Shown: piece after piece, positions 1 to 64,000 of the stretch
Layout of the letters: each line of letters opens with the position of its first letter
Position numbering within the stretch: position 1 is the stretch's first letter
Assembly (NCBI RefSeq): GCF_024502345.1
Contig: NZ_JALDNN010000001.1
Direction: 5' to 3' (one strand)
Length of the DNA stretch: 64,000 nucleotides
Source of the DNA: Escherichia coli
Lineage (GTDB): Bacteria > Pseudomonadota > Gammaproteobacteria > Enterobacterales > Enterobacteriaceae
Translations under genes and position numbers: made by a program
Notes under the pieces: generated by a model
What the model was told of the DNA's origin: nothing
Seen by the model: only the letters and a program-made list of their open reading frames with translations
The model's database searches: none

Positions 1-316
1 GATCCATTTCATACTCTTCTTTATTTCTTCGTTTTTACCCTTCCTTTCTTGTTCTTGTTTTCATTTCCGTGAAGTGGATTCCACCGTCCAGGGCTAATGC
101 CAAAATCGGGCCTCATTGAACGCATTAATGTTGTGTTGTTGCACGGTGAGCCGCTATGGCGCGCTTTTTATACTGCTATTGCCAGATATAAACACGCGCC
201 GTATTCGGCGAACGACCTATAAAAACGGCAAAAAACACCCTACGTCACCTCTGATTTCCTGGCGATGTCGCAGTCCAGAGTGAGCGTGGCTAACGCGAAT
301 TTTCAGGAGTGCAACA

Positions 317-1669
317 ATGAGTTCTTTAAGTCAGGCTGCGAGCAGTGTGGAAAAACGCACGAATGCTCGTTACTGGATAGTGGTGATGTTGTTTATCGTC
401 ACATCCTTCAACTACGGCGACCGCGCTACGCTTTCTATTGCTGGTTCGGAAATGGCCAAAGATATCGGCCTTGATCCCGTGGGAATGGGCTATGTGTTCT
501 CTGCCTTCTCATGGGCTTATGTTATCGGGCAGATCCCTGGTGGTTGGTTGCTGGATCGTTTTGGTTCAAAACGCGTCTACTTCTGGTCGATCTTTATCTG
601 GTCGATGTTTACCTTGCTGCAAGGCTTCGTCGATATCTTTAGTGGATTCGGCATTATCGTTGCCCTGTTTACGCTGCGCTTCCTGGTCGGGCTTGCTGAA
701 GCGCCATCTTTCCCCGGCAACAGTCGCATTGTTGCGGCCTGGTTTCCGGCGCAGGAAAGGGGAACGGCGGTGTCGATTTTTAACTCCGCTCAATACTTCG
801 CAACGGTGATCTTCGCGCCGATTATGGGCTGGCTGACGCATGAAGTGGGCTGGTCACACGTCTTCTTCTTTATGGGCGGTCTGGGGATTGTCATCAGCTT
901 TATCTGGTTGAAAGTCATCCACGAGCCAAATCAACATCCGGGGGTAAATCAGAAAGAGCTGGAGTACATCGCCGCGGGTGGCGCGCTGATCAATATGGAT
1001 CAGCAAAACACCAAAGTTAAAGTGCCGTTCAGCGTGAAGTGGGGGCAGATCAAACAGCTGCTCGGGTCACGGATGATGATCGGCGTTTATATCGGTCAGT
1101 ACTGTATCAACGCCCTGACTTACTTTTTCATTACCTGGTTTCCGGTTTATCTGGTGCAGGCGCGTGGGATGTCGATTCTGAAAGCGGGCTTTGTGGCTTC
1201 CGTTCCGGCGGTTTGCGGTTTTATCGGCGGTGTGCTGGGTGGGATTATTTCCGACTGGCTGATGCGCCGCACGGGATCGCTGAACATTGCGCGTAAAACA
1301 CCGATCGTAATGGGCATGTTGCTGTCGATGGTGATGGTGTTCTGCAACTACGTCAACGTTGAGTGGATGATCATCGGCTTTATGGCGCTGGCCTTCTTCG
1401 GTAAGGGCATCGGGGCGCTGGGTTGGGCAGTAATGGCAGATACCGCGCCAAAAGAGATCAGCGGTCTTTCCGGTGGCCTGTTCAACATGTTCGGTAACAT
1501 TTCTGGCATCGTCACGCCAATCGCAATTGGTTATATCGTTGGCACGACTGGCTCCTTTAATGGGGCGCTGATTTATGTTGGTGTTCATGCCTTAATCGCG
1601 GTACTGAGCTACCTGGTGCTGGTGGGCGATATCAAGCGTATCGAGCTGAAACCTGTCGCGGGGCAATAA
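317..1669 (+). CDS. gudP: MFS transporter, glucarate/galactarate permease
   Basis: 450-aa ORF with multi-pass hydrophobic MFS profile, directly upstream of two enolase-superfamily dehydratase genes as in the gud operon. Confidence 0.85.
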
Positions 1670-1670
1670 G

Positions 1671-3011
1671 ATGACGACACAATCCAGTCCTGTTATTACT
1701 GATATGAAAGTCATTCCGGTCGCCGGGCACGATAGCATGTTGCTTAATATTGGTGGGGCACATAACGCATATTTCACCCGCAATATTGTGGTACTCACCG
1801 ATAACGCCGGGCATACCGGCATTGGTGAAGCGCCGGGCGGAGAGGTGATTTATCAAACACTGGTCGATGCTATTCCGATGGTTCTGGGCCAGGAAGTTGC
1901 GCGCCTGAATAAAGTGGTTCAGCAGGTGCATAAAGGTAATCAGGCAGCCGATTTTGATACCTTCGGCAAAGGTGCCTGGACTTTTGAATTGCGCGTTAAT
2001 ACCGTGGCGGCGCTGGAAGCCGCCTTGCTTGACCTGCTAGGTAAGGCGCTGAATGTTCCGGTCTGCGAACTGTTGGGGCCAGGCAAGCAACGCGAGACTA
2101 TTACCGTCCTCGGTTATCTGTTTTATATCGGTGATCGGACCAAAACCGATCTTCCTTATCTGGAAAATACGCCGGGCAACCATGAGTGGTATCAGTTGCG
2201 CCATCAGAAAGCGATGAACAGCGAAGCCGTTGTGCGTCTGGCGGAAGCCTCACAGGATCGCTATGGCTTTAAAGATTTCAAACTTAAGGGCGGGGTGTTA
2301 CCTGGCGAGCAAGAAATCGACACTGTTCGTGCATTGAAGAAACGCTTCCCTGATGCGCGGATTACCGTTGATCCCAACGGTGCCTGGCTGCTTGATGAAG
2401 CCATTTCTCTATGCAAAGGGCTGAATGATGTTCTTACCTATGCCGAAGATCCATGCGGCGCAGAACAGGGTTTCTCCGGTCGTGAAGTTATGGCGGAGTT
2501 TCGGCGGGCGACCGGCTTGCCCGTCGCGACTAACATGATCGCCACCAACTGGCGCGAAATGGGTCATGCGGTGATGCTCAATGCGGTAGATATTCCACTT
2601 GCCGATCCGCACTTCTGGACGCTTTCCGGTGCAGTCCGTGTGGCGCAGCTTTGCGACGACTGGGGGCTGACCTGGGGCTGCCATTCTAATAACCATTTCG
2701 ATATCTCTCTGGCGATGTTTACCCATGTGGGCGCGGCGGCACCGGGTAATCCTACCGCTATCGATACCCACTGGATTTGGCAGGAGGGCGATTGTCGCCT
2801 GACCAAAAATCCGCTGGAGATTAAAAACGGAAAAATTGCCGTTCCTGATGCGCCCGGTCTGGGCGTGGAACTGGACTGGGAACAGGTACAAAAGGCACAT
2901 GAGGCCTATAAACGTCTGCCTGTCGGTGCGCGTAACGACGCAGGTCCGATGCAGTACCTGATCCCCGGCTGGACCTTTGACCGTAAACGTCCCGTTTTCG
3001 GCCGTCATTGA
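1671..3011 (+). CDS. gudX: glucarate dehydratase-related protein (enolase superfamily)
   Basis: 446-aa ORF, paralogous to the next ORF (shared N-terminal [10 protein letters not shown] and C-terminal [11 protein letters not shown] blocks); gene order. Confidence 0.85.
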
Positions 3012-3031
3012 TTCTGAAAAAGGACATAAAT

Positions 3032-4372
3032 ATGAGTTCTCAATTTACGACGCCTGTTGTTACTGAAATGCAGGTCATCCCGGTGGCGGGTCATGACAGT
3101 ATGCTGATGAATCTGAGTGGTGCACACGCACCGTTCTTTACGCGTAATATTGTGATTATCAAAGATAATTCTGGTCACACTGGCGTAGGGGAAATTCCCG
3201 GCGGCGAGAAAATCCGTAAAACGCTGGAAGATGCGATTCCGCTGGTGGTAGGTAAAACGCTGGGTGAATACAAAAACGTTCTGACGCTGGTGCGTAATAC
3301 TTTTGCCGATCGTGATGCTGGTGGGCGCGGTTTGCAGACATTTGATTTGCGTACCACTATTCATGTAGTTACCGGGATAGAAGCGGCAATGCTGGATCTG
3401 CTGGGGCAGCATCTGGGGGTAAACGTGGCATCCCTGCTGGGCGATGGTCAACAGCGTAGCGAAGTCGAAATGCTCGGTTATCTGTTCTTCGTCGGTGATC
3501 GCAAAGCCACACCGCTGCCGTATCAAAGCCAGCCGGATGACTCATGCGACTGGTATCGCCTGCGTCATGAAGAAGCGATGACGCCGGATGCGGTGGTGCG
3601 CCTGGCGGAAGCGGCGTATGAAAAATATGGCTTCAACGATTTCAAACTGAAAGGCGGTGTACTGGCCGGGGAAGAAGAGGCCGAGTCTATTGTGGCACTG
3701 GCGCAACGCTTCCCGCAGGCGCGTATTACGCTCGATCCTAACGGTGCCTGGTCGCTGAACGAAGCGATTAAAATTGGTAAATACCTGAAAGGGTCGCTGG
3801 CTTATGCAGAAGATCCGTGTGGTGCGGAGCAAGGTTTCTCCGGGCGTGAAGTGATGGCAGAGTTCCGTCGCGCAACTGGCCTGCCGACCGCAACCAATAT
3901 GATCGCCACCGACTGGCGGCAGATGGGCCATACGCTCTCCCTGCAATCCGTTGATATCCCGCTGGCGGATCCGCATTTCTGGACGATGCAAGGTTCGGTA
4001 CGTGTGGCGCAAATGTGCCATGAATTTGGCCTGACCTGGGGTTCACACTCAAACAACCACTTCGATATTTCCCTGGCGATGTTTACCCATGTTGCCGCCG
4101 CTGCACCGGGTAAAATCACCGCGATTGATACGCACTGGATTTGGCAGGAAGGCAATCAGCGCTTGACCAAAGAACCGTTTGAGATCAAAGGCGGTCTGGT
4201 TCAGGTGCCGGAAAAACCGGGGCTGGGTGTAGAAATCGATATGGATCAAGTGATGAAAGCCCATGAGCTGTATCAGAAACACGGGCTTGGCGCGCGTGAC
4301 GATGCGATGGGAATGCAGTATCTGATTCCTGGCTGGACGTTTGATAACAAGCGCCCGTGCATGGTGCGTTAA
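3032..4372 (+). CDS. gudD: glucarate dehydratase
   Basis: Start taken at internal ATG ([10 protein letters not shown]), giving 446 aa; enolase-superfamily motifs; the track ORF begins 24 nt upstream. Confidence 0.85.
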
Positions 4373-4495
4373 GACAGAAAACCAAAACCGGCTCTATCTG
4401 GAGCCGGCTTGAGACTGATGCTAAACGCAAAATAGCCTGTTGTGCTATGTATCAGGTCTACATCATTTTTTAATTCATTGAATTTAATTGGTTTT

Positions 4496-4529
4496 GTAGG
4501 CCGGATAAGGCGTTAACGCCGCATCCGGC
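4496..4529. repeat. REP (repetitive extragenic palindrome) element
   Basis: gtaggccggataaggcgttaacgccgcatccggc, an imperfect palindrome of REP type in the convergent gudD/barA intergenic region. Confidence 0.6.
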
Positions 4530-4603
4530 ATAAACACAGGCACTTTGTCACCAATCTGAAACCAGCGTCATAAAAAGCCGATTGCTACTCGACAAGACGT
4601 CCG

Positions 4604-7360
4604 TTACCCGAGAATTTTGCTGGCTTCGCGCGCGACATTATCCATCTCGTCCAACAGTTCCAGCAGCTCCGGCTCCAAATCTTCTTCTTTAGTACCGCTA
4701 CGTAGCTGTTGTTCGATCAGTTGGCAGAGATTCTTCATACGCGGCACACCGCTATAGCCGCAACTGCCATGCAGTTTATGAATCAAATCAACCAGGCCTT
4801 CCGGGTTTTCTCCAACCAGCTGCTCCTCAACTTTGTTGCGAACTTCAGGCAGGAAATCGAGTAACATTTGCAGCATATCGCGCGCTAAATCGGTTTTTCC
4901 TGCTGCCTGGCGTAGTGCCAGTTGCCAGTCGAGGGTCGCATTCGGGTTCACCACAATTTCGTTGACTTCGGGCGTCACGACGCGAGACGAAATACCGCTG
5001 CCAGGCTTGTAGCGCAACAACAAATTATGCAATCGCTCTTCTTCAATCGGTTTCGCCAGATAATCGCTCATCCCTGCGCCAAGCAGCTTCTCTTTTTGCC
5101 CGGCCATTGCATGCGCCGTTACCGCGATAACCGGCGTTTGTTGCTGATGGGGGAGCTGGTGGATGAGCTCGCAGGCCCGAATGCCATCCATGTCAGGCAT
5201 TTGAATATCCATTAAGATCAAATCGAACGGCATCTGTTTCGCCCGTTCAACCGCCTGATGCCCGCTATCGCAAAGTTCCATATGTTGCACCATATCTTCC
5301 AGCAATGCGCCGATAAGTTTCAGGTTAGCGGGGTTGTCATCAACTGCCATGACTGTCATTGCCAGCTTGCTTTCATCGGTTACAGGCAAAAGCGTGTTTT
5401 GTTTGTGATGACAAAATTCCGTCAGGGCAGGCAACAGGCGCGTAGGTGTTAATGGTTTCAGCAGACACGCGCCGATACCATCTTGCTTGAGTTTTTCTGC
5501 ATTGACTTGTGCATGGCAAGGAAGTGCCAGCATCAGGAAATCGGTCATCGATACCGCTTTCGCTAATCGCTCATGTTGCATTGTTAGCGGCTCGCGGAAG
5601 GTCACCGCGATGCCTAACAACATCATGTCGTAATGCGCGGGAGGCAGCGCGGAGAACGTTGGGCTATAAACCACTTCCAGCGGCGTTTCACTTAAAATAT
5701 CCAGCGTGCATTGCGCTGCTGCGGAGTTTGGTTCGACATAGGCCAGGCGCTTACCGGCGAGGCACTGGGTGGATGGCCCTTCGATAATAATGTTCGGGTT
5801 CAGATCGAGATTAATGTGGAACCAGAAAGTTGAACCGCGATTCGGCTGGCTATGGAACGAAATATCGCCGCCCATTTCATTAACCAGTTTTTGTGTAATC
5901 ACCAGCCCCAGACCGGTGCCACCATGACGGCGGGAAATACTGGCATCAGCCTGTCGGAAGGCCTGGAATAAGCGCGATTGATCGCGTTCAGGAATACCAA
6001 TGCCGGTATCCCGAATCTGCACTTCAATCTGCACTTTGGTATTACTCAGCGCACGTTTTTCTACCAGAATATCAATGTTGCCATTCTCGGTGAATTTAAT
6101 TGCATTCCCCACCAGGTTAGTGATGATTTGCTGTAATCGCAGTGGGTCGCCGATCACGTTATCAGGCACGTCGCTTTTAATATTGAGCGTCAGTTCCAAC
6201 CCTTTATCGTGAGAAGAATGTGCCAGCAGAGTAACGACTTCATCCAGCGTGCTGCGTAGTGGGAATGGAATACTTTCCAGAATCAGCTTACCTGCTTCCA
6301 GTTTCGAGAAGTCGAGAACATCATTAATAATTGCCAGCAAATTATTTGCCGAACGTTCAATCGTATTCAGGTGATCGCGCTGCGTTGGTGTTAATTCTGT
6401 TTTCAGCGTCAGGCGGGTAAAGCCAATAACACCATTCAGTGGTGTACGCAGCTCGTGTGACATATTTGCCAGAAACTCGGATTTAATACGCGCCGCTTCC
6501 TGGGCGCGCTTTTTCGCCAGATCTAACTCAACGTTCTGAATTTCCATCTGCTCCAGCGTTTCACGCAGATCGGACGTCGCCTGGTCGATATTGTGCTGCA
6601 TCTCTTCGTGATAAGCAGCCAGCGACATTGCCATCGAGTTGATACCGTTTTTCAGCATATCCAGCTCGCCGAGCATAAATCCTTCCACCCGGCTGTCGAG
6701 TTGCCCGCGACGGATGCGGTCGACGGTATTCACCATGTTGCGAATCGGACCGGTTACATCGCGCATTAAGCGCCAGCCAAAAATAAGCGCAATACCGATA
6801 CAAAACAGCATCATCACGCTGGAAATAAAGATCTCTTTATATTGCTGCAAGCGAACCGATTTAAGATCCAGCTCCAGCGCAATATATCCCAACATATTTT
6901 GACTATTTTTGGCATCGCTACTGGGCGATTCGTCGGGGGAGTAACTCTCAGAAATAATCGGCGTGCGGAGGATCATAATATCGCCGTCACGAGTGACAGT
7001 GAGCTGGCGAGGAAACGGCACGTTGCTGCCGAGCTGCATTGATGAGGGATCAAGATGAAAATTGGAGGTGACAAAGAGTCGGTTATTTTCATCATAAACC
7101 GAAATCGCGCGAACAATATCGGAATGGCGACGATGCAGTACGCTTATTAACTGACCGATAGATTCGCGATTTTGCAGGCTCATGCCATATTCAGTAGAAA
7201 CTGCAAGCGGCTCAATAATGCTGGCACCGGCATCTTCCAGTTGACGCTGCAAGTCGTTATAGCGATGCACGACGAAAAAGATACTCAGCAATAAACCAAT
7301 AAGGACGGTCGGTGCCAGGATCAGAATCATCATGCGTGCGCGCAGGCTGTAGTTGGTCAT
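4604..7360 (-). CDS. barA: hybrid sensor histidine kinase BarA
   Basis: 918-aa ORF with N-terminal transmembrane segments, HAMP, HisKA (SHELRTPLN), HATPase, receiver and HPt regions. Confidence 0.93.
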
Positions 7361-7416
7361 GGAGTTCCGTTATGGGACAATTAAGGTCACACTGTTAAAT
7401 TGAGAAAGTCTCGCCA

Positions 7417-8718
7417 ATGGCGCAATTCTACTCTGCAAAACGACGCACGACGACGCGTCAGATCATAACCGTTTCAGTCAACGACCTCGACTCTTTTGGT
7501 CAGGGCGTGGCGCGACATAACGGCAAAACGTTATTTATCCCCGGATTATTGCCGCAGGAAAACGCGGAAGTTGCTGTTACTGAAGATAAAAAACAGTATG
7601 CCCGCGCTAAAGTCGTACGCCGGTTAAGCGATAGCCCGGAACGCGAAACGCCACGCTGTCCTCATTTTGGCGTATGCGGCGGCTGTCAGCAACAACACGC
7701 CAGCGTGGATTTACAGCAGCGAAGCAAAAGTGCGGCACTCGCCCGATTAATGAAACACGATGTCTCTGAAGTGATCGCCGATGTTCCCTGGGGCTATCGC
7801 CGCCGCGCGCGTTTAAGTCTGAACTACTTACCGAAAACACAGCAACTTCAGATGGGGTTTCGCAAAGCGGGCTCCAGTGACATTGTCGACGTTAAACAAT
7901 GCCCCATTTTAGTGCCCCAACTTGAAGCATTGCTGCCCAAAGTCAGGCCATGCCTGGGCAGCTTACAAGTTATGCGCCATCTTGGTCATGTTGAACTGGT
8001 ACAGGCAACCAGCGGCACGCTGATGATTTTGCGCCATACCGCACCGCTAAGTTCGGCAGATCGCGAAAAACTGGAACGCTTTTCGCATTCTGAAGGCCTG
8101 GATCTGTATCTCGCCCCCGATAGTGAGATACTCGAAACCGTCTCTGGTGAGATGCCCTGGTATGACTCAAACGGGTTGCGCTTAACTTTTAGCCCGCGCG
8201 ATTTTATTCAGGTCAATGCGGGTGTGAACCAAAAAATGGTAGCGCGTGCGTTGGAATGGCTGGATGTGCAACCTGAAGATCGCGTACTGGATCTGTTCTG
8301 CGGTATGGGCAACTTTACACTGCCATTGGCGAAACAAGCAGCCAGTGTGGTCGGTGTAGAAGGTGTTCCGGCGCTGGTGGAAAAAGGCCAGCAGAATGCG
8401 CGTCTTAATGGTTTACAGAATGTGACGTTTTATCACGAAAATCTTGAAGAAGATGTCACAAAGCAGCCGTGGGCGAAAAACGGCTTCGATAAAGTGTTGC
8501 TGGACCCGGCGCGAGCAGGTGCCGCAGGTGTTATGCAGCAAATTATAAAACTGGAACCTATTCGTATAGTTTATGTATCCTGTAACCCTGCAACGCTGGC
8601 TCGGGATAGCGAAGCGTTATTAAAAGCAGGATATACCATTGCGCGACTGGCGATGCTGGATATGTTCCCACACACGGGACATCTGGAATCGATGGTACTT
8701 TTCTCGCGCGTTAAATAG
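7417..8718 (+). CDS. rlmD: 23S rRNA (uracil1939-C5)-methyltransferase
   Basis: 433-aa ORF with N-terminal TRAM-like region, CxxC cluster and SAM-methyltransferase fold motif ([10 protein letters not shown]); divergent from barA. Confidence 0.9.
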
Positions 8719-8765
8719 TTACGATTTGCCGATTTCGGCAGGTCTGGTCCCTAAAGGAGAGGACA

Positions 8766-11000
8766 ATGGTTGCGGTAAGAAGTGCACATATCAATAAGGC
8801 TGGTGAATTTGATCCGGAAAAATGGATCGCAAGTCTGGGTATTACCAGCCAGAAGTCGTGTGAGTGCTTAGCCGAAACCTGGGCGTATTGTCTGCAACAG
8901 ACGCAGGGGCATCCGGATGCCAGTCTGTTATTGTGGCGTGGTGTTGAGATGGTGGAGATCCTCTCGACATTAAGTATGGACATTGACACGCTGCGGGCGG
9001 CGCTGCTGTTCCCTCTGGCCGATGCCAACGTAGTCAGCGAAGATGTGCTGCGTGAGAGCGTCGGTAAGTCTGTCGTTAACCTTATTCACGGCGTGCGTGA
9101 TATGGCGGCGATCCGCCAGCTGAAAGCGACGCACACTGATTCTGTTTCCTCCGAACAGGTCGATAACGTTCGCCGGATGTTATTGGCGATGGTCGATGAT
9201 TTTCGCTGCGTGGTCATCAAACTGGCGGAGCGTATTGCTCATCTGCGCGAAGTAAAAGATGCGCCGGAAGATGAACGCGTACTGGCGGCAAAAGAGTGCA
9301 CCAATATCTACGCGCCGTTGGCGAACCGTCTTGGGATTGGGCAACTGAAATGGGAGCTGGAAGATTACTGCTTCCGTTATCTGCACCCGACCGAATACAA
9401 ACGCATCGCAAAACTGCTGCATGAACGCCGTCTCGACCGCGAACACTATATCGAAGAGTTTGTCGGTCATCTGCGCGCTGAGATGAAAGCTGAAGGCGTT
9501 AAAGCTGAAGTGTATGGCCGTCCGAAACACATCTACAGCATCTGGCGCAAAATGCAGAAAAAGAACCTCGCCTTCGATGAGCTGTTTGATGTGCGTGCGG
9601 TACGTATTGTCGCCGAGCGTTTACAGGATTGTTATGCCGCACTGGGGATAGTGCACACTCACTATCGCCACCTGCCGGATGAGTTTGACGATTATGTCGC
9701 TAACCCGAAACCAAACGGTTATCAGTCTATTCATACCGTGGTTCTGGGGCCAGGTGGCAAAACCGTTGAGATCCAAATCCGCACCAAACAGATGCATGAA
9801 GATGCAGAGTTGGGTGTTGCTGCGCACTGGAAATATAAAGAGGGCGCGGCAGCTGGCGGCGCACGTTCGGGACATGAAGACCGGATTGCCTGGCTGCGTA
9901 AACTGATTGCGTGGCAGGAAGAGATGGCTGATTCCGGCGAAATGCTCGACGAAGTACGCAGCCAGGTCTTTGACGACCGGGTGTATGTCTTTACGCCGAA
10001 AGGTGATGTCGTTGATTTGCCTGCGGGATCAACGCCGCTGGACTTCGCTTACCACATCCACAGTGATGTCGGACACCGCTGCATCGGGGCAAAAATTGGC
10101 GGGCGCATTGTGCCGTTCACCTACCAGCTGCAGATGGGCGACCAGATTGAAATTATCACCCAGAAACAGCCGAACCCCAGCCGTGACTGGTTAAACCCAA
10201 ACCTCGGTTACGTCACAACCAGCCGTGGGCGTTCGAAAATTCACGCCTGGTTCCGTAAACAGGACCGTGACAAAAACATTCTGGCTGGGCGGCAAATCCT
10301 TGACGACGAGCTGGAACATCTGGGGATCAGCCTGAAAGAAGCAGAAAAACATCTGCTGCCGCGTTACAACTTTAATGATGTCGACGAGTTGCTGGCGGCG
10401 ATTGGTGGCGGGGATATCCGTCTCAATCAGATGGTGAACTTCCTGCAATCGCAATTTAATAAGCCGAGTGCCGAAGAGCAGGACGCCGCCGCGCTGAAGC
10501 AACTTCAGCAAAAAAGCTACACGCCGCAAAACCGCAGTAAAGATAACGGTCGCGTGGTAGTCGAAGGTGTTGGCAACCTGATGCACCACATCGCGCGCTG
10601 CTGCCAGCCGATTCCTGGAGATGAGATTGTCGGCTTCATTACCCAGGGGCGCGGTATTTCAGTACACCGCGCCGATTGCGAACAACTGGCGGAACTGCGC
10701 TCCCATGCGCCAGAACGCATTGTTGACGCGGTATGGGGTGAGAGCTACTCCGCCGGATATTCGCTGGTGGTCCGCGTGGTGGCTAATGATCGTAGTGGGT
10801 TGTTACGTGATATCACGACCATTCTCGCCAACGAGAAGGTGAACGTGCTTGGCGTTGCCAGCCGTAGCGACACCAAACAGCAACTGGCGACCATCGACAT
10901 GACCATTGAGATTTACAACCTGCAAGTGCTGGGGCGCGTGCTGGGTAAACTCAACCAGGTGCCGGATGTTATCGACGCGCGTCGGTTGCACGGGAGTTAG
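8766..11000 (+). CDS. relA: GTP pyrophosphokinase (ppGpp synthetase I)
   Basis: 744-aa ORF with RelA/SpoT synthetase domain and C-terminal TGS/ACT regions; position upstream of mazEF. Confidence 0.93.
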   Translation: MVAVRSAHINKAGEFDPEKWIASLGITSQKSCECLAETWAYCLQQTQGHPDASLLLWRGVEMVEILSTLSMDIDTLRAALLFPLADANVVSEDVLRESVGKSVVNLIHGVRDMAAIRQLKATHTDSVSSEQVDNVRRMLLAMVDDFRCVVIKLAERIAHLREVKDAPEDERVLAAKECTNIYAPLANRLGIGQLKWELEDYCFRYLHPTEYKRIAKLLHERRLDREHYIEEFVGHLRAEMKAEGVKAEVYGRPKHIYSIWRKMQKKNLAFDELFDVRAVRIVAERLQDCYAALGIVHTHYRHLPDEFDDYVANPKPNGYQSIHTVVLGPGGKTVEIQIRTKQMHEDAELGVAAHWKYKEGAAAGGARSGHEDRIAWLRKLIAWQEEMADSGEMLDEVRSQVFDDRVYVFTPKGDVVDLPAGSTPLDFAYHIHSDVGHRCIGAKIGGRIVPFTYQLQMGDQIEIITQKQPNPSRDWLNPNLGYVTTSRGRSKIHAWFRKQDRDKNILAGRQILDDELEHLGISLKEAEKHLLPRYNFNDVDELLAAIGGGDIRLNQMVNFLQSQFNKPSAEEQDAAALKQLQQKSYTPQNRSKDNGRVVVEGVGNLMHHIARCCQPIPGDEIVGFITQGRGISVHRADCEQLAELRSHAPERIVDAVWGESYSAGYSLVVRVVANDRSGLLRDITTILANEKVNVLGVASRSDTKQQLATIDMTIEIYNLQVLGRVLGKLNQVPDVIDARRLHGS

Positions 11001-11012
11001 GCCGAAATTTGC

Positions 11013-11060
11013 TCGTATCTACAATGTAGATTGATATATACTGTATCTACATATGATAGC
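11013..11060 (+). promoter_or_regulatory. mazEF promoter/operator region with alternating palindrome
   Basis: tctacaatgtaga ... tatctacatat inverted repeats immediately upstream of the mazE start. Confidence 0.45.
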
Positions 11061-11077
11061 GGTTTGAGGAAAGGGTT

Positions 11078-11326
11078 ATGATCCACAGTAGCGTAAAGCG
11101 TTGGGGAAATTCACCGGCGGTGCGGATCCCGGCTACGTTAATGCAGGCGCTCAATCTGAATATTGATGATGAAGTGAAGATTGACCTGGTGGATGGCAAA
11201 TTAATTATTGAGCCAGTGCGTAAAGAGCCCGTATTTACGCTTGCTGAACTGGTCAACGACATCACGCCGGAAAACCTCCACGAGAATATCGACTGGGGAG
11301 AGCCGAAAGATAAGGAAGTCTGGTAA
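11078..11326 (+). CDS. mazE: type II antitoxin MazE
   Basis: 82-aa ORF ([18 protein letters not shown]...), AbrB/SpoVT fold, overlapping the mazF start. Confidence 0.95.
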
Positions 11327-11661
11327 TGGTAAGCCGATACGTACCCGATATGGGCGATCTGATTTGGGTTGATTTTGACCCGACAAAAGGTAGCGAGCAA
11401 GCTGGACATCGTCCAGCTGTTGTCCTGAGTCCTTTCATGTACAACAACAAAACAGGTATGTGTCTGTGTGTTCCTTATACAACGCAATCAAAAGGATATC
11501 CGTTCGAAGTTGTTTTATCCGGTCAGGAACGTGATGGCGTAGCGTTAGCTGATCAGGTAAAAAGTATCGCCTGGCGGGCAAGAGGAGCAACGAAGAAAGG
11601 AACAGTTGCCCCAGAGGAATTACAACTCATTAAAGCCAAAATTAACGTACTGATTGGGTAG
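11326..11661 (+). CDS. mazF: type II toxin MazF, mRNA interferase
   Basis: 111-aa ORF ([19 protein letters not shown]...), PemK/MazF family, start overlaps the mazE stop. Confidence 0.95.
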   Translation: MVSRYVPDMGDLIWVDFDPTKGSEQAGHRPAVVLSPFMYNNKTGMCLCVPYTTQSKGYPFEVVLSGQERDGVALADQVKSIAWRARGATKKGTVAPEELQLIKAKINVLIG

Positions 11662-11731
11662 TGTTACTAACTCACTTCTATTCTGGTCACAGGTTTCCAC
11701 CTGATAGACCCGCAATTTTCAGGACAATTCA

Positions 11732-12523
11732 ATGAATCAAATCGACCGTTTGCTCACTATTATGCAGCGCCTGCGCGATCCGGAAAACGGCTGCCCGTGG
11801 GATAAAGAGCAGACATTTGCCACCATTGCGCCTTACACCCTTGAAGAAACCTACGAAGTGCTGGACGCCATCGCCCGTGAAGATTTTGACGATCTTCGCG
11901 GTGAACTGGGCGATCTGCTATTCCAGGTGGTGTTTTACGCGCAAATGGCTCAGGAAGAAGGGCGCTTTGACTTTAATGATATTTGCGCTGCTATTAGCGA
12001 TAAATTAGAGCGTCGCCATCCGCATGTTTTTGCTGATAGTTCTGCCGAAAACAGTAGTGAAGTGCTTGCCCGTTGGGAGCAAATCAAAACCGAAGAGCGC
12101 GCGCAGAAAGCGCAGCATTCGGCGCTGGACGATATTCCTCGTAGTTTACCGGCTTTAATGCGTGCGCAAAAAATCCAGAAACGTTGCGCCAACGTTGGCT
12201 TCGATTGGACGACGCTTGGTCCGGTAGTCGATAAAGTCTACGAAGAGATCGACGAGGTGATGTACGAAGCGCGGCAGGCTGTTGTCGACCAGGCTAAACT
12301 GGAGGAGGAAATGGGGGACCTGCTGTTTGCCACGGTCAATCTGGCTCGTCATTTAGGGACAAAAGCGGAAATCGCATTGCAAAAAGCGAACGAAAAATTT
12401 GAGCGTCGTTTTCGCGAAGTGGAGCGTATTGTTGCCGCGCGTGGACTGGAAATGACAGGTGTTGACCTCGAAACAATGGAAGAAGTCTGGCAACAGGTAA
12501 AACGGCAGGAAATTGATCTCTAA
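11732..12523 (+). CDS. mazG: nucleoside triphosphate pyrophosphohydrolase MazG
   Basis: 263-aa ORF with tandem MazG domains, downstream of mazEF. Confidence 0.9.
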   Translation: MNQIDRLLTIMQRLRDPENGCPWDKEQTFATIAPYTLEETYEVLDAIAREDFDDLRGELGDLLFQVVFYAQMAQEEGRFDFNDICAAISDKLERRHPHVFADSSAENSSEVLARWEQIKTEERAQKAQHSALDDIPRSLPALMRAQKIQKRCANVGFDWTTLGPVVDKVYEEIDEVMYEARQAVVDQAKLEEEMGDLLFATVNLARHLGTKAEIALQKANEKFERRFREVERIVAARGLEMTGVDLETMEEVWQQVKRQEIDL

Positions 12524-12735
12524 GGGAATTACGCGGTCAAGCGCCATTTGTGTCATTTTTTAAATGACAAGCGCTTGATTTGCGTCAAAAACATTTACCC
12601 CAAAGGGGCTATTTTCTCACTCCTGATTTCAATAGTGCGCTGGCGAAGAGGAGGGATAATGAAAGTTTGTGGCACAGGTCATGTTCGGGTATACTGCTTT
12701 CCCGTCCTGGTTATTCCATCGTCTTTTCAACCTAA

Positions 12736-14388
<1,653 letters not shown>

Positions 14389-14407
14389 GTAAAAAAGTTA
14401 GAACGGC

Positions 14408-14438
14408 AACGCGTACCCTGGGTACGCGTTGTTTGTCT
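14408..14438 (+). terminator. stem-loop between pyrG and eno (partial terminator or processing site)
   Basis: aacgcgtacc / ggtacgcgtt 10-bp stem followed by gtttgtctgg. Confidence 0.5.
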
Positions 14439-14460
14439 GGAGTTTCAGTTTAACTAGTGA

Positions 14461-15774
<1,314 letters not shown>

Positions 15775-15794
15775 GACTGACTTTATCTGATTTA

Positions 15795-15826
15795 AAAATG
15801 CCAGCCTCCGGGCTGGCATTTTTTAT
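15795..15826. terminator. bidirectional rho-independent terminator (eno and ygcG)
   Basis: aaaatgccagcc-tccg-ggctggcatttt hairpin flanked by A-run and T-run between convergent genes. Confidence 0.7.
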
Positions 15827-15833
15827 GGTTGAG

Positions 15834-16706
15834 TTACCAGCGGCCGGATGCGCCGCCACCTCCAGAAGAACCGCCACCGCCGCTAAATCCGCCGCCACTT
15901 GAGCCTCCACCGGAACCGCTGTTATCTGAATGATAACTTTTACCTGATGCTCTTTTCTGAAGTACACATAAACAGGTAAAGACCATAAATATGGTGAAAG
16001 TAAAAAAGAAGGAAAATACAGCAATGGAAAAAATTTTATCGGAGAACAGGAATAAATCTAAAAGATAGATTGCTGAAATATAGACTCCACTTTTACATGC
16101 GCGACAAAAATTACTGCCTTGATGAAAAAACCAGAAAGGGAAGAACATCACTGCAAATACCCAAAAAATAGCAAAGTAATAATGATCACTGGAAGACGCT
16201 GATTCACTTTCTGAAGGATTAGTCGGATATTGGTGTTGTGAAGTGAGTTGGTTATTCAAAGCGTTTATAGCTAGCTCTAATCCCTGAGCAAATTTTTGTT
16301 GTTTAAATGCGGGTATCATGTTGCTACGGATGATATCTCCAGCCAGAGCATCGGTTACCTTTTCTTCCAGCCCATAACCTACCTGGATGCGGACAGTACG
16401 ATCTGACCAGGCAACAATGATCAGTATCCCATCATTACGTTTGGCATCTCCTAAACGCCAATTGTCAAAAACTCTTGTAGCATATTGTTCAATTGTCTCG
16501 TCTTTGGTTGTGGGAACAATTAATACAGCAATTTGCACTTGGGTATTATTGAAAATAGATTCTAACTTGTGCGTCAGTTCTTTCTTTTCTTGTGAGTTTA
16601 AGCTACTCGTAAGATCCGTAACTTGTTGCTGTAATTGTGGGACAATAGTTGGTTGGGCTGCAACAAAGGAACATACGAAAGTGAACATTAGTATGAAATA
16701 GCGCAT
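15834..16706 (-). CDS. ygcG: TPM-domain membrane protein with glycine-rich C-terminal tail
   Basis: Start taken at internal ATG ([12 protein letters not shown]..., signal-peptide-like), giving 290 aa; hydrophobic segment and SGGG-rich tail. Confidence 0.75.
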
Positions 16707-16719
16707 TATAAATTTCTCA

Positions 16720-16860
16720 TTAAATCTGGATAAATAAATTGACGGCGGCATCGGTAATTTTAGATTCGTTATCATTAAAAACTAATACAGAAAAAATAAA
16801 TATAATTTTGGTGAATGTTTTGACATGATTAAATCCATTTTCTTTATTTTCTTCTGACAT
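16720..16860 (-). CDS. yqcG: small hydrophobic protein (46 aa)
   Basis: 46-codon [49 protein letters not shown], below the 60-aa track cut-off; I recall a K-12 small protein at this position. Confidence 0.5.
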
Positions 16861-16998
16861 AATACGTTACTCCCTTTAATTATTAACGATATGTTTCGCA
16901 TTTTTCTTTAAATCTGCCTGTAACAGAATGTTAATAAGACATGATTGTTGTGGCAGGATCTGCAATAATTAACAATTATCCACTTCACAGAGAATGCT

Positions 16999-17670
16999 AT
17001 GCAGTACCCGATTAACGAGATGTTCCAGACCCTGCAAGGTGAGGGTTACTTTACCGGCGTCCCCGCCATTTTTATTCGTTTACAGGGATGCCCGGTTGGC
17101 TGTGCCTGGTGCGACACCAAACACACCTGGGAAAAGCTTGAGGATCGGGAAGTCTCCCTTTTCAGCATTCTGGCGAAGACCAAAGAGAGTGATAAGTGGG
17201 GGGCGGCGAGCAGTGAAGACTTGTTGGCTGTCATTAGTCGCCAGGGATACACCGCGCGGCATGTGGTGATTACGGGTGGTGAGCCTTGCATTCATGATTT
17301 GCTACCACTGACTGATCTGCTCGAAAAGAACGGTTTTAGCTGCCAGATCGAAACCAGTGGTACTCATGAGGTACGCTGCACACCGAATACCTGGGTTACC
17401 GTATCACCAAAGCTGAACATGCGCGGCGGCTATGAAGTGTTGTCACAGGCACTGGAGCGAGCCAACGAAATCAAGCATCCAGTGGGGCGCGTACGTGATA
17501 TTGAAGCACTGGATGAACTACTGGCAACGCTGACCGATGATAAACCGCGAGTCATTGCACTGCAGCCGATTAGCCAAAAGGATGATGCCACACGTTTGTG
17601 CATTGAAACCTGCATTGCGCGTAATTGGCGTTTGTCGATGCAAACACATAAATATCTAAATATTGCCTGA
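16999..17670 (+). CDS. queE: 7-carboxy-7-deazaguanine synthase (radical SAM)
   Basis: 223-aa ORF with the unusual radical-SAM cysteine cluster CxxxxxxxxxxxxxCxxC (CPVGCAWCDTKH). Confidence 0.88.
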   Translation: MQYPINEMFQTLQGEGYFTGVPAIFIRLQGCPVGCAWCDTKHTWEKLEDREVSLFSILAKTKESDKWGAASSEDLLAVISRQGYTARHVVITGGEPCIHDLLPLTDLLEKNGFSCQIETSGTHEVRCTPNTWVTVSPKLNMRGGYEVLSQALERANEIKHPVGRVRDIEALDELLATLTDDKPRVIALQPISQKDDATRLCIETCIARNWRLSMQTHKYLNIA

Positions 17671-18009
17671 TTAAACATTTATAAGCGTTATAAATGGGTG
17701 GAACCTGTAAAGACTTCTACTCATTTATATTGTTTGTCGCCTCTGAAAACTCCTCCATTTTACCCATCCAGGGCTAATCATTAGCATTCTCTACAAATTC
17801 TGTGGCATTAATTTTTCGCTGGAGTGAAAATTATTGCGGTAAAGTTTGGTAGATTTTAGTTTGTATAGAGTTATTTTAAATATTTACCTTTTTAATCAAT
17901 GGATTAAGTGCTCTTTAACATAATGGATGTGTTGTTTGTGTGATACTATAAAGTTGGTAGATTGTGACTGGCTTAAAAAATCATTAATTAATAATAGGTT
18001 ATGTTTAGA

Positions 18010-18832
18010 GTGTTCCCCGCGCCAGCGGGGATAAACCGCGCGATTTGTTAGCGCCCGTTGCGCCTGGTGGGTGTTCCCCGCGCCAGCGGGGATAAACCGC
18101 GCGAGTTCGTGCGCATGGGGCGCATTTTTGGCGTGTTCCCCGCGCCAGCGGGGATAAACCGCGGCGTTCATGCCCTCCAGCACTGTTACGCGGGTGTTCC
18201 CCGCGCCAGCGGGGATAAACCGTAGTCAAGCGGTAATTCATCGCCTGCAGATCCGAGTTCCCCGCGCCAGCGGGGATAAACCGGCTAATTTACGTAATTT
18301 ACGTGCTATTGCACTGAGTTCCCCGCGCCAGCGGGGATAAACCGTGGGTCATGCCGGTGATCGCCTGCCCGTCGTGGAGTTCCCCGCGCCAGCGGGGATA
18401 AACCATCACCACCGCTTGTCATAAAATTAGCGTCATAGAGTTCCCCGCGCCAGCGGGGATAAACCGGGGAGTGGCACTTCTGGGGTAGCGGCGGCCCTGA
18501 GTTCCCCGCGCCAGCGGGGATAAACCGTCAACGCGCTCAGACGTTGCGTGAGTGAACCAGAGTTCCCCGCGCCAGCGGGGATAAACCGAAATATCCAGGG
18601 CTGGGCTGGAGGCAGACGGCGAGTTCCCCGCGCCAGCGGGGATAAACCGGCGTTGATGTTCTTGCGGGTGTTGCAAATATTGAGTTCCCCGCGCCAGCGG
18701 GGATAAACCGTTTCAGCAGTTCAGCGTAACACCGACGGTCACGAGTTCCCCGCGCCAGCGGGGATAAACCGCCCGGAATGCATTCTGAAGGTTTGCTGTA
18801 TATGAGTTCCCCGCGCCAGCGGGGATAAACCA
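18010..18832 (+). CRISPR. type I-E CRISPR array, 14 repeats and 13 spacers, leader on the low-coordinate side
   Basis: 29-bp repeat G(T/A)GTTCCCCGCGCCAGCGGGGATAAACCG at 18010, 18071, 18133, 18194, 18255, 18316, 18377, 18438, 18499, 18560, 18621, 18682, 18743, 18804; spacers 32 bp (one of 33). Confidence 0.97.
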
Positions 18833-19286
18833 CCATATAACCCGTTATCTCTTTCTCAAGTTTTTATATTAGCAGTACTTGTAATAAGCAACATATCCAC
18901 GTAACACCTCATGTTCAAAATAGTTCTCCATGCCAGAGAGGTTCACAATTATCGATACAAAAAATTAAATTTAATCAAAGTGTTATTTGTATGACTCTTA
19001 AATCGTTAAGAAATTTTAATCTATTATTTTTTTAATATTGAATTAATGCCTGTTAATTTTTTCTTTAGAATAACAGTATATTTTTTAAGCTTGTTATTCA
19101 TTGGTTAAGTAATAAATCTGGAAGTTTGTCTTTGTTTTGAGGCTAATGAGTGGTTTTACATAACCGCCTCTATACGCTGTTGATGAATAGTTCTTATGAA
19201 TAAAGATATCCAGTTCATACTTTAAGTGAAAATTGATAAAGTGCGATTCGTATTGTCTTTAATTCTAAAGACATCGAGTGTAGTTA

Positions 19287-19424
19287 ATATTCCTTGTAAA
19301 AACAGGGATAAACCGAACTAGTTAAAGTTTTTATTATGTTCCCTGCATCAGCGGGGATAAACCGGACTTGTTATCATTTTTTAAGTTGTCGAACTTATGT
19401 TCCCCGCGTCAGCGGGGATAACCA
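19287..19424 (+). CRISPR. degenerate CRISPR remnant (2-3 eroded repeats)
   Basis: cagggataaaccg (19303-19315), atgttccctgcatcagcggggataaaccg (19336-19364), atgttccccgcgtcagcggggataacca (19397-19424); one 20-bp and one 32-bp interval. Confidence 0.65.
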
Positions 19425-19437
19425 TTTAGGTATGTTC

Positions 19438-19463
19438 AGGCCGGGCAGTTTTCCGCCCGGCCT
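19438..19463 (-). terminator. GC-rich hairpin just downstream of ygcE
   Basis: aggccgggc-agttttcc-gcccggcct stem-loop; weak U-tract. Confidence 0.35.
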
Positions 19464-19470
19464 ACCTCAT

Positions 19471-20949
19471 TCACGCATTCGACCAGCTCTGGATCGAATC
19501 CACATTCCCCAATTCCCCATGCATCACTTCATACGATTTTTTCAGGATCACATCAGTATGTTTGGTTAGGTCTTTGAAAATGCCTTTATTCATCGCGTCG
19601 TAGCGTTTGGCATTGCTCTCAATCGGTATAAAGATATCTTTCACGCGAACCATCTTATCAACAGCCGTTGCGTAATCCGGGTATAGCCCCAGACCTACCG
19701 CTGTATTAATCGCTGCTCCCAGACTTGCACAACCGTTAATGGCGTTACGGCGTGCCGGAAGGTTGAACACGTCGGCAAAAATTTGCATAAACAGATCGCT
19801 GTTCGAACCGCCGCCAGTAATGATCACATGCTTCGCAAAGTGATTCATTTCATTACACATATTGTCGTAATTGTTCTTCAGCGTTAGCGCCACGCTTTCC
19901 AATATCGAACGATATATCCATGCGTAATCCATGCTGGAATCAAAGCCGATCATAATCCCGCGTTTGTACGGTTCCCACGGATTGGTCAGCCAGTCCAGCA
20001 CCGTCATCAGCCCATTACAGCCAGGTGGCACACTAGAGGCTTTCTTGTTGAGTAAATCTTCCGGTGAAAGATCCTGCGCCCTGGCATCCTGAATTAACGA
20101 CTCGCCTAACATGTCACGCAGCCAGCTCACCGTCCACATACCTTTGCGAATACCGTAACCTTCATACAGCAATGTTTGCGGAATAGAAGACATAATCGGC
20201 CAGTACGCCACCGGATCTTTCGGCAGTGCTTTGCCGTTCATCATCAATGCGATGTAAGTGCCAAGAGAAATTACCGCAGTTTCATCATCCAGTAATCCGG
20301 CCCCCAGAGCTTCTACCGGTTTATCACTGGTGGTACAAACAACCGGCAGTCCTGCCGGGAAATGTGTCGCCAGTGCGGCTTGTGGTGTGATATGTCCGAG
20401 GACGGTGCCAGGCATTTGCACATCAAACAGCATATGACGGGGGATATTAAACTTATCCATTACCGCAGCATCTTCGCTCCATGCCCAGCTCTTATAATCC
20501 ACCGGCCACTGACCAAAATAGTTGGCGATATTGTCTTTAAACTCGCCGGTTAAGCGATGCGTCAGATAACCCGAAAAAGAGGTGACATACGCCACGTCAG
20601 GATTCGTATGTTCGTAAGGGCGTGTAACGCGTGCATCCTGCCAGCTAATCAACGGCGCAGCTGGCGTGCCGTCGGCTTTCAATAACGCACGGCAGCAACG
20701 GATGGAGCCCAGGCCGATGCCAACAATATCTTCTTTATTCCCGGCAAACTGGCTCATCAAATCGTGACCTGCAAAACATAATGATGCCCATAAATCGTCG
20801 TCAGGATGTTCTGCAGTATCGGCATAAGGCGTGTGCATCGGCTGTAATAAGCCTTTACCTTCGCAAACCACATTACCTTCCAGATCGTACATCACCACTT
20901 TTGTGCTCTGACTTCCGCCATCAATCCCTATGATGTATTTTTTCGACAT
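19471..20949 (-). CDS. ygcE: FGGY-family carbohydrate kinase
   Basis: 492-aa ORF with FGGY kinase N- and C-terminal signatures (IGIDGGSQSTKVV, GGGSNSDLFMQIFADV). Confidence 0.85.
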   Translation of the reverse strand: MSKKYIIGIDGGSQSTKVVMYDLEGNVVCEGKGLLQPMHTPYADTAEHPDDDLWASLCFAGHDLMSQFAGNKEDIVGIGLGSIRCCRALLKADGTPAAPLISWQDARVTRPYEHTNPDVAYVTSFSGYLTHRLTGEFKDNIANYFGQWPVDYKSWAWSEDAAVMDKFNIPRHMLFDVQMPGTVLGHITPQAALATHFPAGLPVVCTTSDKPVEALGAGLLDDETAVISLGTYIALMMNGKALPKDPVAYWPIMSSIPQTLLYEGYGIRKGMWTVSWLRDMLGESLIQDARAQDLSPEDLLNKKASSVPPGCNGLMTVLDWLTNPWEPYKRGIMIGFDSSMDYAWIYRSILESVALTLKNNYDNMCNEMNHFAKHVIITGGGSNSDLFMQIFADVFNLPARRNAINGCASLGAAINTAVGLGLYPDYATAVDKMVRVKDIFIPIESNAKRYDAMNKGIFKDLTKHTDVILKKSYEVMHGELGNVDSIQSWSNA

Positions 20950-20975
20950 GATTTTTCTCCTGTAATTTTCCTGGC

Positions 20976-22253
20976 TTACTTGCTGCTAGCCATTGCGGGG
21001 GCGCTATCAGCAGTACGAATTTTTTGGAACAGCAAAAAGGTAAAGACAATCACCATGGCAAGCGCCGCCATTCCCATCAGCCACATATTGCGGTAGGCTT
21101 CTGCTGCGGGCAGGGTGTCTTGCCAGTGGCCGATAATCGGGTAAACGAAGACATCCGGCAGGAATCCAATCACCGAACAAATACCTACCGTGGTGCCCAT
21201 AATGTAAGACGGTGTTCTCGCTTCGCCAGGGCAGGCCCAGTACAGCCCGCGTGAGGCGTAACAGGTGAATCCCAGCAGTAAAATCAGGCCAATCCCCATC
21301 GCGACCGATTGCGGGTTAGAGTTCGTGACGAGCAGGGCAGTTAACGCCAGCAGGTCGAGTACGGAAAGGATTTGGATCACGCGGGTAGGGGATTTCACTT
21401 TACTGTAGGTGGTGATAATGCCGCCAAGTGGGCCGCACAGCGCGCGGAAGATTTTGTTGATCACAATCCCCATGTAGCTCGCTGCCACCAGCGACATGCC
21501 GTACATTTCGGTCAGATAGTTGGTGGAGTAACTCAGAATGGCGTAGATTGTGAAGACACCAAAAATCACCATGCTGCAATACCAGGTGGTGCTGATACGC
21601 AAAACGGCAAGGATGTCGCTAAGCTGGAATGACTGTTTTTCTTCGTTATTGGCACTGCGCAGGTTGTTGTTATCGCTAACAAAAAACCAGCACAGAATCC
21701 CCAACAAGATGTAAACCACACTGTAGATGATAATGACTGTTTTCAGGCTGGCGCTGTCATCCGGTGCAAAGCGAGAAAAGACCCACATGGTAAACACCGC
21801 CAGCGACATTACACCGACGCCGCGCAGCCCTTCCATCCAGCCCATAATTTTCCCTTGCTCACTATGATCGCCCAGCAACGAGGCGGCTTTAATCGACACC
21901 GACCACAGCATTAAAATCGTCGTTATCGCAAAGGCGACCTGAATACAGAGCATTACCCACAGCGGTGGATACGTTGCCATTAACAGACCCAGTAATCCGG
22001 TAATGATCATCGCGGAAGTAATCATTTTGCGGTGTGAAAATTTATCGGCAATAACGCCGCTGGGGGCATAAAGAATAATAGCCGCAATACCAAAGGTACT
22101 CATTATTAAACCTATCTCGGTATTGCTGAATCCCATAAATTTCGCCATGGGAATTTGATAAATATAACGTAAATAAGCCAGGTCAAAACTAACGCCGCCG
22201 CTAAAACTAATTATCGCGAGGGTTATCCAACGGCGATATGAGTTGTGTTGCAT
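20976..22253 (-). CDS. yqcE: MFS transporter
   Basis: 425-aa multi-pass hydrophobic ORF. Confidence 0.8.
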   Translation of the reverse strand: MQHNSYRRWITLAIISFSGGVSFDLAYLRYIYQIPMAKFMGFSNTEIGLIMSTFGIAAIILYAPSGVIADKFSHRKMITSAMIITGLLGLLMATYPPLWVMLCIQVAFAITTILMLWSVSIKAASLLGDHSEQGKIMGWMEGLRGVGVMSLAVFTMWVFSRFAPDDSASLKTVIIIYSVVYILLGILCWFFVSDNNNLRSANNEEKQSFQLSDILAVLRISTTWYCSMVIFGVFTIYAILSYSTNYLTEMYGMSLVAASYMGIVINKIFRALCGPLGGIITTYSKVKSPTRVIQILSVLDLLALTALLVTNSNPQSVAMGIGLILLLGFTCYASRGLYWACPGEARTPSYIMGTTVGICSVIGFLPDVFVYPIIGHWQDTLPAAEAYRNMWLMGMAALAMVIVFTFLLFQKIRTADSAPAMASSK

Positions 22254-22431
22254 ATCGTATTCCCATTTGTAATAGAAAAAAAAAAGAGAAAAGTAAGCCG
22301 CCCTTTCAGGTGGATTACTTTTCTCAGGTCTCTAGTAATTGCAATAAGAAATAACATGGAAAGCAGAGGTGTTGTGTGAGAGTAATCACGCTTCTGCTTT
22401 TTAAAACTATTTGACAATACGAATATCACAC

Positions 22432-22447
22432 TGTGATTACGATCACA
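22432..22447. promoter_or_regulatory. CRP-like binding site (TGTGA-N6-TCACA)
   Basis: tgtgattacgatcaca, perfect match to both CRP half-sites, in the yqcE/ygcW divergent intergenic region; a ttgaca hexamer lies at 22411-22416. Confidence 0.5.
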
Positions 22448-22500
22448 TTAGCAGTTATGCCGTTATGCTAAAAATTATCTCCAGTTACCAGAGATAATGA

Positions 22501-22547
22501 GAAAGGTAACTTCCCTCTCGCGGGGGAAGTTACCTTTCTTTTTTTTT
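22501..22547 (+). terminator. intrinsic terminator-like hairpin upstream of ygcW (candidate attenuator)
   Basis: Perfect 15-bp stem gaaaggtaacttccc / gggaagttacctttc, 8-nt loop, then nine T; 24 nt before the ygcW ATG. Confidence 0.6.
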
Positions 22548-22571
22548 GCCTTACGGAAATTGGAGCTAACT

Positions 22572-23357
22572 ATGTCAATCGAATCTCTCAATGCGTTCTC
22601 AATGGATTTTTTCTCACTGAAAGGTAAAACCGCAATTGTTACCGGTGGGAATAGCGGTTTAGGCCAGGCATTTGCCATGGCGTTGGCCAAAGCTGGCGCA
22701 AATATCTTTATTCCTAGTTTCGTCAAAGATAACGGCGAAACAAAGGAAATGATTGAAAAACAGGGTGTTGAGGTGGACTTCATGCAGGTGGATATCACCG
22801 CAGAAGGCGCGCCGCAGAAGATTATCGCTGCTTGCTGTGAGCGTTTCGGTACAGTTGATATTCTGGTAAACAATGCCGGTATTTGTAAGCTGAATAAGGT
22901 GCTGGACTTCGGTCGTGCCGACTGGGATCCGATGATTGATGTGAACCTGACCGCCGCATTCGAGTTAAGCTATGAAGCGGCAAAAATTATGATCCCGCAG
23001 AAAAGCGGCAAAATTATTAATATCTGTTCATTGTTCTCTTACTTAGGTGGACAATGGTCACCTGCATATTCTGCCACTAAACATGCTCTTGCCGGATTCA
23101 CCAAAGCTTATTGTGATGAACTAGGTCAATATAATATTCAGGTAAATGGTATTGCCCCTGGCTATTATGCAACAGATATTACGCTGGCGACACGCAGTAA
23201 TCCAGAAACCAATCAGCGCGTTCTTGATCATATTCCGGCAAACCGTTGGGGCGATACTCAGGATTTAATGGGCGCAGCTGTATTCCTCGCAAGTCCGGCT
23301 TCAAATTATGTCAATGGGCATTTATTAGTGGTCGATGGTGGTTATTTAGTGCGCTAA
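22572..23357 (+). CDS. ygcW: short-chain dehydrogenase/reductase (SDR)
   Basis: Start taken at MSIESLNAF (261 aa); Rossmann TGGNSGLG motif and catalytic YSATK; the track ORF starts upstream at 22497 and would read through the hairpin. Confidence 0.8.
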   Translation: MSIESLNAFSMDFFSLKGKTAIVTGGNSGLGQAFAMALAKAGANIFIPSFVKDNGETKEMIEKQGVEVDFMQVDITAEGAPQKIIAACCERFGTVDILVNNAGICKLNKVLDFGRADWDPMIDVNLTAAFELSYEAAKIMIPQKSGKIINICSLFSYLGGQWSPAYSATKHALAGFTKAYCDELGQYNIQVNGIAPGYYATDITLATRSNPETNQRVLDHIPANRWGDTQDLMGAAVFLASPASNYVNGHLLVVDGGYLVR

Positions 23358-23426
23358 TCCATAACGGTGGTTTCTGTTTTCTCTTATTAATGATTATTCC
23401 ATTTTTATTATCAGGAAGGAATTACT

Positions 23427-24881
23427 ATGTCTTTATCTCGCGCAGCGATTGTCGACCAACTAAAGGAAATTGTTGGTGCAGATCGCGTAATTACCGATGA
23501 AACAGTATTAAAGAAGAACAGTATTGACCGTTTTCGTAAATTTCCGGATATTCATGGCATTTATACTTTGCCGATTCCGGCAGCGGTCGTAAAACTCGGT
23601 TCCACAGAGCAAGTATCCCGTGTGCTGAATTTTATGAATGCGCACAAAATTAACGGTGTGCCGCGTACCGGTGCTTCCGCCACCGAAGGTGGGCTGGAAA
23701 CTGTTGTAGAAAACTCGGTGGTGCTCGACGGTTCCGCCATGAATCAAATCATTAATATTGATATTGAGAATATGCAGGCGACGGCGCAATGTGGCGTTCC
23801 CCTGGAAGTGCTGGAAAATGCGTTGCGTGAAAAAGGTTACACCACGGGGCATTCTCCGCAGTCAAAGCCGCTGGCGCAGATGGGCGGCCTGGTAGCAACC
23901 CGCAGTATCGGGCAGTTCTCCACACTCTACGGCGCAATCGAAGATATGGTCGTTGGTCTGGAGGCAGTGTTGGCAGATGGCACCGTCACACGCATTAAAA
24001 ACGTGCCACGCCGCGCGGCTGGCCCGGACATTCGTCACATCATCATCGGCAACGAAGGTGCATTGTGCTATATCACTGAAGTAACAGTGAAAATCTTTAA
24101 ATTCACCCCGGAAAACAACCTCTTCTACGGCTATATCCTGGAAGACATGAAAACCGGCTTCAACATCCTGCGTGAAATCATGGTGGAAGGGTATCGTCCG
24201 TCGATCGCTCGTTTGTATGACGCTGAAGATGGCACCCAACACTTCACCCATTTTGCCGACGGTAAATGTGTGCTGATCTTTATGGCTGAAGGCAATCCTC
24301 GCATTGCGAAGGCGACGGGCGAAGGGATTGCGGAAATCGTTGCCCGCTACCCGCAGTGCCAGCGCGTGGACAGCAAACTGATCGAAACCTGGTTTAACAA
24401 CCTGAACTGGGGACCGGATAAAGTGGCTGCCGAACGTGTGCAGATCCTCAAAACCGGCAACATGGGCTTTACCACTGAAGTGTCCGGCTGCTGGAGCTGC
24501 ATCCACGAAATCTACGAAAGCGTTATTAACCGTATTCGTACTGAGTTCCCGCACGCCGACGACATCACCATGCTGGGCGGTCACTCCTCTCATAGCTATC
24601 ATAACGGCACCAACATGTACTTCGTCTACGATTACAACGTCGTTGACTGTAAGCCGGAAGAGGAAATCGACAAGTACCACAATCCGCTCAACAAGATCAT
24701 CTGTGAAGAAACCATTCGCCTCGGCGGTTCGATGGTGCACCACCACGGTATCGGTAAACATCGCGTTCACTGGAGCAAACTGGAACACGGCAGCGCGTGG
24801 GCGTTGCTGGAAGGGCTGAAAAAGCAGTTCGATCCTAATGGCATTATGAATACGGGTACTATCTATCCGATTGAAAAATAA
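23427..24881 (+). CDS. ygcU: FAD-linked oxidase (FAD-binding PCMH type)
   Basis: 484-aa ORF with FAD-binding domain and C-terminal oxidase domain (HHHGIGKHR). Confidence 0.8.
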   Translation: MSLSRAAIVDQLKEIVGADRVITDETVLKKNSIDRFRKFPDIHGIYTLPIPAAVVKLGSTEQVSRVLNFMNAHKINGVPRTGASATEGGLETVVENSVVLDGSAMNQIINIDIENMQATAQCGVPLEVLENALREKGYTTGHSPQSKPLAQMGGLVATRSIGQFSTLYGAIEDMVVGLEAVLADGTVTRIKNVPRRAAGPDIRHIIIGNEGALCYITEVTVKIFKFTPENNLFYGYILEDMKTGFNILREIMVEGYRPSIARLYDAEDGTQHFTHFADGKCVLIFMAEGNPRIAKATGEGIAEIVARYPQCQRVDSKLIETWFNNLNWGPDKVAAERVQILKTGNMGFTTEVSGCWSCIHEIYESVINRIRTEFPHADDITMLGGHSSHSYHNGTNMYFVYDYNVVDCKPEEEIDKYHNPLNKIICEETIRLGGSMVHHHGIGKHRVHWSKLEHGSAWALLEGLKKQFDPNGIMNTGTIYPIEK

Positions 24882-24974
24882 TGTGTCAGGCAGCGTTCCG
24901 CGATGACGGGGCGTTGCCTTTTCGGCTTCTCAGGCGAGAAGCCGTTCTTATTACCGGACAATGAAGGGGTAAAG

Positions 24975-26312
24975 ATGAACACTTCACCGGTGCGAATGGA
25001 TGATTTACCGCTTAACCGTTTTCACTGCCGCATTGCTGCGCTCACTTTCGGCGCACACCTGACCGACGGTTATGTTCTCGGCGTCATTGGTTACGCCATT
25101 ATTCAGCTTACGCCCGCCATGCAACTGACGCCGTTTATGGCGGGAATGATCGGCGGCTCGGCGCTCCTTGGTTTGTTTCTTGGCAGCCTGGTTCTTGGGT
25201 GGATCTCCGACCATATTGGTCGGCAAAAAATCTTCACCTTCAGCTTTTTGCTGATTACGCTCGCTTCGTTCTTGCAATTTTTTGCCACCACGCCAGAGCA
25301 TCTTATTGGGCTGCGCATTTTGATCGGCATTGGGCTGGGAGGCGATTACTCAGTTGGTCACACCTTGCTGGCTGAATTTTCCCCGCGCCGCCATCGCGGT
25401 ATTTTGCTGGGCGCATTCAGCGTGGTGTGGACCGTAGGTTATGTGCTGGCAAGTATTGCCGGACATCACTTTATTTCCGAAAACCCGGAGGCCTGGCGCT
25501 GGCTGCTGGCATCGGCAGCTCTGCCCGCATTGTTGATTACGTTATTACGCTGGGGAACGCCAGAATCGCCACGCTGGCTACTGCGCCAGGGGCGTTTTGC
25601 AGAAGCTCACGCTATCGTGCATCGCTATTTTGGTCCCCATGTTTTACTGGGCGATGAAGTGGCAACGGCGACCCATAAACACATCAAAACCTTGTTCTCT
25701 TCGCGCTACTGGCGGCGTACGGCGTTTAACAGCGTCTTCTTTGTCTGCCTCGTAATTCCATGGTTTGTGATTTATACCTGGCTGCCAACTATCGCCCAGA
25801 CTATTGGACTGGAAGATGCGCTGACTGCCAGCCTGATGCTTAATGCGTTGTTAATTGTGGGCGCGCTGCTGGGATTAGTTCTGACGCACCTGCTGGCACA
25901 TCGCAAGTTTTTGCTGGGAAGTTTTTTGCTGCTGGCGGCAACGCTGGTAGTGATGGCCTGTTTGCCTTCCGGCAGTTCATTAACGCTACTGCTTTTTGTT
26001 CTCTTCAGCACCACCATTTCGGCAGTCAGTAATCTGGTGGGCATTTTGCCTGCGGAAAGTTTTCCTACTGACATTCGCTCGCTGGGCGTCGGTTTTGCCA
26101 CCGCCATGAGTCGGTTGGGGGCGGCGGTAAGTACTGGCCTGCTGCCGTGGGTGCTGGCGCAGTGGGGAATGCAAGTTACCTTATTGATCCTGGCGGCAGT
26201 GTTGTTAGTTGGTTTTGTCGTGACCTGGCTATGGGCACCAGAAACCAAAGCACTCCCGCTGGTGGCGGCGGGAAATGTAGGAGGTGCGAATGAACATTCT
26301 GTTAGCGTTTAA
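24975..26312 (+). CDS. ygcS: MFS transporter (sugar-porter-like)
   Basis: Start taken at MNTSPVRMDDL (445 aa); 12-TM-like profile. Confidence 0.8.
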   Translation: MNTSPVRMDDLPLNRFHCRIAALTFGAHLTDGYVLGVIGYAIIQLTPAMQLTPFMAGMIGGSALLGLFLGSLVLGWISDHIGRQKIFTFSFLLITLASFLQFFATTPEHLIGLRILIGIGLGGDYSVGHTLLAEFSPRRHRGILLGAFSVVWTVGYVLASIAGHHFISENPEAWRWLLASAALPALLITLLRWGTPESPRWLLRQGRFAEAHAIVHRYFGPHVLLGDEVATATHKHIKTLFSSRYWRRTAFNSVFFVCLVIPWFVIYTWLPTIAQTIGLEDALTASLMLNALLIVGALLGLVLTHLLAHRKFLLGSFLLLAATLVVMACLPSGSSLTLLLFVLFSTTISAVSNLVGILPAESFPTDIRSLGVGFATAMSRLGAAVSTGLLPWVLAQWGMQVTLLILAAVLLVGFVVTWLWAPETKALPLVAAGNVGGANEHSVSV

Positions 26313-27069
26313 AGCCGAACCGGATGCCGGAATGCTGGCGGAAAAAGAGTGGCAGGCGGCGGCTCAGGGTAATAGCGGACCGGATGTTTCGCTACTGCGA
26401 AGTTTACTCGGTGCTGATGAACAGGCTGCCGCCGCGCTGCTGTTGGCGCAGATAAAAAACGGTACGCCGATGTCTTTAACCGCGTTGAGCATGGGGGATG
26501 AACGGGCGTTACACTGGCTGCGCTATCTCATGGCTCTTGGGTTTGAGGAAGCTGTATTGCTGGAGACGGCGGCAGATCTGCGCTTTGCACCGGAATTTGT
26601 CGCTCGCCATATTGCCGAATGGCAGCGTCAGAATCCGCTGGATCTGATAATTACCGGCTGCCAAAGCAGCGAAGGGCAGAATTGGCAAACGCCATTTTTG
26701 CTGGCGGAAATGCTGGGCTGGCCCTGCTTCACCCAGGTGGAGCGTTTCACTCTCGACGCGCCGTTTATCACCCTCGAACAGCGTACTGAACATGGGTTGC
26801 GTTGTTGCCGGGTTCGCTTGCCTGCGGTGATTGCCGTGCGCCAGTGTGGTGAAGTGGCCTTGCCAGTACCGGGAATGCGCCAGCGAATGGCTGCGGGGAA
26901 AGCGGAAATTATCCGTAAAACTGTTGCTGCCGAATTGCCAGCGATGCAGTGTCTGCAACTGGCAAGAGCAGAGCAACGACGCGGAGCGACGCTGATTGAT
27001 GGGAAAACGGTAGCAGAAAAAGCGCAAAAGCTATGGCAGGACTATTTACGCCAAAGGATGCAGCCATGA
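26290..27069 (+). CDS. ygcR: electron-transfer flavoprotein beta-subunit-like (FixA-like)
   Basis: 259-aa ORF from the ATG after a GTG; SD aggagg upstream; paired with an alpha-like subunit gene. Confidence 0.75.
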   Translation: MNILLAFKAEPDAGMLAEKEWQAAAQGNSGPDVSLLRSLLGADEQAAAALLLAQIKNGTPMSLTALSMGDERALHWLRYLMALGFEEAVLLETAADLRFAPEFVARHIAEWQRQNPLDLIITGCQSSEGQNWQTPFLLAEMLGWPCFTQVERFTLDAPFITLEQRTEHGLRCCRVRLPAVIAVRQCGEVALPVPGMRQRMAAGKAEIIRKTVAAELPAMQCLQLARAEQRRGATLIDGKTVAEKAQKLWQDYLRQRMQP

Positions 27070-27926
27070 ATATCGCAATTGTGACAATAAATCAGGAGAA
27101 TGCCGCATTAGCGGGCTGGCTGGCGGCGCAGGATTTCAGCGGTTGTACCCTGGCGCACTGGCAAATAGAACCACAGCCCGTAGTGGTGGAACAGGTGCTG
27201 GATGCGCTGGTGGAACAGTGGAAGCGAACGCCTACGGACGTTGTTCTCTTTCCGCAGGGAACGTTTGGCGATGAACTGTCGACCCGGCTGGCCTGGCGTT
27301 TACATGGTGCAAGCATCTGCCAGGTGACTTCGTTAGATATTCCAACCGTAAGCGTGCGCAAATCCCACTGGGGAAATGCGCTAACGGCGACGCTGCAAAC
27401 AGAAAAACGCCCGCTATGCCTTTCCCTGGCGCGTCAGGCGGGAGCAGAGAAAAACGCCACGTTGCCCTCTGGTATGCAGCAACTGAACATTGTCCCAGGT
27501 GCGCTTCCCGACTGGCTGGTTAGCATAGAGAATCTGAAAAATGTTAGCCGCGACCCATTAGCTGAAGCCAGACGGGTGCTGGTGGTGGGGCAGGGCGGAG
27601 AGGCAGATAACCAGGAAATCGCTATGCTGGCAGAAAAGCTGGGAGCCGAAGTGGGCTACAGTCGGGCGCGAGTGATGAACGGTGGCGTTGATGCTGAAAA
27701 AGTGATTGGTATTTCCGGACATCTGCTGGCACCTGAGGTGTGTATTGTTGTTGGCGCTTCTGGCGCAGCAGCGTTAATGGCGGGCGTACGCAATAGCAAG
27801 TTTGTGGTGGCGATTAATCATGACGCCAGCGCAGCGGTATTTTCACAGGCAGATGTTGGCGTGGTTGATGACTGGAAAGTGGTGCTGGAGGCACTGGTGA
27901 CAAACATTGACGCAGAATGCCAATAA
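27066..27926 (+). CDS. ygcQ: electron-transfer flavoprotein alpha-subunit-like (FixB-like)
   Basis: 286-aa ORF (start at MNIAIVTINQ), overlapping the ygcR stop. Confidence 0.75.
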   Translation: MNIAIVTINQENAALAGWLAAQDFSGCTLAHWQIEPQPVVVEQVLDALVEQWKRTPTDVVLFPQGTFGDELSTRLAWRLHGASICQVTSLDIPTVSVRKSHWGNALTATLQTEKRPLCLSLARQAGAEKNATLPSGMQQLNIVPGALPDWLVSIENLKNVSRDPLAEARRVLVVGQGGEADNQEIAMLAEKLGAEVGYSRARVMNGGVDAEKVIGISGHLLAPEVCIVVGASGAAALMAGVRNSKFVVAINHDASAAVFSQADVGVVDDWKVVLEALVTNIDAECQ

Positions 27927-27970
27927 CGTGCTGCCGGATGATCCTGCCTACGGTTCTGGACTGGGGACCT

Positions 27971-28007
27971 GTAGGCCTGATAAGACGCGTTAAGCGTCGC
28001 ATCAGGC
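27971..28007. repeat. REP element
   Basis: gtaggcctgataagacgcgttaagcgtcgcatcaggc between convergent ygcQ and ygcP. Confidence 0.7.
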
Positions 28008-28072
28008 GCTGAAGGTCGGATGTGGCATGCAGCCTACAAATCACACAAATTCAATTCGTTACGATTATCCCG

Positions 28073-28648
28073 TCAAAGCAATTTTTTAGCTAACGTCCAG
28101 ACTCCGGTATTCGTGGTGGAAAGCGCCACGACACCCGCGTTAATCGCATTACGCGCATTTTCTTCATCGCATACCAGCCCGCCAGCAATCAGCGGTTGAC
28201 GGATTTTCTCCGTCACCCAGCCCAGCACTTTGGGCATACAGCCAGGCAGGATCTCAATACAATCCGGATTCGATTGCGCAACTTGCTTATCAATGTTGTG
28301 AAACGAAATTGAATCAACAATAAACAGGCGATGAATACAGAAAAAACCTTCCGCTCTTGCCGCTTTCAGCATTGAGGCTTTGGTACTGATAATTCCGTCC
28401 GCCTCGGTCACCAGTTTCAAAAACTGAATCACGACTTCTTTATTTGACGCGCCTTCCAGCAAATCAACATGAATAAAAGCATATTTCCCGGCGTTCTTAA
28501 TCTTTTTAACGATATTACTGATGGTGCAGATATTGCCGTACAACACGGAAATAAACTGGCATTCAGAGTCGATTGCCAGTTGCAGGCTGGCATTATCTTT
28601 AACGGCAGCAATCACCGGATTCTGGCGGAGCAGGTGTAAGAGGGGCAT
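28073..28648 (-). CDS. ygcP: GlpP-like glycerol-3-phosphate-responsive antiterminator family protein
   Basis: 191-aa ORF; family assignment from recalled similarity, not computed. Confidence 0.7.
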   Translation of the reverse strand: MPLLHLLRQNPVIAAVKDNASLQLAIDSECQFISVLYGNICTISNIVKKIKNAGKYAFIHVDLLEGASNKEVVIQFLKLVTEADGIISTKASMLKAARAEGFFCIHRLFIVDSISFHNIDKQVAQSNPDCIEILPGCMPKVLGWVTEKIRQPLIAGGLVCDEENARNAINAGVVALSTTNTGVWTLAKKLL

Positions 28649-28664
28649 AAATTATCCTTTTTAC

Positions 28665-28925
28665 TTATCCAAAGCGGTAGGTGATGCCGAATCCGGAAGG
28701 CGGATAGCGCCACTGTTGTAGTGTTTTTTCGTCGCACAGCAAACGGCAGGTGCCACACTCCAGGCAGCCGTGATAATCAACGCGTAAGTCACCTTCCGGT
28801 GTGAGCGAAAAAAGACCAGCCGGACAAGCGTTAATCAACCGTTGTACCGTCTGGCGCTCAACGGAGTCAGCCGGAACAATGTGCGGCGCATCGGCAACGC
28901 GCCAGAGATTACGGGCTACAGACAT
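28665..28925 (-). CDS. ygcO: ferredoxin-like protein (FixX-like)
   Basis: Start at MSVARNLWRV (86 aa); cysteine cluster CLECGTCRLLC. Confidence 0.75.
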   Translation of the reverse strand: MSVARNLWRVADAPHIVPADSVERQTVQRLINACPAGLFSLTPEGDLRVDYHGCLECGTCRLLCDEKTLQQWRYPPSGFGITYRFG

Positions 28926-30187
28926 CGAACACTCCTGATAACATCGCCCGCCAGATGCCACAGGCCATGACGACGTAAATGACGCCAGAGTAACTGGCGC
29001 AGCGGTGGAACAGGTTTATCACCCTGATCCCATAAATCGCGGGAAATATCCTGCATTAACGCAGGCCACGTACGGTACCATCCCGGGCGTTGCAAAAGCG
29101 CCGGAACATGCTGATAACGCTGTAGAACATCCCACAGCAGGCTGCGCTCGACGTTGTGATGATAAAGCGGAAACAGATTTTGCGGCTCGCGGTGCTGGCA
29201 GGCGCTTATCAGTGTTTGTGCCGCCGCCTGCGCGCCAGTTAGCGCCGTATCCATGCCGCGCACGGAAATTCCGGTATTGACGCAACTGCGCAACGCATCG
29301 CCTACCAGCAGCCAGCCGTTACCGGCGTATTGCACTGGCATACTGTGCAAGCCACCTTCTGGCACCAGATGCGCACCATACTCCAGTGATTCCGTGTTTT
29401 TGATAAGCGGGCGCACTGCCGGATGCGTTTTAAAGCGAGCCAGCAGCTCGCTTGCCGGAACACGACTTTGCGTAAGGGAAGAGAGCGGGCAAACAATCCC
29501 TAACGAGAGCGTTTGTTGATTAGTATAAAGAAATGCGCCGCCGGGAAAGTCATCACAGATTCCGCCGCTGAACAGCAACGCTGCGCCTTCGTTATTCTCC
29601 AGATGAAAACGTTCTTCAATAGCGGATGTTTCCAGCGACAGCACTTCTTTGATCCCCAACGCCATCGCTTCGCCAGCAGGACGAGTCACTAATCCGTGAC
29701 GTTCAGCCAGGACGCTGTTGGCACCTTCTGCCAGCACCACATAACGGGCGCGGAGAATATCGTCACCACAAATGACACCACACACCCTGCCGTTTTCTTC
29801 ATACAGTGCATTCACCGTCGCTCCGGGGATGCATTCGACACCTTCTTTTTCGGCTTCGGCAACCAGCCACGGATCGAACCGTGCACGTAATACACTCCAG
29901 GATTCACCGCCGGGCTGTAAGCTGGAAAATGTCGTTACGCCATCGGGCGTTAACAGGGAAAGGCTTTCGTGAGTGATGCGTCGTTCAAGAGGCGCGGTCA
30001 GATGAAATTGCGGGAGGAGTTCCGCGAGTGCATGGGTATATAACCGCCCGCCGGAAAGATTTTTGCTGCCGGGGATTTCAGCGCGTTCCAGTAACAAAAC
30101 GGATAAACCCGCTCGCGCGCAGCGTAACGCGCAAGCGGTGCCTGCAATACCGGCACCAATAATAATAATGTCGCAGTCGTCTTCCAT
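28916..30187 (-). CDS. ygcN: FAD-dependent oxidoreductase (FixC-like)
   Basis: Start at MEDDCDIIIIGAGIAG (423 aa); N-terminal FAD-binding GxGxxG. Confidence 0.78.
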   Translation of the reverse strand: MEDDCDIIIIGAGIAGTACALRCARAGLSVLLLERAEIPGSKNLSGGRLYTHALAELLPQFHLTAPLERRITHESLSLLTPDGVTTFSSLQPGGESWSVLRARFDPWLVAEAEKEGVECIPGATVNALYEENGRVCGVICGDDILRARYVVLAEGANSVLAERHGLVTRPAGEAMALGIKEVLSLETSAIEERFHLENNEGAALLFSGGICDDFPGGAFLYTNQQTLSLGIVCPLSSLTQSRVPASELLARFKTHPAVRPLIKNTESLEYGAHLVPEGGLHSMPVQYAGNGWLLVGDALRSCVNTGISVRGMDTALTGAQAAAQTLISACQHREPQNLFPLYHHNVERSLLWDVLQRYQHVPALLQRPGWYRTWPALMQDISRDLWDQGDKPVPPLRQLLWRHLRRHGLWHLAGDVIRSVRCL

Positions 30188-30264
30188 GTCATGCCCCAGA
30201 TATCCAGAACACAACACCCTAACATAGCGTTACTTAAGGGAAATTGACCGCCGACACACTCTTA

Positions 30265-30630
30265 TCATTCGCCGCGATAGATACAACCAGCGGTGCAGGT
30301 TTCTTTTACCATCACCGCACTTAACAGCGGCACAACGGGTTTAACCTGATCCCAAATCCATTTTGCTAAAACTTCGCTGGTCGGGTTTTCCAGGCCTGGA
30401 ATATCATTGAGATAATGGTGATCGAGGCGCTCATAAGTTGGCTTAAACGCTGCTTTCAGTTCAGCGAAATCGATAACCCAGCCCGTATGCGGATCGACTT
30501 CCCCGGTAATTTCCAGTCGCACCATAAAGGAATGCCCGTGCAGGCGACCACATTTATGCCCTTCCGGGACGTGTGGTAAGCGGTGAGCGGCTTCGAAGGT
30601 GAAATCTTTAAATAACGTGGTGGACATCAT
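30265..30630 (-). CDS. queD: 6-carboxy-5,6,7,8-tetrahydropterin synthase
   Basis: Start at [10 protein letters not shown] (121 aa); conserved His residues and CGRLHGHSF motif; the track ORF is extended upstream. Confidence 0.88.
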
Positions 30631-30945
30631 AATTTCTCTACAGGACGATAAAACCGCCGTAGAGTACCGGAAAGGCTGTTTTTTCGCATTATCTAAAACG
30701 ACTTTGTTGCGCAAAATCGCTGATTTATCTTAATGATTGGCTAAATTCATTTGTTTTTCATTAGGTTGGTTAATCTATTTTGTTGTTAAAGACTATTGCT
30801 AAAACAGGTTAGTCGATTTGGTTATTAGTTATCGCTATCCCGTCTTTAATCCACACCGTTCACCCCGTTAACCTTACCTTCTCTTCTGTTTTATGGGCGC
30901 TGACAGGGCGCAGAAACAGCTTTGCTTACTGGAACATAACGACGC

Positions 30946-32745
30946 ATGACGACACAGGTCCCACCTTCCGCGTTGCTTCCGTTGAACCCGGAGCAACTGG
31001 CACGCCTTCAGGCGGCCACGACCGATTTAACTCCCACCCAGCTTGCCTGGGTTTCTGGCTATTTCTGGGGCGTGCTCAATCAGCAGCCTGCTGCGCTTGC
31101 AGCAACGCCAGCGCCAGCCGCAGAAATGCCGGGTATAACTATTATCTCCGCCTCGCAAACCGGCAATGCGCGCCGGGTTGCTGAAGCATTACGTGATGAT
31201 TTATTAGCGGCAAAACTGAACGTTAAGCTGGTGAACGCGGGCGACTATAAATTCAAACAAATCGCCAGCGAAAAACTGCTTATCGTGGTGACGTCAACGC
31301 AAGGAGAAGGGGAACCGCCGGAAGAAGCCGTCGCGCTGCATAAGTTCCTGTTCTCCAAAAAAGCGCCGAAGCTGCAAAACACCGCATTTGCCGTGTTTAG
31401 CCTCGGCGATAGCTCTTATGAATTTTTCTGCCAGTCCGGGAAAGATTTTGACAGCAAGCTGGCGGAACTGGGCGGTGAACGCCTGCTCGACCGTGTCGAT
31501 GCCGACGTTGAATACCAGACCGCTGCCAGCGAGTGGCGCGCTCGCGTGGTTGATGCGCTTAAATCGCGTGCGCCTGTCGCGGCACCTTCGCAATCCGTCG
31601 CTACTGGCGCGGTAAATGAAATCCACACCAGCCCGTACAGCAAAGACTCGCCGCTGGTGGCGAGCCTCTCTGTTAACCAGAAAATTACCGGGCGTAACTC
31701 TGAAAAAGACGTTCGCCATATCGAAATTGACTTAGGTGACTCGGGCCTGCGTTACCAGCCGGGTGACGCGCTGGGCGTCTGGTATCAGAACGATCCGGCA
31801 CTGGTGAAAGAACTTGTCGAACTGCTGTGGCTGAAAGGCGATGAACCTGTCACCGTCGAGGGCAAAACGTTGCCTCTGAACGAAGCGCTACAGTGGCACT
31901 TCGAACTGACCGTCAACACCGCCAATATTGTTGAGAACTATGCCACGCTTACCCGCAGCGAAACGCTGTTGCCGCTGGTGGGCGATAAAGCGAAGTTACA
32001 GCATTACGCCGCGACTACGCCGATTGTCGATATGGTGCGCTTCTCTCCGGCGCAACTGGACGCCGAAGCGCTGATTAATCTGCTGCGCCCGCTGACGCCG
32101 CGTCTCTATTCCATCGCCTCCTCGCAGGCGGAAGTCGAGAACGAAGTACACGTCACCGTTGGTGTGGTGCGTTACGACGTGGAAGGCCGCGCCCGTGCCG
32201 GTGGTGCCTCCAGCTTCCTCGCGGACCGCGTGGAAGAAGAGGGCGAAGTTCGCGTATTTATCGAACATAACGATAACTTCCGCCTGCCCGCTAACCCGGA
32301 AACCCCGGTGATTATGATTGGCCCAGGCACCGGCATCGCGCCGTTCCGCGCCTTTATGCAGCAGCGCGCCGCTGACGAAGCGCCGGGTAAAAACTGGCTG
32401 TTCTTTGGCAACCCGCATTTTACGGAAGATTTCCTCTACCAGGTGGAGTGGCAGCGCTACGTCAAAGAGGGCGTGCTGACACGTATCGATCTCGCCTGGT
32501 CGCGCGATCAAAAAGAAAAAGTTTACGTACAAGACAAACTGCGCGAACAGGGCGCGGAGCTGTGGCGCTGGATCAATGACGGTGCCCACATTTATGTCTG
32601 CGGCGACGCTAATCGCATGGCGAAAGACGTTGAGCAGGCACTTCTGGAAGTGATTGCCGAATTTGGTGGCATGGACACCGAAGCGGCGGATGAATTTTTA
32701 AGTGAGCTGCGCGTAGAGCGCCGTTATCAGCGAGATGTCTACTAA
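30946..32745 (+). CDS. cysJ: sulfite reductase [NADPH] flavoprotein alpha component
   Basis: 599-aa ORF with flavodoxin-like and FAD/NADPH-binding domains; the cysI start overlaps its stop. Confidence 0.95.
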
Positions 32746-34457
32746 TGAGCGAAAAACATCCAGGGCCTTTAGTGGTCGAAGGAAAACTGACAGACGCCGA
32801 GCGCATGAAGCTTGAAAGCAACTACCTGCGCGGCACCATTGCGGAAGATTTAAACGACGGTCTGACCGGCGGCTTTAAGGGCGACAACTTCCTGCTGATC
32901 CGCTTCCACGGCATGTATCAGCAGGATGACCGCGACATCCGCGCCGAACGTGCTGAACAGAAGCTGGAGCCGCGCCACGCGATGCTGTTGCGCTGCCGTC
33001 TGCCGGGTGGGGTGATTACCACTAAACAGTGGCAGGCGATCGACAAATTTGCCGGTGAAAACACCATCTATGGCAGCATTCGCCTGACCAACCGCCAGAC
33101 GTTTCAGTTCCACGGCATTCTGAAAAAGAACGTCAAACCGGTGCACCAGATGCTGCACTCGGTCGGTCTTGATGCGCTGGCGACCGCTAACGACATGAAC
33201 CGTAACGTACTCTGCACCTCGAACCCTTACGAGTCGCAGCTACACGCGGAAGCGTATGAATGGGCGAAGAAAATCTCTGAACATCTGCTGCCGCGTACCC
33301 GCGCGTATGCGGAGATCTGGCTCGATCAGGAAAAAGTCGCCACCACCGATGAAGAACCGATCCTCGGCCAGACCTACCTGCCGCGTAAATTCAAAACCAC
33401 GGTAGTGATCCCGCCACAGAACGATATCGATCTGCACGCCAACGACATGAACTTCGTGGCAATCGCCGAAAACGGCAAGCTGGTGGGCTTTAACCTGCTG
33501 GTGGGCGGTGGGCTTTCCATCGAACACGGCAACAAGAAAACCTACGCCCGCACCGCGAGTGAGTTTGGCTATCTGCCGCTGGAGCATACGCTGGCAGTGG
33601 CGGAAGCCGTCGTGACAACTCAGCGTGACTGGGGTAACCGAACCGATCGTAAAAATGCCAAAACCAAATACACGCTGGAGCGCGTGGGGGTTGAGACGTT
33701 TAAAGCGGAAGTGGAGCGTCGCGCGGGGATCAAATTCGAGCCGATTCGCCCGTATGAGTTTACCGGACGCGGAGATCGTATTGGCTGGGTTAAGGGCATT
33801 GATGATAACTGGCACCTGACGCTGTTTATCGAAAATGGTCGCATCCTTGATTATCCGGGGCGTCCGCTGAAAACCGGCCTGCTGGAGATCGCGAAGATCC
33901 ACAAAGGCGATTTCCGCATTACGGCGAACCAGAATCTGATCATCGCCGGTGTGCCGGAAAGCGAGAAAGCGAAGATCGAGAAGATCGCTAAAGAGAGCGG
34001 GTTAATGAATGCCGTCACGCCGCAGCGTGAAAACTCAATGGCCTGCGTGTCATTCCCGACTTGCCCGCTGGCGATGGCGGAAGCGGAGCGTTTCCTGCCG
34101 TCTTTTATCGACAACATCGATAATTTAATGGCGAAACATGGTGTCAGCGATGAGCATATCGTGATGCGTGTAACAGGCTGCCCGAACGGTTGTGGTCGCG
34201 CGATGCTGGCGGAAGTGGGCCTGGTGGGTAAAGCGCCGGGTCGCTACAACCTGCATCTTGGCGGCAACCGTATTGGGACACGTATCCCACGGATGTATAA
34301 AGAAAACATCACCGAGCCGGAAATCCTGGCGTCGCTTGATGAACTGATAGGGCGCTGGGCGAAAGAGCGCGAAGCGGGTGAAGGCTTCGGCGACTTTACG
34401 GTGCGTGCGGGCATCATTCGCCCGGTGCTCGATCCGGCGCGCGATTTGTGGGATTAA
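32745..34457 (+). CDS. cysI: sulfite reductase [NADPH] hemoprotein beta component
   Basis: 570-aa ORF with siroheme/4Fe-4S cysteine motifs (CVSFPTC, TGCPNGC). Confidence 0.95.
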
Positions 34458-34472
34458 CCATCAGCCCGGTCT

Positions 34473-34509
34473 TGTAGGCCTGATAAGACGCGTGAGCGTC
34501 GCATCAGGC
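34473..34509. repeat. REP element
   Basis: gtaggcctgataagacgcgtgagcgtcgcatcaggc between cysI and cysH. Confidence 0.7.
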
Positions 34510-34530
34510 AAGGCAAACAGTGAGGAATCT

Positions 34531-35265
34531 ATGTCCAAACTCGATCTAAACGCCCTGAACGAACTGCCGAAGGTAGATCGCATTCTGGCGCTGGCGGAAA
34601 CTAACGCCCAACTGGAAAAACTGGACGCTGAAGGCCGCGTAGCTTGGGCGCTGGATAATCTGCCCGGTGAATATGTACTTTCTTCCAGCTTTGGCATTCA
34701 GGCGGCGGTGAGCCTGCATCTGGTGAATCAAATTCGCCCGGATATTCCGGTGATCCTCACCGATACCGGTTACTTGTTCCCGGAAACCTACCGCTTTATT
34801 GACGAGTTAACGGACAAACTCAAGCTCAACCTGAAAGTGTACCGTGCTACCGAAAGCGCAGCCTGGCAGGAAGCACGCTACGGAAAACTGTGGGAACAGG
34901 GCGTTGAAGGCATTGAAAAGTACAATGACATCAACAAAGTCGAACCGATGAACCGGGCGCTGAAAGAACTTAACGCGCAAACGTGGTTTGCTGGCCTGCG
35001 CCGTGAACAATCCGGCAGCCGCGCCAATTTACCGGTGCTGGCAATTCAGCGTGGCGTATTTAAAGTGCTGCCGATTATCGACTGGGATAACCGAACGATA
35101 TATCAGTATCTGCAAAAGCATGGCCTGAAATATCACCCATTATGGGACGAAGGATATTTATCGGTGGGCGATACCCATACAACCCGTAAATGGGAACCCG
35201 GCATGGCGGAAGAAGAAACGCGTTTCTTTGGCTTAAAAAGGGAATGTGGGTTACACGAAGGGTAA
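34531..35265 (+). CDS. cysH: phosphoadenosine phosphosulfate (PAPS) reductase
   Basis: Start at [14 protein letters not shown] (244 aa); C-terminal ECGLH motif. Confidence 0.93.
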
Positions 35266-35281
35266 ATATTGTCGGATAAAT

Positions 35282-35320
35282 TAAACGCCTCTGTCAGAAA
35301 TGATGGGGGCGTTTTTATTT
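35282..35320 (+). terminator. rho-independent terminator after cysH
   Basis: aaacgcc ... ggcgttt stem followed by ttttatttt. Confidence 0.55.
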
Positions 35321-35528
35321 TGCGAGCAGCATTCCTGATTTTAAACGTGAACGCCGCTGGAAGAATTATCAGGTATAGAATGGCGTCGGGTGCTTGAGGC
35401 TGTCTGGCGTTAAGCATTCGCGAGGTTCCAGATGGACAAAAGCCCCAGGCGATATTTCTATCAACCTGAGGCTCGCGTTCGAACGTAGCAATTCGAATGT
35501 TAGTCTCTTCTTTGCAGGGAGGCAAGAC

Positions 35529-35681
35529 ATGCTGACAAAATATGCCCTTGTGGCAATCATAGTGCTGTGTTTTACAGTACTGGGATTCACGCTGATGGTA
35601 GGCGACTCGTTGTGTGAGTTGAGTATCAGAGAACGTGGTATGGAGTTTAAGGCTGTTCTCGCTTACGAATCGAAGAAGTAG
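35529..35681 (+). CDS. hokX: Hok/Gef-family type I toxin (small membrane peptide)
   Basis: 50-aa [53 protein letters not shown]: single TM helix plus the family C-terminal pattern SLCEL-IR--G-E--A-LAYES; the symbol is my recollection for this position. Confidence 0.7.
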
Positions 35682-35687
35682 CCACCA

Positions 35688-35716
35688 CGCGGGGGTAAAA
35701 CCCCGCGTATTGAATT
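35688..35716 (+). terminator. hairpin terminator after the hok-like ORF
   Basis: cgcgggg-gtaaaa-ccccgcg stem-loop followed by tattgaatt. Confidence 0.5.
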
Positions 35717-35870
35717 GTGATGGTTTGGTCTCCTGCACCCTTTTTTAAATTTATATTTTTTATGTGAATATATTGTCTCTATTTATTATTATGAATTTCA
35801 AATGAAAATCATAAATTTATTCACAATATAAATGTTTTATTGGCTGATATATATCACAGATAATTTTTAA

Positions 35871-38135
<2,265 letters not shown>

Positions 38136-38231
38136 GTTAGACGTTCTTTAAAAATAAGGAAATGTTTTAATTTAGTTGGTAGATTGTTGATGCGGAATAA
38201 ATTTGTTTAAAAACAGTTATGTATGCTTAGT

Positions 38232-38443
38232 GTGTTCCCCGCGCCAGCGGGGATAAACCGGGGCCGACGGTCGCAGTATTGGACCATTTCAAGTGTTCCC
38301 CGCGCCAGCGGGGATAAACCGACTCTTACATGCTTAATCAGATTCTGGCGGATGTGTTCCCCGCGCCAGCGGGGATAAACCGGGCGCACTGGATGCGATG
38401 ATGGATATCACTTAGAATTCCCCGCCCCTGCGGTAGAACTCCC
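38232..38443 (+). CRISPR. short type I-E CRISPR array: 3 intact repeats, 3 spacers and a degenerate terminal repeat
   Basis: GTGTTCCCCGCGCCAGCGGGGATAAACCG at 38232, 38293, 38354; 32-bp spacers; degenerate repeat gaattccccgcccctgcggtagaactccc at 38415-38443; truncated leader 38136-38231. Confidence 0.92.
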
Positions 38444-38463
38444 AGCTCCCATTTTCAAACCCA

Positions 38464-39501
38464 TCAAGACGCCTTCGCCAGCTCCTTCACCAACGGTAGC
38501 ATTATCCGCATAACGTCACGGCAGCGACGTTCTATTCTTCCAGGAAGTGCCTTATCAATATGCTGTTGATTATCCAGTCTTACGTCATGCCAGCTATTTC
38601 CCGCAGGGAATGCGGCTGTTTTTGCGCGTTGCTGATAACCATCCTTATTCCCAAGATTCCAGTTAGTCGCTTCCACCGAAAGTACAGCAATGCCCGCTTT
38701 GTCGAATATTTCTGCGTCATTACAACACCCAGTGCCTTTCGGATAATTTTTATTCAGACTCGGATTGGTCGTTGCGGCTATTCCGTGACTGCGCGCAATT
38801 GCCAGCGCCCTGTCGCGCGTTAATTTCCTTACTGATTCAGGGGTTTTTACACCGCTGTTGAAATACAATTTATCGCCAACAATTAAGTTATCGAGATTAA
38901 TCACCAGCAGCGTATTTTTCTTTTCGGTGTCACTCATCCGCTTGAGTAAATTCTCAGCGCCTAATTTCCCTTCCTCTTCGCCGCTGGTCGCCACAAATCG
39001 AATACCATACTCGGTAGGCGTATTTTTCAGGCGTTCTGCCAGTTCCAGCATGACACCTAAACCTGCGGCGTTATCATCCATTCCTTGTAACGTCAGCCCG
39101 CCGAGATTGGCATCGGCGTCAGCATCGCTCAGCGGGGCGTAAGTATCCAGATGCGCCATAATGATGATCTGCTGCGGCGCTTTGCCTTCATGAGCGGCAA
39201 TCACCGTACTTCCCGTCACGTTATGCCAGCTCTTACGATTATCGCGGGCGGTATAAATATACCGACTATTAAATGTCCGAATATCACTGCGATAACCCAT
39301 TTGCTGAAACTGTTGGCGAATATAATCGGCAGATAACATTTCTGCAGGAGTTCCGGTCATGCGTCCCGGAAAGAAAGTAGCAATATGTCGTGCCTGAGTA
39401 TTAGCAAAATCGCCAGGTTTAGGTGACGAGGCGTGTACGGGGAGAATAAAGCATACGCCGAGCGCCAGGGCAGCGGTACGGTGGCGCAATGCGGAAAACA
39501 T
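38464..39501 (-). CDS. iap: alkaline phosphatase isozyme conversion aminopeptidase
   Basis: 345-aa ORF with signal peptide and M28-type metallopeptidase features; position next to the array and cysD. Confidence 0.88.
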   Translation of the reverse strand: MFSALRHRTAALALGVCFILPVHASSPKPGDFANTQARHIATFFPGRMTGTPAEMLSADYIRQQFQQMGYRSDIRTFNSRYIYTARDNRKSWHNVTGSTVIAAHEGKAPQQIIIMAHLDTYAPLSDADADANLGGLTLQGMDDNAAGLGVMLELAERLKNTPTEYGIRFVATSGEEEGKLGAENLLKRMSDTEKKNTLLVINLDNLIVGDKLYFNSGVKTPESVRKLTRDRALAIARSHGIAATTNPSLNKNYPKGTGCCNDAEIFDKAGIAVLSVEATNWNLGNKDGYQQRAKTAAFPAGNSWHDVRLDNQQHIDKALPGRIERRCRDVMRIMLPLVKELAKAS

Positions 39502-39752
39502 AGTGAGTCCTTAAATACCATGCAAATTTTTTTACCGCCATAGTATGAAACTGCCGCTGCGCTAAAACAATTTCAAATCTTCCTAAACGCCCGAAATCCG
39601 GTGCCTTAAGCACTTTTTGATATTAGCTTTGCCAAATCGTTATTCCGTTAAGGAACTACTCATTCTAATTGGTAATTTCATTCGTTCTCTTACGCTCCCT
39701 ATAGTCGAAACATCTGATGGCAAGAAAATAGCGGTATTGCAAAGGAACGGTT

Positions 39753-40661
39753 ATGGATCAAAAACGACTTACTCACCTGCGGCAACTGGAGGCGGAAAGC
39801 ATCCACATTATTCGCGAGGTGGCGGCAGAATTCTCAAATCCGGTGATGCTCTACTCTATCGGTAAAGATTCCAGCGTCATGCTGCATCTGGCGCGCAAGG
39901 CGTTTTATCCAGGTACGCTGCCTTTCCCGTTGCTGCATGTTGATACCGGCTGGAAATTCCGCGAGATGTATGAGTTCCGCGATCGTACGGCTAAAGCCTA
40001 CGGCTGCGAGTTGCTGGTGCATAAAAACCCGGAAGGCGTGGCGATGGGGATTAATCCATTCGTGCACGGCAGCGCGAAACATACCGATATTATGAAGACC
40101 GAAGGCCTGAAGCAGGCGCTGAATAAATACGGTTTTGATGCCGCCTTCGGTGGTGCGCGCCGCGACGAAGAGAAATCCCGTGCTAAAGAGCGTATCTACT
40201 CTTTCCGTGATCGCTTCCATCGCTGGGACCCGAAAAATCAGCGCCCGGAGCTGTGGCACAACTATAACGGGCAGATTAACAAAGGCGAAAGCATCCGCGT
40301 TTTCCCGCTCTCTAACTGGACCGAGCAGGATATCTGGCAATACATCTGGCTGGAAAATATCGACATTGTGCCGCTGTATCTCGCTGCGGAACGTCCGGTT
40401 CTGGAACGCGACGGTATGTTGATGATGATTGATGACAACCGTATCGACCTGCAACCGGGCGAAGTGATCAAAAAACGGATGGTGCGTTTCCGTACGCTGG
40501 GCTGCTGGCCGCTGACCGGTGCGGTGGAGTCAAATGCACAAACACTGCCGGAAATCATTGAAGAGATGCTGGTTTCCACCACCAGTGAACGTCAGGGCCG
40601 CGTGATTGACCGCGACCAGGCGGGATCCATGGAGCTGAAAAAACGTCAGGGGTATTTTTAA
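39753..40661 (+). CDS. cysD: sulfate adenylyltransferase subunit 2
   Basis: 302-aa ORF, PAPS-reductase-like fold ([12 protein letters not shown]). Confidence 0.95.
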
Positions 40662-40662
40662 G

Positions 40663-42090
40663 ATGAACACCGCACTTGCACAACAAATCGCCAATGAAGG
40701 CGGCGTCGAAGCCTGGATGATTGCGCAACAACATAAAAGCCTGCTGCGTTTTCTGACCTGTGGTAGCGTCGATGACGGCAAAAGTACCCTGATTGGTCGT
40801 CTGCTGCACGATACCCGCCAAATCTATGAAGATCAGCTCTCATCGCTGCATAACGACAGTAAGCGTCACGGCACCCAGGGCGAAAAGCTGGATCTGGCAC
40901 TGCTGGTGGACGGCCTGCAAGCTGAGCGCGAACAGGGCATCACCATTGACGTGGCTTACCGTTATTTCTCTACCGAGAAGCGTAAATTTATTATCGCCGA
41001 CACCCCAGGGCACGAGCAGTACACCCGCAATATGGCGACTGGCGCATCGACATGTGAACTGGCGATCTTACTGATCGATGCCCGTAAAGGCGTGCTCGAT
41101 CAAACCCGTCGTCACAGTTTTATCTCCACACTGTTGGGGATCAAACATCTGGTCGTGGCGATCAACAAAATGGATCTGGTGGATTACAGTGAAGAGACGT
41201 TCACCCGTATTCGTGAAGATTATCTGACCTTTGCCGGGCAGCTGCCGGGTCATCTGGATATCCGCTTTGTGCCGCTCTCCGCACTGGAAGGTGACAACGT
41301 GGCTTCGCAAAGTGAAAGTATGCCGTGGTACAGCGGTCCGACACTGCTCGAAGTGCTGGAAACCGTGGAGATCCAGCGAGTGGTGGATGCCCAGCCAATG
41401 CGCTTCCCGGTGCAGTACGTTAACCGCCCAAATCTCGATTTTCGTGGCTACGCCGGAACGCTGGCATCCGGTCGCGTGGAAGTCGGGCAACGTGTAAAAG
41501 TGCTGCCCTCTGGTGTGGAATCAAACGTCGCGCGGATCGTGACTTTTGATGGTGATCGCGAAGAAGCCTTTGCCGGAGAAGCGATCACCCTGGTGCTGAC
41601 GGATGAGATCGACATCAGCCGTGGCGATCTGCTGCTGGCGGCAGACGAAGCGTTACCAGCTGTGCAGAGCGCGTCGGTGGATGTGGTATGGATGGCGGAA
41701 CAGCCGCTTTCCCCGGGCCAGAGTTATGACATCAAAATTGCCGGTAAGAAGACGCGTGCGCGTGTTGATGGCATTCGTTATCAGGTTGATATTAATAACC
41801 TTACCCAACGCGAAGTTGAAAACCTGCCGCTGAACGGCATCGGCCTGGTGGATCTCACTTTTGACGAGCCGCTGGTGTTAGATCGTTATCAGCAAAACCC
41901 GGTTACCGGTGGGCTGATTTTTATCGATCGCCTGAGCAATGTGACCGTAGGTGCCGGTATGGTGCATGAGCCAGTTAGCCAGGCAACTGCTGCGCCATCT
42001 GAATTTAGTGCATTCGAACTGGAATTGAATGCCCTGGTTCGCCGCCACTTTCCACACTGGGGCGCGCGCGATTTGCTGGGGGATAAATAA
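40663..42090 (+). CDS. cysN: sulfate adenylyltransferase subunit 1 (GTPase)
   Basis: 475-aa ORF with GTPase motifs [18 protein letters not shown]. Confidence 0.95.
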
Positions 42091-42695
42091 TGGCGCTGCA
42101 TGACGAAAACGTCGTCTGGCATAGCCATTCGGTCACTGTGCAACAACGCGAGCTACACCACGGTCATCGTGGTGTAGTGCTGTGGTTTACCGGCCTCTCC
42201 GGGTCCGGTAAATCAACGGTCGCCGGGGCGCTGGAGGAGGCGTTACATAAACTCGGCGTCAGTACGTATCTGCTGGATGGCGACAATGTTCGCCACGGAT
42301 TATGCAGCGATCTCGGTTTTAGCGATGCCGATCGTAAAGAGAATATCCGTCGCGTCGGTGAAGTGGCGAATTTGATGGTTGAAGCCGGACTGGTGGTGCT
42401 GACCGCATTTATCTCGCCACACCGCGCCGAACGCCAGATGGTTCGCGAACGCGTAGGAGAAGGGCGCTTTATCGAAGTGTTTGTCGATACGCCGCTGGCG
42501 ATTTGCGAAGCCCGCGATCCCAAAGGCTTATATAAGAAAGCGCGTGCCGGTGAACTGCGCAACTTTACGGGAATAGATTCCGTTTACGAAGCGCCTGAAT
42601 CGGCAGAAATTCATCTCAATGGTGAACAATTAGTAACAAATTTGGTACAGCAATTATTAGATCTGTTGAGACAGAACGATATTATCAGATCCTGA
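42090..42695 (+). CDS. cysC: adenylylsulfate (APS) kinase
   Basis: 201-aa ORF with P-loop GLSGSGKST. Confidence 0.95.
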
Positions 42696-42744
42696 GACAC
42701 CACCGGGTTTCCATGCCCGGTTCGTCAAAGTAACAGGATCAAAT

Positions 42745-43068
42745 ATGCGTAATAGCCATAACATTACACTAACAAATAACGACAGCCTTACTGAGGATGA
42801 AGAAACCACATGGTCACTGTCTGGTGCCGTGGTCGGTTTTATCTCCTGGTTATTTGCGCTGGCGATGCCGATGTTGATTTATGGCTCTAACACGCTGTTC
42901 TTCTTTATCTACACCTGGCCTTTCTTTCTGGCACTGATGCCTGTCGCGGTAGTGGTGGGGATTGCGCTGCATTCATTGATGGACGGAAAGCTACGCTACA
43001 GTATTGTTTTCACCCTGATGACAGTAGGCATTATGTTTGGCGCACTGTTTATGTGGCTACTGGGCTAA
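42745..43068 (+). CDS. ygbE: inner membrane protein of unknown function
   Basis: 107-aa ORF with hydrophobic helices. Confidence 0.75.
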   Translation: MRNSHNITLTNNDSLTEDEETTWSLSGAVVGFISWLFALAMPMLIYGSNTLFFFIYTWPFFLALMPVAVVVGIALHSLMDGKLRYSIVFTLMTVGIMFGALFMWLLG

Positions 43069-43261
43069 TTTGTACTTTCCCGTCTCCTCTGTTCATAATT
43101 CAAACCGTAACTAATAATGAGATTATGTTCTGCACGCCCTGGGTATACGTAACAATGGACAAATGTGGTACATTTGCCCGCGTTGTCGCGGTATCCCCAA
43201 CAGAGGATGTAGAGTCGTCTTCGGATGCATGGGATGATGATGCCGTTTTTCAGGGGGCAGG

Positions 43262-43573
43262 ATGGGTAAACTAACGCTGCTGTTGCTGGCTATTCTGGTC
43301 TGGCTACAGTATTCGCTGTGGTTCGGTAAGAACGGTATACATGACTATACCCGCGTCAATGATGATGTGGCGGCACAGCAAGCTACAAACGCGAAACTTA
43401 AAGCGCGAAACGATCAACTTTTTGCCGAAATTGACGATCTCAATGGCGGCCAGGAGGCGCTCGAAGAGCGTGCGCGTAATGAACTCAGCATGACCAGGCC
43501 GGGCGAAACTTTTTATCGTCTGGTGCCTGACGCGTCGAAGCGCGCACAGTCTGCGGGGCAAAACAATCGATAA
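43262..43573 (+). CDS. ftsB: cell division protein FtsB
   Basis: 103-aa ORF with N-terminal TM segment and coiled coil. Confidence 0.88.
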
Positions 43574-43591
43574 ATCAGCCCGGGAATTAAC

Positions 43592-44302
43592 ATGGCAACC
43601 ACTCATTTGGATGTTTGCGCCGTGGTTCCGGCGGCCGGATTTGGCCGTCGAATGCAAACGGAATGTCCTAAGCAATATCTCTCAATCGGTAATCAAACCA
43701 TTCTTGAACACTCGGTGCATGCGCTGCTGGCGCATCCCCGGGTGAAACGTGTCGTCATTGCCATAAGTCCTGGCGATAGCCGTTTTGCACAACTTCCTCT
43801 GGCGAATCATCCGCAAATCACCGTTGTAGATGGCGGTGATGAGCGTGCCGATTCCGTGCTGGCAGGTTTGAAAGCCGCTGGCGACGCGCAGTGGGTATTG
43901 GTGCATGACGCCGCTCGTCCTTGTCTGCATCAGGATGACCTCGCGCGATTGTTGGCGTTGAGCGAAACCAGCCGCACGGGAGGGATCCTAGCCGCACCAG
44001 TGCGCGATACTATGAAACGTGCCGAACCGGGCAAAAATGCCATTGCTCATACCGTTGATCGCAACGGCTTATGGCACGCGCTGACGCCGCAATTTTTCCC
44101 TCGTGAGCTGTTACATGACTGTCTGACGCGCGCTCTAAATGAAGGCGCGACTATTACCGACGAAGCCTCGGCGCTGGAATATTGCGGATTCCATCCTCAG
44201 TTGGTCGAAGGCCGTGCGGATAACATTAAAGTCACGCGCCCGGAGGATTTGGCACTGGCCGAGTTTTACCTCACCCGAACCATCCATCAGGAGAATACAT
44301 AA
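43592..44302 (+). CDS. ispD: 2-C-methyl-D-erythritol 4-phosphate cytidylyltransferase
   Basis: 236-aa ORF; N-terminal [12 protein letters not shown] motif. Confidence 0.93.
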
Positions 44303-44781
44303 TGCGAATTGGACACGGTTTTGACGTACACGCCTTTGGCGGTGAAGGCCCAATTATCATTGGTGGCGTACGCATTCCTTACAAAAAAGGATTGCTGGCG
44401 CATTCTGATGGCGACGTGGCGCTCCATGCGTTGACCGATGCATTGCTTGGCGCGGCGGCGCTGGGGGATATCGGCAAGCTGTTCCCGGATACCGATCCGG
44501 CATTTAAAGGTGCCGACAGCCGCGAGCTGCTACGCGAAGCCTGGCGTCGTATTCAGGCGAAGGGTTATACCCTTGGCAACGTCGATGTCACTATCATCGC
44601 TCAGGCACCGAAGATGTTGCCGCACATTCCACAAATGCGCGTGTTTATTGCCGAAGATCTCGGCTGCCATATGGATGATGTTAACGTGAAAGCCACTACT
44701 ACGGAAAAACTTGGATTTACCGGACGTGGGGAAGGGATTGCCTGTGAAGCGGTGGCGCTACTCATTAAGGCAACAAAATGA
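44302..44781 (+). CDS. ispF: 2-C-methyl-D-erythritol 2,4-cyclodiphosphate synthase
   Basis: 159-aa [15 protein letters not shown] start. Confidence 0.95.
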
Positions 44782-45807
44782 TTGAGTTTGATAATCTCAC
44801 TTACCTCCACGGTGAACCGCAAGGCACCGGGCTGCTGAAAGCCAATCCGGAAGACTTTGTGGTGGTGGAAGATTTGGGCTTTGAGCCTGATGGTGAAGGT
44901 GAGCATATTCTGGTTAGAATCCTCAAAAACGGCTGCAATACCCGATTTGTGGCGGATGCACTGGCGAAATTCCTGAAAATTCATGCCCGTGAAGTCAGCT
45001 TCGCTGGGCAAAAAGACAAACATGCTGTTACGGAACAGTGGTTATGCGCTCGCGTGCCAGGCAAGGAAATGCCCGATCTGAGCGCCTTTCAACTGGAAGG
45101 CTGCCAGGTGCTGGAGTATGCGCGGCACAAGCGCAAGCTGCGTTTAGGCGCGCTGAAAGGTAACGCCTTTACCCTGGTTCTGCGCGAAGTGAGCAATCGC
45201 GATGACGTTGAACAACGTCTGATCGATATTTGCGTAAAAGGTGTACCGAACTACTTCGGTGCCCAACGTTTTGGGATTGGCGGTAGCAACTTGCAGGGGG
45301 CGCAGCGCTGGGCGCAAACCAATACTCCGGTGCGCGATCGCAATAAACGGAGTTTTTGGTTGTCGGCAGCCCGCAGTGCGTTGTTTAATCAGATTGTTGC
45401 TGAGCGCCTCAAAAAAGCAGACGTTAATCAAGTTGTTGACGGCGATGCGCTACAATTAGCCGGACGTGGTAGCTGGTTTGTCGCAACCACCGAAGAACTG
45501 GCGGAATTACAGCGTCGCGTTAACGATAAAGAGCTGATGATAACCGCCGCATTGCCGGGCAGTGGCGAATGGGGAACTCAGCGTGAAGCGCTGGCATTCG
45601 AACAAGCAGCTGTCGCCGCAGAAACTGAATTACAAGCTTTACTGGTGCGCGAAAAAGTTGAAGCCGCGCGCAGAGCGATGCTGCTGTATCCGCAACAATT
45701 AAGCTGGAATTGGTGGGATGACGTCACCGTAGAGATCCGTTTCTGGCTTCCGGCGGGTAGTTTTGCAACCAGCGTTGTCAGGGAACTTATCAACACAACA
45801 GGTGATT

Positions 45808-45827
<20 letters not shown>
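44778..45827 (+). CDS. truD: tRNA pseudouridine13 synthase
   Basis: 349-aa ORF overlapping the ispF stop. Confidence 0.9.
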
Positions 45828-47189
<1,362 letters not shown>

Positions 47190-47328
47190 AACGTGAGGAA
47201 ATACCTGGATTTTTCCTGGTTATTTTGCCGCAGGTCAGCGTATCGTGAACATCTTTTCCAGTGTTCAGTATGGTGCCTTGCACGGTAATTATGTCACTGG
47301 TTATTAACCAATTTTTCCTGGGGGATAA

Positions 47329-48468
47329 ATGAGCGCGGGAAGCCCAAAATTCACCGTTCGCCGCATTGCGGCTTTGTCACTGGTTTCGCTATGGCTGGCA
47401 GGCTGTTCTGACACTTCAAATCCACCGGCACCGGTCAGCTCCGTTAATGGCAATGCGCCTGCAAATACCAATTCTGGTATGTTGATTACGCCGCCGCCGA
47501 AAATGGGGACGACGTCTACAGCCCAGCAACCGCAAATTCAGCCGGTACAGCAGCCACAAATTCAGGCCACTCAACAACCGCAAATCCAGCCAGTGCAGCC
47601 AGTAGCTCAGCAGCCGGTACAGATGGAAAACGGACGCATCGTCTATAACCGTCAGTATGGGAACATTCCGAAAGGCAGTTATAGCGGCAGTACCTATACC
47701 GTGAAAAAAGGCGACACGCTTTTCTATATCGCCTGGATTACTGGCAACGATTTCCGTGACCTTGCTCAGCGCAACAATATTCAGGCACCATACGCGCTGA
47801 ACGTCGGTCAGACCTTACAGGTGGGTAATGCTTCCGGTACGCCAATCACTGGCGGAAATGCCATTACCCAGGCCGACGCAGCAGAGCAAGGAGTTGTGAT
47901 CAAGCCTGCACAAAATTCCACCGTTGCTGTTGCGTCGCAACCGACAATTACGTATTCTGAGTCTTCGGGTGAACAGAGTGCTAACAAAATGTTGCCGAAC
48001 AACAAGCCAACTGCGACCACGGTCACAGCGCCTGTAACGGTACCAACAGCAAGCACAACCGAGCCGACTGTCAGCAGTACATCAACCAGTACGCCTATCT
48101 CCACCTGGCGCTGGCCGACTGAGGGCAAAGTGATCGAAACCTTTGGTGCTTCTGAGGGGGGCAACAAGGGGATTGATATCGCAGGCAACAAAGGACAGGC
48201 AATTATCGCGACCGCAGATGGCCGCGTTGTTTATGCCGGTAACGCGCTGCGCGGCTACGGTAATCTGATTATCATCAAACATAATGATGATTACCTGAGT
48301 GCCTACGCCCATAACGACACAATGCTGGTCCGGGAACAACAAGAAGTGAAGGCGGGGCAAAAAATAGCAACCATGGGTAGCACCGGAACCAGTTCAACAC
48401 GCTTGCATTTTGAAATTCGTTACAAGGGGAAATCCGTAAACCCGCTGCGTTATTTGCCGCAGCGATAA
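47329..48468 (+). CDS. nlpD: murein hydrolase activator lipoprotein NlpD
   Basis: 379-aa ORF with lipobox LAGC, Q/P-rich repeat linker, LysM and C-terminal M23-like domain. Confidence 0.92.
47524..47622 (+). repeat. imperfect 24-bp tandem repeats inside nlpD (Q/P-rich linker)
   Basis: cagcaaccgcaaattcagccggta repeated about 3-4 times with substitutions, encoding QQPQIQPV-like units. Confidence 0.8.
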
Positions 48469-48530
48469 ATCGGCGGAACCAGGCTTTTGCTTGAATGTTC
48501 CGTCAAGGGATCACGGGTAGGAGCCACCTT

Positions 48531-49523
48531 ATGAGTCAGAATACGCTGAAAGTTCATGATTTAAATGAAGATGCGGAATTTGATGAGAACGGAGTTGAGG
48601 TTTTTGACGAAAAGGCCTTAGTAGAAGAGGAACCCAGTGATAACGATTTGGCCGAAGAGGAACTGTTATCGCAGGGAGCCACACAGCGTGTGTTGGACGC
48701 GACTCAGCTTTACCTTGGTGAGATTGGTTATTCACCACTGTTAACGGCCGAAGAAGAAGTTTATTTTGCGCGTCGCGCACTGCGTGGAGATGTCGCCTCT
48801 CGCCGCCGGATGATCGAGAGTAACTTGCGTCTGGTGGTAAAAATTGCCCGCCGTTATGGCAATCGTGGTCTGGCGTTGCTGGACCTTATCGAAGAGGGCA
48901 ACCTGGGGCTGATTCGCGCGGTAGAGAAGTTTGACCCGGAACGTGGTTTCCGCTTCTCAACATACGCAACCTGGTGGATTCGCCAGACGATTGAACGGGC
49001 GATTATGAACCAAACCCGTACTATTCGTTTGCCGATTCACATCGTAAAGGAGCTGAACGTTTACCTGCGAACCGCACGTGAGTTGTCCCATAAGCTGGAC
49101 CATGAACCAAGTGCGGAAGAGATCGCAGAGCAACTGGATAAGCCAGTTGATGACGTCAGCCGTATGCTTCGTCTTAACGAGCGCATTACCTCGGTAGACA
49201 CCCCGCTGGGTGGTGATTCCGAAAAAGCGTTGCTGGACATCCTGGCCGATGAAAAAGAGAACGGTCCGGAAGATACCACGCAAGATGACGATATGAAGCA
49301 GAGCATCGTCAAATGGCTGTTCGAGCTGAACGCCAAACAGCGTGAAGTACTGGCACGTCGATTCGGTTTGCTGGGGTACGAAGCGGCAACACTGGAAGAT
49401 GTAGGTCGTGAAATTGGCCTCACCCGTGAACGTGTTCGCCAGATTCAGGTTGAAGGCCTGCGCCGTTTGCGCGAAATCCTGCAAACGCAGGGGCTGAATA
49501 TCGAAGCGCTGTTCCGCGAATAA
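48531..49523 (+). CDS. rpoS: RNA polymerase sigma factor RpoS (sigma-38)
   Basis: Start at [11 protein letters not shown] (330 aa); sigma-70 family regions 2-4; no premature stop. Confidence 0.95.
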
Positions 49524-49538
49524 GTAAGCATCTGTCAG

Positions 49539-49575
49539 AAAGGCCAGTCTCAAGCGAGGCTGGCCTTTTTTCTTT
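49539..49575 (+). terminator. rho-independent terminator of rpoS
   Basis: aaaggccagtctc-aagc-gaggctggccttt hairpin followed by a T-run. Confidence 0.8.
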
Positions 49576-49643
49576 TGTTTGGGAAGCATGTGTTTTTGTC
49601 GCCTGGATAAGACACGTCAGCCTCCTACCCGGCAATCAGCATT

Positions 49644-50084
49644 CTATGTGCTCATCATCTTGCGCACCAACTGCATAAACAGCTCCTGCTCTTCTACACT
49701 CAAACGCCCCAAAAATTCCTCATCCACGCGGTCACCAATCGGTATCGCCGCAGCAAGTATCTTTTCTCCTTCGGCAGTCAGCCAGACAAAGCGTCGCCGC
49801 TTATCAGCGGCGTCATGTTCACGTCTGACTAAGCCACGATTTTCCATTCTTGCCAACATTTCTGCCAGCGTTGCTTTGGTGCTGACTGCTGCTTCTATCA
49901 GTGCCACCTGTTCGATACCAGGCTTATCAGCAATGGCACGCATCACCGCATACTGTGGTTTGGTCAGGTCAGGTAACTCGTGCTGCCAGCGAGCCGTGTG
50001 CTGCTGAAAAAGCTGTCGTAACTGATGGAACGCTTTATTTCGTAACGCCATGTAAACTCCGGGCAAACTATCTGCCGCTATCAT
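49644..50084 (-). CDS. MarR/SlyA-family transcriptional regulator
   Basis: 146-aa ORF with winged-helix region typical of MarR proteins; divergent from the UbiX-like gene. Confidence 0.75.
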   Translation of the reverse strand: MIAADSLPGVYMALRNKAFHQLRQLFQQHTARWQHELPDLTKPQYAVMRAIADKPGIEQVALIEAAVSTKATLAEMLARMENRGLVRREHDAADKRRRFVWLTAEGEKILAAAIPIGDRVDEEFLGRLSVEEQELFMQLVRKMMST

Positions 50085-50166
50085 AACGGTTTTTCAGTGA
50101 CGAAGGGGATGTTGTTACTTTTCAGTGCTTGCCGCAATGAGAACAGAGGCGTATTTTAATAATAAC

Positions 50167-50180
50167 GTTCGTATACGAAC
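50167..50180. promoter_or_regulatory. perfect 14-bp palindrome, candidate MarR-type operator
   Basis: gttcgtatacgaac, 18 bp upstream of the UbiX-like start codon. Confidence 0.45.
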
Positions 50181-50197
50181 AATTAAGAGAGTAAGCA

Positions 50198-50791
50198 ATG
50201 AAACTGATCGTCGGGATGACAGGGGCTACCGGTGCGCCTCTTGGTGTGGCATTACTGCAAGCGCTGCGGGAGATGCCGAATGTCGAGACTCATCTGGTGA
50301 TGTCGAAGTGGGCGAAAACCACCATTGAACTGGAAACGCCTTACAGCGCCCGCGATGTTGCTGCCCTCGCTGACTTCAGCCATAACCCGGCGGATCAGGC
50401 GGCGACCATCTCCTCAGGTTCCTTTCGTACCGACGGCATGATCGTTATTCCGTGCAGTATGAAAACGCTCGCCGGTATCCGCGCTGGTTACGCTGATGGC
50501 CTGGTAGGGCGCGCGGCGGACGTCGTGCTCAAAGAAGGCCGCAAACTGGTGCTGGTGCCGCGTGAAATGCCGCTTAGCACCATCCATCTCGAAAATATGC
50601 TCGCACTTTCACGCATGGGCGTGGCGATGGTGCCGCCGATGCCTGCCTTTTATAACCATCCCGAAACGGTAGATGACATTGTCCACCATGTAGTAGCCCG
50701 CGTGCTGGATCAATTTGGCCTCGAACATCCCCACGCCAGGCGCTGGCAAGGATTGCCGCAGGCCGGGAATTTTTCTCAGGAGAATGAATAA
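50198..50791 (+). CDS. UbiX-like flavin prenyltransferase (decarboxylase subunit B)
   Basis: 197-aa ORF, MKLIVGMTGATGAPLG start, flavoprotein fold. Confidence 0.85.
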   Translation: MKLIVGMTGATGAPLGVALLQALREMPNVETHLVMSKWAKTTIELETPYSARDVAALADFSHNPADQAATISSGSFRTDGMIVIPCSMKTLAGIRAGYADGLVGRAADVVLKEGRKLVLVPREMPLSTIHLENMLALSRMGVAMVPPMPAFYNHPETVDDIVHHVVARVLDQFGLEHPHARRWQGLPQAGNFSQENE

Positions 50792-52217
50792 TGGCATTTG
50801 ATGATTTACGCAGCTTTTTACAGGCGCTTGATGACCACGGCCAGTTACTGAAAATCAGCGAAGAGGTGAACGCGGAACCGGATCTGGCTGCCGCTGCCAA
50901 CGCCACCGGGCGTATCGGCGATGGTGCACCGGCGCTGTGGTTTGATAATATTCGCGGTTTTACCGATGCCCGCGTGGCGATGAATACCATCGGTTCCTGG
51001 CAGAACCACGCGATTTCCCTCGGCCTGCCGCCAAACACTCCGGTCAAAAAGCAGATTGATGAGTTTATCCGCCGCTGGGATAACTTCCCGATTGCCCCGG
51101 AGCGCCGCGCCAATCCTGCCTGGGCGCAGAACACCGTTGATAGCGACGAGATTAACCTGTTCGATATCCTGCCGCTGTTTCGTTTAAACGATGGCGATGG
51201 CGGTTTCTATCTCGACAAAGCGTGCGTGGTTTCCCGCGATCCGCTCGACCCAGATAACTTCGGCAAGCAGAACGTCGGCATCTACCGCATGGAAGTGAAG
51301 GGCAAGCGTAAGCTCGGCCTGCAACCGGTGCCGATGCACGATATCGCCCTGCATCTGCATAAAGCAGAAGAGCGCGGTGAAGATCTGCCGATTGCGATCA
51401 CGCTCGGTAACGATCCGATCATCACGCTGATGGGGGCCACGCCGCTGAAATACGATCAGTCTGAGTATGAAATGGCAGGCGCGCTGCGTGAAAGCCCGTA
51501 CCCGATCGCCACCGCCCCGCTGACCGGTTTTGATGTGCCGTGGGGTTCAGAAGTGATCCTCGAAGGGGTCATCAAAAGCCGTAAACGCGAAATCGAGGGG
51601 CCGTTCGGTGAGTTTACCGGGCACTACTCCGGCGGGCGTAACATGACCGTGGTGCGTATCGATAAAGTCTCTTACCGCACCAGGCCGATTTTCGAATCGC
51701 TGTACCTCGGCATGCCGTGGACCGAAATCGACTACCTGATGGGGCCAGCCACCTGCGTACCGCTGTATCAACAACTGAAAGCCGAGTTCCCGGAAGTGCA
51801 GGCGGTAAACGCCATGTACACCCACGGCCTGCTGGCGATTATCTCCACCAAAAAACGCTACGGCGGCTTTGCCCGCGGGTGGGCCTGCGTGCGATGACCA
51901 CGCCGCACGGTCTGGGCTACGTAAAGATGGTGATTATGGTCGATGAAGACGTTGACCCGTTCAACCTGCCGCAGGTGATGTGGGCGCTCTCCTCGAAAGT
52001 GAACCCGGCAGGGGATTTGGTGCAGTTGCCGAATATGTCCGTGCTGGAACTCGACCCAGGCTCAAGCCCGGCAGGGATCACCGACAAGCTGATTATCGAC
52101 GCCACCACGCCTGTTGCCCCGGACAACCGTGGTCACTACAGCCAGCCGGTGGTGGATTTGCCGGAAACCAAAGCCTGGGCTGAAAAACTGACCACTATGC
52201 TGGCTGCACGTAAATAA
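50791..52217 (+). pseudogene. UbiD-family decarboxylase (subunit C) interrupted by a frameshift near 51874-51879
   Basis: Two overlapping track ORFs (50791-51897 and 51717-52217) in different frames together span about 475 codons; the frame switches between GGFAR and VGLRAMTTPHGLGYVKM. Confidence 0.7.
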
Positions 52218-52227
52218 GGAGAACAAG

Positions 52228-52464
52228 ATGATTTGTCCACGTTGTGCCGATGAACAGATTGAAGTGATGGTGAAATCGCCGGTGAAAGATGTCTGGACGG
52301 TATATCAGTGCCAGCATTGCCTTTATACCTGGCGCGATACCGAACCGCTACGCCGCACCAGTCGCGAACATTACCCGGAAGCGTTCCGCATGACGCAGAA
52401 AGATATTGATGATGCGCCAATGGTGCCGAGCATCCCGCCGCTGCTGGCGGAAGGTAAGCGCTAA
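52228..52464 (+). CDS. small zinc-ribbon protein (decarboxylase subunit D-like)
   Basis: 78-aa ORF with CPRC ... CQHC pairs; third gene of the UbiX/UbiD-like operon. Confidence 0.7.
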   Translation: MICPRCADEQIEVMVKSPVKDVWTVYQCQHCLYTWRDTEPLRRTSREHYPEAFRMTQKDIDDAPMVPSIPPLLAEGKR

Positions 52465-52466
52465 AT

Positions 52467-52498
52467 AAAAAGGTCCGATGCCCATCGGACCTTTTTAT
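52467..52498. terminator. bidirectional rho-independent terminator
   Basis: aaaaaggtccgatg-ccc-atcggacctttttt between convergent genes. Confidence 0.75.
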
Positions 52499-52503
52499 TA
52501 AGG

Positions 52504-53868
52504 TCAAATTACCGCCCATACGCACCAGGTAATTAAGAATCCGGTAAAACCGAGAATGGTCGTTAACACTGTCCAGGTTTTCAGACCGTCTGCTACCGAC
52601 AACCCCAGATATTTGGTCACAATCCAGAACCCTGAGTCATTAATATGTGACGCGCCAAGCCCACCAAAGCAGGCTGCCAGCGTCACCAATACGCACTGAA
52701 TCGGATTCAATCCCATCACCGCTTCTGAGAGTAACCCGCCGGTTGTCAGGATTGCTACGGTTGCTGACCCCTGCGATGCACGCAGCGCCAGTGAAATAAT
52801 AAATGCGGCTGGTAACAGAGGCAGGTCAATCATTTGTAGCATGTTGGCAAGGGCTTTGCCGACGCCCGATTCCACCAGCACTTTGCCAAATACCCCTCCA
52901 GCACCAGTAACCAAAATCACTACCGCCGCAGTGGGAAGGGCTGAGCCCATAATGTCGCTGGTGTGTTGTAAGCTCCAGCCGCGACGTAAAGCCAATAACC
53001 AGAATGCCAGCACCAGCGCAATCATTAGAGCTACCATTGGTGAGCCGATCAGCTGTAGCGTACCAAGCAGGGGATGCGAAGGCGGCATCAGTGTTGCGGA
53101 AACCGTACCCGCCATGATAATCGCGATAGGAATAACAATTAGCGAGGTGACCAGCGCGACGCCCGGTGGATTTATTTTATCGCTTAATTTTGTCGCGCCT
53201 TCCTCACTGGCCGGAGCCAGTTGCATCTGTTCCAGTACTTCCACCGACATCGCATATTGGCGTTTATTGATTATTTTCGCTGCAAAGTAGCCAACAACCC
53301 CTACGGGAATAGAAATCGCAATACCGATGATGGTTAGCCAGCCGATGTCTGCGTGGAGTAACCCCGCTGCGGCGACAGGGCCTGGATGCGGCGGTACCGC
53401 CACGTGAACAGTGAGCATGATCCCAGCGACAGGCAGGCCAAATTTGAGTGGCGATATTTTGGCTACCTTGGCAAAACCGTAAATGATTGGCGCAAGAATA
53501 ATAAAGCCGACATCAAAGAAGACGGGAATACCGAGGAAGAACGCTGCCAGAGTCAGCGCAGCGATAGTTCGTTTGTCACCTAACTTGCGACTGAAATAAT
53601 TAGCCAGTGATTCTGCACCACCAGAGTGTTCGATCATACGCCCCAGCATAGCGCCCAGACCAATAATAATAGTGACGGAACCAAGCACACCGCCCATCCC
53701 GGCGATCATCACTTTACCCACTTCGCCCGCCGGTATACCCGCCGCAAGTGCGACTAACAGGCTGACGAGGAGCAGAGCAACGAATGGTTGTACCTTTGCC
53801 TTGATGACCAGCAGCAACAGCATGATTACGCCAGCTAACGCAATGCATAACAATGTAATTGTGGACAT
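52504..53868 (-). CDS. ygbN: GntP-family permease
   Basis: 454-aa multi-pass membrane ORF. Confidence 0.85.
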   Translation of the reverse strand: MSTITLLCIALAGVIMLLLLVIKAKVQPFVALLLVSLLVALAAGIPAGEVGKVMIAGMGGVLGSVTIIIGLGAMLGRMIEHSGGAESLANYFSRKLGDKRTIAALTLAAFFLGIPVFFDVGFIILAPIIYGFAKVAKISPLKFGLPVAGIMLTVHVAVPPHPGPVAAAGLLHADIGWLTIIGIAISIPVGVVGYFAAKIINKRQYAMSVEVLEQMQLAPASEEGATKLSDKINPPGVALVTSLIVIPIAIIMAGTVSATLMPPSHPLLGTLQLIGSPMVALMIALVLAFWLLALRRGWSLQHTSDIMGSALPTAAVVILVTGAGGVFGKVLVESGVGKALANMLQMIDLPLLPAAFIISLALRASQGSATVAILTTGGLLSEAVMGLNPIQCVLVTLAACFGGLGASHINDSGFWIVTKYLGLSVADGLKTWTVLTTILGFTGFLITWCVWAVI

Positions 53869-53956
53869 GGGAAACCCTGTCTGAAAGTTATAGTTAACCT
53901 ACCCCATCCGTAGATGGGGGGATGTATGGGTACGTTGTAATTAGGGATTTAACGAA

Positions 53957-54733
53957 TTAGCGCCAGGCGTCAAACCAGCCAAGCCCTTCTTCGGTGAGGC
54001 CACGAGGTTTATATTCACAACCGATCCAGCCCTGATATCCCACCTCATCGAACAGGCGGAACAGCCACGGATAGTTGATTTCTCCATCGTCCGGTTCATG
54101 TCGATCAGGTAGTCCGGCAATTTGTACGTGCGCATATTTCCCAGCGTAGTCGCGGATTAAATGCGTCAGGTTGCCATCTACTTTTTGCGCATGAAAAGTA
54201 TCTAGTTGAATAAACACGTTATCTCGCGCAACCTCTTCAACAATAGCCAGTGCCTGATACTGGCTGGAGAAGAGATAATGAGGCTTAACGTCGGGGCTGA
54301 GTGCTTCAACTAATATTCGCTTGCCGTGTAGCGCAAAGCGGTCGGCCGCGTAGCGGAGATTATCGATAAATACTGCCCGGTACCGTTCAGCGTCTTCGCC
54401 AGCGGGCACGACGCCTGCCATCACATGGACTTGTTCACAATTGAGCGCCAATGCATATTCCAGTGCCAGGTCGATGTCTGCGTGTGCTTCGTGCTCACGT
54501 CCGGGAAGGGCGGATAATCCCCATTCCCCCGCATTAATATCTCCGGGAGCGGTATTGAACAGCGCCAGTGTCAGATGGTTTTGCTCCAGTTGCTTTTGGA
54601 TTTGCAGGGTGGAGTAGTCATAGGGAAACAGAAATTCCACAGCATCGAACCCGGCTTTTCGCGCTGCGGCGAAGCGTTCAATAAAAGGCACTTCGGTGAA
54701 CATCATGGATAAATTAGCTGCAAAACGAGGCAT
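53957..54733 (-). CDS. ygbM: hydroxypyruvate isomerase-family protein (xylose-isomerase-like TIM barrel)
   Basis: 258-aa ORF; family and position. Confidence 0.85.
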
Positions 54734-54737
54734 TGCA

Positions 54738-55376
54738 TTAACTCCTTAATTCCGCAATTTCACCTGCGGTCAGATAACGGATCGGGCGGTCACCGAGAAT
54801 AAAAATCAGCTTTGCCGTTTCCTCCAGCTCTTCCATATTGTTGGCGGCTTCTTGCAGGCTTTCACCGCAAACCACTGGGCCATGATTTGCCAGTAAAAAA
54901 GCCTGATTGTCTGCTGCCAGTTCCGCCAGATCCTGTGCGATGCGTTTATCGCCCGGTCGGTAATAAGGCACCAGCGGGACATTTCCCATCCGCATCACCA
55001 CGTATGGTGTGAACGGACGAATAACGTTGCTGCTGTCCAGCCCTTGCAGGCAGGAAAGCGCCGTCGACCATGTGCTGTGCAAATGCACCACCGCTTTACA
55101 GCGCGGATTGTTGCGATACAGCGCCAGATGAAAGAGCACCTCTTTCGAGGGTTTGTCACCACTTAACCATTCGCCATCCGCGGCGACTTTGGAAAGCCGC
55201 TGCGGATCGAGATTGCCCAGGCATGAACCTGTCGGTGTCGCCAGTAAATTCCCGTCAGGTAAAAGCAGCGACAGATTGCCAGCCGAACCGGTTGCATAGC
55301 CGCGCTGAAAGAATGAACTGGCAATCCGCGTCATCTCCTCTCGCAAAGACTGCTCTACTTTTGCGAAATCGCTCAT
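54738..55376 (-). CDS. ygbL: class II aldolase/adducin-family protein
   Basis: 212-aa ORF. Confidence 0.85.
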
Positions 55377-56635
55377 GATAAAAACTCTCTTTGGGCTCGT
55401 GAAAAAAAGGCTTCATCACCGAAGTTGCCAGATTTAAGGGCGAGTGAGACAGGCTTATCCAGTGCGTTTACCCACGGCACGCCGGGGGAAATGGTTGGGC
55501 CAATATGAAACCCTTTTATGCCCAGGCTCTGTGTGACTACGCCGGAGGTCTCACCGCCTGCGACAATAAAGCGTGTCACGCCTTCCGCTGCTAACCGCGC
55601 CGCTAGTTGAGAAAACAGAGTTTCTACTGCCTGACTGGCTTTTTGTGCACCGTATTGCTGTTGAATTGCTGCCAATGCGTCAGTGCTGGCGGTGGCAAAA
55701 ACCAGTGGAGCAAGTACACTTTCCTGGCCCAGAACCCACTCTGCCAGTTCGTGTGCATAAGCGGCCAGAGTTTCGGTTGAGAGGCAGCGTGCCACATCAA
55801 CTTCACGGGCTGGTGCAATTTGACGGTAATGTGCCACCTGGCGGTTGGTCATTTGAGAGCATGAACCGGAGAGCACTACGCCGCGCCCAGCGAGCGGACG
55901 CCCTGCTTCGCGAGCCTGGTTACCGTTTTCTTGCGCCCACTGCCGGGCCAGGCCAATCGCCAGACCAGAACCGCCCGTTACCAGTGGGGCATCGCGCAAG
56001 GCTTCTCCCTGAATTTCCAGATGGTGTTCGGTCAGCGCATCAAGCACCGCGTAGCGGTAGCCTTCTTGCTGTAAGCGAGCCAGCTCTTGACGAACGGCAT
56101 CCACACCTTGTTCGAAAACATGTGCCGAAACGACGCCGCAGCGCCCTGTGGATTGCGCTTCAACCAGACGGGGAAGATAGCTGTCGGTCATGGGATTTAC
56201 CGGGTGATGGCGCATCCCGGATTCGGCCAGCAGTTGATTCATTACGAACAAATACCCCTGATAAACCGTACGTCCGTTGACCGGCAGGGCCGGAGAGAAG
56301 ACCGTAAACGGCGTGTCGAGAGCATCCATTAATGCATCGGTAACCGGGCCAATATTACCTTTCGCCGTACTGTCGAAAGTAGAGCAGTATTTGAAATAGA
56401 TCTGTTTGCAACCTTGCTGTTGCAACCAGCTCAGAGCCGCCAGCGATTGCTGTGTGGCTTCAACCACCGGACAGGAGCGCGTTTTCAGGCTGATCACCAG
56501 TGCGTCGATTGCTTCCGGCATTTTACCTGTTGGAACACCGTTAATTTGTACCGTTGGTAGACCGTTTTCCACCAGAAAACTGGCGATATCCGTCGCGCCG
56601 GTAAAATCATCGGCGATAACGCCAATCTTGATCAT
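55373..56635 (-). CDS. ygbK: four-carbon acid sugar kinase family protein
   Basis: 420-aa ORF with N-terminal IADDFTGATD motif. Confidence 0.8.
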   Translation of the reverse strand: MIKIGVIADDFTGATDIASFLVENGLPTVQINGVPTGKMPEAIDALVISLKTRSCPVVEATQQSLAALSWLQQQGCKQIYFKYCSTFDSTAKGNIGPVTDALMDALDTPFTVFSPALPVNGRTVYQGYLFVMNQLLAESGMRHHPVNPMTDSYLPRLVEAQSTGRCGVVSAHVFEQGVDAVRQELARLQQEGYRYAVLDALTEHHLEIQGEALRDAPLVTGGSGLAIGLARQWAQENGNQAREAGRPLAGRGVVLSGSCSQMTNRQVAHYRQIAPAREVDVARCLSTETLAAYAHELAEWVLGQESVLAPLVFATASTDALAAIQQQYGAQKASQAVETLFSQLAARLAAEGVTRFIVAGGETSGVVTQSLGIKGFHIGPTISPGVPWVNALDKPVSLALKSGNFGDEAFFSRAQREFLS

Positions 56636-57540
56636 GATTTCGCTCCCGGTAGAGTGATGCCAGAGAAAATCTTGATAACTGCGCTATCGTCTTCTTTCCC
56701 GTAACCCGCGTTACTGGCGCTGGTGAACATATTCAATGCTGTTGAGGCCAATGGCAGCGGGAAGTGCAGGGCTTTGGCTGTATCGGCAACCAGACCAAGA
56801 TCCTTAACAAAAATATCGACGGCTGAATGCGGGGTGTAATCGCCATCCACCACATGACGCATCCGGTTTTCGAACATCCAGGAATTTCCGGCGGCATTGG
56901 TCACGACGTCATACATCACATCCAGCGGGATCCCCGCACGGGCTGCAAGTGCCATCGCTTCGGCTCCGGCAGCAATATGTACGCCCGCTAACAACTGGTG
57001 AATAATTTTTACGGTCGAACCTAGTCCCGGTTCTGCACCTATGCGATAAACTTTTCCGGCAACGGCTTCCAGCACGGGTGCCAGTCGTTCAAAGGCAATA
57101 TCGCTACCGGAGGCCATGACAGTCATTTCACCGTTAGCGGCTTTTACTGCACCACCAGAAACTGGCGCATCCAGCATTTCCAGATCGAATCCAGCCAGAG
57201 CGGTAGCAATTTCTTGCGCATCAGCACTAGCGATAGTGGAAGAAACCATTACTGCCGTACCGGGTTTCAGATGTTGTGCAACGCCTGTTTCACCAAACAG
57301 CACCTGTTTAACCTGGGCCGCATTGACCACCAGCACCAGCAGAGCGTCCAGTTTTTCGGCAAACGTCGCGGCGTTATCAGAAACCCCGCAAGCACCTGCC
57401 TCTTTCAACGTAGCGCAGGCATTGCTGTTCAGGTCTGCGCCCCAGGTAGAAAGACCTGCGCGGACACATGACAGTGCTGCTCCCATTCCCATTGACCCTA
57501 AGCCAACGATACCGACATGAAACTCAGATCCCGTTTTCAT
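56632..57540 (-). CDS. ygbJ: NAD-dependent dehydrogenase (3-hydroxyisobutyrate dehydrogenase family)
   Basis: 302-aa ORF with Rossmann GLGSMG motif. Confidence 0.85.
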   Translation of the reverse strand: MKTGSEFHVGIVGLGSMGMGAALSCVRAGLSTWGADLNSNACATLKEAGACGVSDNAATFAEKLDALLVLVVNAAQVKQVLFGETGVAQHLKPGTAVMVSSTIASADAQEIATALAGFDLEMLDAPVSGGAVKAANGEMTVMASGSDIAFERLAPVLEAVAGKVYRIGAEPGLGSTVKIIHQLLAGVHIAAGAEAMALAARAGIPLDVMYDVVTNAAGNSWMFENRMRHVVDGDYTPHSAVDIFVKDLGLVADTAKALHFPLPLASTALNMFTSASNAGYGKEDDSAVIKIFSGITLPGAKS

Positions 57541-57705
57541 CTGCTCTCCTTGTTAATTTAAGTGATATTTTGTTTGATATTGTTAATATAAGCGCTGGAA
57601 GATAACGATATGGTGAGCTGATTCACATAAATTAACATTGTGTGTTATTTTATGTGAACTAAGCGTTAGTTGCGCCGCGCACGTTTCGCAGGCAAATAGC
57701 GTAGA

Positions 57706-58503
57706 ATGTCAGCAGGACAAAGGAAGGAGCAAAAGTTGATACCCGTAGAGCGTCGCCAAATCATCCTTGAGATGGTAGCTGAAAAAGGCATTGTCAGTAT
57801 TGCTGAACTAACGGACAGAATGAATGTGTCACATATGACCATTCGTCGGGATTTACAAAAACTGGAGCAGCAGGGAGCCGTTGTGCTGGTGTCCGGAGGC
57901 GTCCAGTCTCCGGGACGCGTGGCGCATGAACCTTCTCATCAGGTAAAAACTGCGCTGGCAATGACGCAAAAAGCGGCTATTGGCAAGCTGGCGGCAAGTC
58001 TTGTTCAGCCGGGAAGTTGTATCTATCTGGATGCGGGAACGACCACGTTAGCGATAGCACAGCATCTGATTCACATGGAGTCACTGACTGTGGTCACAAA
58101 CGATTTCGTTATTGCAGACTACTTGCTCGACAACAGTAATTGCACAATTATTCACACTGGCGGTGCAGTGTGTCGGGAAAACCGTTCCTGTGTCGGGGAA
58201 GCCGCTGCGACCATGCTGCGCAGCCTGATGATTGATCAGGCTTTTATTTCTGCATCGTCATGGAGTGTGCGGGGGATTTCTACGCCAGCGGAAGATAAAG
58301 TCACGGTGAAACGGGCGATTGCCAGTGCCAGCCGCCAGCGAGTTTTGGTCTGTGATGCGACGAAATATGGTCAGGTGGCGACATGGCTGGCGTTACCATT
58401 AAGCGAGTTTGATCAGATTATCACAGACGACGGTTTGCCGGAGAGTGCCAGTCGCGCGCTGGCGAAGCAGGATCTCTCTTTGCTGGTAGCGAAAAATGAA
58501 TAA
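57706..58503 (+). CDS. ygbI: DeoR-family transcriptional regulator
   Basis: HTH plus sugar-binding domain; true start may be the TTG at about 57736 (MIPVERRQ), preceded by aaggagc. Confidence 0.8.
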   Translation: MSAGQRKEQKLIPVERRQIILEMVAEKGIVSIAELTDRMNVSHMTIRRDLQKLEQQGAVVLVSGGVQSPGRVAHEPSHQVKTALAMTQKAAIGKLAASLVQPGSCIYLDAGTTTLAIAQHLIHMESLTVVTNDFVIADYLLDNSNCTIIHTGGAVCRENRSCVGEAAATMLRSLMIDQAFISASSWSVRGISTPAEDKVTVKRAIASASRQRVLVCDATKYGQVATWLALPLSEFDQIITDDGLPESASRALAKQDLSLLVAKNE

Positions 58504-58526
58504 TGGCCTGCAATAACATTTGGTTA

Positions 58527-58566
58527 CTCATGCTTCACAGAAGAAGCATGAGACTACTTTATTTTA
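58527..58566. terminator. hairpin between convergent ygbI and pphB
   Basis: ctcatgcttc-acagaa-gaagcatgag followed by a T-rich stretch. Confidence 0.45.
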
Positions 58567-59210
58567 TAAAATGACAGCCGCCCGCTTTTCGGCGTGCCGG
58601 TATCAATATAAATCTGGTTAGCGAACGTCTGAATGTTATCAAACATCATATGTCCAAATATAAAATAATCAGCGCCGTTTATTTGTTGTAACTCGCCATT
58701 AAGCGATTTCTGCACACGATCAACAGGCCAGAGTAATTCGCTCTCCGCTATTTCTTTACCAAAGAGATATTCACTCCCCGGATAATCTGCATGTGCGATG
58801 ACATATTTTATGTTGTCGTTAGTGATTTCAATAATATGTGGAAGGTGATGGAATTTCAGCAACAGATCTGTAGCTTCTTTTTGCTCTGAATCATTTAAAT
58901 CGAAAAACCAGTCACCACCGCTGGCAAGCCACATATTGCCATCGCCGGTCGCGAACGCATCCAGCGCCATTGCTTCGTGGTTGCCTTTAACGGAGATAAA
59001 CCAGGGCTGGTTTAGCAGGCGCAGGACGTCAAGACTCTCCGGCCCACGATCAATATTATCGCCGACAGAAATAAGTAAGTCGGTTTCAGGGCAAAAAGAG
59101 AGTTGATGTAAGCGGGATTGTAATAATTGATATTCACCATGAATATCACCAACGACCCATATATGGCGATAGTGATGGGCATTAATTTTTTGATAGCGTG
59201 TAGATGGCAT
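58554..59210 (-). CDS. pphB: serine/threonine protein phosphatase 2
   Basis: 218-aa ORF with metallophosphatase motifs GDIHG, GDNIDRG, GNHE. Confidence 0.9.
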   Translation of the reverse strand: MPSTRYQKINAHHYRHIWVVGDIHGEYQLLQSRLHQLSFCPETDLLISVGDNIDRGPESLDVLRLLNQPWFISVKGNHEAMALDAFATGDGNMWLASGGDWFFDLNDSEQKEATDLLLKFHHLPHIIEITNDNIKYVIAHADYPGSEYLFGKEIAESELLWPVDRVQKSLNGELQQINGADYFIFGHMMFDNIQTFANQIYIDTGTPKSGRLSFYKIK

Positions 59211-59315
59211 GGTTTTACCCTGTAAAATAAGCTTTCCTATTATACAGGGTGTTTTTATTTTATTCGTCAGTTGTCGTTAATATTCCCGATAGCAAAAGAC
59301 TATCGGGAATTGTTA

Positions 59316-61877
59316 TTACACCAGGCTCTTCAAGCGATAAATCCATTCCAGCGCCTGACGCGGAGTCAGTGAATCCGGGTCCAGGTTTTCCAGAGCTTCG
59401 ACCGCTGGCGAGGTTTCTTCCGGTACTGACAGCAAAGACATTTGCGTACCATCCACTTGCGTAGCGGCGGCGTTCGGCGAAATGCTTTCCAGCTCACGCA
59501 GTTTTTGCCGTGCGCGCTTAATCACCTCTTTTGGCACGCCTGCCAGAGCTGCAACCGCCAGGCCGTAGCTTTTGCTCGCCGCGCCATCCTGCACGCTATG
59601 CATAAAGGCAATGGTGTCTCCGTGCTCCAGCGCATCGAGATGCACGTTGGCGACGCCTTCCATTTTTTCCGGTAACTGGGTCAGCTCGAAATAGTGGGTA
59701 GCAAACAGCGTCAATGCCTTAATCTTATTCGCCAGATTTTCTGCGCACGCCCACGCCAGCGACAGACCATCGTAAGTGGACGTTCCACGCCCGATCTCAT
59801 CCATCAATACCAGACTGTACTCGGTGGCGTTATGTAAAATATTGGCGGTTTCGGTCATCTCCACCATAAAGGTTGAGCGCCCGGACGCCAGGTCATCTGC
59901 CGCGCCTACGCGGGTAAAGATGCGATCGATAGGTCCAATCTCGACTTTTTGTGCCGGTACATAGCTGCCGATGTAGGCCATCAGCGCAATCAGTGCGGTC
60001 TGGCGCATATAGGTACTTTTACCGCCCATGTTCGGACCGGTGATGATCAACATGCGGCGCTGCGGCGACAGATTCAGCGGGTTGGCGATAAATGGCTCAT
60101 TCAGTACTTGTTCAACTACCGGATGGCGACCTTCGGTAATGCGAATGCCCGGTTTATCAATGAAGGTCGGGCAGGTGTAGTTCAGGGTATAGGCCCGTTC
60201 CGCCAGGTTCACCAGCACGTCGAGTTCCGCCAGCGCGCTCGCGCTCTGTTGCAACGCTTCCAGATGCGGCAACAGCAGGTCGAACAACTCTTCATAAAGC
60301 TGTTTTTCCAGTGCCAGTGCTTTGCCTTTTGAGGTGAGAACTTTATCTTCGTACTCTTTTAGCTCTGGAATGATGTAGCGCTCGGCGTTTTTCAGCGTCT
60401 GGCGACGCATGTAGTTGATGGGTGCCAGATGGCTTTGCCCACGGCTGATTTGAATGTAGTAGCCGTGCACCGCATTAAAGCCAACTTTCAGCGTGTCCAG
60501 GCCGGTACGTTCACGCTCGCGGACTTCCAGACGCTCCAGATAATCGGTCGCGCCGTCAGCCAGCGCGCGCCACTCATCCAGCTCTTCGTTATAGCCCGAT
60601 GCGATAACACCACCGTCGCGTACCAGCACCGGCGGTGTGTCGATGATTGCTCGCTCCAGCAGATCGCGCAGCTCGGCAAACTCGCCCATCTTCTCACGTA
60701 GCGCCTGTACCGGTGCACTATCGACAGTTTCTAACTGCGCACGCAGCTCCGGCAGTTGCTGGAAAGCGTGGCTCATACGGGCCAGATCGCGTGGGCGAGC
60801 AGTTCGTAAAGCCAGACGTGCCAGAATACGTTCCAGGTCGCCGACCTGACGCAGTACCGGCTGTAGCCCGGCGGTGAAATCCTGCAATGCGCCAATAGTT
60901 TGCTGGCGCTCAAGCAACACGCGGGTATCGCGCACTGGCATATGCAGCCAGCGTTTCAGCATACGGCTGCCCATCGGCGTGACGGTGCAGTCGAGCACAG
61001 AAGCCAGCGTATTTTCCGCACCACTCGCCAGGTTCTGGGTGATTTCCAGATTACGACGCGTCGCGGCATCCATAATGATGCTGTCCTGCTCACGTTCCAT
61101 GGTGATGGAACGAATATGCGGCAGAGTCGTACGTTGGGTATCTTTCGCATACTGCAACAGACAACCGGCAGCACAAAGTCCGCGCGGCGCGTTCTCGACG
61201 CCAAAACCGACCAGATCGCGAGTGCCAAATTGTAGATTCAACTGCTGGCGCGCGGTGTCGATTTCAAACTCCCACAGCGGGCGACGGCGCAGGCCGCGAC
61301 GGCCTTCAATTAACGACATTTCAGCAAAATCTTCTGCATACAGCAGTTCCGCAGGATTAGTGCGTTGCAGTTCTGCCGCCATCGTTTCCCGGTCAGCCGG
61401 TTCGCTCAGGCGAAAACGACCGGAACTGATATCCAGCGTCGCGTAGCCGAAACCTTTGCTGTCCTGCCAGATAGCCGCCAGCAGGTTGTCCTGACGCTCC
61501 TGCAACAGGGCTTCATCGCTGATGGTGCCTGGCGTAACGATACGCACAACTTTGCGCTCAACCGGACCTTTGCTGGTCGCCGGATCGCCAATTTGTTCGC
61601 AGATGGCAACGGACTCGCCCTGATTCACCAGTTTGGCGAGGTAGTTTTCCACCGCATGGTAGGGAATCCCCGCCATCGGGATCGGCTCTCCCGCCGAAGC
61701 ACCGCGTTTGGTCAGTGAAATATCCAGCAGTTGCGACGCGCGTTTTGCGTCGTCATAAAACAGTTCATAAAAATCACCCATCCGGTAAAACAGCAGGATC
61801 TCGGGATGCTGGGCTTTCAGCTTGAGATACTGCTGCATCATGGGGGTGTGCGAGTCTAAATTTTCTATTATACTCAT
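59316..61877 (-). CDS. mutS: DNA mismatch repair protein MutS
   Basis: 853-aa ORF with Walker [10 protein letters not shown] and MutS domains. Confidence 0.97.
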
Positions 61878-62073
61878 CGGCTTGTGATGTCCATTCTCTT
61901 AATTTTTAATGAGTTAGTGGTTTTTATGGTTATCATTATGTTTCACGTTGTCTCATCGAATATCATGAAATCCTACATTTAAATGTAGGTTAAAGTGTAG
62001 CTTGCCAACCTATAGCTTGGTAAAATATGGGCACATACAGCACAACCTATATTTATGTTCATGACTGCATAAG

Positions 62074-63375
62074 GTGCATGATAACGGAGTCTTTATGGCA
62101 GGAAAACAAGAGGGAAAGCCACTTTCGTTTAAAGGGGTAGAAATGATGAAGCCAGGCGATAAAGATAAGGCTGATGTAGGCGAAAATCGTGGCTTACGTG
62201 TCTCCTGTGGTGCAACTGGTGTTAAGTCTTTTTTCTACCGTTACACAAGTCCTCTGACTGGCAAACTTGCTCAGGTTAAAATTGGTAACTTCCCGCAGAC
62301 TTCTCTCGCCGCTGCACGTCTTAAACTTCATGAATTAAAGCTCCTCCGGCAGGAAGGTCGGTGCCCTGCGTCAGAGCTTAAGCAAGATAAGCTCCAGCGT
62401 GCGATTGAAGCTGAACAGGCTAAGATCCCTGAATTGACCGTACAGGGATTAGTTGAACTGTATCTTACTGAACGTATTGAGGATCGTAAAACGAAGGACG
62501 GGAAGGTCATTCCCGGTGCCAGAAAACCGAAAGGACAGGCTGAGGTTCGTCGTACTCTCTATGGTGACGCTGTTAAAAGTTTAGGAACCCGGAATGCTGC
62601 TGAGATAACGCGCCAGGATGTTATTAATTTAATCAATGGCATTGTAGCTCGGGGCGCAACCGTACAGGCAGGGAATGTACTGAGAGAACTTTCACTCGCA
62701 TATGAATTTGCAATTGGACTTGGGCGCTTTGATGACAGTTTTGCGAATCCAGCGCTGTTAGCAAAATCTAGCTTACGACAGACCAGAATCAAGCTCACAA
62801 ATGGACGTGGAACACGAGTACTGAGTGAGGACGAGCTTGCAAAATTCCTTAAATGGCTACCGGGTTCGGCTTACACGCCAACGATCAAAAACGTGTTACG
62901 TCTGACTCTCTGGACCGGGTGTCGTACCGGTGAAGTCTGCAATATGGCATGGAAGGATGTTGATCTTGAAAAAGGCACCATTCATCTTAGAGAAACCAAG
63001 ACTGGAGTAGAGCGTTACGTTCAGTTATCGGATCAAGCGATCGACTTTCTCAAGGTTCTACGCCTTACCTCTGACAAATATCTATTCCCTTCACAAGCCA
63101 CTAAAAAGCCAATCCAGCAGAAGTATCTAACTGAAAACTCATGGCGTTTACGTGAAAGCGGTCAAATGCTTGATATACCTCATTGGACGCCGCATGATCT
63201 GCGTCGTACAGTACGAACGGGCTTATCTCGTTTGCAGTGTCCAAATGAGGTGGCTGAGGCCGTATTGGGGCATACACGAGGCGGTGTTGAAGGGATTTAT
63301 AATCTGTATAAGTATGATGCTGAGTGTAGGAAGTGGTTGCAGGTGTGGGCGGATTATTTAGATACTTTAACGTAA
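62074..63375 (+). CDS. int: tyrosine-type site-specific integrase (P4-like)
   Basis: N-terminal arm-binding pattern KPGDKDK...GLRV...RY; C-terminal catalytic HDLRRT and LGHTRGGVEGIYNLY; the true start may be a downstream Met. Confidence 0.85.
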   Translation: MHDNGVFMAGKQEGKPLSFKGVEMMKPGDKDKADVGENRGLRVSCGATGVKSFFYRYTSPLTGKLAQVKIGNFPQTSLAAARLKLHELKLLRQEGRCPASELKQDKLQRAIEAEQAKIPELTVQGLVELYLTERIEDRKTKDGKVIPGARKPKGQAEVRRTLYGDAVKSLGTRNAAEITRQDVINLINGIVARGATVQAGNVLRELSLAYEFAIGLGRFDDSFANPALLAKSSLRQTRIKLTNGRGTRVLSEDELAKFLKWLPGSAYTPTIKNVLRLTLWTGCRTGEVCNMAWKDVDLEKGTIHLRETKTGVERYVQLSDQAIDFLKVLRLTSDKYLFPSQATKKPIQQKYLTENSWRLRESGQMLDIPHWTPHDLRRTVRTGLSRLQCPNEVAEAVLGHTRGGVEGIYNLYKYDAECRKWLQVWADYLDTLT

Positions 63376-63445
63376 TTTGCCAATTAGATGTCCAATCATT
63401 TCGTTACATCAAAGTTGTGCTTAATTTTTATTTTATAAGGATAAT

Positions 63446-64000
63446 ATGGATATTTTTTCTGGAGAATCAATTCTTTCCCAAGTCCCTGATGTCAATCATT
63501 GGTTAGCTTCTTACGGCTTGAATTCAACTACATCAAGATATAGCAGATATATCTCTTATATTGATGCTTTTTTTGAGTCGAAAGATCCCACCTCATCTGA
63601 TGGAAGAGACAAATTTGATTTATTAACCAAGTCGTATGCAGAAATTATAGAAATAGTCAGCGTTAAAAAAGCGTTTGAACATGAAAGAAGCCCCGGATTT
63701 ATTGAGCGTTTAAGTAAGGTTGTTTCTGGAGTTGATCATGTTGGTATTAAAGAACCCAGTGAGCCAAGGAATTTTCTCTACGAATTACTTATGGCTGCCC
63801 GGCTAAAAAATGCTGGCTTTATTATTGATTTTGACCAAGGAACTGATGTTGTCGCATATGGATTTGGTCGTGCTATTTTCGTTGAATGTAAACGCACAAC
63901 ATCAATAAGAGGGTTCGAATCTAATTTCATTAAAGGTGGAAAGCAATTAGAGAGAAAGTTTAAGAGTACGAAACTTCCCCATTTTATGATTCGGGGATTT
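63446..64000 (+). CDS. hypothetical protein, 5' portion only (runs off the window)
   Basis: Open frame from ATG 63446 to the window end (185 codons, no stop), AT-rich; contains a D-x13-E-C-K stretch reminiscent of PD-(D/E)xK nucleases. Confidence 0.45.
   Translation, partial: MDIFSGESILSQVPDVNHWLASYGLNSTTSRYSRYISYIDAFFESKDPTSSDGRDKFDLLTKSYAEIIEIVSVKKAFEHERSPGFIERLSKVVSGVDHVGIKEPSEPRNFLYELLMAARLKNAGFIIDFDQGTDVVAYGFGRAIFVECKRTTSIRGFESNFIKGGKQLERKFKSTKLPHFMIRGF

Follow-up and report, generated by a model that had tools for sequence, protein, structure and literature searches.

The 77-nt spacer between relA and mazE (11001-11077) in this Escherichia coli genome carries overlapping repeats immediately ahead of an antitoxin gene, which raises the question of whether these repeats form a regulatory element and, if so, whether it is their sequence or their unusual arrangement that matters for recognition. 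Within the window, that is the whole stretch of 64,000 nt analysed, open reading frame calls gave the E. coli gene order relA-mazE-mazF-mazG followed by pyrG, all on the plus strand (Table 1). The deduced MazE protein matched chains of PDB 1UB4 and 1MVF over its full length (E ~5e-52), and the entries 2MRN and 2MRU were matched as well. [quoted passage not shown] We assign the region, with a probability of about 0.93, as the promoter-operator through which the chromosomal E. coli mazEF toxin-antitoxin cassette regulates itself.

This element is already known and is present here in its canonical form. Positions 10951-11700 equal the K-12 MG1655 sequence except for one SNP at base 11477 within mazF, and the spacer carries the exact K-12 sequence. 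From the relA stop to the mazE start the identity to the K-12 mazEF promoter-operator is thus 100%, the flanking genes are the same and MazE is identical; nothing differs from the K-12 operator. The SNP changes mazF codon 51 (11476-11478) from TGT (Cys51) in K-12 to TAT (Tyr51) in this strain, which is the sole difference across 10951-11700. Since an exact 57-mer around this codon was found in 1009 of the 4417 mazF-carrying complete E. coli genomes (~23%), MazF Tyr51 is a common natural allele. The antisense RNA aMEF annotated in K-12 starts inside mazF and runs through mazE and the operator into the relA 3' end; it was reported to stimulate mazEF expression (PMC8749433). An Rfam scan detected no RNA family at the operator locus.

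Table 1. Positions of genes, operator sites and candidate promoter elements at the relA-mazEF-mazG locus (window coordinates).
Feature	Position	Strand	Basis
relA	8766-11000	+	ORF call; RefSeq annotation of identical loci
Antisense RNA aMEF (ameF)	10967-11366	-	K-12 RefSeq ameF 2911051-2911450, mapped via 100% identical alignment
Candidate Fis site GGCCGAAATTTGCTC	11000-11014	+	matches pattern GNNYRWWWWWYRNNC; straddles last base of relA stop codon
mazEF operator, 'cab' fragment / 'alternating palindrome' region	11012-11060	+	first 49 nt of published 'cab' oligonucleotide matched exactly; equals K-12
Site 'c', perfect palindrome ATCTACA-A-TGTAGAT (11017-11031, centre 11024)	11015-11033	+	published 'c' oligonucleotide matched
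Site 'a', contains ATATAT (11034-11039)	11031-11044	+	published 'a' oligonucleotide matched
Site 'b', third arm GTATCTACA(T) at 11043-11052	11036-11054	+	start of published 'b' oligonucleotide matched
Candidate P2 -10 hexamer TATACT	11037-11042	+	predicted from orthologue alignment and literature hints
Candidate P3 -10 hexamer TATGAT	11052-11057	+	predicted from sequence reading
Ribosome-binding region GAGGAAAGGG	11066-11075	+	sequence reading; precedes mazE ATG at 11078
mazE, antitoxin and DNA-binding repressor	11078-11326	+	Pfam PF04014, E = 3.5e-14; named mazE in matching genomes
mazF, toxin and co-repressor	11326-11661	+	Pfam PF02452, E = 1.1e-23
mazG	11732-12523	+	ORF call; Pfam PF03819

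The repeats consist of three arms, ATCTACA (11017-11023), TGTAGAT (11025-11031) and ATCTACA (11045-11051), the middle one being complementary to both flanks. A repeat search returned the inverted repeat ATCTACA/TGTAGAT (11017-11023 / 11025-11031, 7+7 nt with a 1-nt centre), the inverted repeat ATGTAGAT/ATCTACAT (11024-11031 / 11045-11052, 8+8 nt with a 13-nt spacer), which share the arm 11024-11031, and the direct repeat GTATCTACA at 11015-11023 and 11043-11051, offset by 28 bp. The first-pass annotation had quoted two strings ahead of mazE as overlapping inverted repeats, and both were located there: tctacaatgtaga at 11018-11030 and tatctacatat at 11044-11054. The overlap is real, as the middle arm is shared, but tatctacatat corresponds to the third arm and forms no palindrome by itself. 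The likeness to an 'alternating palindrome' proposed in the same annotation is borne out by the pairing of the middle arm with both flanks and by identity to the published mazEF operator. Its description as a known element was correct, with 11012-11060 being the published 'cab' operator and the region that of K-12, and the span it had given, 11013-11060, coincides with the operator fragment used experimentally (11012-11060).

The region is short and A/T-rich, and AAATTT, ATATAT and CATATG also occur in it, as would suit an origin of the repeats as chance palindromes in an A/T-rich spacer. Triples were counted as arm, reverse complement and arm of 7-mers within 40 nt. By this definition, the arm triple is unique in the 64-kb window, where first-order Markov simulation of the window gave an expected mean of 0.15 triples per 64 kb, and it arose 20 times in 200,000 shuffles of the 77-nt spacer, i.e. 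in 1 in 10,000 composition-matched sequences. Binding has moreover been measured directly on this sequence (PMC4333400).

The 'cab' operator oligonucleotide of Zorzini et al. 2015 is CTCGTATCTACAATGTAGATTGATATATACTGTATCTACATATGATAGCGT (PMC4333400), and ITC, EMSA and NMR results on the identical sequence have been published in that work, together with an NMR/SAXS model of MazE on site 'a' (PDB 2MRU). PMC4333400 and two reviews credit this operator, as the 'alternating palindrome', to Marianovsky et al. 2001; according to these later papers, its middle part pairs with either flank. Three MazE sites were found on 'cab' (n = 3), and in calorimetry c was bound with a KD of 0.6 uM, b with 2.1 uM and a with 5.6 uM (PMC4333400, Table 2), so that single-site affinities are micromolar only. 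The tightest single MazE site by published calorimetry is therefore the perfect palindrome 'c' and not the much-studied 'a'. A 2016 review (PMC4803016) ranks 'a' tighter than 'b' or 'c', which contradicts Table 2 of PMC4333400. MazF boosts binding of MazE, and this boost is gone at high MazF:MazE ratios (PMC4333400). In our sequence, site 'a' can also be read as the left portion of a degenerate box, ATATATA-C-TGTATCT (11034-11048, centre 11041), with 5+5 of 14 matches, while the arm in site 'b' repeats the first arm directly and the middle one in inverted orientation, representing a half-box centred at 11052. A repeat common to the c and b arms had already been noted as conserved by Chopra et al. 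2013. [quoted passage not shown]

Variation of the spacer was determined across complete E. coli genomes. The relA end was matched in 5425 of 5426 genomes, and the spacer together with mazEF in 4418. Of these 4418 mazEF-positive genomes, at least 4344 (at least 98%) share an identical 45-nt core (11013-11057), a lower bound, as megablast misses core variants with central mismatches, whereas only 2834 are identical across the full 77-nt spacer. All SNPs in eight sampled alleles fell outside the core, at 11003, 11008, 11012, 11058 and 11060. The genomes are related and the counts hence not independent, and we take the core invariance as a descriptive signal of constraint and not as a formal test. 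An invariant core in more than 4300 genomes, between flanks that vary, again argues against chance palindromes.

In the remaining 1007 of 5425 genomes (about 19%) mazE, mazF and the operator are jointly absent, and the break is at the relA stop codon. Because all three are missing together from this point on, the operator is part of the mazEF cassette and is gained or lost with it. The mazEF-less genomes have TAA instead of TAG as relA stop, then a different spacer of 95 nt, and then mazG. Compared with such a sequence, the window segment 11001-11685 is replaced by the 95-nt spacer (2601-2695 in the mazEF-less sequence compared), and the two sequences become alignable again ~45 nt ahead of the mazG start codon. 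This relA-mazG spacer folds as a strong hairpin (RNA z = -4.2).

These data bear on the proposal that the inverted repeats are no operator but a transcription terminator or other 3' RNA structure of relA. Such a role would agree with their position, since they begin 17 nt past the relA stop codon. However, a terminator scan was blank on the plus strand here, the A/T-rich stem has no T-run behind it, and the RNA fold of 10996-11077 was no better than that of shuffled sequences (z = -0.17). Furthermore, as mazEF-less genomes carry a different, strong hairpin in the relA-mazG spacer, the palindromes are part of the mazEF cassette rather than of relA. Concordantly, the same boxes occur upstream of mazE orthologues that are not located beside relA (see below). 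On the strength of the terminator scan, RNA folding and the cassette polymorphism, we rejected the terminator explanation, which we regard as extremely improbable.

Twelve MazE orthologue loci with 49-83% identity were collected through the protein database and a contig search; the contig search with MazE yielded four loci only, and E. coli itself was not among them. The set comprises Klebsiella- and Enterobacter-like contigs, two Serratia, Pseudescherichia, Kosakonia, Salmonella, Serratia fonticola, two Pantoea, Chimaeribacter and one Hyphomicrobiales bacterium. A box was scored when 10 or more of 14 positions matched ATCTACA-N-TGTAGAT in the 100 nt preceding the start codon. All 12 loci have at least one such box (10-14 of 14) upstream of mazE, compared to 0.03-0.10 boxes per region in shuffles. 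The recurrence of the box upstream of every orthologue examined, along with the shuffles, the conservation of the core and the measured binding, effectively refutes a chance origin, for which we see next to no probability left.

Two boxes are present in 8 of the 12 orthologues. They are 17 bp apart in the Klebsiella, Enterobacter, Serratia and Salmonella types, 28 bp apart in Pantoea and S. fonticola, and 41 bp apart in Chimaeribacter. In the closest orthologues the second box, 17 bp from the first and equivalent to site 'a', scores 12-13 of 14. E. coli has its perfect box at 11024, followed at +17 by a 5+5 box (11041, site 'a') and at +28 by a half-box (11052, site 'b'). The orthologous cassettes (Klebsiella/Enterobacter-like, Serratia, Salmonella, Pantoea, Kosakonia, Pseudescherichia and Chimaeribacter) thus have the same box, ATCTACA-N-TGTAGAT, as E. 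coli, and the closest ones a -10-like TATAAT between or beside the boxes; they differ in the 17 or 28 bp spacing, in the third arm, which is reversed in the closest of them, and in locations unrelated to relA. No RelA/SpoT-domain neighbour was found at the eight orthologue loci with gene calls, so a mobile cassette has inserted independently at these loci. Close orthologues keep the DNA-contact residues K7, R8, W9, N11 and R16 (as assigned in PMC4333400). By these comparisons, what is conserved is a set of tandem, sequence-specific MazE boxes around a -10 element. This tandem-box reading is a refinement and no discovery, given the c/b repeat described by Chopra et al. 2013.

Plasmid-borne MazE homologues added little. 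Among seven of them (40-46% identity), three carry a related box of at least 10 of 14, which is of the ATCAACA-A-TGTTGAT type in Proteus p152 and E. coli pECTOK and ATCGTAAATGTCGAT in a Sphingobium plasmid. No box of at least 10 of 14 was found in the other four, and because of these the seven plasmid homologues say little about the E. coli element.

The three arms could alternatively act as a DNA structural switch, with the middle arm extruding a hairpin or cruciform with either flank and MazE-MazF recognising the structure, which reportedly was the original idea behind the 'alternating palindrome'. The geometry does allow both pairings. In addition, a review states that numerous mutations of the palindrome left MazE-MazF binding unaffected and favours structure over sequence (PMC4803016), and such mutation-tolerant binding sits awkwardly with a model of sequence-specific boxes. 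However, the single-strand hairpins are weak (c-a -2.4 kcal/mol, a-b -4.1 kcal/mol; z -1.0 to -2.1 versus shuffles), and MazE binds the short linear duplexes c, a and b singly, with a model of the complex with duplex DNA at hand (PMC4333400). Moreover, the four closest orthologues have the third arm in reversed orientation (TGTAGATAC instead of the E. coli GTATCTACA), which abolishes its pairing with the middle arm, although the box sequence is kept. Other orthologues have two complete palindromes and not three arms. The flipped third arm combined with the retained box favours a sequence-specific multi-site operator over a structural switch, and we consider the latter quite unlikely. Judging from the sequences compared, the strict 'alternating' three-arm topology is particular to the E. 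coli version, as it is not kept in its closest orthologues. We infer that the 'alternating palindrome' represents tandem boxes at +17/+28 bp and not a DNA structural switch.

Two promoters, P2 and P3, have been described for mazEF. According to reviews (including PMC4803016), their starts are 13 nt apart with P3 downstream, P2 is about ten-fold stronger, and both are repressed by MazE and more strongly by MazE-MazF. The 'a' palindrome was placed ~10 bp upstream of the promoter start (PMC4333400), and the b arm is said in a review to overlap P2. In an alignment of the orthologous promoters, four close ones have a perfect TATAAT in the column occupied by TATACT (11037-11042) in E. coli. Because of this alignment and of the reported positions of 'a' and the b arm, P2 is predicted to use TATACT and to start near 11049-11051. 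P3 probably uses TATGAT (11052-11057), preceded at 15-nt spacing by the -35-like hexamer TTGATA (11031-11036), with a putative start ~13 nt downstream of that of P2. Both candidate hexamers fit the reported P2/P3 layout as known from later papers; the exact -10 hexamers and transcription start positions given here are predictions. A generic sigma-70 scan called neither of the two candidate -10 elements. Its only hexamer pair, at 11053-11082, was disbelieved as a promoter, since it runs into the mazE start codon.

A Fis activation site has been placed just upstream of the palindrome (PMC4803016). The position of our candidate (Table 1) agrees with this literature, although its pattern GNNYRWWWWWYRNNC has 12 matches in the 64 kb, which is no more than chance. 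An A/T tract lies at the same distance in the closest orthologues. Three of the five SNP positions in the sampled alleles (11003, 11008 and 11012) fall within this site. The candidate activator site is hence polymorphic in the sampled E. coli alleles, and the repressor boxes are not.

Put together as the most likely working model of the multi-site operator, dimers of the AbrB-fold protein MazE bind three adjacent boxes: c, the perfect palindrome ATCTACA-A-TGTAGAT with its centre at 11024; a, a degenerate box that takes in ATATAT and the -10 element, with its centre near 11041; and b, the half-box GTATCTACAT centred at 11052. These boxes would cover the P2 spacer, -10 element and start region as well as the weak P3 -35/-10 region. 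MazF dimers would bridge MazE dimers and thereby raise occupancy, upon which MazE-MazF would block RNA polymerase and repress mazEF. Repression would be relieved by an excess of MazF or by loss of the labile MazE, and Fis bound upstream would activate the promoter during growth.

Related systems share parts of this arrangement. The parD (kis-kid) system of plasmid R1 is, according to literature summaries, a homologous MazE/MazF-type module with two operator regions, one perfect and one imperfect palindrome, at which binding is driven by the antitoxin and tuned by the toxin:antitoxin ratio. The boxes are unlike those of the mazEF operator in sequence and spacing, a comparison in which the boxes were judged from the plasmid MazE homologues and parD from summaries only. 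The swapped-hairpin repressors AbrB, SpoVT and VapB2 have the DNA-binding fold in common with MazE and differ in partners and regulons; Rickettsia VapB2 was reported to recognise the same ATATAT core through equivalent contacts (PMC4333400).

Some observations were made at other loci. The Pseudescherichia contig (360-3249) has its mazEF orthologue flanked by an iap-like M28 peptidase gene on one side and PAPS-reductase (cysH-like) genes on the other, a neighbourhood that holds CRISPR-Cas in E. coli; an Xre/RES toxin-antitoxin pair adjoins the orthologue. Our window contains two type I-E CRISPR arrays, one at 18012-18832 (plus 19338-19364) with 14 repeats and a degenerate copy, and one at 38234-38382 with 3 repeats. 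An ORF of 753 aa occupies 35874-38135, a stretch over which cas3 is annotated in matching genomes. With the 3-repeat array directly behind it and iap (38464-39501, minus strand) next, the genes casA to cas2 seem to be absent from 35874-39501. No near-identical full-length match to this segment was found in any complete genome, the best reaching 95.9%. Beside cysH, a match to the sok antitoxin RNA family (RF01794, 106.7 bits, 35388-35544) indicates a putative type I toxin-antitoxin locus of the hok/sok type.

The TACA core of the half-sites contains the MazF cleavage triplet ACA (11021-11023 and 11049-11051), which is present in every orthologous box, and the toxin's own message is among its known targets. 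This leaves room for the speculation, in our view an unlikely one, that the boxes might act twice, as MazE sites in DNA and as MazF cleavage or processing sites in RNA. The RNA targets might then be the leader at the 5' end of P2 or relA read-through transcripts, as well as the complementary sequence within aMEF. If true, one sequence would couple transcriptional and post-transcriptional autoregulation.

The mazEF operator is among the earliest characterised toxin-antitoxin operators, and the discovery value of the present analysis is accordingly small; what it adds is comparative context. Altogether, the linkage of the operator to the cassette, its near-invariant core and the conserved pair of boxes favour a multi-site operator over a structural switch, and this sequence-specific, multi-site view agrees with the calorimetry that puts 'c' tightest.

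Follow-up and report, generated by a model that had tools for sequence, protein, structure and literature searches.

Validated small membrane proteins of Escherichia coli such as MgrB, MgtS/YneM, CydX and AcrZ, which emerged from the same screens as YqcG, are among the described systems to which YqcG can be compared, being, as it is, shorter than 50 aa, missed by conventional annotation and equipped with a hydrophobic segment. YqcG also shares with them its reported regulation by stress. These proteins, however, have a full-length transmembrane (TM) helix and are generally conserved across enterobacterial genera, whereas YqcG has a hydrophobic run of 10 residues, occurs in only part of E. coli and appears to evolve neutrally. 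The LemA family (PF04011; e.g. WP_001379137.1) offers a second comparison: lemA resembles yqcG in position, orientation, promoter region, 5'-UTR and the 13 nt that separate it from a TPM-domain gene, but LemA possesses a LemA domain (residues 32–193) and a lipobox cysteine, and yqcG starts at another, upstream ATG. A third comparison is with the ORFs of gene birth, or proto-genes, which like yqcG are young, lineage-restricted and translated, with no detectable purifying selection; in yqcG, a frameshift seems to have joined a 5'-UTR to a gene fragment. Unlike proto-genes that arise from non-coding DNA, it would consist mostly of recycled lemA coding sequence, and an adaptive function is only putative. 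Taken as a whole, the ORF is the catalogued gene yqcG and, in evolutionary terms, probably the translated relic of lemA.

We analysed the locus within a 64,000-nt stretch of E. coli DNA (hereafter the window), and the coordinates of its features are given in Table 1. Reading of the sequence, together with a list of ORFs of at least 20 aa, recovered on the minus strand the 46-codon ORF that an earlier note on this DNA had placed upstream of ygcG, complete from ATG to TAA and with exactly the translation claimed. The closeness to ygcG described in that note was also found, at a spacing of 13 nt rather than 14 (TAA at 16720–16722, ygcG ATG at 16704–16706). The gene order is pyrG / eno (14476–15774, plus strand) / ygcG (minus) / yqcG / queE (plus) / CRISPR array / ygcE, and the ORF lies between queE and ygcG on the strand of ygcG, which is the position of annotated YqcG.

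Table 1. Features of the yqcG locus, in positions of the window
Feature	Coordinates	Strand	Remarks
queE, divergent neighbour	16999..17670	+	ORF list, RefSeq
Divergent queE / yqcG promoter spacer, 26–29% GC	16861..16998	.	Conserved across Escherichia upstream of lemA
Shine-Dalgarno (SD) sequence AAGGGAG	16870..16876	-	9 nt 5' of the yqcG ATG
yqcG ORF, 46 codons and TAA	16720..16860	-	RefSeq CDS yqcG, WP_001288227.1; locus 100% identical
Codons 1–12, putatively recruited from the former lemA 5'-UTR	16825..16860	-	Aligns 5' of the lemA ATG in TW10590, L005, E. albertii and E. marmotae
ATG homologous to the lemA start	16824..16826	-	Out of frame in this allele, read within H12–V13
A4 run, site of a 1-nt deletion (A5 to A4)	16818..16821	-	Brings the upstream ATG into the lemA frame
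Codons 14–41, putative remnant of lemA codons 3–30 (signal-peptide n- and h-regions and start of the mature part)	16738..16821	-	Ungapped, in frame
T6 run (16791–16796) and T5 run (16777–16781), frameshift hot spots	16777..16796	-	Variants in APEC E956 and ATCC 8739
Codons 42–46 (LFIQI) and TAA	16720..16737	-	Geometry like the lemA–TPM junction, sequence similarity weak
yqcG–ygcG spacer, 13 nt	16707..16719	-	Weak SD only (GAG) for ygcG
ygcG, TPM-domain protein, downstream cistron	15834..16706	-	Pfam PF04536, E = 2.9e-38; RefSeq annotation

The statement in the same note that a small protein named yqcG is annotated at this spot in K-12 proved correct. The ORF is a RefSeq/PGAP CDS, a Ribo-seq study lists yqcG at NC_000913.3:2905557-2905697 under 'Previously known sORFs', and a TraDIS paper (PMC5821084) credits its identification to Hemm et al. 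(2008, Mol Microbiol 70:1487). As a gene call, yqcG is therefore already known and has stood in the K-12 annotation since 2008. Megablast matched the locus in 5,409 of 5,426 complete E. coli genomes. The protein encoded in the window, WP_001288227.1, is a widespread variant identical at 45 of 46 residues to that of MG1655 (WP_001288228.1), with S33 in the window and Y33 in K-12, and it shares with YqcG of E. coli K-12 (b4682) both its locus (queE / yqcG / ygcG / eno) and its length and differs at that residue only. At the DNA level, identity of the window to MG1655 is 98.7% over 1.9 kb, and to strain CFSAN004176 it is 100%; the genome is K-12-like and is not that of K-12 MG1655.

In thousands of E. 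coli genomes, RefSeq/PGAP names the product 'cell envelope stress response protein YqcG'. Chromosomally tagged YqcG was reportedly detected by Hemm et al. in 2008, with immunoblots said to date from their work of 2008 and 2010, and Hemm et al. in 2010 reportedly saw its level rise under envelope stress (SDS/EDTA). We take this detection and induction, which agree with the product name, to be the basis of the RefSeq/EcoCyc designation. The label suggests a dedicated function; the comparison of loci instead points to a drifting remnant of the LemA signal sequence. A search of the literature, with the primary yqcG papers outside its range, found no connection between lemA and yqcG, and no priority is claimed.

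We then considered the ORF by its length and signals. Mononucleotide shuffling of the 292-nt, 28% GC spacer between queE and ygcG produced an ATG ORF of at least 46 codons in 7% of shuffles, and the length of the yqcG ORF alone is thus marginally unusual (p about 0.07). Such a length would suit a chance ORF in AT-rich intergenic DNA (yqcG has 25% GC, within a trough of 25–29% GC), one that is not meaningfully translated and whose annotation has spread by similarity only. The same explanation could draw on the H-NS flag carried by the region, on the finding that YqcG matched no Pfam family at E ≤ 1 and no NCBIfam model, and on one Ribo-seq data set (unstressed and acid-stressed cells) in which the RIBO statistics for yqcG are blank, a blank that we read as very low footprint counts. 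It is nevertheless very improbable, since the sequence appears to descend from a real coding region, the 5' end of lemA, since a strong SD precedes the ATG at optimal spacing, since tagged protein was reportedly seen on immunoblots, and since the literature treats yqcG as a validated small protein. The status of yqcG as a gene accordingly comes from its SD, its annotation and the published work, and not from the length of its ORF. The AAGGGAG SD is common to the K-12 and B2-like allele classes defined below; lemA-bearing strains read AATGATG or AATGAAG at this position.

Comparison of the window with lemA-type loci indicated that yqcG very likely originated as a translated stump of lemA. The BLAST match between the two ran unbroken from queE through the intergenic region to 16793 (yqcG codon 23) at 84–90% identity and covered about the first 35 nt of lemA. 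A multi-species alignment placed the lemA start codon on yqcG codons 12–13 (CATGTC), and past this aligned ATG yqcG is read in the lemA frame, where the lemA residues are RTFIVIIFIF. Within the stretch homologous to lemA codons 3–30, the proximal part (to 16793) was identical to lemA at 23 of 26 nt and the distal part (16792–16738) at 27 of 55 nt (shuffle p = 3.5e-4), in a register that was the best in the whole 6–9 kb loci; at the protein level, a 19-residue distal segment of YqcG aligned with FNLSGCGYNDIQTYDEQVN of LemA. The upstream ATG from which yqcG starts (16858–16860) opens only a mini-ORF of 2–5 codons in the 5'-UTR of lemA strains, and E. marmotae lacks it.

The 3' end of yqcG is possibly the old lemA stop region (codons 42–46 and the stop codon). 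The arrangement of stop, 13 nt and ATG is the same at the yqcG–ygcG junction as at the lemA–TPM junctions of E. coli TW10590 (L004) and of a divergent Escherichia genome (L005), with a weak local alignment at that point. This shared junction points to a deletion inside lemA that spared the stop codon, although the sequence similarity is too weak to prove it. The Pfam LemA domain starts at residue 32 of intact LemA (32–193, E = 1.3e-48) and none of it is left in YqcG. As judged from these alignments, YqcG is a descendant of lemA and, because the LemA domain is absent, not a member of the LemA family.

The hydrophobic core of YqcG had been taken in the earlier note to suggest a single-pass membrane peptide, a reading that the sequence did not support. 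The longest uninterrupted hydrophobic run measured 10 residues and the best 19-residue Kyte-Doolittle mean was 1.43, against a helix of about 18–20 residues and a mean of at least 1.6 for a TM segment. Its homologue in LemA is the h-region of the lipoprotein signal peptide, MLRTFIVIIFIFNLSGC, and the core would be hydrophobic yet short because it is a decayed form of that region; a lemA origin thus accounts for it. YqcG did not match the lipobox pattern [LVI][ASTVI][GAS]C, having S-V-L-V-F where LemA has L-S-G-C and containing no cysteine at all. Membrane association of YqcG is possible, but is not supported by its sequence.

To describe what fills this slot, we compared 5,426 complete E. coli genomes, which divided into approximately 50% with a K-12-type allele, 20% with a B2-like allele and 27% with a lemA-type locus, where 'B2-like' is a convenience label taken from the sampled ExPEC/APEC isolates and not a phylogroup assignment. 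In roughly half of complete E. coli genomes, yqcG is either absent or disrupted in its frame. The B2-like allele was about 94% identical to the K-12-type sequence. In lemA-type E. coli, the match ended after the first 208 nt of the query and was followed by a gene for a 200-aa LemA family protein and by a different TPM-domain gene. The order queE, lemA, TPM gene(s), eno was found in E. coli TW10590, in the divergent Escherichia genome (L005, with three tandem TPM genes beside lemA), in E. albertii, in E. marmotae and in Klebsiella. Because the same arrangement recurs in L005, E. albertii, E. marmotae and Klebsiella, lemA followed by TPM genes is the ancestral content of this syntenic slot. The distribution of the YqcG peptide was restricted, its named homologues being confined to E. 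coli/Shigella, with many truncated and fused forms.

The two allele classes differ in the homopolymer runs of yqcG. All intact lemA genes and all B2-like alleles had the longer A-run, and A4 was present only in K-12-class alleles, which gives the indel the polarity of a deletion. Through this 1-nt deletion, the remnant comes into frame with the ATG 36 nt upstream, and the lemA ATG falls out of frame. At the T-runs, APEC E956 had T7 in the first and ATCC 8739 had T6 in the second, the latter giving a 28-aa product. The K-12 frame was broken in 7/7 sampled B2-like alleles as well as in ATCC 8739, and ygcG was intact in 7/8 of these strains and frameshifted in APEC E956. Translation from the K-12 start in the B2-like alleles would yield a 28-aa peptide with an unrelated C-terminus in 6/7 and one of 54 aa in APEC E956; PGAP marks yqcG as 'frameshifted' in the six B2-like alleles with an annotated CDS, and LR-28 has no annotated CDS. 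The exact K-12 state at all three homopolymer runs was present in 1,975/5,426 genomes (36%), a figure that is a firm lower bound, with an upper bound of about 51%. Conservation of the frame among relatives, proposed in the earlier note as a check, was thus mostly not observed, since one entire allele class has a broken frame and the gene is absent outside E. coli/Shigella. This argues against a conserved function of the ORF and not against its being the annotated gene.

Another check suggested there, the comparison of synonymous with non-synonymous changes, detected no constraint, with about 11 non-synonymous changes to 1 synonymous change between the allele classes. Between the window and B2-like alleles, codons 14–46 carried 5–7 non-synonymous changes and 1 synonymous change (pN/pS 1.3–1.9) and codons 1–12 carried 4 and 0, respectively; in the same strains, pN/pS was 0.25–0.42 for ygcG and 0.01–0.07 for queE, both of which are under constraint. 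The 11:1 ratio did not differ from neutrality (binomial P = 0.48) and differed from that of ygcG (Fisher P about 0.008), on counts that are small (12 changes) and from strain pairs that are phylogenetically non-independent. The chance of 12 substitutions introducing no new stop is 0.62 without selection, and the retention of an ORF is for this reason uninformative on selection. Intact lemA genes from Klebsiella to E. coli share a conserved leader, NLSGCGYNDIQTYDEQ, which has decayed in yqcG; its conservation in intact lemA indicates that the decay reflects released constraint. The substitutions in yqcG are consistent with neutral drift, in that purifying selection is not detectable, which is not proof that there is none. 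On balance, we lean towards YqcG having no peptide-specific function.

The opposite case would be that of a functional small protein, held at the membrane by its hydrophobic segment and induced by envelope stress, with a target in the envelope or in signalling like those of MgrB and MgtS, the lemA stump having been co-opted. Its RefSeq and EcoCyc name, 'cell envelope stress response protein', and its strong SD speak for such a role, as do the CRISPRi and deletion phenotypes reported, although these phenotypes do not separate the peptide from effects on DNA or from polar effects. At least 1,975 of the 5,426 genomes have kept the exact 46-aa frame across its three slippery homopolymers, but about a fifth of E. 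coli carry a broken frame, about a quarter have lemA instead, and no homologue was found outside E. coli/Shigella. The substitutions between classes, nearly all of them non-synonymous, fit neutrality, and a 10-residue hydrophobic run with a hydropathy below the TM cutoff is at odds with a membrane role. We therefore regard a functional peptide as unlikely. The reported detection of tagged protein and its reported rise under stress leave room for a function of YqcG and count against its being a relic and nothing else.

The B2-like alleles hold a further ORF that counts against yqcG being purely a relic. In 6/7 sampled B2-like strains, the lemA-equivalent ATG, with its own AAGGGA SD, opens a 35-aa ORF (MSKTFTKII...) that follows the lemA frame to the same stop as yqcG. 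Selection may have retained it either so that translation runs on to the ygcG start or for the sake of the C-terminal peptide. The first of these bears on the idea that yqcG matters as a translated leader, whose termination 13 nt before the ygcG ATG would provide translational coupling inherited from the lemA–TPM junction. Besides the identical geometry of the two junctions, the sequence features that such coupling calls for are present, namely a weak ygcG SD (GAG only) and a stop close to the downstream start. An ORF of 46 or 35 codons ends at the same stop in both allele classes despite free amino-acid change, but this is expected without selection at the probability of 0.62 given above for 12 substitutions, and in ATCC 8739 and APEC E956 the ORF ends early or in another frame, with ygcG intact in the former and frameshifted in the latter. 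Coupling through yqcG is possible but doubtful.

The region upstream of yqcG, comprising promoter and 5'-UTR, is the conserved upstream region of lemA. Genomic SELEX assigned constitutive sigma-70 promoters to the queE / yqcG spacer and flagged H-NS binding (PMC3946193); the promoter hexamers printed there for yqcG were not found in the sequence by eye, and only the assignment to the spacer is cited here. Our scan for promoter consensus sequences returned 6 hits against 3.7 ± 1.9 in shuffles, i.e. no excess over expectation, and a PhoP-box scan returned only hits with 3 mismatches, lying in AT-rich DNA. An Rfam scan of 16400–17100 found no RNA family. PhoP-P binds to the 300 bp that precede queE and include the whole of yqcG, and deletion of yqcG in a delta-mgrB strain strongly raised queE transcription (PMC4974570). 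In a CRISPRi screen, yqcG knock-down had an effect under DNA-damaging agents, to which polar effects on ygcG/queE may contribute. A TraDIS study listed yqcG as potentially essential on the strength of sparse insertions (PMC5821084), which may reflect the small size of the gene or H-NS-bound, AT-rich DNA. Essentiality was rejected in view of the natural frameshift alleles, the replacement by lemA in approximately 27% of genomes and the constructed delta-yqcG strain. Polar and cis-regulatory effects on ygcG and queE need to be considered when the deletion, CRISPRi and TraDIS phenotypes are interpreted. For the deletion phenotypes (de-repression of queE), loss of AT-rich regulatory DNA bound by H-NS and PhoP, or a polar effect, would be a more likely cause than loss of the peptide.

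We propose the following history. The ancestral order would have been queE, a divergent lemA, one to three TPM-domain genes and eno. In the lineage of the window, lemA would then have been lost beyond about codon 30, and with it the whole LemA domain, leaving the promoter and 5'-UTR with the codons for the lipoprotein signal peptide directly before the TPM gene ygcG. A later 1-nt deletion in the A-run, confined to the K-12 class, would have brought this remnant in frame with an old 5'-UTR ATG that has a strong SD, creating the 46-aa product. yqcG would now be the first cistron of a yqcG–ygcG transcript made from the old lemA promoter, and its translation may aid that of ygcG, whose SD, 13 nt downstream, is weak. 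As such, yqcG would be a concise natural case of gene decay giving rise to a small ORF. A fuller account, in which a protein was born within the species, as a datable event, from the wreckage of lemA, re-armed by a single base and then co-opted into envelope-stress and PhoQ–QueE circuitry with a function of the peptide, is in its entirety quite improbable.

Searches for the origin of the adjoining DNA covered both the 3' part of yqcG and ygcG. Distant blastn with the 261-nt segment 16532–16792 over the 5,426 E. coli genomes returned only the same two allele classes. Neither for the 3'-terminal 73 nt of yqcG nor for ygcG codons 1–58 was a close DNA source found, which counts against a full reconstruction of the deletion or recombination event. 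A scan of genome contigs with YgcG returned nothing beyond one divergent Escherichia genome and one contaminating contig, and phmmer with the YgcG N-terminus against 1.84 billion representatives returned nothing above 52% identity except fragments of 34–178 aa resembling E. coli YgcG N-termini. The contig from the scan (L006, NZ_RAWK01000597.1, 413 bp, low coverage, labelled 'Corallococcus aberystwythensis') carries a fragment 96% identical to E. coli YgcG and is almost certainly E. coli contamination of a myxobacterial assembly.

The K-12-type ygcG itself looks mosaic. Its codons 59–290 are 94% identical at the DNA level to the third tandem TPM gene of L005, and its codons 1–58 (the 16532–16706 part) have no DNA match anywhere and 28–47% amino-acid identity to any TPM paralogue. 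The ygcG frame is open for 23 more codons 5' of its ATG (16707–16775; ORF 15834..16775), overlapping the 3' end of yqcG, and one naturally frameshifted variant, P0040 (77 aa), seems to run from the YqcG N-terminus directly into YgcG.

Several observations concern the wider neighbourhood. The TPM genes adjoining lemA are often decaying: in E. marmotae, 906 nt without any called gene separate lemA from the TPM gene (L017 4604–5509), and the TPM gene of E. coli TW10590 is annotated as partial (L004 3791–4462). The lemA–TPM cassette appears to be fast-changing between the conserved queE and eno. Tandem TPM paralogues, two or three in number and with glycine/serine-rich C-termini (L005 2173–4873; L016 4623–7602), may be a substrate for unequal recombination and perhaps the source of the K-12 arrangement. 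An IS1 lies directly after the yqcG stop in an O100:H21 strain, truncating ygcG (L014 2589–3286), and an IS4 lies between ygcG and eno in strain LR-28 (L003 3767–5113). On the other side of queE, a CRISPR array occupies approximately 17900–18850 before ygcE, its repeats visible as 'VYPRWRGEH / SPLARGT' pseudo-ORFs, and a CRISPR direct_repeat of variable length is annotated at the same site in related genomes.

Follow-up and report, generated by a model that had tools for sequence, protein, structure and literature searches.

The window, that is, the whole 64-kb stretch of Escherichia coli DNA analysed here, contains a CRISPR array of 14 repeats and 13 spacers at 18010..18832 on the forward strand. 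To its left lie queE (ygcF; 16999..17670, forward strand; NCBIfam TIGR04322 QueE, E=4.7e-111) and an AT-rich leader of 339 nt (leader2.3; 17671..18009, forward strand), which ends in TTTAGA directly before the first repeat. To its right, a CRISPR2.2 remnant (19287..19425, forward strand) with degenerate repeats at 19336 and 19397 and a weaker one at 19287 is followed by ygcE (19471..20949, reverse strand), which encodes an FGGY-family sugar kinase as judged from its matches to FGGY kinase families. Both anchor genes are annotated under these names, queE and ygcE, in E. coli genomes. The location between ygcE and ygcF (queE), the presence of leader2.3 and the CRISPR2.2 remnant approximately 0.5 kb downstream correspond to the CRISPR-II locus, in which CRISPR2.3 with its leader and CRISPR2.2 lie 0.5 kb apart between ygcE and ygcF (Almendros et al. 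2014, PMC3903273). By position and sequence, the array is assignable to E. coli CRISPR-II (CRISPR2.3) in its species-standard position.

The 29-nt repeat consensus of the CRISPR2.3 array, G[T/A]GTTCCCCGCGCCAGCGGGGATAAACC[G/A], conforms to the type I-E (E. coli 'type 2') repeat consensus GWGTTCCCCGCGCCAGCGGGGATAAACCG with its period of 61 nt. Repeats start at 18010, 18071, 18133, 18194, 18255, 18316, 18377, 18438, 18499, 18560, 18621, 18682, 18743 and 18804, the final one ending at 18832, and their spacing of 61 nt is interrupted by a single 62-nt step arising from spacer 2, which has 33 nt; the other 12 spacers have 32 nt, and all 13 are distinct. The 26-nt repeat core is free of mismatches in 14 of 14 copies, and matches to the repeat at up to 3 mismatches number 19 in the window versus 0 in 100 shuffles. 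Repeats 1-4 start with GTG and repeats 5-14 with GAG, and the final G is replaced by A in repeat 7 and in the terminal repeat. A hairpin with a 7-bp stem and a 4-nt loop is predicted by folding of the repeat (-15.1 kcal/mol, z = -3.6), and the predicted fold has the form of the Cas6e stem-loop of type I-E repeats. A search of 17000-20000 against Rfam at gathering thresholds returned no match, so that the repeats received no separate family assignment from this source. All features that define type I-E arrays, and all those that define CRISPR-II of E. coli, are present in the array. The initial annotation had described a 14-repeat I-E array at 18010-18832 with 13 spacers, including a 33-nt spacer 2, and a recognisable leader; the coordinates were reproduced together with the perfect 26-nt core, every spacer string is identical to the sequence, and the leader is the 339-nt AT-rich leader2.3 found in K-12.

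Leader2.3 has a G+C content of 30% versus 51% for the window, is identical to the CRISPR2 leader of K-12 MG1655 (339/339 positions) and differs from that of NCTC9064 at 5 positions. One perfect copy of the IHF-type consensus AATCAATGGATTA, identified as a consensus match only, is located at 17894-17906. Because a promoter and terminator scan of 17600-19500 returned sites no commoner than expected by chance, the case for a functional leader rests on identity to the K-12 leader and not on a predicted promoter. Leaders of CRISPR2.3 have been described as similar across strains, including those without cas-E (PMC3903273). The K-12 CRISPR-II locus shares with the window the flanking genes, the complete leader, the CRISPR2.2 remnant with its spacer (GACTTGTTATCATTTTTTAAGTTGTCGAACTT, which like the repeats of the remnant is identical in K-12 and NCTC9064), the downstream flank (18833-19425, 99.7% identity), a terminal repeat ending in A and a distance of ~17 kb to the position of cas3. 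In contrast, the K-12 array contains 6 spacers instead of 13, none of them in common with the window, and its repeats are of the GTG type save the last, whereas the older repeats of the window are of the GAG variant; furthermore, K-12 possesses the full distant cas operon that has been deleted in the window. Overall, the best identity of the window sequence among 5,426 complete E. coli genomes is 98.2% over 15.8 kb, and identity to K-12 amounts to 96.4-97.7%.

The end of the array at 18832 is separated by 17.0 kb from the start of a cas3-derived open reading frame (ORF) at 35874 and by 19.4 kb from a second array. In K-12, which encodes a complete cas operon, the CRISPR2 array lies ~16.8 kb from cas3; since such a distance is normal, missing adjacent cas genes are no proof of an orphan. 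The cas-E genes of E. coli have been described at cysH-iap only (PMC3903273), and orphan status in Escherichia should be read from the state of cysH-iap and not from the array-cas distance. The array had been called an orphan with no cas genes nearby: its stranded state is upheld by the cas-operon deletion at cysH-iap, whereas the reason given is not, remoteness being normal. The 'cas3' used as a landmark gene in the initial annotation also required revision, as 35874-38135 is not an intact gene and instead encodes a truncated cas3'-'cas2 chimera.

This cas3'-'cas2e chimeric ORF of 753 aa (35874..38135, forward strand) was identified by NCBIfam profiles, PADLOC and tblastn. It covers positions 4-665 of 878 of the NCBIfam Cas3 profile and 20-87 of 87 of the Cas2e profile, and PADLOC called it as Cas3e plus Cas2e. 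The Cas3 part comprises residues 1-679 of 886, including the HD nuclease and most of the helicase, with ~207 C-terminal residues gone, and the Cas2e part comprises residues ~20-94 without the N-terminus. At the junction (...GGTCAGTTA|CTGGAAGTG..., 37910/37911), which was mapped using PE164 (intact cas3 3' end) and PS3Tanimalfeces2 (intact cas2) as references, cas3 codon ~679 is joined in frame to cas2 codon ~20 with a microhomology of at most 2 nt. As judged from these breakpoints, a single deletion removed the end of cas3, cse1, cse2, cas7, cas5, cas6e, cas1 and the start of cas2. Searches of the 64-kb window by tblastn with eight K-12 Cas proteins and the E1-variant Cas3, CasA, Cas6e, Cas1e and Cas2e (E1 Cse2, Cas7 and Cas5 were left out of the query set) identified no further Cas proteins besides the chimera. 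None of the Cascade genes cse1, cse2, cas7, cas5 and cas6e was found in the window, and their canonical site is deleted; the adaptation module is likewise missing from the window, with no match to Cas1 and no full-length Cas2, and in place of a full-length Cas3 with HD nuclease, helicase and C-terminal domain only residues 1-679 of 886 are encoded. Cognate cas genes are thus absent from the window, including cysH-iap, and the window does not qualify as a complete I-E system, for which Cascade, Cas1 and full-length Cas3 are lacking.

In tblastn comparisons, the cas3 remnant is 95% identical to Cas3 of E1 (O157 type), the common variant outside K-12, and 31% identical to K-12 Cas3. Between cysH and cas3, the window encodes a Hok/Gef toxin of 50 aa (hok; 35529..35681, forward strand; identified from its translation), and a PF01848 HOK_GEF gene occupies the equivalent place in another locus (L005); the presence of hok-sok has been tied to the cas-E variant (PMC3903273). 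Together, hok and the GTG-type CRISPR1 repeats and leader fit an E1/O157-type, non-K-12 arrangement (PMC3903273, PMC3737337). The leader of CRISPR2.1, the array of the CRISPR-I locus, is retained (38136..38231, forward strand); it aligns with the K-12 CRISPR1 leader and leader-repeat junction and adjoins the 3' end of cas2 as in intact loci. It is followed by a CRISPR2.1 remnant (38232..38443, forward strand) that consists of 3 spacers, 3 perfect repeats of the GTG type and a terminal repeat (38415-38443) that is degenerate and, like the last spacer, shared with K-12, and by iap (38464..39501, reverse strand; NCBIfam NF007568, E=5.5e-212), the right anchor of CRISPR-I. In two other loci with an identical chimera (L006 and L007), the CRISPR1 array has 10 spacers against 2 in the window and opens with these two, so that the window differs from them by the loss of leader-distal units only.

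As a type of immune relic, the cas-less E. coli chromosome that retains CRISPR2.3 and its intact leader is well known. Like BL21(-AI) and the cas-lacking groups described previously (Almendros et al. 2014; PMC12736100), the window combines an intact-leader array with the loss of the cas-E operon, and as in BL21 and its kin, spacer uptake would be expected only with Cas1-Cas2 supplied. In contrast to BL21, in which both the CRISPR2.1 leader and the cas genes are described as lost, the window has kept the CRISPR2.1 leader as well as the 5' part of cas3 and the 3' part of cas2 in one in-frame ORF. Published partial operons have been reported to retain cas1, cas2 and cas3 in every case (PMC12736100), which the window does not. 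The locus documents one more I-E switch-off in E. coli, by a single in-frame cas3-cas2 deletion with both leaders and arrays kept, and its significance beyond such bookkeeping is small.

The spacers of CRISPR2.3 provide a record of its descent. At least one of the 13 spacers occurs in 368 of the 5,426 complete E. coli genomes, in a CRISPR feature each time among the matches listed. Spacers 4-13 belong to the group found in those 368 genomes, and sharing rises toward the leader-distal end, a trend previously described for E. coli (PMC3903273); these ten spacers were probably inherited from this group, which is widespread in E. coli. For spacers 1-3, neither the arrays nor the prophages of the 5,426 complete E. 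coli genomes contain a near-exact match, and among the loci fetched these three are shared with L066 (GCA_002543795.1) only; spacer 1 gave no match in a scan of one genome per GTDB species, and spacer 7 is confined to the window among the loci compared. L066 was brought up by a search with YgcE, QueE and YgcG, although as retrieval markers these proteins are too widespread to single out the lineage. NCTC9064 has eight spacers in common with the window in the same order, and ML775, NCTC13148 and several others contain subsets of the window's spacers. These three strains and GCA_002543795.1 share the spacer order and the leader-distal anchor formed by spacers 8-13, and GCA_002543795.1 additionally has spacers 1-3 and the leader of the window and switches from GTG to GAG repeats at the same position. 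The arrays of this group differ in the internal spacers that each has lost, and NCTC9064, ML775 and NCTC13148 differ further in having another leader allele (...TTTACA) and GAG repeats only. The suggestion that the spacer set is a lineage marker was thus borne out, with spacers shared in conserved order across the 368 genomes and most widely at the leader-distal end, and the spacer set together with the position of the GTG-to-GAG switch is usable as a fine lineage marker.

The leader of L066 is identical to that of the window, and its array likewise switches to GAG after four GTG repeats. The spacers of L066 comprise, in order, spacers 1-5 of the window, three extra spacers, spacer 6, one extra spacer and spacers 8-13, and all four extra spacers are present in NCTC9064 with their relative order kept. 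The window and L066 thus represent different subsets of one larger ancestral array. Compared at the CRISPR2 locus, their contents support a history in which neither array has gained spacers at the leader end since the two diverged and in which both have undergone internal losses only.

GAG-type arrays of this spacer group carry the TTTACA leader allele, which has 5-7 differences from the leader of the window, and the GTG-then-GAG pattern is also found in many unrelated arrays with a TTTAGA leader. Integration of a spacer duplicates the repeat next to the leader, and the run of four GTG repeats therefore marks a change at the leader end. Two origins of this change are equally possible: the leader end may have been exchanged by recombination, with three acquisitions afterwards, or spacers 1-3 may have been imported together with the leader. 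Simple mutation is an unlikely source of the GTG repeats, since the difference from GAG-type arrays of this spacer group extends over the entire leader allele (5-6 positions). A/T repeat variants have been linked to leader and cas variants (PMC3737337). Spacers 1-3 would have been added last, presumably while an O157-type (E1) cas-E was still present.

It is very probable that CRISPR2.3 of the window is an inactive, cis-competent immune memory that was stranded by the cas3-cas2 deletion at the distant cas operon. In complete strains, the type I-E operon at cysH-iap, ~17 kb away, serves CRISPR2.3 in trans: Cas1-Cas2 insert spacers at the leader end, Cas6e cuts the transcript at the repeat hairpins, and the resulting crRNAs are then used by Cascade and Cas3. 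Here, the deletion that joins cas3 codon ~679 to cas2 codon ~20 has removed or truncated these Cas proteins. Following the established type I-E pathway (PMC4499155, PMC3737337), the lack of Cas1 and the truncation of Cas2 imply that new spacers would no longer be integrated, and the lack of Cas6e and Cascade that a transcript would be neither processed nor used. With its leader intact, the array is perhaps still transcribed; this transcript would not be loaded, neither interference nor acquisition would take place, and the array would now alter solely through the loss of repeat-spacer units. The earlier proposal that the array is probably frozen is well supported by the state of cysH-iap, which holds the cas3'-'cas2 chimera only, and by the absence of Cascade and cas1 from the window.

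According to the account of Yosef et al. given in PMC3737337, CRISPR2.3 of the cas-less strain BL21-AI, the standard host for such expansion, expands when provided with plasmid-borne Cas1-Cas2, and by this precedent we infer that the window's array would be cis-competent as well. The same observation on an orphan CRISPR2.3 lends some plausibility to an array that works still, with Cascade, Cas3 and Cas1-Cas2 supplied by a cas operon that lies on a plasmid or at another site of the genome. Normal strains already use this array in trans at a distance (PMC3903273), a few E. coli plasmid records contain I-E-type repeats, and the leader and all repeat cores of the window are intact, a state of preservation that could mean either that the cas genes were lost recently or that the array is still in use. 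We nevertheless regard a working array as very unlikely, as cas-E has been described only at cysH-iap, which is deleted here, the other E. coli system, I-F, has different repeats (PMC3903273), and the window and L066 show losses without new leader-end spacers since their divergence.

Retention of the array for a Cas-free role, e.g. as a regulatory or structural RNA or DNA element, would be in keeping with the perfect repeats of the window, with the conservation of the CRISPR2.3 leader in strains without cas-E (PMC3903273) and with the common occurrence of cas-less strain groups that keep their arrays (PMC12736100). However, the spacers are not conserved and undergo lineage-specific unit loss, which would be unexpected for a sequence-specific function, and a self-target check identified no spacer with a second copy or near-match inside the window. 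Recent cas loss and repeat homogenisation can account for the conservation of the repeats, and a Cas-free role is therefore considered very unlikely.

Consistent with a stranded immune memory, the description of the array as a record of past encounters is supported by spacers 3 and 6, which match temperate-phage genes with an ATG PAM. Spacer 6 agrees in 29 of its 32 nt with sb44, a PAPS-reductase/DNA-methyltransferase-like gene of Salmonella phage ST64B; the mismatches (positions 25-27) fall outside the seed. This target is also present in ST64B-like prophages, and its protospacer was found in 45 IMG/VR contigs, 43 of which have the ATG PAM. Spacer 3 is identical over 32/32 positions to a protospacer with an ATG PAM on an IMG/VR viral contig, located in a 178-aa phage ORF of unassigned function. 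The leader-proximal protospacer flanks of both spacers thus conform to the AWG motif. The PAM typical of the O157-type variant is ATG, given as CAT in the publication, and it was never sampled by the K-12 variant (PMC3737337); the ATG PAMs observed here agree with the O157-type variant of the window's cas3 remnant. As a rule, E. coli spacers have been reported to be directed against temperate phages (PMC10910852).

Within the phage collection, the match of spacer 6 is the sole credible protospacer match of the whole array, and the plasmid collection yielded no credible protospacer for any spacer; the sensitivity of these searches was estimated to extend to ~3 mismatches. Neither collection yielded a match for the eleven spacers other than 3 and 6, and the first 24 nt of spacers 1, 2, 4, 5 and 7 had none in IMG/VR. 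Other phage and plasmid matches were rejected: most fall in CRISPR arrays of records that are mislabelled or chromosomal, and a few are weak alignments at chance level.

The breakpoint of the cas deletion recurs in other genomes. A 120-nt probe spanning the junction matched end to end in 19 of the 5,426 complete E. coli genomes. Two of these, 23CRST035 and NCTC13148, have the exact junction of the window with an open 753-aa ORF, and the other 17 (E. coli 1303 group) share the cas3 breakpoint but keep 8 further nt of cas2, which places cas2 out of frame. In the 19 genomes, the cas3 breakpoint is associated with four unrelated CRISPR1 arrays, and the CRISPR1 arrays beside the junction alleles have no spacer in common with the window's lineage. 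Beyond these genomes, public contigs that encode the exact 753-aa chimera number at least 16, some of them from human gut metagenomes, and in the assembly GCA_050022275.1 both CRISPR loci lie on a single 88.7-kb contig. In the junction alleles, the cas3 part forms a mosaic of blocks with 100% identity to the window and blocks with 88-94% identity; recombination has evidently patched the allele, which is therefore not datable from its divergence. The shared breakpoints reflect either common descent with recombination or a hotspot. A ratio of synonymous to non-synonymous differences of 30:33 in the chimera versus 73:40 between intact alleles was initially considered as a sign of relaxed selection and was dropped, as the differences lie in recombination blocks.

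The open in-frame ORF in the window and in two complete genomes, with a cas3 part that is ~96% identical, and the occurrence of the exact protein on the additional contigs, gut metagenomes included, could be taken as signs of selection for a functional Cas3-Cas2 protein of 753 aa, on account of which the arrays would be kept. This explanation is extremely improbable. The chimera lacks the C-terminal ~207 residues of Cas3 and the N-terminus of Cas2 and has no Cascade to recruit it, cas2 is out of frame in the 17 genomes with the same cas3 breakpoint and 8 extra nt, and the divergence, being a recombination mosaic, is uninformative on constraint. A broader scenario combines a deletion hotspot or a recombination-spread 'cas-off' allele with an in-frame chimera kept for a function, which may be that of a Cascade-independent nuclease/helicase or of a dominant-negative factor against incoming I-E systems; it is highly improbable. 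A hotspot or a spreading allele, if true, would bear on the question of why many E. coli lineages lose CRISPR immunity.

The mildly unusual feature of the locus is the recurrent cas3'-'cas2 breakpoint together with the persisting open chimeric ORF. Further independent internal deletions of the cas region and IS insertions were observed in other strains, which fits the decay of cas-E in published accounts (PMC3903273, PMC12736100). A different deletion is present in PE164, in which cse2 is fused to cas2 (cse2'-'cas2) at the same cas2 end point.

The window carries an in-frame cas3'-'cas2 chimera (35874-38135; junction 37910/37911), which joins Cas3 residues 1-679 to Cas2 residues ~20-94. Its cas3 breakpoint recurs in 19 of 5,426 complete E. 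coli genomes. The identical in-frame junction is present in two of them, and the remaining 17 retain eight extra cas2 nucleotides, which places cas2 out of frame in these genomes. The cas3 part of the same-breakpoint alleles is a recombination mosaic, and no spacer was common to the window's lineage and the CRISPR1 arrays adjoining these alleles in the 19 of 5,426 genomes. A distinct internal deletion, cse2'-'cas2, was identified in E. coli PE164 (L013, ~7630-7640). The PE164 and window deletions have the same cas2 end point (...GGTTA/CTGGAAGTG), which may reflect either a deletion hotspot or stepwise descent.

The CRISPR1 remnant located 3' of the chimera (38232-38443) contains three spacers, including the conserved terminal spacer. 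Two relatives encoding the identical chimera (L006 and L007) possess 10 CRISPR1 spacers ahead of the conserved terminal one, the first two of which correspond to the two additional spacers of the window, indicating that eight CRISPR1 units were lost in the latter.

The leader of the CRISPR2.3 array contains a putative integration host factor (IHF) site at 17894-17906, approximately 104-116 nt upstream of the first repeat, which perfectly matches the consensus WATCARNNNNTTR (AATCAATGGATTA) and is assigned by this consensus match only. Repeat 7 of the array (18377-18405) ends in A instead of G. As the last base of a repeat is a copy of the last PAM position at the source of the adjoining spacer, spacer 7 (18406-18437), which was absent from all other arrays examined, was probably derived from a protospacer whose PAM did not end in G. 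Among the CRISPR2.3 arrays of other E. coli (L065-L096), many of those with a ...TTTAGA leader combine leader-proximal GTG repeats with leader-distal GAG repeats, and those with a ...TTTACA leader contain GAG repeats throughout. The GTG/GAG switch point serves as a built-in time marker in CRISPR2.3 arrays.

Type I-E CRISPR arrays of Escherichia or Salmonella make up all or part of several records catalogued as phages in the phage collection (OR845838.1, OR851156.1, OR851017.1, OR851230.1 and AGRM01000002.1). These records probably represent fragments of host DNA, and a search with any I-E array can yield false 'phage hits' to them. Furthermore, NZ_CP107157.1 (96 kb) and NZ_LC542972.1 (294 kb), both recorded as E. 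coli plasmids, contain stretches of I-E-type repeats; if these are genuine, arrays or cas modules could travel between strains via plasmids.

The rpoS-mutS variable region of the window encodes a vdcB/ubiX-like gene followed by a split vdcC/ubiD-like gene (50198-52217). The latter comprises two overlapping ORFs of 368 and 166 amino acids, which cover profile positions 2-362 and 360-466, respectively, and is probably a frameshifted pseudogene. Directly past mutS, a tyrosine integrase of 433 amino acids (62074-63375) suggests that the right edge of the window holds the start of an integrated element. The window flanks share 96.4-97.7% identity with K-12 and at best 98.2% with any of the 5,426 complete E. 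coli genomes; the source is an Escherichia lineage without a close representative among these genomes.

Follow-up and report, generated by a model that had tools for sequence, protein, structure and literature searches.

A 9-bp head-to-tail duplication inside a type I-E CRISPR2 spacer of Escherichia coli

Spacer 5 of the CRISPR2 (CRISPR 2.3) array in an Escherichia coli contig contains a 9-bp unit repeated head to tail, and we consider it likely, with a probability of about 0.85, that this is an ordinary, old, vertically inherited type I-E spacer whose duplication is a property of the DNA from which it was captured. The stretch that we analyzed (the window) comprises 64,000 nucleotides of contig NZ_JALDNN010000001.1 (RefSeq assembly GCF_024502345.1). 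Public genomes already contain both the spacer and its array, with annotation. The duplication is real and the feature that it marks is ordinary, without evident function and without a mechanistic message.

The CRISPR2 array and the duplication in spacer 5

The array is built on a partially palindromic 29-nt repeat, GAGTTCCCCGCGCCAGCGGGGATAAACCG, which occurs in 14 copies with 0 mismatches in its 26-nt core, where 0 copies are expected by chance. Its period is 61 nt, with 12 spacers of 32 nt and one of 33 nt (spacer 2, 18100-18132), and the spacing is undisturbed at spacer 5. The repeat consensus, the 61-nt period, and the unique 32-nt spacers identify it as an E. coli type I-E CRISPR array, and the queE and ygcE flanks, together with the AT-rich leader on the queE side, identify it as the CRISPR2 (2.3) locus. 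We follow the published locus names for E. coli, CRISPR2 / CRISPR 2.2-2.3 and CRISPR1 / 2.1 (PMC10910852). The leader end was assigned from the direction of the repeats and from the accumulation of new spacers at that end. Downstream, an AT-rich gap of about 0.45-0.5 kb separates the array from the degenerate repeats of the CRISPR 2.2 remnant. Coordinates of these and other features are given in Table 1.

In structure, the window array does not differ from E. coli CRISPR2, the "CRISPR II" of K-12 that lies between ygcE and ygcF/queE. The two have in common the 29-nt repeat, the 32-nt spacers, the 61-nt period, and the AT-rich leader, as well as the flanking genes and the AT-rich gap that leads to the 2.2 remnant, and an iap-side array stands ~20 kb away both in the description of E. 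coli CRISPR2 and in the window (PMC10910852). The repeats begin with GTGTTCC in the four leader-proximal copies (18010-18222) and with GAGTTCC in the ten older ones (18255-18832). The single spacer of the CRISPR 2.2 remnant (GACTTGTTATCATTTTTTAAGTTGTCGAACTT) was conserved in all eight related strains inspected.

Table 1. Features of the CRISPR2 and CRISPR1 regions of the window and positions of the sibling spacer X in other loci
Feature	Position	Strand	Basis or remark
queE (ygcF), upstream flank	16999..17670	+	TIGR04322, E = 4.7e-111
AT-rich leader before first repeat	about 17800..18009 (start approximate)	+	window sequence
Whole array, 14 repeats and 13 spacers, E. coli CRISPR2 / CRISPR 2.3 locus	18010..18832	+	repeat matching; orthologous annotated loci
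Type I-E repeat upstream of spacer 5 (perfect)	18255..18283	+	
Spacer 5 (32 nt)	18284..18315	+	window sequence; fifth of 13 counted from the AT-rich leader
Head-to-tail duplication, TAATTTACG x2 + T, period 9, 2.1 copies	18286..18304	+	10-match run at lag 9
8-bp perfect palindrome TTACGTAA at junction of the two 9-mer units	18290..18297	.	read from sequence
Type I-E repeat downstream of spacer 5 (perfect)	18316..18344	+	
Degenerate repeats, CRISPR 2.2 remnant with one conserved spacer (spacer 14)	19287..19427	+	nomenclature of PMC10910852
ygcE (FGGY-family carbohydrate kinase), downstream flank	19471..20949	-	profile search and annotation of orthologous loci
In-frame cas3'-'cas2 fusion ORF, 753 aa	35874..38135	+	Cas3 profile 4-665 of 878, then Cas2e 20-87 of 87
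Small cas-adjacent array CRISPR1 / 2.1, 3 perfect repeats and 2 spacers	38232..38384	+	
Degenerate terminal repeat of CRISPR1, after a third spacer	about 38415-38443		
iap	38464-39501	-	
Spacer X, locus L004	1500-1531		
Spacer X, locus L005	1500-1531		
Spacer X, metagenome contig L007	596-627		

An earlier note on this DNA had described a 9-bp head-to-tail duplication within the spacer at 18284-18315, and comparison of the spacer with itself bears this out. At a lag of 9, spacer 5 (GCTAATTTACGTAATTTACGTGCTATTGCACT; AT-rich, 66%) gives 10 consecutive matches, with one copy of the unit at 18286-18294, the other at 18295-18303, and then a T at 18304. Tandem Repeats Finder did not call this duplication in the window, its score lying under the threshold; the program did call tandem repeats at 582-611 (15 nt x 2), 47527-47589 (24 nt x 2.6), and 56520-56566 (24 nt x 2).

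Repeats of this strength were counted as 32-mers in which 10 or more successive positions match at some lag between 4 and 15. They arise at a rate of 1.5e-4 in uniform random sequence and of 6.4e-4 in random sequence with the base composition of spacer 5, and the rate among the 62,290 real 32-mers of the window outside the arrays was 4.5e-4 (~1 in 2,000), contributed by 3 loci. The probability of one such repeat over the 15 spacers of the window is <1%, and about one such spacer is expected among roughly 1,000 or more distinct known E. coli spacers; for CRISPR1 alone, 946 spacer clusters have been reported (PMC10910852). Among the other 45 distinct spacers that we collected from related arrays (see below), none had a run longer than 7. 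A repeat as strong as that of spacer 5 is uncommon, not anomalous.

Carriers of spacer 5 and the origin of the duplication

A megablast query composed of spacer 5 and 14-15 nt of each flanking repeat showed that 17 of 5,426 complete E. coli genomes carry the spacer with 100% identity, as a single copy each and in every case inside an annotated CRISPR. A word-11 BLAST of the 32-mer against the 5,426 genomes returned the same 17 carriers and found no 23-nt or 41-nt form. These public carriers, which include KL53, NCTC9064, CFSAN051542, G3/10, RM9088, TOK-001, and ML775, hold the spacer at 32/32 identity, in the same array and with the same neighboring spacers as the window.

We fetched 8 of the 17 carrier loci and parsed their arrays, which together with the window array yielded 46 distinct spacers, 45 of them 32 nt long and one 33 nt long. 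All eight arrays sit between queE and ygcE (the locus is annotated as CRISPR in KL53, NCTC9064, and others), and all eight keep the spacer order 4-5-15-16-17-18-19-6-...-8-9-10-11-12-13, varying solely through internal deletions and additions at the leader end. The rank of spacer 5 counted from the leader varies among strains because other spacers have been added upstream: it is first in KL53, CFSAN051542, and TOK-001, second in NCTC9064 and ML775, and fifth in the window. Spacers 15-19 are missing from the window array, which bears three private spacers at its leader end. None of the 5,426 complete genomes contains the window array in full, and this full spacer set, notably spacers 1-3 and 7, is what distinguishes the array from known E. 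coli arrays. In strains 730V1 and RM9088, position 22 of spacer 4 (18223-18254) has a C/T point variant.

The E. coli Cas1-Cas2 complex inserts DNA of a fixed length, which allows the captured length to serve as a ruler for the history of a spacer. Because spacer 5 is 32 nt long, identical in 17 genomes, and without 23- or 41-nt variants, the duplication was most likely already present in the captured DNA. The earlier note had also considered slippage as its origin, and the canonical length and the uniformity of the 17 carriers speak against that suggestion. Short tandem duplications do come from slippage, and the repeated unit is AT-rich, but a second copy of TAATTTACG made by replication slippage in the array after integration would need a 23-nt precursor or would yield a 41-nt spacer, whereas all 46 distinct spacers are 32 or 33 nt long, no length variants occur in the 17 carriers or across the 5,426 genomes, and the 61-nt periodicity is intact at the spacer 5 unit. 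We therefore regard slippage within the array as having hardly any probability.

If the duplication was captured along with the spacer, the events may be pictured as follows. The Cas1-Cas2 integrase would have taken 33 bases of foreign DNA to make spacer 5, and the captured DNA would most likely have lain beside an AAG protospacer-adjacent motif (PAM), the G of which supplied the final base of the repeat. That DNA, from some phage, prophage, or plasmid, would already have held TAATTTACGTAATTTACGT, and either replication slippage or the repetition of a codon triplet would have produced the 9-bp duplication in this source (the only frame open in both spacer 5 and its sibling, described below, gives N-L-R-N-L-R). 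Another E. coli lineage would have sampled, separately, a related source that had no second copy of the 9-mer, giving this sibling spacer. Given intact cas genes, spacer 5 would be processed into a 61-nt crRNA guiding Cascade; in the present strain, it is an inert relic. Elsewhere in the array, the repeat at 18377-18405 has a terminal A, not G, and therefore the PAM-derived base of spacer 7 would not be G.

A sibling spacer and the search for the source

A second spacer, X (AATAATTTACGTGATATTGCACTGGCACCAAC), resembles spacer 5. It is the first (leader-proximal and newest) spacer of the cas2-iap array, CRISPR1, and is carried by five complete E. coli genomes (H1, STEC409, B379, ETEC1746, and ET846) and by metagenome contig L007; its placement was read directly in two of the five genomes, and the other three are known from the word-11 BLAST. 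X matches spacer 5 at 20 of 21 nt and has one copy of the 9-mer, not two. The stretch common to both is TAATTTACGTG[A/C]TATTGCACT, after which X runs on as GGCACCAAC; immediately before it stands AA in X and the first 9-mer copy in spacer 5. A 32-mer would overlap one of 5,000 distinct spacers to this extent by chance with a probability of only ~2e-5, and X and spacer 5 therefore come from related source sequences. The two were thus captured independently, from related sources with and without the duplication.

The alignment of the two spacers is ambiguous. Without gaps, at an offset of 9 nt, they agree at 20 of 24 positions, and from the same start with a 9-nt indel they agree at 21 of 24, where the same-start alignment begins after the PAM-derived G and 24 is the number of known positions. 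Under both alignments, the target of X had no perfect second copy of the 9-mer, and X does not settle how that copy arose. Frame +1 is open in both spacers, reading A-N-L-R-N-L-R-A-I-A in spacer 5 and N-N-L-R-D-I-A-L-A-P in X, and a 9-bp change would keep the frame, but three of the six frames are open. A coding source for spacer 5 is plausible.

The earlier note had proposed capture from a repetitive region of a mobile element. The part of this proposal that holds is capture together with the duplication; the repetitive region fares less well, as X has one copy and no protospacer was found. Spacer 5 could in principle derive from repetitive noncoding DNA, such as plasmid or phage iterons or operator repeats, and its direct repeat with the embedded palindrome TTACGTAA resembles a protein-binding site, while an AT content of 66% is as in regulatory DNA. 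However, X, from a related target, has one copy that continues into unrelated unique sequence, one frame is open through both spacers, and neither an iteron-like nor any other match appeared in 72,556 plasmids and 50,697 phages, so that we consider such an origin unlikely. Since the target of X has one copy, the source of spacer 5 seems to have been the site of a local 9-bp duplication or difference and not repeat-rich DNA.

The two spacers can also be written as one composite, AAG-GCTAATTTACG(TAATTTACG)TG[C/A]TATTGCACTGGCACCAAC. It is conceivable, if very improbable, that a single unsampled invader gene supplied both, in the form of two alleles sampled at one shared PAM, that an in-frame 9-bp tandem duplication within the protospacer gave escape from an X-type crRNA, and that spacer 5 was then reacquired from the escaper. 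On this reading, the duplication would give escape because pairing with an X-type crRNA breaks after position 11. If this were true, the pair would be a natural record of CRISPR escape by duplication.

A database search for the protospacer, which the earlier note had named as the way to check the spacer's origin, returned none, either in an ordinary gene (the outcome that the note had named as refuting it) or elsewhere. BLAST of spacer 5 against 50,697 phages found no protospacer, the best match being an 18-mer in the dut gene of T5-like phages (E = 0.9), and BLAST of spacer 5 and X against 72,556 plasmids gave nothing above chance. Across the 5,426 E. coli genomes, prophages and plasmids included, both spacers matched arrays only: all 22 matches lie in CRISPR arrays, and of the 2 matches without CRISPR annotation, the one in STEC409 was read and is an array. 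A self-targeting test of the window at up to 3 mismatches gave one match to spacer 5, with no second copy outside the array.

Further collections were scanned with exact patterns, namely, spacer 5 with every sixth base masked, its 5' 20-mer, its 3' 21-mer (which would catch the unduplicated form too), the shared core plus GG, the 3' 20-mer of X, and both spacers with third-codon positions masked. IMG/VR gave 0 matches for spacer 5 and X, also in a protein-pattern scan, and the GTDB species representatives gave 0 matches as well. The JGI metagenomes gave 1 match, an E. coli array with X, and no target. When 22 spacers of these array families were concatenated and compared with phages and plasmids by BLAST, no target appeared at E <= 0.05, and the single match was to an E. 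coli chromosome that is listed among the plasmids. Because these 22 spacers are also without a target, a missing target is the rule in these arrays and does not single out spacer 5. This is in line with the published finding that, after extensive search, ~40% of E. coli CRISPR1 spacers were still without a target (PMC10910852). A full-text literature search for spacer 5 and X on both strands found no paper, and the spacers are absent from one supplement of PMC10910852.

Two known coliphage genes were weighed as the site of the protospacer, the dUTPase gene of T5-like phages and the gene for the virion RNA polymerase of N4-like phages. About 300 T5-like phages have an exact match (18/18) to positions 14-31 of spacer 5 in dut, N4 gp50 matches X at 21 of 23 positions, and each match lies in the reading frame of its gene. 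With E values of about 0.9 each, however, both are at the level of chance for the phage database. The T5 match does not extend beyond the 18-mer (20/32 overall) and has no PAM, and the N4 match reaches only 22-23/32 (23/32 ungapped for spacer 5). We collected 18 N4-like loci from IMG/VR with a 400-aa N4 segment, one of which is N4 itself; the 17 others (16 of them clear orthologues) match worse than N4, their best values being 16-22/32 (spacer 5) and 16-19/32 (X), and neither spacer fits the conserved flanks of the N4-like loci (IER...GVDIRHK). We therefore rejected both genes, in the members sequenced so far, as chance matches, and a protospacer in either has next to no probability.

The window offers another overlap of this kind. 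Spacer 11 (18650-18681, GCGTTGATGTTCTTGCGGGTGTTGCAAATATT) shares 23 exact nt with a spacer of the cas-adjacent array of L007 (TTCTTGCGGGTGTTGCAAATATTCTCCACGTA, about 105-136, minus strand), at an offset of 9 nt. The L007 spacer is preceded by ATG, an alternative type I-E PAM. The two would be overlapping protospacers of one target, taken by different arrays. The 21-nt overlap of spacer 5 and X and the 23-nt overlap of spacer 11 and the L007 spacer resemble the overlapping or repeated protospacer sampling of type I-E systems (hot spots and primed adaptation). Unlike the pairs seen in type I-E adaptation experiments, those described here stand in natural arrays of different strains and are known from the spacers alone, and the targets of spacer 5 and X differ in sequence.

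State of the cas locus and meaning of the spacer pair

The intact cas set (cas3, cse1, cse2, cas7, cas5, cas6e, cas1, and cas2) is not present in the window. The genes cse1, cse2, cas7, cas5, cas6e, and cas1 are deleted, leaving no Cascade, Cas6e, or Cas1 encoded, and we found no cas open reading frame (ORF) between cysH and the CRISPR1 leader other than the cas3-cas2 fusion. In the fusion ORF, three quarters of Cas3, from its N-terminal side, are followed in frame by the last 68 residues of Cas2e. Because of the deletion from cse1 to cas1, the strain is unable to process crRNA, to interfere, or to acquire spacers, and both of its arrays are relics. The same kind of cas3-cas2 junction is found in 19 complete E. 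coli genomes as a single-piece match at ~94% identity; one of them, NZ_OZ510750, is also a carrier of spacer 5. KL53 (NZ_CP030919 2727000-2745000, L033) has a separate cas deletion, which has removed cas7 and cas5 and joined cse2 to a fragment of cas6e; between its cysH and cas3 lie an IS421 and a hok/gef gene.

The significance of the duplication is small, in that an odd-looking spacer proves to be a normal member of a well-known array. The pair formed by spacer 5 and X points to an invader family that would have been met by two lineages and is absent from all of the collections searched, and the CRISPR-Cas locus of the present strain is a deletion relic. Together, the spacer pair and the cas deletion fit the view that many E. 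coli type I-E arrays are fossils, with part of their targets unknown (PMC10910852).

Follow-up and report, generated by a model that had tools for sequence, protein, structure and literature searches.

A small cluster of type I-E repeats known as CRISPR2.2 lies in the CRISPR-II (ygcE-queE) locus of Escherichia coli. It was reportedly named and described in 2010 by Diez-Villasenor et al. in Microbiology, the source of the nomenclature. Later papers describe CRISPR2.2 (PMC4489801, PMC3903273, PMC3737337, PMC10910852) as having three repeats and two invariable spacers (PMC4489801) and as being separated from the main array, CRISPR2.3, by about 0.5 kb of AT-rich DNA (PMC3903273, PMC10910852), and leaders have been reported in the literature for CRISPR2.1 and CRISPR2.3 only. 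CRISPR2.2 was reported to be undetectable in a CRISPRCasFinder-based survey (PMC7546912), and in RefSeq/PGAP the main array alone is annotated as CRISPR and CRISPR2.2 is left unannotated. In the 64,000-nt stretch of E. coli DNA that we analyzed (the window), a feature at 19287-19424 shares with the published CRISPR2.2 the site between ygcE and CRISPR2.3/queE, the 0.5-kb AT-rich gap, the three repeats, and the two invariable spacers, and differs from it in nothing of substance. The locus was thus already known and its detection here is a rediscovery, with little discovery value given that CRISPR2.2 was named in 2010 and has been cited repeatedly. We conclude that the feature is very probably CRISPR2.2, a vestige of the far end of the E. 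coli CRISPR-II type I-E array that was cut off by an inserted segment. The details added here are that its first unit is full-length and keeps a hairpin, that its third unit is common to E. albertii and E. whittamii, and that it is the least polymorphic part of the interval.

Layout of the CRISPR-II locus in the window

The left flank of CRISPR-II is formed by queE (ygcF; 16999-17670, plus strand), a 223-aa ORF that is annotated as queE at the equivalent site in K-12 and E2865. It is followed by the AT-rich leader of the main array (leader 2.3; 17671-18009, plus strand; 339 nt, 30% G+C), which matches that of K-12 at 100% and those of B2 E. coli and E. albertii at 93-95% identity, and in the region of which the array promoter has been placed (PMC3903273). 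The main intact type I-E array, CRISPR2.3 (18010-18832, plus strand), has 14 repeats and 13 spacers, with 0-1 mismatch in the repeat cores and a period that is mostly 61 nt, and its final repeat terminates in ...ACCA. One internal repeat (18377-18405) also has a final A rather than G, and one spacer is 33 nt long. The array mixes two repeat variants, the four leader-proximal repeats starting with GTG (the ‘CRISPR-T’ type) and the ten distal repeats starting with GAG (the ‘CRISPR-A’ type; PMC3737337), and this mixture suggests that the repeat type or the acquisition machinery changed during the growth of CRISPR2.3.

Beyond CRISPR2.3 lies a 0.45-kb AT-rich non-coding segment (18833-19286; 454 nt; 28% G+C over 18836-19335), and then the mini-array CRISPR2.2 (19287-19424, plus strand; 138 nt), which consists of three repeat units and two intervals, all on the plus strand. 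When scored against the type I-E repeat consensus GAGTTCCCCGCGCCAGCGGGGATAAACCG, unit 1 (atattccttgtaaaaacagggataaaccg; 19287-19315), a heavily eroded full-length repeat, matches at 18 of 29 positions, and units 2 and 3 match at 24 of 29 each. Unit 2 (atgttccctgcatcagcggggataaaccg; 19336-19364) retains an intact hairpin and an intact 3' handle, ATAAACCG, while unit 3 (atgttccccgcgtcagcggggataacca; 19397-19424) is a 28-nt terminal repeat with T at position 13, one A deleted, and a final A. Interval 1 (19316-19335) is a short ‘spacer’ of 20 nt, giving a period of 49 nt from unit 1 to unit 2, and interval 2 (19365-19396) is a spacer of the canonical 32 nt, giving a period of 61 nt from unit 2 to unit 3. 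A preliminary description of this DNA had reported three repeat-like units with substitutions, intervals of 20 and 32 bp, a distance of about 450 bp from the intact array in AT-rich DNA, and a location between the main array and ygcE; all of this was borne out, the repeat matches being far above chance, the distance from the array end at 18832 being 454 nt, and queE and ygcE standing on either side. It was also right that unit 1 is repeat-derived, but only the last 13 nt had been recognized as such, and the unit is a full-length derivative.

Between unit 3 and the stop codon of ygcE there is a G+C-rich hairpin (19439-19462), a predicted stem in the fold of 19270-19470, which is kept in all of the Escherichia loci examined and presumably acts as the ygcE terminator. 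The right flank is the convergent gene ygcE (19471-20949, minus strand), a 492-aa ORF for an FGGY-family carbohydrate kinase.

Further along the window there is an in-frame fusion ORF, cas3'::'cas2 (35874-38135, plus strand; 753 aa), in which Pfam places Cas3_HD, DEAD, and Cas3 C-terminal domains at aa 21-672 and positions 19-86 of the Cas2 profile at aa 677-744. The block cse1-cse2-cas7-cas5-cas6e-cas1 is deleted in this strain, which is without Cascade, Cas6e, and Cas1, and because of this deletion both of its arrays are orphaned. CRISPR2.1 (38232-38443, plus strand), which adjoins iap (38464-39501, minus strand), is short, with three perfect repeats and three spacers followed by a strongly degenerate terminal repeat, gaattccccgcccctgcggtagaactc. 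The sok antitoxin RNA lies between cysH and cas3 at 35388-35544 (Rfam, 106.7 bits), and a hok/sok module is known from the CRISPR-I region (PMC3903273). At gathering thresholds sok was the sole Rfam match, and at E ≤ 10 over 17600-19600 Rfam returned chance-level matches only, even the intact array giving no match to a CRISPR repeat family.

Architectures of the CRISPR-II interval in Escherichia

CRISPR2.2 is widespread in E. coli. The mini-array of K-12 MG1655 is without any difference from that of the window over its 138 nt, and C600 and other K-12 derivatives are likewise 100% identical. Of 5426 complete E. coli genomes, 4470 contain the 641-nt stretch 18830-19470, which is chromosomal in every case and is covered to 80% or more in 4120, and about three quarters of the genomes (~4100/5426 complete) carry the mini-array almost unchanged.

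A second arrangement, with a single array, is seen elsewhere in the species and genus. In the B2 strain ATCC 25922, the leader is followed by one repeat, one 32-nt spacer, and then gagttccccgcgtcagcggggataacca and the same downstream hairpin, and about 1000 genomes, Nissle 1917 included, are at least 99% identical to this arrangement. In strain JNE21-009 of serotype O166:H15 a four-spacer array closes in unit 3. Among species-representative genomes scanned with QueE, the outgroups obtained were E. albertii and E. whittamii, while E. fergusonii, E. marmotae, and Salmonella did not come up. E. albertii has the leader, two spacers, and a terminal unit ...cgcgtcagcggggataacca tttaggtatgttcagg, and in E. 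whittamii the leader is followed directly by unit 3 with no other repeat. The 0.45-kb segment is missing from all four of these loci and unit 3 adjoins the same downstream sequence in each of them. On this comparison of sequences, the CRISPR-II array of Escherichia ancestrally terminated in unit 3, and the single-array state is that of both outgroups having an array. The single arrays, designated CRISPR2.2-3 (B2 strains such as LF82, Nissle, and ATCC 25922; O166:H15; E. albertii), have leader 2.3, unit 3, the downstream hairpin, and ygcE in common with the arrangement in the window, and differ from it in lacking the 0.45-kb segment and units 1 and 2 and in having another oldest spacer.

Three further observations concern this interval. 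In E. coli SCPM-O-B-8794, a close relative, the queE-ygcE interval has neither leader nor repeat nor the 0.45-kb segment and holds an unrelated sequence of about 100 nt instead, a third architecture. In two E. coli strains an IS1 lies inside the 0.45-kb segment, and from there through ygcE and its neighbors, CRISPR2.2 included, the DNA is deleted. The T at position 13 of unit 3 (19409) reads as the consensus C in O55:H7 USDA5905 and in strain 7/2, which could reflect reversion or gene conversion from CRISPR2.3 repeats.

We propose that in an ancestor of most non-B2 E. coli the array became interrupted by the 0.45-kb AT-rich non-coding segment, a reading already voiced in PMC10910852. As a result, the oldest repeat-spacer units would have lost their connection to the leader. 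Cas1-Cas2 adds spacers at the leader only, and the units that had been cut off would for this reason have become frozen, their repeats accumulating mostly GC-to-AT substitutions. The outcome resembles the decay seen in general at the trailer end of CRISPR arrays, where the leader-distal units are the oldest, are not renewed, and carry substitutions, and unit 3 indeed shows typical 3'-end degeneration. It differs from it in that the distal units of CRISPR2.2 are 0.45 kb apart from the array and in that the most degraded unit is the one nearest to the array and not the last. With two outgroup species sampled, the event may also have run the other way, single arrays being produced later when a CRISPR2.3 repeat recombined with unit 3.

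The local alignment of the segment to leader 2.3 scored 29, which is at chance level (23.4 ± 3.0 in shuffles), and duplication of a leader was rejected as there is no likeness to leader 2.3 or 2.1 beyond shuffled controls. An IS or MITE origin is not supported: the segment has no terminal inverted repeats, is in single copy per genome, contains no ORF of at least 30 aa wholly inside it (the sole ORF of the area, at 19226-19321 and of 31 aa, extends into unit 1), and is without homologs when compared with phages, true plasmids, and the queE loci of other Enterobacteriaceae (80 loci). The sequence GGGATAAACC, which is present on both sides of the segment, is simply part of the flanking repeats. 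No promoter-like site was found within 300 nt upstream of the mini-array, and no plus-strand terminator-like site between CRISPR2.3 and CRISPR2.2.

These data bear on a different history, in which CRISPR2.2 began as an array of its own, the segment represents either the decayed leader of CRISPR2.2 or the CRISPR2.3 trailer, and the single arrays arose when secondary repeat-to-repeat recombination deleted the segment. The AT content of the segment does resemble that of a leader, but it has no detectable similarity to leader 2.3 or 2.1, there is no promoter-like site near unit 1, and the unit closest to the supposed leader is the most degraded, which is the opposite of normal arrays. Other points in favor of such a history come from the repeats. 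Specifically, the terminal repeats of the single arrays have a local 5' end, starting with GAG in E. coli and GGG in E. albertii versus ATG in unit 3 of CRISPR2.2, as a crossover inside the repeat would give; the last CRISPR2.3 repeat has a final A like a true terminal repeat; and the last CRISPR2.3 repeat of ETEC4079 carries the T13 variant of unit 3. Nevertheless, this history would require independent losses in three lineages, and none of the loci examined outside E. coli contains the segment. We consider this history rather unlikely, and favor CRISPR2.2 as the far end of the CRISPR-II array, cut off by the segment.

Diversity, spacers, and hairpins of the mini-array

Sequence diversity was estimated from an alignment of nine strains chosen across the identity range, in which sites are linked and recombination is evident, so that the tests are rough. 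The mini-array is the diversity minimum of the interval, with a pi of 0.012 and six variable sites in 138 nt, compared with a pi of 0.071 in the left part of the gap, 0.034 in its right part, 0.073 in the terminator region, and 0.045 at the 3' end of ygcE. Variable sites number 64 of 451 in the AT-rich gap and 20 of 144 in the terminator region together with the ygcE 3' end, and by Fisher's test the mini-array differs from the gap (p = 0.0014), from the right half of the gap (p = 0.048), and from the terminator region plus ygcE (p = 0.007). Among complete genomes, 3925 of 4156 match the mini-array at 99% identity or more and 2751 of 4150 match the neighboring 138 nt as closely, but such genome-wide identity bands are partly distorted by a SNP (19261) private to this strain and by loss of megablast seeds in the divergent left part, and the nine-strain alignment is preferred. 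The mini-array is better called frozen than actively decaying. That it should be the diversity minimum is not expected of a purely neutral relic, although a pi of 0.012 is ordinary for core DNA of E. coli. The 0.45-kb segment has an unusually polymorphic left half (18884-19103), with a pi of 0.085-0.109 in 60-nt windows, several times that of the right half and the mini-array. Block substitutions, GCCAG/ATATG for example, occur there, and the pattern is suggestive of recombination or of old divergent haplotypes.

The intervals are equally constant. Both are invariant in the nine diverse strains, and 4048 of 4062 carrier genomes (99.7%) have exactly the same 32-nt spacer. CRISPR2.2 thus shows no turnover of spacers from strain to strain, and the DNA upstream of it, though AT-rich, resembles leaders 2.3 and 2.1 no more than chance would give. 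Searches of IMG/VR, phages, plasmids, and E. coli genomes gave no credible protospacer for this spacer, and there is no second site for it in any E. coli genome (no target of at least 20 nt) or on plasmids. Several apparent matches were set aside. An IMG/VR match, obtained with a pattern tolerating a mismatch at every sixth position, was to a contig that is the chromosomal CRISPR2.2 locus itself; phage matches reached at most 24/27 with E ≥ 0.3; and the full-length plasmid matches were to complete chromosomes mislabelled as plasmids. As observations on the databases, IMGVR_UViG_2531839665_000019 (‘viral’, 39.7 kb) holds the E. coli ygcE-CRISPR2.2 region at 11600-12000 and is a mis-binned chromosome fragment or an over-extended prophage call, and the PLSDB entries NZ_OL790696.1, NZ_CP134663.1, and NZ_CP141089.1, which gave the sole full-length ‘plasmid’ matches, are complete E. 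coli chromosomes of 4.8-4.9 Mb labelled as plasmids. In the literature searched, no paper contains the spacer sequence.

All three units are predicted to keep the palindromic core for a Cas6e-type stem (7 bp with a 4-nt loop). In unit 1 the predicted 7-bp stem and 4-nt loop are in the consensus register, although two of its C-G pairs are now U-A and one is now a G-U wobble, and a stem pairing like that of unit 1 is possible by chance in only 2 of 890 heptamers of the surrounding AT-rich DNA. The predicted hairpin energies are -7.9, -12.1, and -15.1 kcal/mol for units 1, 2, and 3, respectively, the last being equal to that of the consensus (-15.1 kcal/mol). The 49-nt spacing of units 1 and 2 has no explanation by simple decay. 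Unit 1 plus interval 1 is 74% identical over 46 nt to unit 2 plus the start of interval 2, and interval 1 matches the start of interval 2 in register at 12 of 20 positions, which was equalled by 102 of 5000 shuffles; these figures are no more than suggestive of a partial tandem duplication of unit 2 and the start of interval 2.

The constancy of the mini-array raises the question of whether it is kept by purifying selection, either as a crRNA that is fixed throughout the species and has a regulatory target outside immunity or as a structured RNA or DNA element that insulates the convergent CRISPR2.3 and ygcE transcripts. The diversity minimum, with p = 0.0014 against the gap and p = 0.007 against the terminator region plus ygcE, is in favor of this, but it comes from nine aligned strains with linked sites and evident recombination, and the pi is an ordinary one for the species. 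The retention of all three hairpins, in unit 1 through paired substitutions, is likewise in favor, but by our own estimate neutral GC-to-AT transitions would give the paired changes of unit 1 with a probability of about 0.3. The hairpin of unit 1 was thus rejected as proof of selection, since all of the pairs would be kept by chance about that often given the transitions observed. Unit 3 is almost unchanged among E. coli, E. albertii, and E. whittamii, and the intervals are invariant, as described above; nevertheless, about 1000 genomes, B2 and others, are without units 1 and 2 and the spacer, and IS1-mediated deletions remove the locus in some strains. In no E. coli genome does the spacer have a self-target or other target of at least 20 nt, the search for promoter and terminator signals gave none, and the mini-array persists unchanged in strains without cas genes, such as the one analyzed here. 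Activity has been reported for orphan arrays without cas genes, an example being RliB-CRISPR of Listeria. That system is similar in being a short array without adjacent cas genes that is conserved across a species, and it differs in that activity was reported there, while CRISPR2.2 is not known to be transcribed, processed, or linked to a phenotype; the comparison is relevant only to the possibility of selection. Altogether we judge maintenance by selection to be very unlikely, and take the mini-array to be the cut-off remnant of the CRISPR-II array.

The repeat identity of the units can be set against explicit expectations. The 27-nt repeat core with at most three mismatches has 18 matches in the window, unit 2 among them, with 0.00 expected from shuffles, and the 11-mer GGGATAAACCG occurs 17 times in the window, always inside repeat units and including units 1 and 2, with 0.01 expected. 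A chance likeness of the three units to the repeat, arising in AT-rich intergenic sequence, is next to inconceivable, as it is favored by the weak 5' half of unit 1 alone (7/18 matches) and is opposed by these expectations, by the preserved hairpin register, and by the fact that intact arrays of other strains and species close in a repeat homologous to unit 3. The preliminary description had named two findings that would speak against a decayed array, namely chance-level similarity to the repeat and no intact array in relatives, and neither was encountered; the comparison of the ygcE-queE interval across strains that it had suggested uncovered fuller, leader-driven arrays ending in unit 3. Its view of the feature as a second, decaying array is supported, with two refinements. 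CRISPR2.2 is a separate cluster of type I-E repeats, but is more aptly regarded as the far end of the CRISPR-II array, cut off from the rest, than as an independent array, and it is eroded and leaderless, but no decay is visible within E. coli, where its intervals are invariant and it is the least polymorphic stretch.

Potential function and implications

CRISPR2.2 appears to be non-functional, to judge from the missing leader, the lack of spacer turnover, and the lack of Cascade, Cas6e, and Cas1 in this strain, and it would contribute nothing to adaptation. In the strain analyzed here there are no cognate cas genes for processing and interference, and CRISPR2.2 is probably inert because the cas3'::'cas2 deletion has removed Cascade, Cas6e, and Cas1. 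Any transcript of CRISPR2.2 in this strain would be neither processable nor usable, with cse1 to cas1, including cas6e, gone. In a cas+ strain, read-through from CRISPR2.3 could yield one 61-nt crRNA with the fixed 32-nt spacer, since units 2 and 3 are predicted to keep the Cas6e hairpin, unit 2 keeps the 8-nt 5' handle, and there is no plus-strand terminator-like site before CRISPR2.2. The candidate crRNA would consist of AUAAACCG + GACUUGUUAUCAUUUUUUAAGUUGUCGAACUU + AUGUUCCCCGCGUCAGCGGGG.

If the low diversity of the mini-array did reflect selection, CRISPR2.2 would be an example of a conserved orphan crRNA, for which the evidence is weak. The locus has some practical value. Automated annotation misses CRISPR2.2, and pipelines for spacer typing or for counting arrays should therefore reckon with a fixed, uninformative mini-array 0.45 kb past CRISPR2.3. 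In addition, the presence or absence of the 0.45-kb segment is a clean marker that separates two CRISPR-II architectures, and unit 3 is the genus-wide terminal repeat.

Follow-up and report, generated by a model that had tools for sequence, protein, structure and literature searches.

Leader systems resembling the proposed YgcP-dependent antitermination

The closest described counterparts of the leaders analyzed here are the glpD, glpFK and glpTQ leaders of Bacillus subtilis, which are regulated by GlpP, a protein of the same regulator family (PF04309) as the Escherichia coli protein YgcP. These leaders likewise combine a short 5' leader with a strong intrinsic terminator and a weak, GA-rich GAG...GAG hairpin that overlaps the 5' arm of the terminator, and in both systems catabolite control is layered at the promoter, by CcpA in B. 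subtilis and, as predicted here, by CRP in E. coli. Control of the B. subtilis glpD leader by GlpP was reportedly described by Holmberg and Rutberg in 1991 and 1992 and by Glatz et al. in 1996 and 1998. In contrast to the GlpP leaders, which regulate glycerol genes, the ygc leaders are found in a Gram-negative host as two divergent leaders within one intergenic region and they head genes encoding an SDR, an FAD oxidase, ETF, an FGGY kinase and MFS proteins. Furthermore, the helix of the ygc hairpin comprises 6-7 bp (AGUUACY with RGUAACU) compared to about 4-6 bp in glpD.

The same regulatory logic is used by BglG in E. coli and by SacY and LicT in B. subtilis, in which a protein stabilizes a weak hairpin (RAT) overlapping the 5' arm of a terminator in front of a catabolic operon. 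However, these proteins are composed of CAT and PRD domains, are subject to PTS phosphorylation and act on RATs of other sequence and shape. An assignment of the ygc leaders to this RAT type was rejected, as PF04309 is the sole domain of YgcP and the cluster's named genes code for an SDR, an FAD oxidase, MFS transporters, ETF subunits and a kinase. HutP and TRAP recognize leader RNAs through repeated NAG, GAG or UAG triplets, and TRAP promotes termination. The repeated GAG triplet beside the terminator may likewise be a recognition feature in the ygc leaders, although HutP and TRAP have other folds and stoichiometries and the ygc leaders contain only two repeats, which are located in a hairpin loop.

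The stretch of DNA analyzed here (the window; 64,000 nucleotides) is a segment of an E. coli chromosome with 98.4% identity to K-12 over the ygcW-yqcE intergenic region. The start codons of the divergent genes yqcE and ygcW are separated by a gap of 319 bp. Downstream of the plus-strand leader are ygcW-ygcU-ygcS-ygcR-ygcQ (22572-27926, plus strand; ygcW ATG at 22572), encoding an SDR oxidoreductase, an FAD oxidase, an MFS transporter, ETF beta and ETF alpha; downstream of the minus-strand leader are yqcE-ygcE (19471-22253, minus strand; yqcE ATG at 22253), encoding an MFS transporter and an FGGY sugar kinase. The genes ygcN-ygcO-ygcP form a separate transcription unit convergent with ygcWUSRQ. 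Located 5.5 kb from the leaders, ygcP (28073-28648, minus strand) encodes a GlpP-family antiterminator, annotated in RefSeq as 'glycerol-3-phosphate responsive antiterminator', which we propose as trans-acting factor of both leaders. Residues 12-184 of YgcP cover positions 1-173 of 173 of the Pfam family PF04309 (G3P_antiterm; E = 4e-62), and the closest solved relative is Listeria GlpP (PDB 3KTS; E = 1e-27). As is characteristic of a GlpP-type system, the PF04309 protein is encoded together with the genes proposed to be regulated. A literature search for YgcP targets found no paper.

The ygcW and yqcE leaders

Two new small RNAs, ecr2774 and ecr2775, were reported between ygcW and yqcE, for which neither function nor regulator was given (Romero et al., 2014; PMC4681348). 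It was shown that ecr2775 is detectable by northern blot and that the abundance of the northern-detected small RNAs differs between LB and M9 glucose (PMC4681348). To place both in the window, U00096.2 coordinates were converted to U00096.3 using an offset of 1978 that was anchored on the start codons. The ygcW leader RNA corresponds to the candidate sRNA ecr2774 (73 nt; 2898315-2898388 in U00096.2, Table S5 of PMC4681348), located at 22479-22552 on the plus strand, and the yqcE leader RNA to the northern-verified candidate ecr2775 (63 nt; 2898527-2898590 in U00096.2, Fig. 7 and Table S5 of PMC4681348), located at 22277-22340 on the minus strand. In window coordinates, both run from the start of the conserved motif described below to the T run, and each is an independent short transcript with terminator hairpin and U tail. 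A preliminary description of the DNA, concerned with the ygcW strand, had suggested either an attenuation leader or a short CRP-dependent RNA ending at the T run, and ecr2774 (approximately 22479-22552) matches this suggestion.

The 3' ends of both leaders were found by Term-seq at K-12 positions 2900311(-) (window 22534; 40,640 reads; intrinsic score 15.8) and 2900556(+) (window 22289; 1,557 reads; intrinsic score 11.4), with an intrinsic-score threshold of 3 and the entry 'significant Rho termination region: No' for both (Adams et al., 2021; PMC7815308). There, they are 'orphan' 3' ends and the regulatory-element column is blank for both (PMC7815308). We verified the indexing of the Term-seq table on SgrS. 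The 3' ends lie 38 and 36 nt upstream of the start codons of ygcW and yqcE, respectively, which is 3-6 nt inside the 3' arms of the stems and outside the T run; they probably represent terminated RNAs trimmed back to the stable stem rather than RNA release points. In both leaders a stem-loop with U tract is accompanied by Rho-insensitive 3' ends in vivo, the signature of intrinsic terminators.

The intergenic position is unannotated in the RefSeq E. coli genomes inspected, and a permissive search of 21800-23000 against Rfam 15 gave only chance matches far below the gathering score (top match 22.4 bits, gathering score 80.4). The earlier statement that no annotated element is present here is true of genome annotation; the literature, in contrast, already contains ecr2774, ecr2775, the 3' ends and the CRP site as unannotated list entries. 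Our literature search found no paper in which these entries are linked with one another, with attenuation or with YgcP.

The intrinsic terminator of the ygcW leader (22499-22547, plus strand) consists of the stem-loop 22499-22540 and a T9 run (22539-22547) with a folding energy of -30.6 kcal/mol. All coordinates given in the preliminary description, i.e., a perfect 15-bp stem (22501-22515/22524-22538) and nine T ending 24 nt ahead of the ygcW ATG at 22572, hold, and the perfect arms extend to 19 pairs with a 4-nt loop. The stability has a z-score of -7.8, none of 200 shuffled sequences being as stable. The preliminary description found no upstream gene requiring a terminator, and there is none on either strand. 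The minus strand carries a mirror image of this device in the yqcE leader: an intrinsic terminator (22276-22325, minus strand) composed of the stem-loop 22325-22286 with an 11 + 5 pair stem and a T10 run (22285-22276), which has a folding energy of -20.5 kcal/mol and stops 22 nt ahead of the yqcE ATG at 22253. Both leaders are alignable from the 5' motif through the T run, and an inverted pair of 70-bp repeats flanks approximately 260 bp in the intergenic region. The twin leader of yqcE had been missed in the preliminary description, as had the second CRP-like site and the presence of the GlpP-family gene ygcP in the cluster.

Upstream of each terminator, the two leaders have in common the motif CA(G/A)TTACY-AGAGA-N2-4-(T)GAGAAA-RGTAAY (N2-3 and TGAGAAA in the two copies of the window). 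It can form a weak hairpin of 6-7 bp, the loop of which comprises 14-15 nt and carries the GAG(A) repeat twice. The ygcW anti-terminator hairpin (22483-22511, plus strand) pairs AGUUACC (22483-22489) with GGUAACU (22505-22511) and its loop AGAGAUAAUGAGAAA (22490-22504) contains the invariant GAG...GAG, the proposed YgcP site. It is the minimum-energy fold of the nascent first 38 nt with -6.7 kcal/mol. The pairing of cagttacc (22482-22489) with ggtaact (22505-22511), brought forward earlier as an alternative to the terminator, is thereby borne out, and it shows compensatory changes across genera and phyla; the comparison of folding energies proposed at the same time gives -6.7 kcal/mol for the anti-terminator and -30.6 kcal/mol for the terminator. 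In the yqcE anti-terminator hairpin (22314-22339, minus strand; -1.4 kcal/mol), AUUACU (22339-22334) pairs with AGUAAU (22319-22314) around the loop AGAGACCUGAGAAA. In both leaders the 3' strand of the anti-terminator and the second GAGAAA repeat constitute the 5' arm of the terminator. The helices GTTACC/GGTAAC of ygcW and ATTACT/AGTAAT of yqcE differ by two compensatory changes between the copies in one genome, e.g., an A-U pair in the yqcE helix is found where the ygcW copy has a G-C pair.

Several further candidates were rejected. A leader peptide is not supported, since the only ATG in the ygcW leader (22497) is in frame into ygcW without a stop and is ACG, AAG or AGA in other genera. Similarly, a ribosome-mediated attenuator was rejected, as there is no conserved leader ORF with translation choosing between the hairpins. 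An upstream hairpin TTATCTC/GAGATAA (22476-22498) is not maintained among Escherichia or Citrobacter sequences, and most of its 5' arm is located upstream of the RNA 5' end.

The two leaders are preceded by back-to-back promoter elements, the RNA 5' ends used here being the RNA-seq boundaries of PMC4681348; the Cappable-seq supplement has no entries in the ygcW-yqcE region. CRP site 1 (TGTGATTACGATCACA, 22432-22447; centre 22439.5) is the perfect consensus core of the preliminary description, the coordinates of which are correct. It was a top computational CRP prediction by PhyloScan in 2007, and CRP was shown to bind it both in vivo, with a ChIP-seq peak on exactly this site in ETEC H10407 (PMC4287617), and in vitro by Footprint-seq with a Kd of about 1.7 nM (PMC12871828). 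Absence of a 3' end or of CRP binding had been named in advance as evidence against the element, and the published Term-seq and CRP data show both a 3' end and CRP binding. With its centre 39.5-41.5 nt upstream of the 5' end of the ygcW leader RNA (22479-22481), site 1 would serve the ygcW promoter in class II geometry. The predicted CRP-like site 2 (TGTGAGAGTAATCACG, 22375-22390; centre 22382.5) has 9 of 10 core positions and its centre is 41.5-42.5 nt upstream of the 5' end of the yqcE leader (22340-22341), where it would serve the yqcE promoter; yqcE-ygcE was put under Crp activation from expression data (PMC8085971). Together with the medium-dependent northern signal, this assignment is an indirect indication that transcription may depend on crp. 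The two sites are 57 bp apart, and of the four matches to the CRP pattern at no more than one mismatch in the 64-kb window two fall into the 319-bp intergenic region. An additional TCACA half-site noted at 22426 exists, but it is unconserved even within Escherichia and was rejected.

Extended -10 elements are predicted for the ygcW promoter (TGcTAAAAA, 22466-22474, plus strand) and for the yqcE promoter (TGtTATTTC, 22348-22356, minus strand), based on the sequence and on a TGyTA block that is conserved upstream of all 88 enterobacterial leaders. In 88/88 of these leaders, the motif is preceded by a CRP-like site that matches 8 or more of the 10 core positions and is centred 40.5-43.5 nt upstream. 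The spacing of -41.5 typical for class II CRP-dependent promoters is found at both leaders of the window, from which we infer that both promoters are activated by cAMP-CRP in class II fashion.

Conservation of the leader motif and its association with PF04309 genes

With YgcP as bait, 64 loci were obtained from one-genome-per-species collections, and the YgcP gene is in the cluster in 64/64 of them. A covariance model (R1) was built on the terminator fold, not on the anti-terminator fold. R1 matches the ygcW leader at 22481-22547 (75.1 bits) and the yqcE leader at 22278-22342 (75.8 bits), and the window as well as each of 43 related Enterobacterales loci fetched through YgcP contains precisely two R1 matches in divergent orientation; in 0.93 Mb the model gave 89 matches at E < 1e-7 and none elsewhere. 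Searches with a regular expression also revealed exactly two divergent copies in every Enterobacterales locus reaching the ygcW-yqcE gap. Upstream of ygcN/ygcP, neither a terminator-like site nor an R1 match indicating a third leader was found. The leaders are present in 93% of complete E. coli genomes, with a median of two places per genome and only at the ygcW-yqcE locus.

In the terminator stem, 10 of 19 pairs are changed on both sides and 90.5% of the cells are paired; the top of the stem varies freely, unlike the 5' motif, which is nearly invariant. Among 86 distinct sequences the anti-terminator helix is paired in 93.7% of the cells (slid controls 15-54%) with three compensatory pairs, the alternatives at the three positions being G-C/A-U, U-A/C-G and A-U/G-C; within Enterobacterales these changes originate mostly from few events in related lineages, and the shuffle control ignores relatedness. 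Each genome of Limnobaculum, Budvicia and Enterobacillus carries two identical hairpins.

YgcW, YgcU, YgcE and usually YqcE together with YgcP are also encoded in Listeria sensu lato, Bacillus sp., Thalassobacillus, Vibrio hannami, Clostridium sediminicola and Fodinisporobacter. The Firmicute loci that were tested show high identities to the E. coli proteins, e.g., 70-79% for YgcW, so that the sequences point to a horizontal transfer of the ygc cassette together with its regulator. The RNA motif is found directly upstream of the operon or operons beside the YgcP homologues in Listeria, Bacillus, Thalassobacillus, Vibrio, Clostridium and Fodinisporobacter. In Firmicutes, the operon is headed by only one copy, which has a sigma-A-type promoter upstream in place of the CRP site. 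The YgcP homologue of Faecalibacterium and Lachnoclostridium (45-49% identity) adjoins glycerol-3-phosphate oxidase/dehydrogenase-like genes instead of ygc genes, and here the motif precedes these glycerol-3-phosphate oxidase/dehydrogenase-like genes. Each locus examined contains a PF04309 gene together with the motif.

The helix varies in a compensatory manner and is formed by AGUUGCU with AGCGACU in Listeria and Bacillus, by GGCGCU with AGCG..CC in Fodinisporobacter and by GUUUC with GAAAC in Faecalibacterium. In the cross-phylum alignment of 26 sequences, five of seven helix pairs are compensatory and 89.7% of the cells are paired (slid controls 22-56%); the leaders of B. subtilis, Faecalibacterium and Lachnoclostridium have shorter helices, and their alignment was made with MAFFT and by eye instead of a calibrated model. 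The loop contains both GAG triplets without variation in 26/26 of these diverse sequences including the B. subtilis glpD leader. As neither of the alternative folds pairs the first triplet and the second triplet in Listeria lies outside of the terminator stem, the conservation of the GAG triplets needs a reason other than base pairing.

B. subtilis GlpP is absent among the 120 homologues listed, and the sequence of the glpD leader was taken from the supplement of PMC9604022. The glpD 5' UTR contains GGUCCUGAGAUGAGGAGAGACC (PMC9604022). Its hairpin has a folding energy of -6.1 kcal/mol and is overlapped by a terminator of -40 kcal/mol, the 5' arm of which starts inside the hairpin, and its GAG...GAG triplets align with those of the E. 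coli leaders. Given this hairpin overlapping a terminator and the aligned GAG...GAG, the E. coli leaders have the anatomy of GlpP targets. The overlap of the terminator by an upstream RNA segment, as expected of a GlpP-type system, is a layout that the ygc leaders share with the glpD and the clostridial glp-type leaders.

Proposed control by CRP and YgcP and alternative explanations

The leaders very probably act as attenuators. The anti-terminator hairpins (-6.7 and -1.4 kcal/mol) are opposed by terminators of -30.6 and -20.5 kcal/mol, hence a trans-acting factor is needed, and sequence comparison leads us to propose YgcP as this missing factor. The best explanation for the data is CRP-activated, YgcP-dependent antitermination of ygcWUSRQ and yqcE-ygcE, to which we assign a probability of roughly 0.7, with YgcP binding and its ligand being deduced from the comparisons above.

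Two layers of control would act in succession. At initiation, cAMP-CRP would activate both back-to-back promoters, each composed of an extended -10 element and its own CRP site about 41.5 nt upstream of the start. At elongation, transcripts starting almost exactly at the motif would by default stop 22-24 nt before the start codon, giving rise to ecr2775 and ecr2774. YgcP loaded with its inducer would bind the GA-rich hairpin formed by the first approximately 30 nt and would keep the 5' arm of the terminator occupied, and with it the GAGAAA that would otherwise pair with the U-proximal base of the stem. The terminator would then fail to form, and transcription would continue into ygcWUSRQ and yqcE-ygcE. 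The ligand of YgcP is probably not glycerol-3-phosphate but another phosphorylated compound, since the regulated genes are not glycerol genes. By analogy to GlpK and glycerol-3-phosphate, we speculate that the FGGY kinase YgcE probably generates the inducer as its phosphorylated product.

Beyond this, we lean slightly toward a broader view, in which the short covarying helix with the two-GAG loop, present from the glycerol operons of B. subtilis and clostridia to the ygc cluster of enterobacteria, is what GlpP (PF04309) proteins in general recognize in RNA, the leaders constitute the second protein-dependent antitermination regulon of E. coli K-12 besides bgl, and YgcP senses a phosphorylated metabolite made by YgcE. 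New in the proposal is the presence of GlpP-type antitermination, known from B. subtilis, in a new host and with a different regulated pathway.

It was considered whether ecr2774 and ecr2775 are mainly CRP-dependent, trans-acting sRNAs, the place of which in front of ygcW and yqcE is incidental. Both RNAs accumulate, as judged from the 40,640 Term-seq reads for the ygcW leader and the northern signal for ecr2775, and both end in a stem-loop with U tract like Hfq-binding sRNAs. We nevertheless regard this as improbable: in every genome each RNA directly precedes a conserved operon in the same orientation, Firmicutes, which lack CRP, have a single copy heading the operon, and conservation concerns the hairpin that overlaps the terminator instead of a free seed region. 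A secondary role in trans could exist for the abundant ygcW leader RNA.

Improbable to a similar degree are conditional terminators under control of another factor, e.g., RNA chaperones, Hfq, CsrA or transcription-translation effects, with YgcP regulating something else. YgcP binding is a proposal and ygcP lies outside of the transcription units of the leaders, both of which would be compatible with such a factor, but general factors leave unexplained the association of the motif with YgcP in Proteobacteria and Firmicutes and the invariant GAG...GAG. Moreover, a conserved leader ORF is missing, the ATG at 22497 being ACG or AAG in other genera.

The invariance of the loop nucleotides across phyla and the overlap of the hairpin with the terminator would also be expected for a protein-independent riboswitch, in which the GA-rich hairpin binds a metabolite and blocks the terminator and YgcP is irrelevant. 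Aptamers of about 35 nt exist, such as preQ1-I. We consider this quite improbable, as the element is a lone hairpin with a 14-15 nt loop for which no further conserved structure and no Rfam match was found, as a PF04309 gene accompanies it in every locus examined, and as the same loop motif is found in the glpD leader of B. subtilis, for which genetic data show a requirement for GlpP.

That the 70-bp repeats are a non-regulatory mobile-element relic or plain insulating terminators, as their inverted arrangement around approximately 260 bp and the identical hairpins per genome in Limnobaculum, Budvicia and Enterobacillus might suggest, is highly improbable in view of the two copies at this locus only in E. 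coli genomes (median of two places), their fixed placement relative to CRP site, -10 element and start codon in all genera and the lack of an upstream gene needing a terminator. None of these four alternatives accounts for the motif following PF04309 genes across phyla.

The substrate and the regulation of the ten-gene ygc cluster have so far been without assignment, even though E. coli K-12 has the best-annotated genome. A ygcW'-reporter of YgcP activity could serve in an inducer screen and thereby deorphanise the pathway. The pair of CRP and antiterminator constitutes a compact and portable two-input switch for synthetic biology, a use that was already proposed for GlpP and PglpD in Bacillus (PMC9604022). 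If true, the proposed mechanism extends GlpP-type antitermination, which has been studied essentially only in B. subtilis, to Gram-negative bacteria. Its proposed RNA target is now defined by sequence and structure and can be searched for in any genome, and the definition may hold for the whole family.

3' ends of the leader RNAs and an internal start codon

The published Term-seq 3' ends of the two divergent leaders (PMC7815308), at 22534 in the ygcW leader and at 22289 in the yqcE leader, both fall within the 3' arm of the terminator stem, and the T run begins only 5 nt and 4 nt further on, respectively. By RNA-seq, ecr2774 and ecr2775, the short RNAs corresponding to the ygcW and the yqcE leader (PMC4681348), extend to the T run; together with the Term-seq ends inside the 3' arm, this suggests that exonucleases trim the leader RNAs through the A-U-rich lower part of each stem. 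The loop of the ygcW leader contains an ATG at 22497, which is in frame with ygcW without an intervening stop codon (22497-22571). The open reading frame derived mechanically from this ATG encompasses 286 amino acids and might be picked up wrongly by gene callers; other genera do not conserve this ATG.

Divergent hairpins in related genomes

In Limnobaculum (L034; hairpins at 16257-16326 and 16582-16651), Budvicia (L042) and Enterobacillus (L055) the two divergent terminator hairpins are the same within each genome, including the loop, and they differ from one genome to another. This identity within and divergence between genomes suggests either that the inverted copies undergo gene conversion or that the promoter segment located between the hairpins inverts. 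In Limnobaculum eriocheiris (L033:13875-13951) the ygcW-yqcE gap comprises only approximately 130 bp and contains one hairpin, with an A run on one side and a T run on the other, and neither of the promoters nor either 5' motif. This gap reflects either a deletion between two inverted hairpins or an inverted repeat collapsed in the assembly.

CRISPR arrays and distribution of the ygc cassette

The window contains two type I-E CRISPR arrays sharing the repeat GTTCCCCGCGCCAGCGGGGATAAACCG: one of 14 repeats between queE and ygcE (18012-18832), accompanied by a lone degenerate repeat (19338-19364), and a second one of three repeats (38234-38382).

Comparison of the ygc cluster (19471-28648) with the related loci L057-L062, L064 and L067-L069 revealed that the core of YgcW, YgcU, YgcE, YqcE and YgcP is common to Enterobacterales and Firmicutes with unusually high protein identity, e.g., 76-79% for YgcW with Listeria and Bacillus. 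This high identity indicates that the whole cassette moved across phyla. Some of the compared loci are adjoined by BCCT or OpuA-type transporters, which may hint at the substrate.
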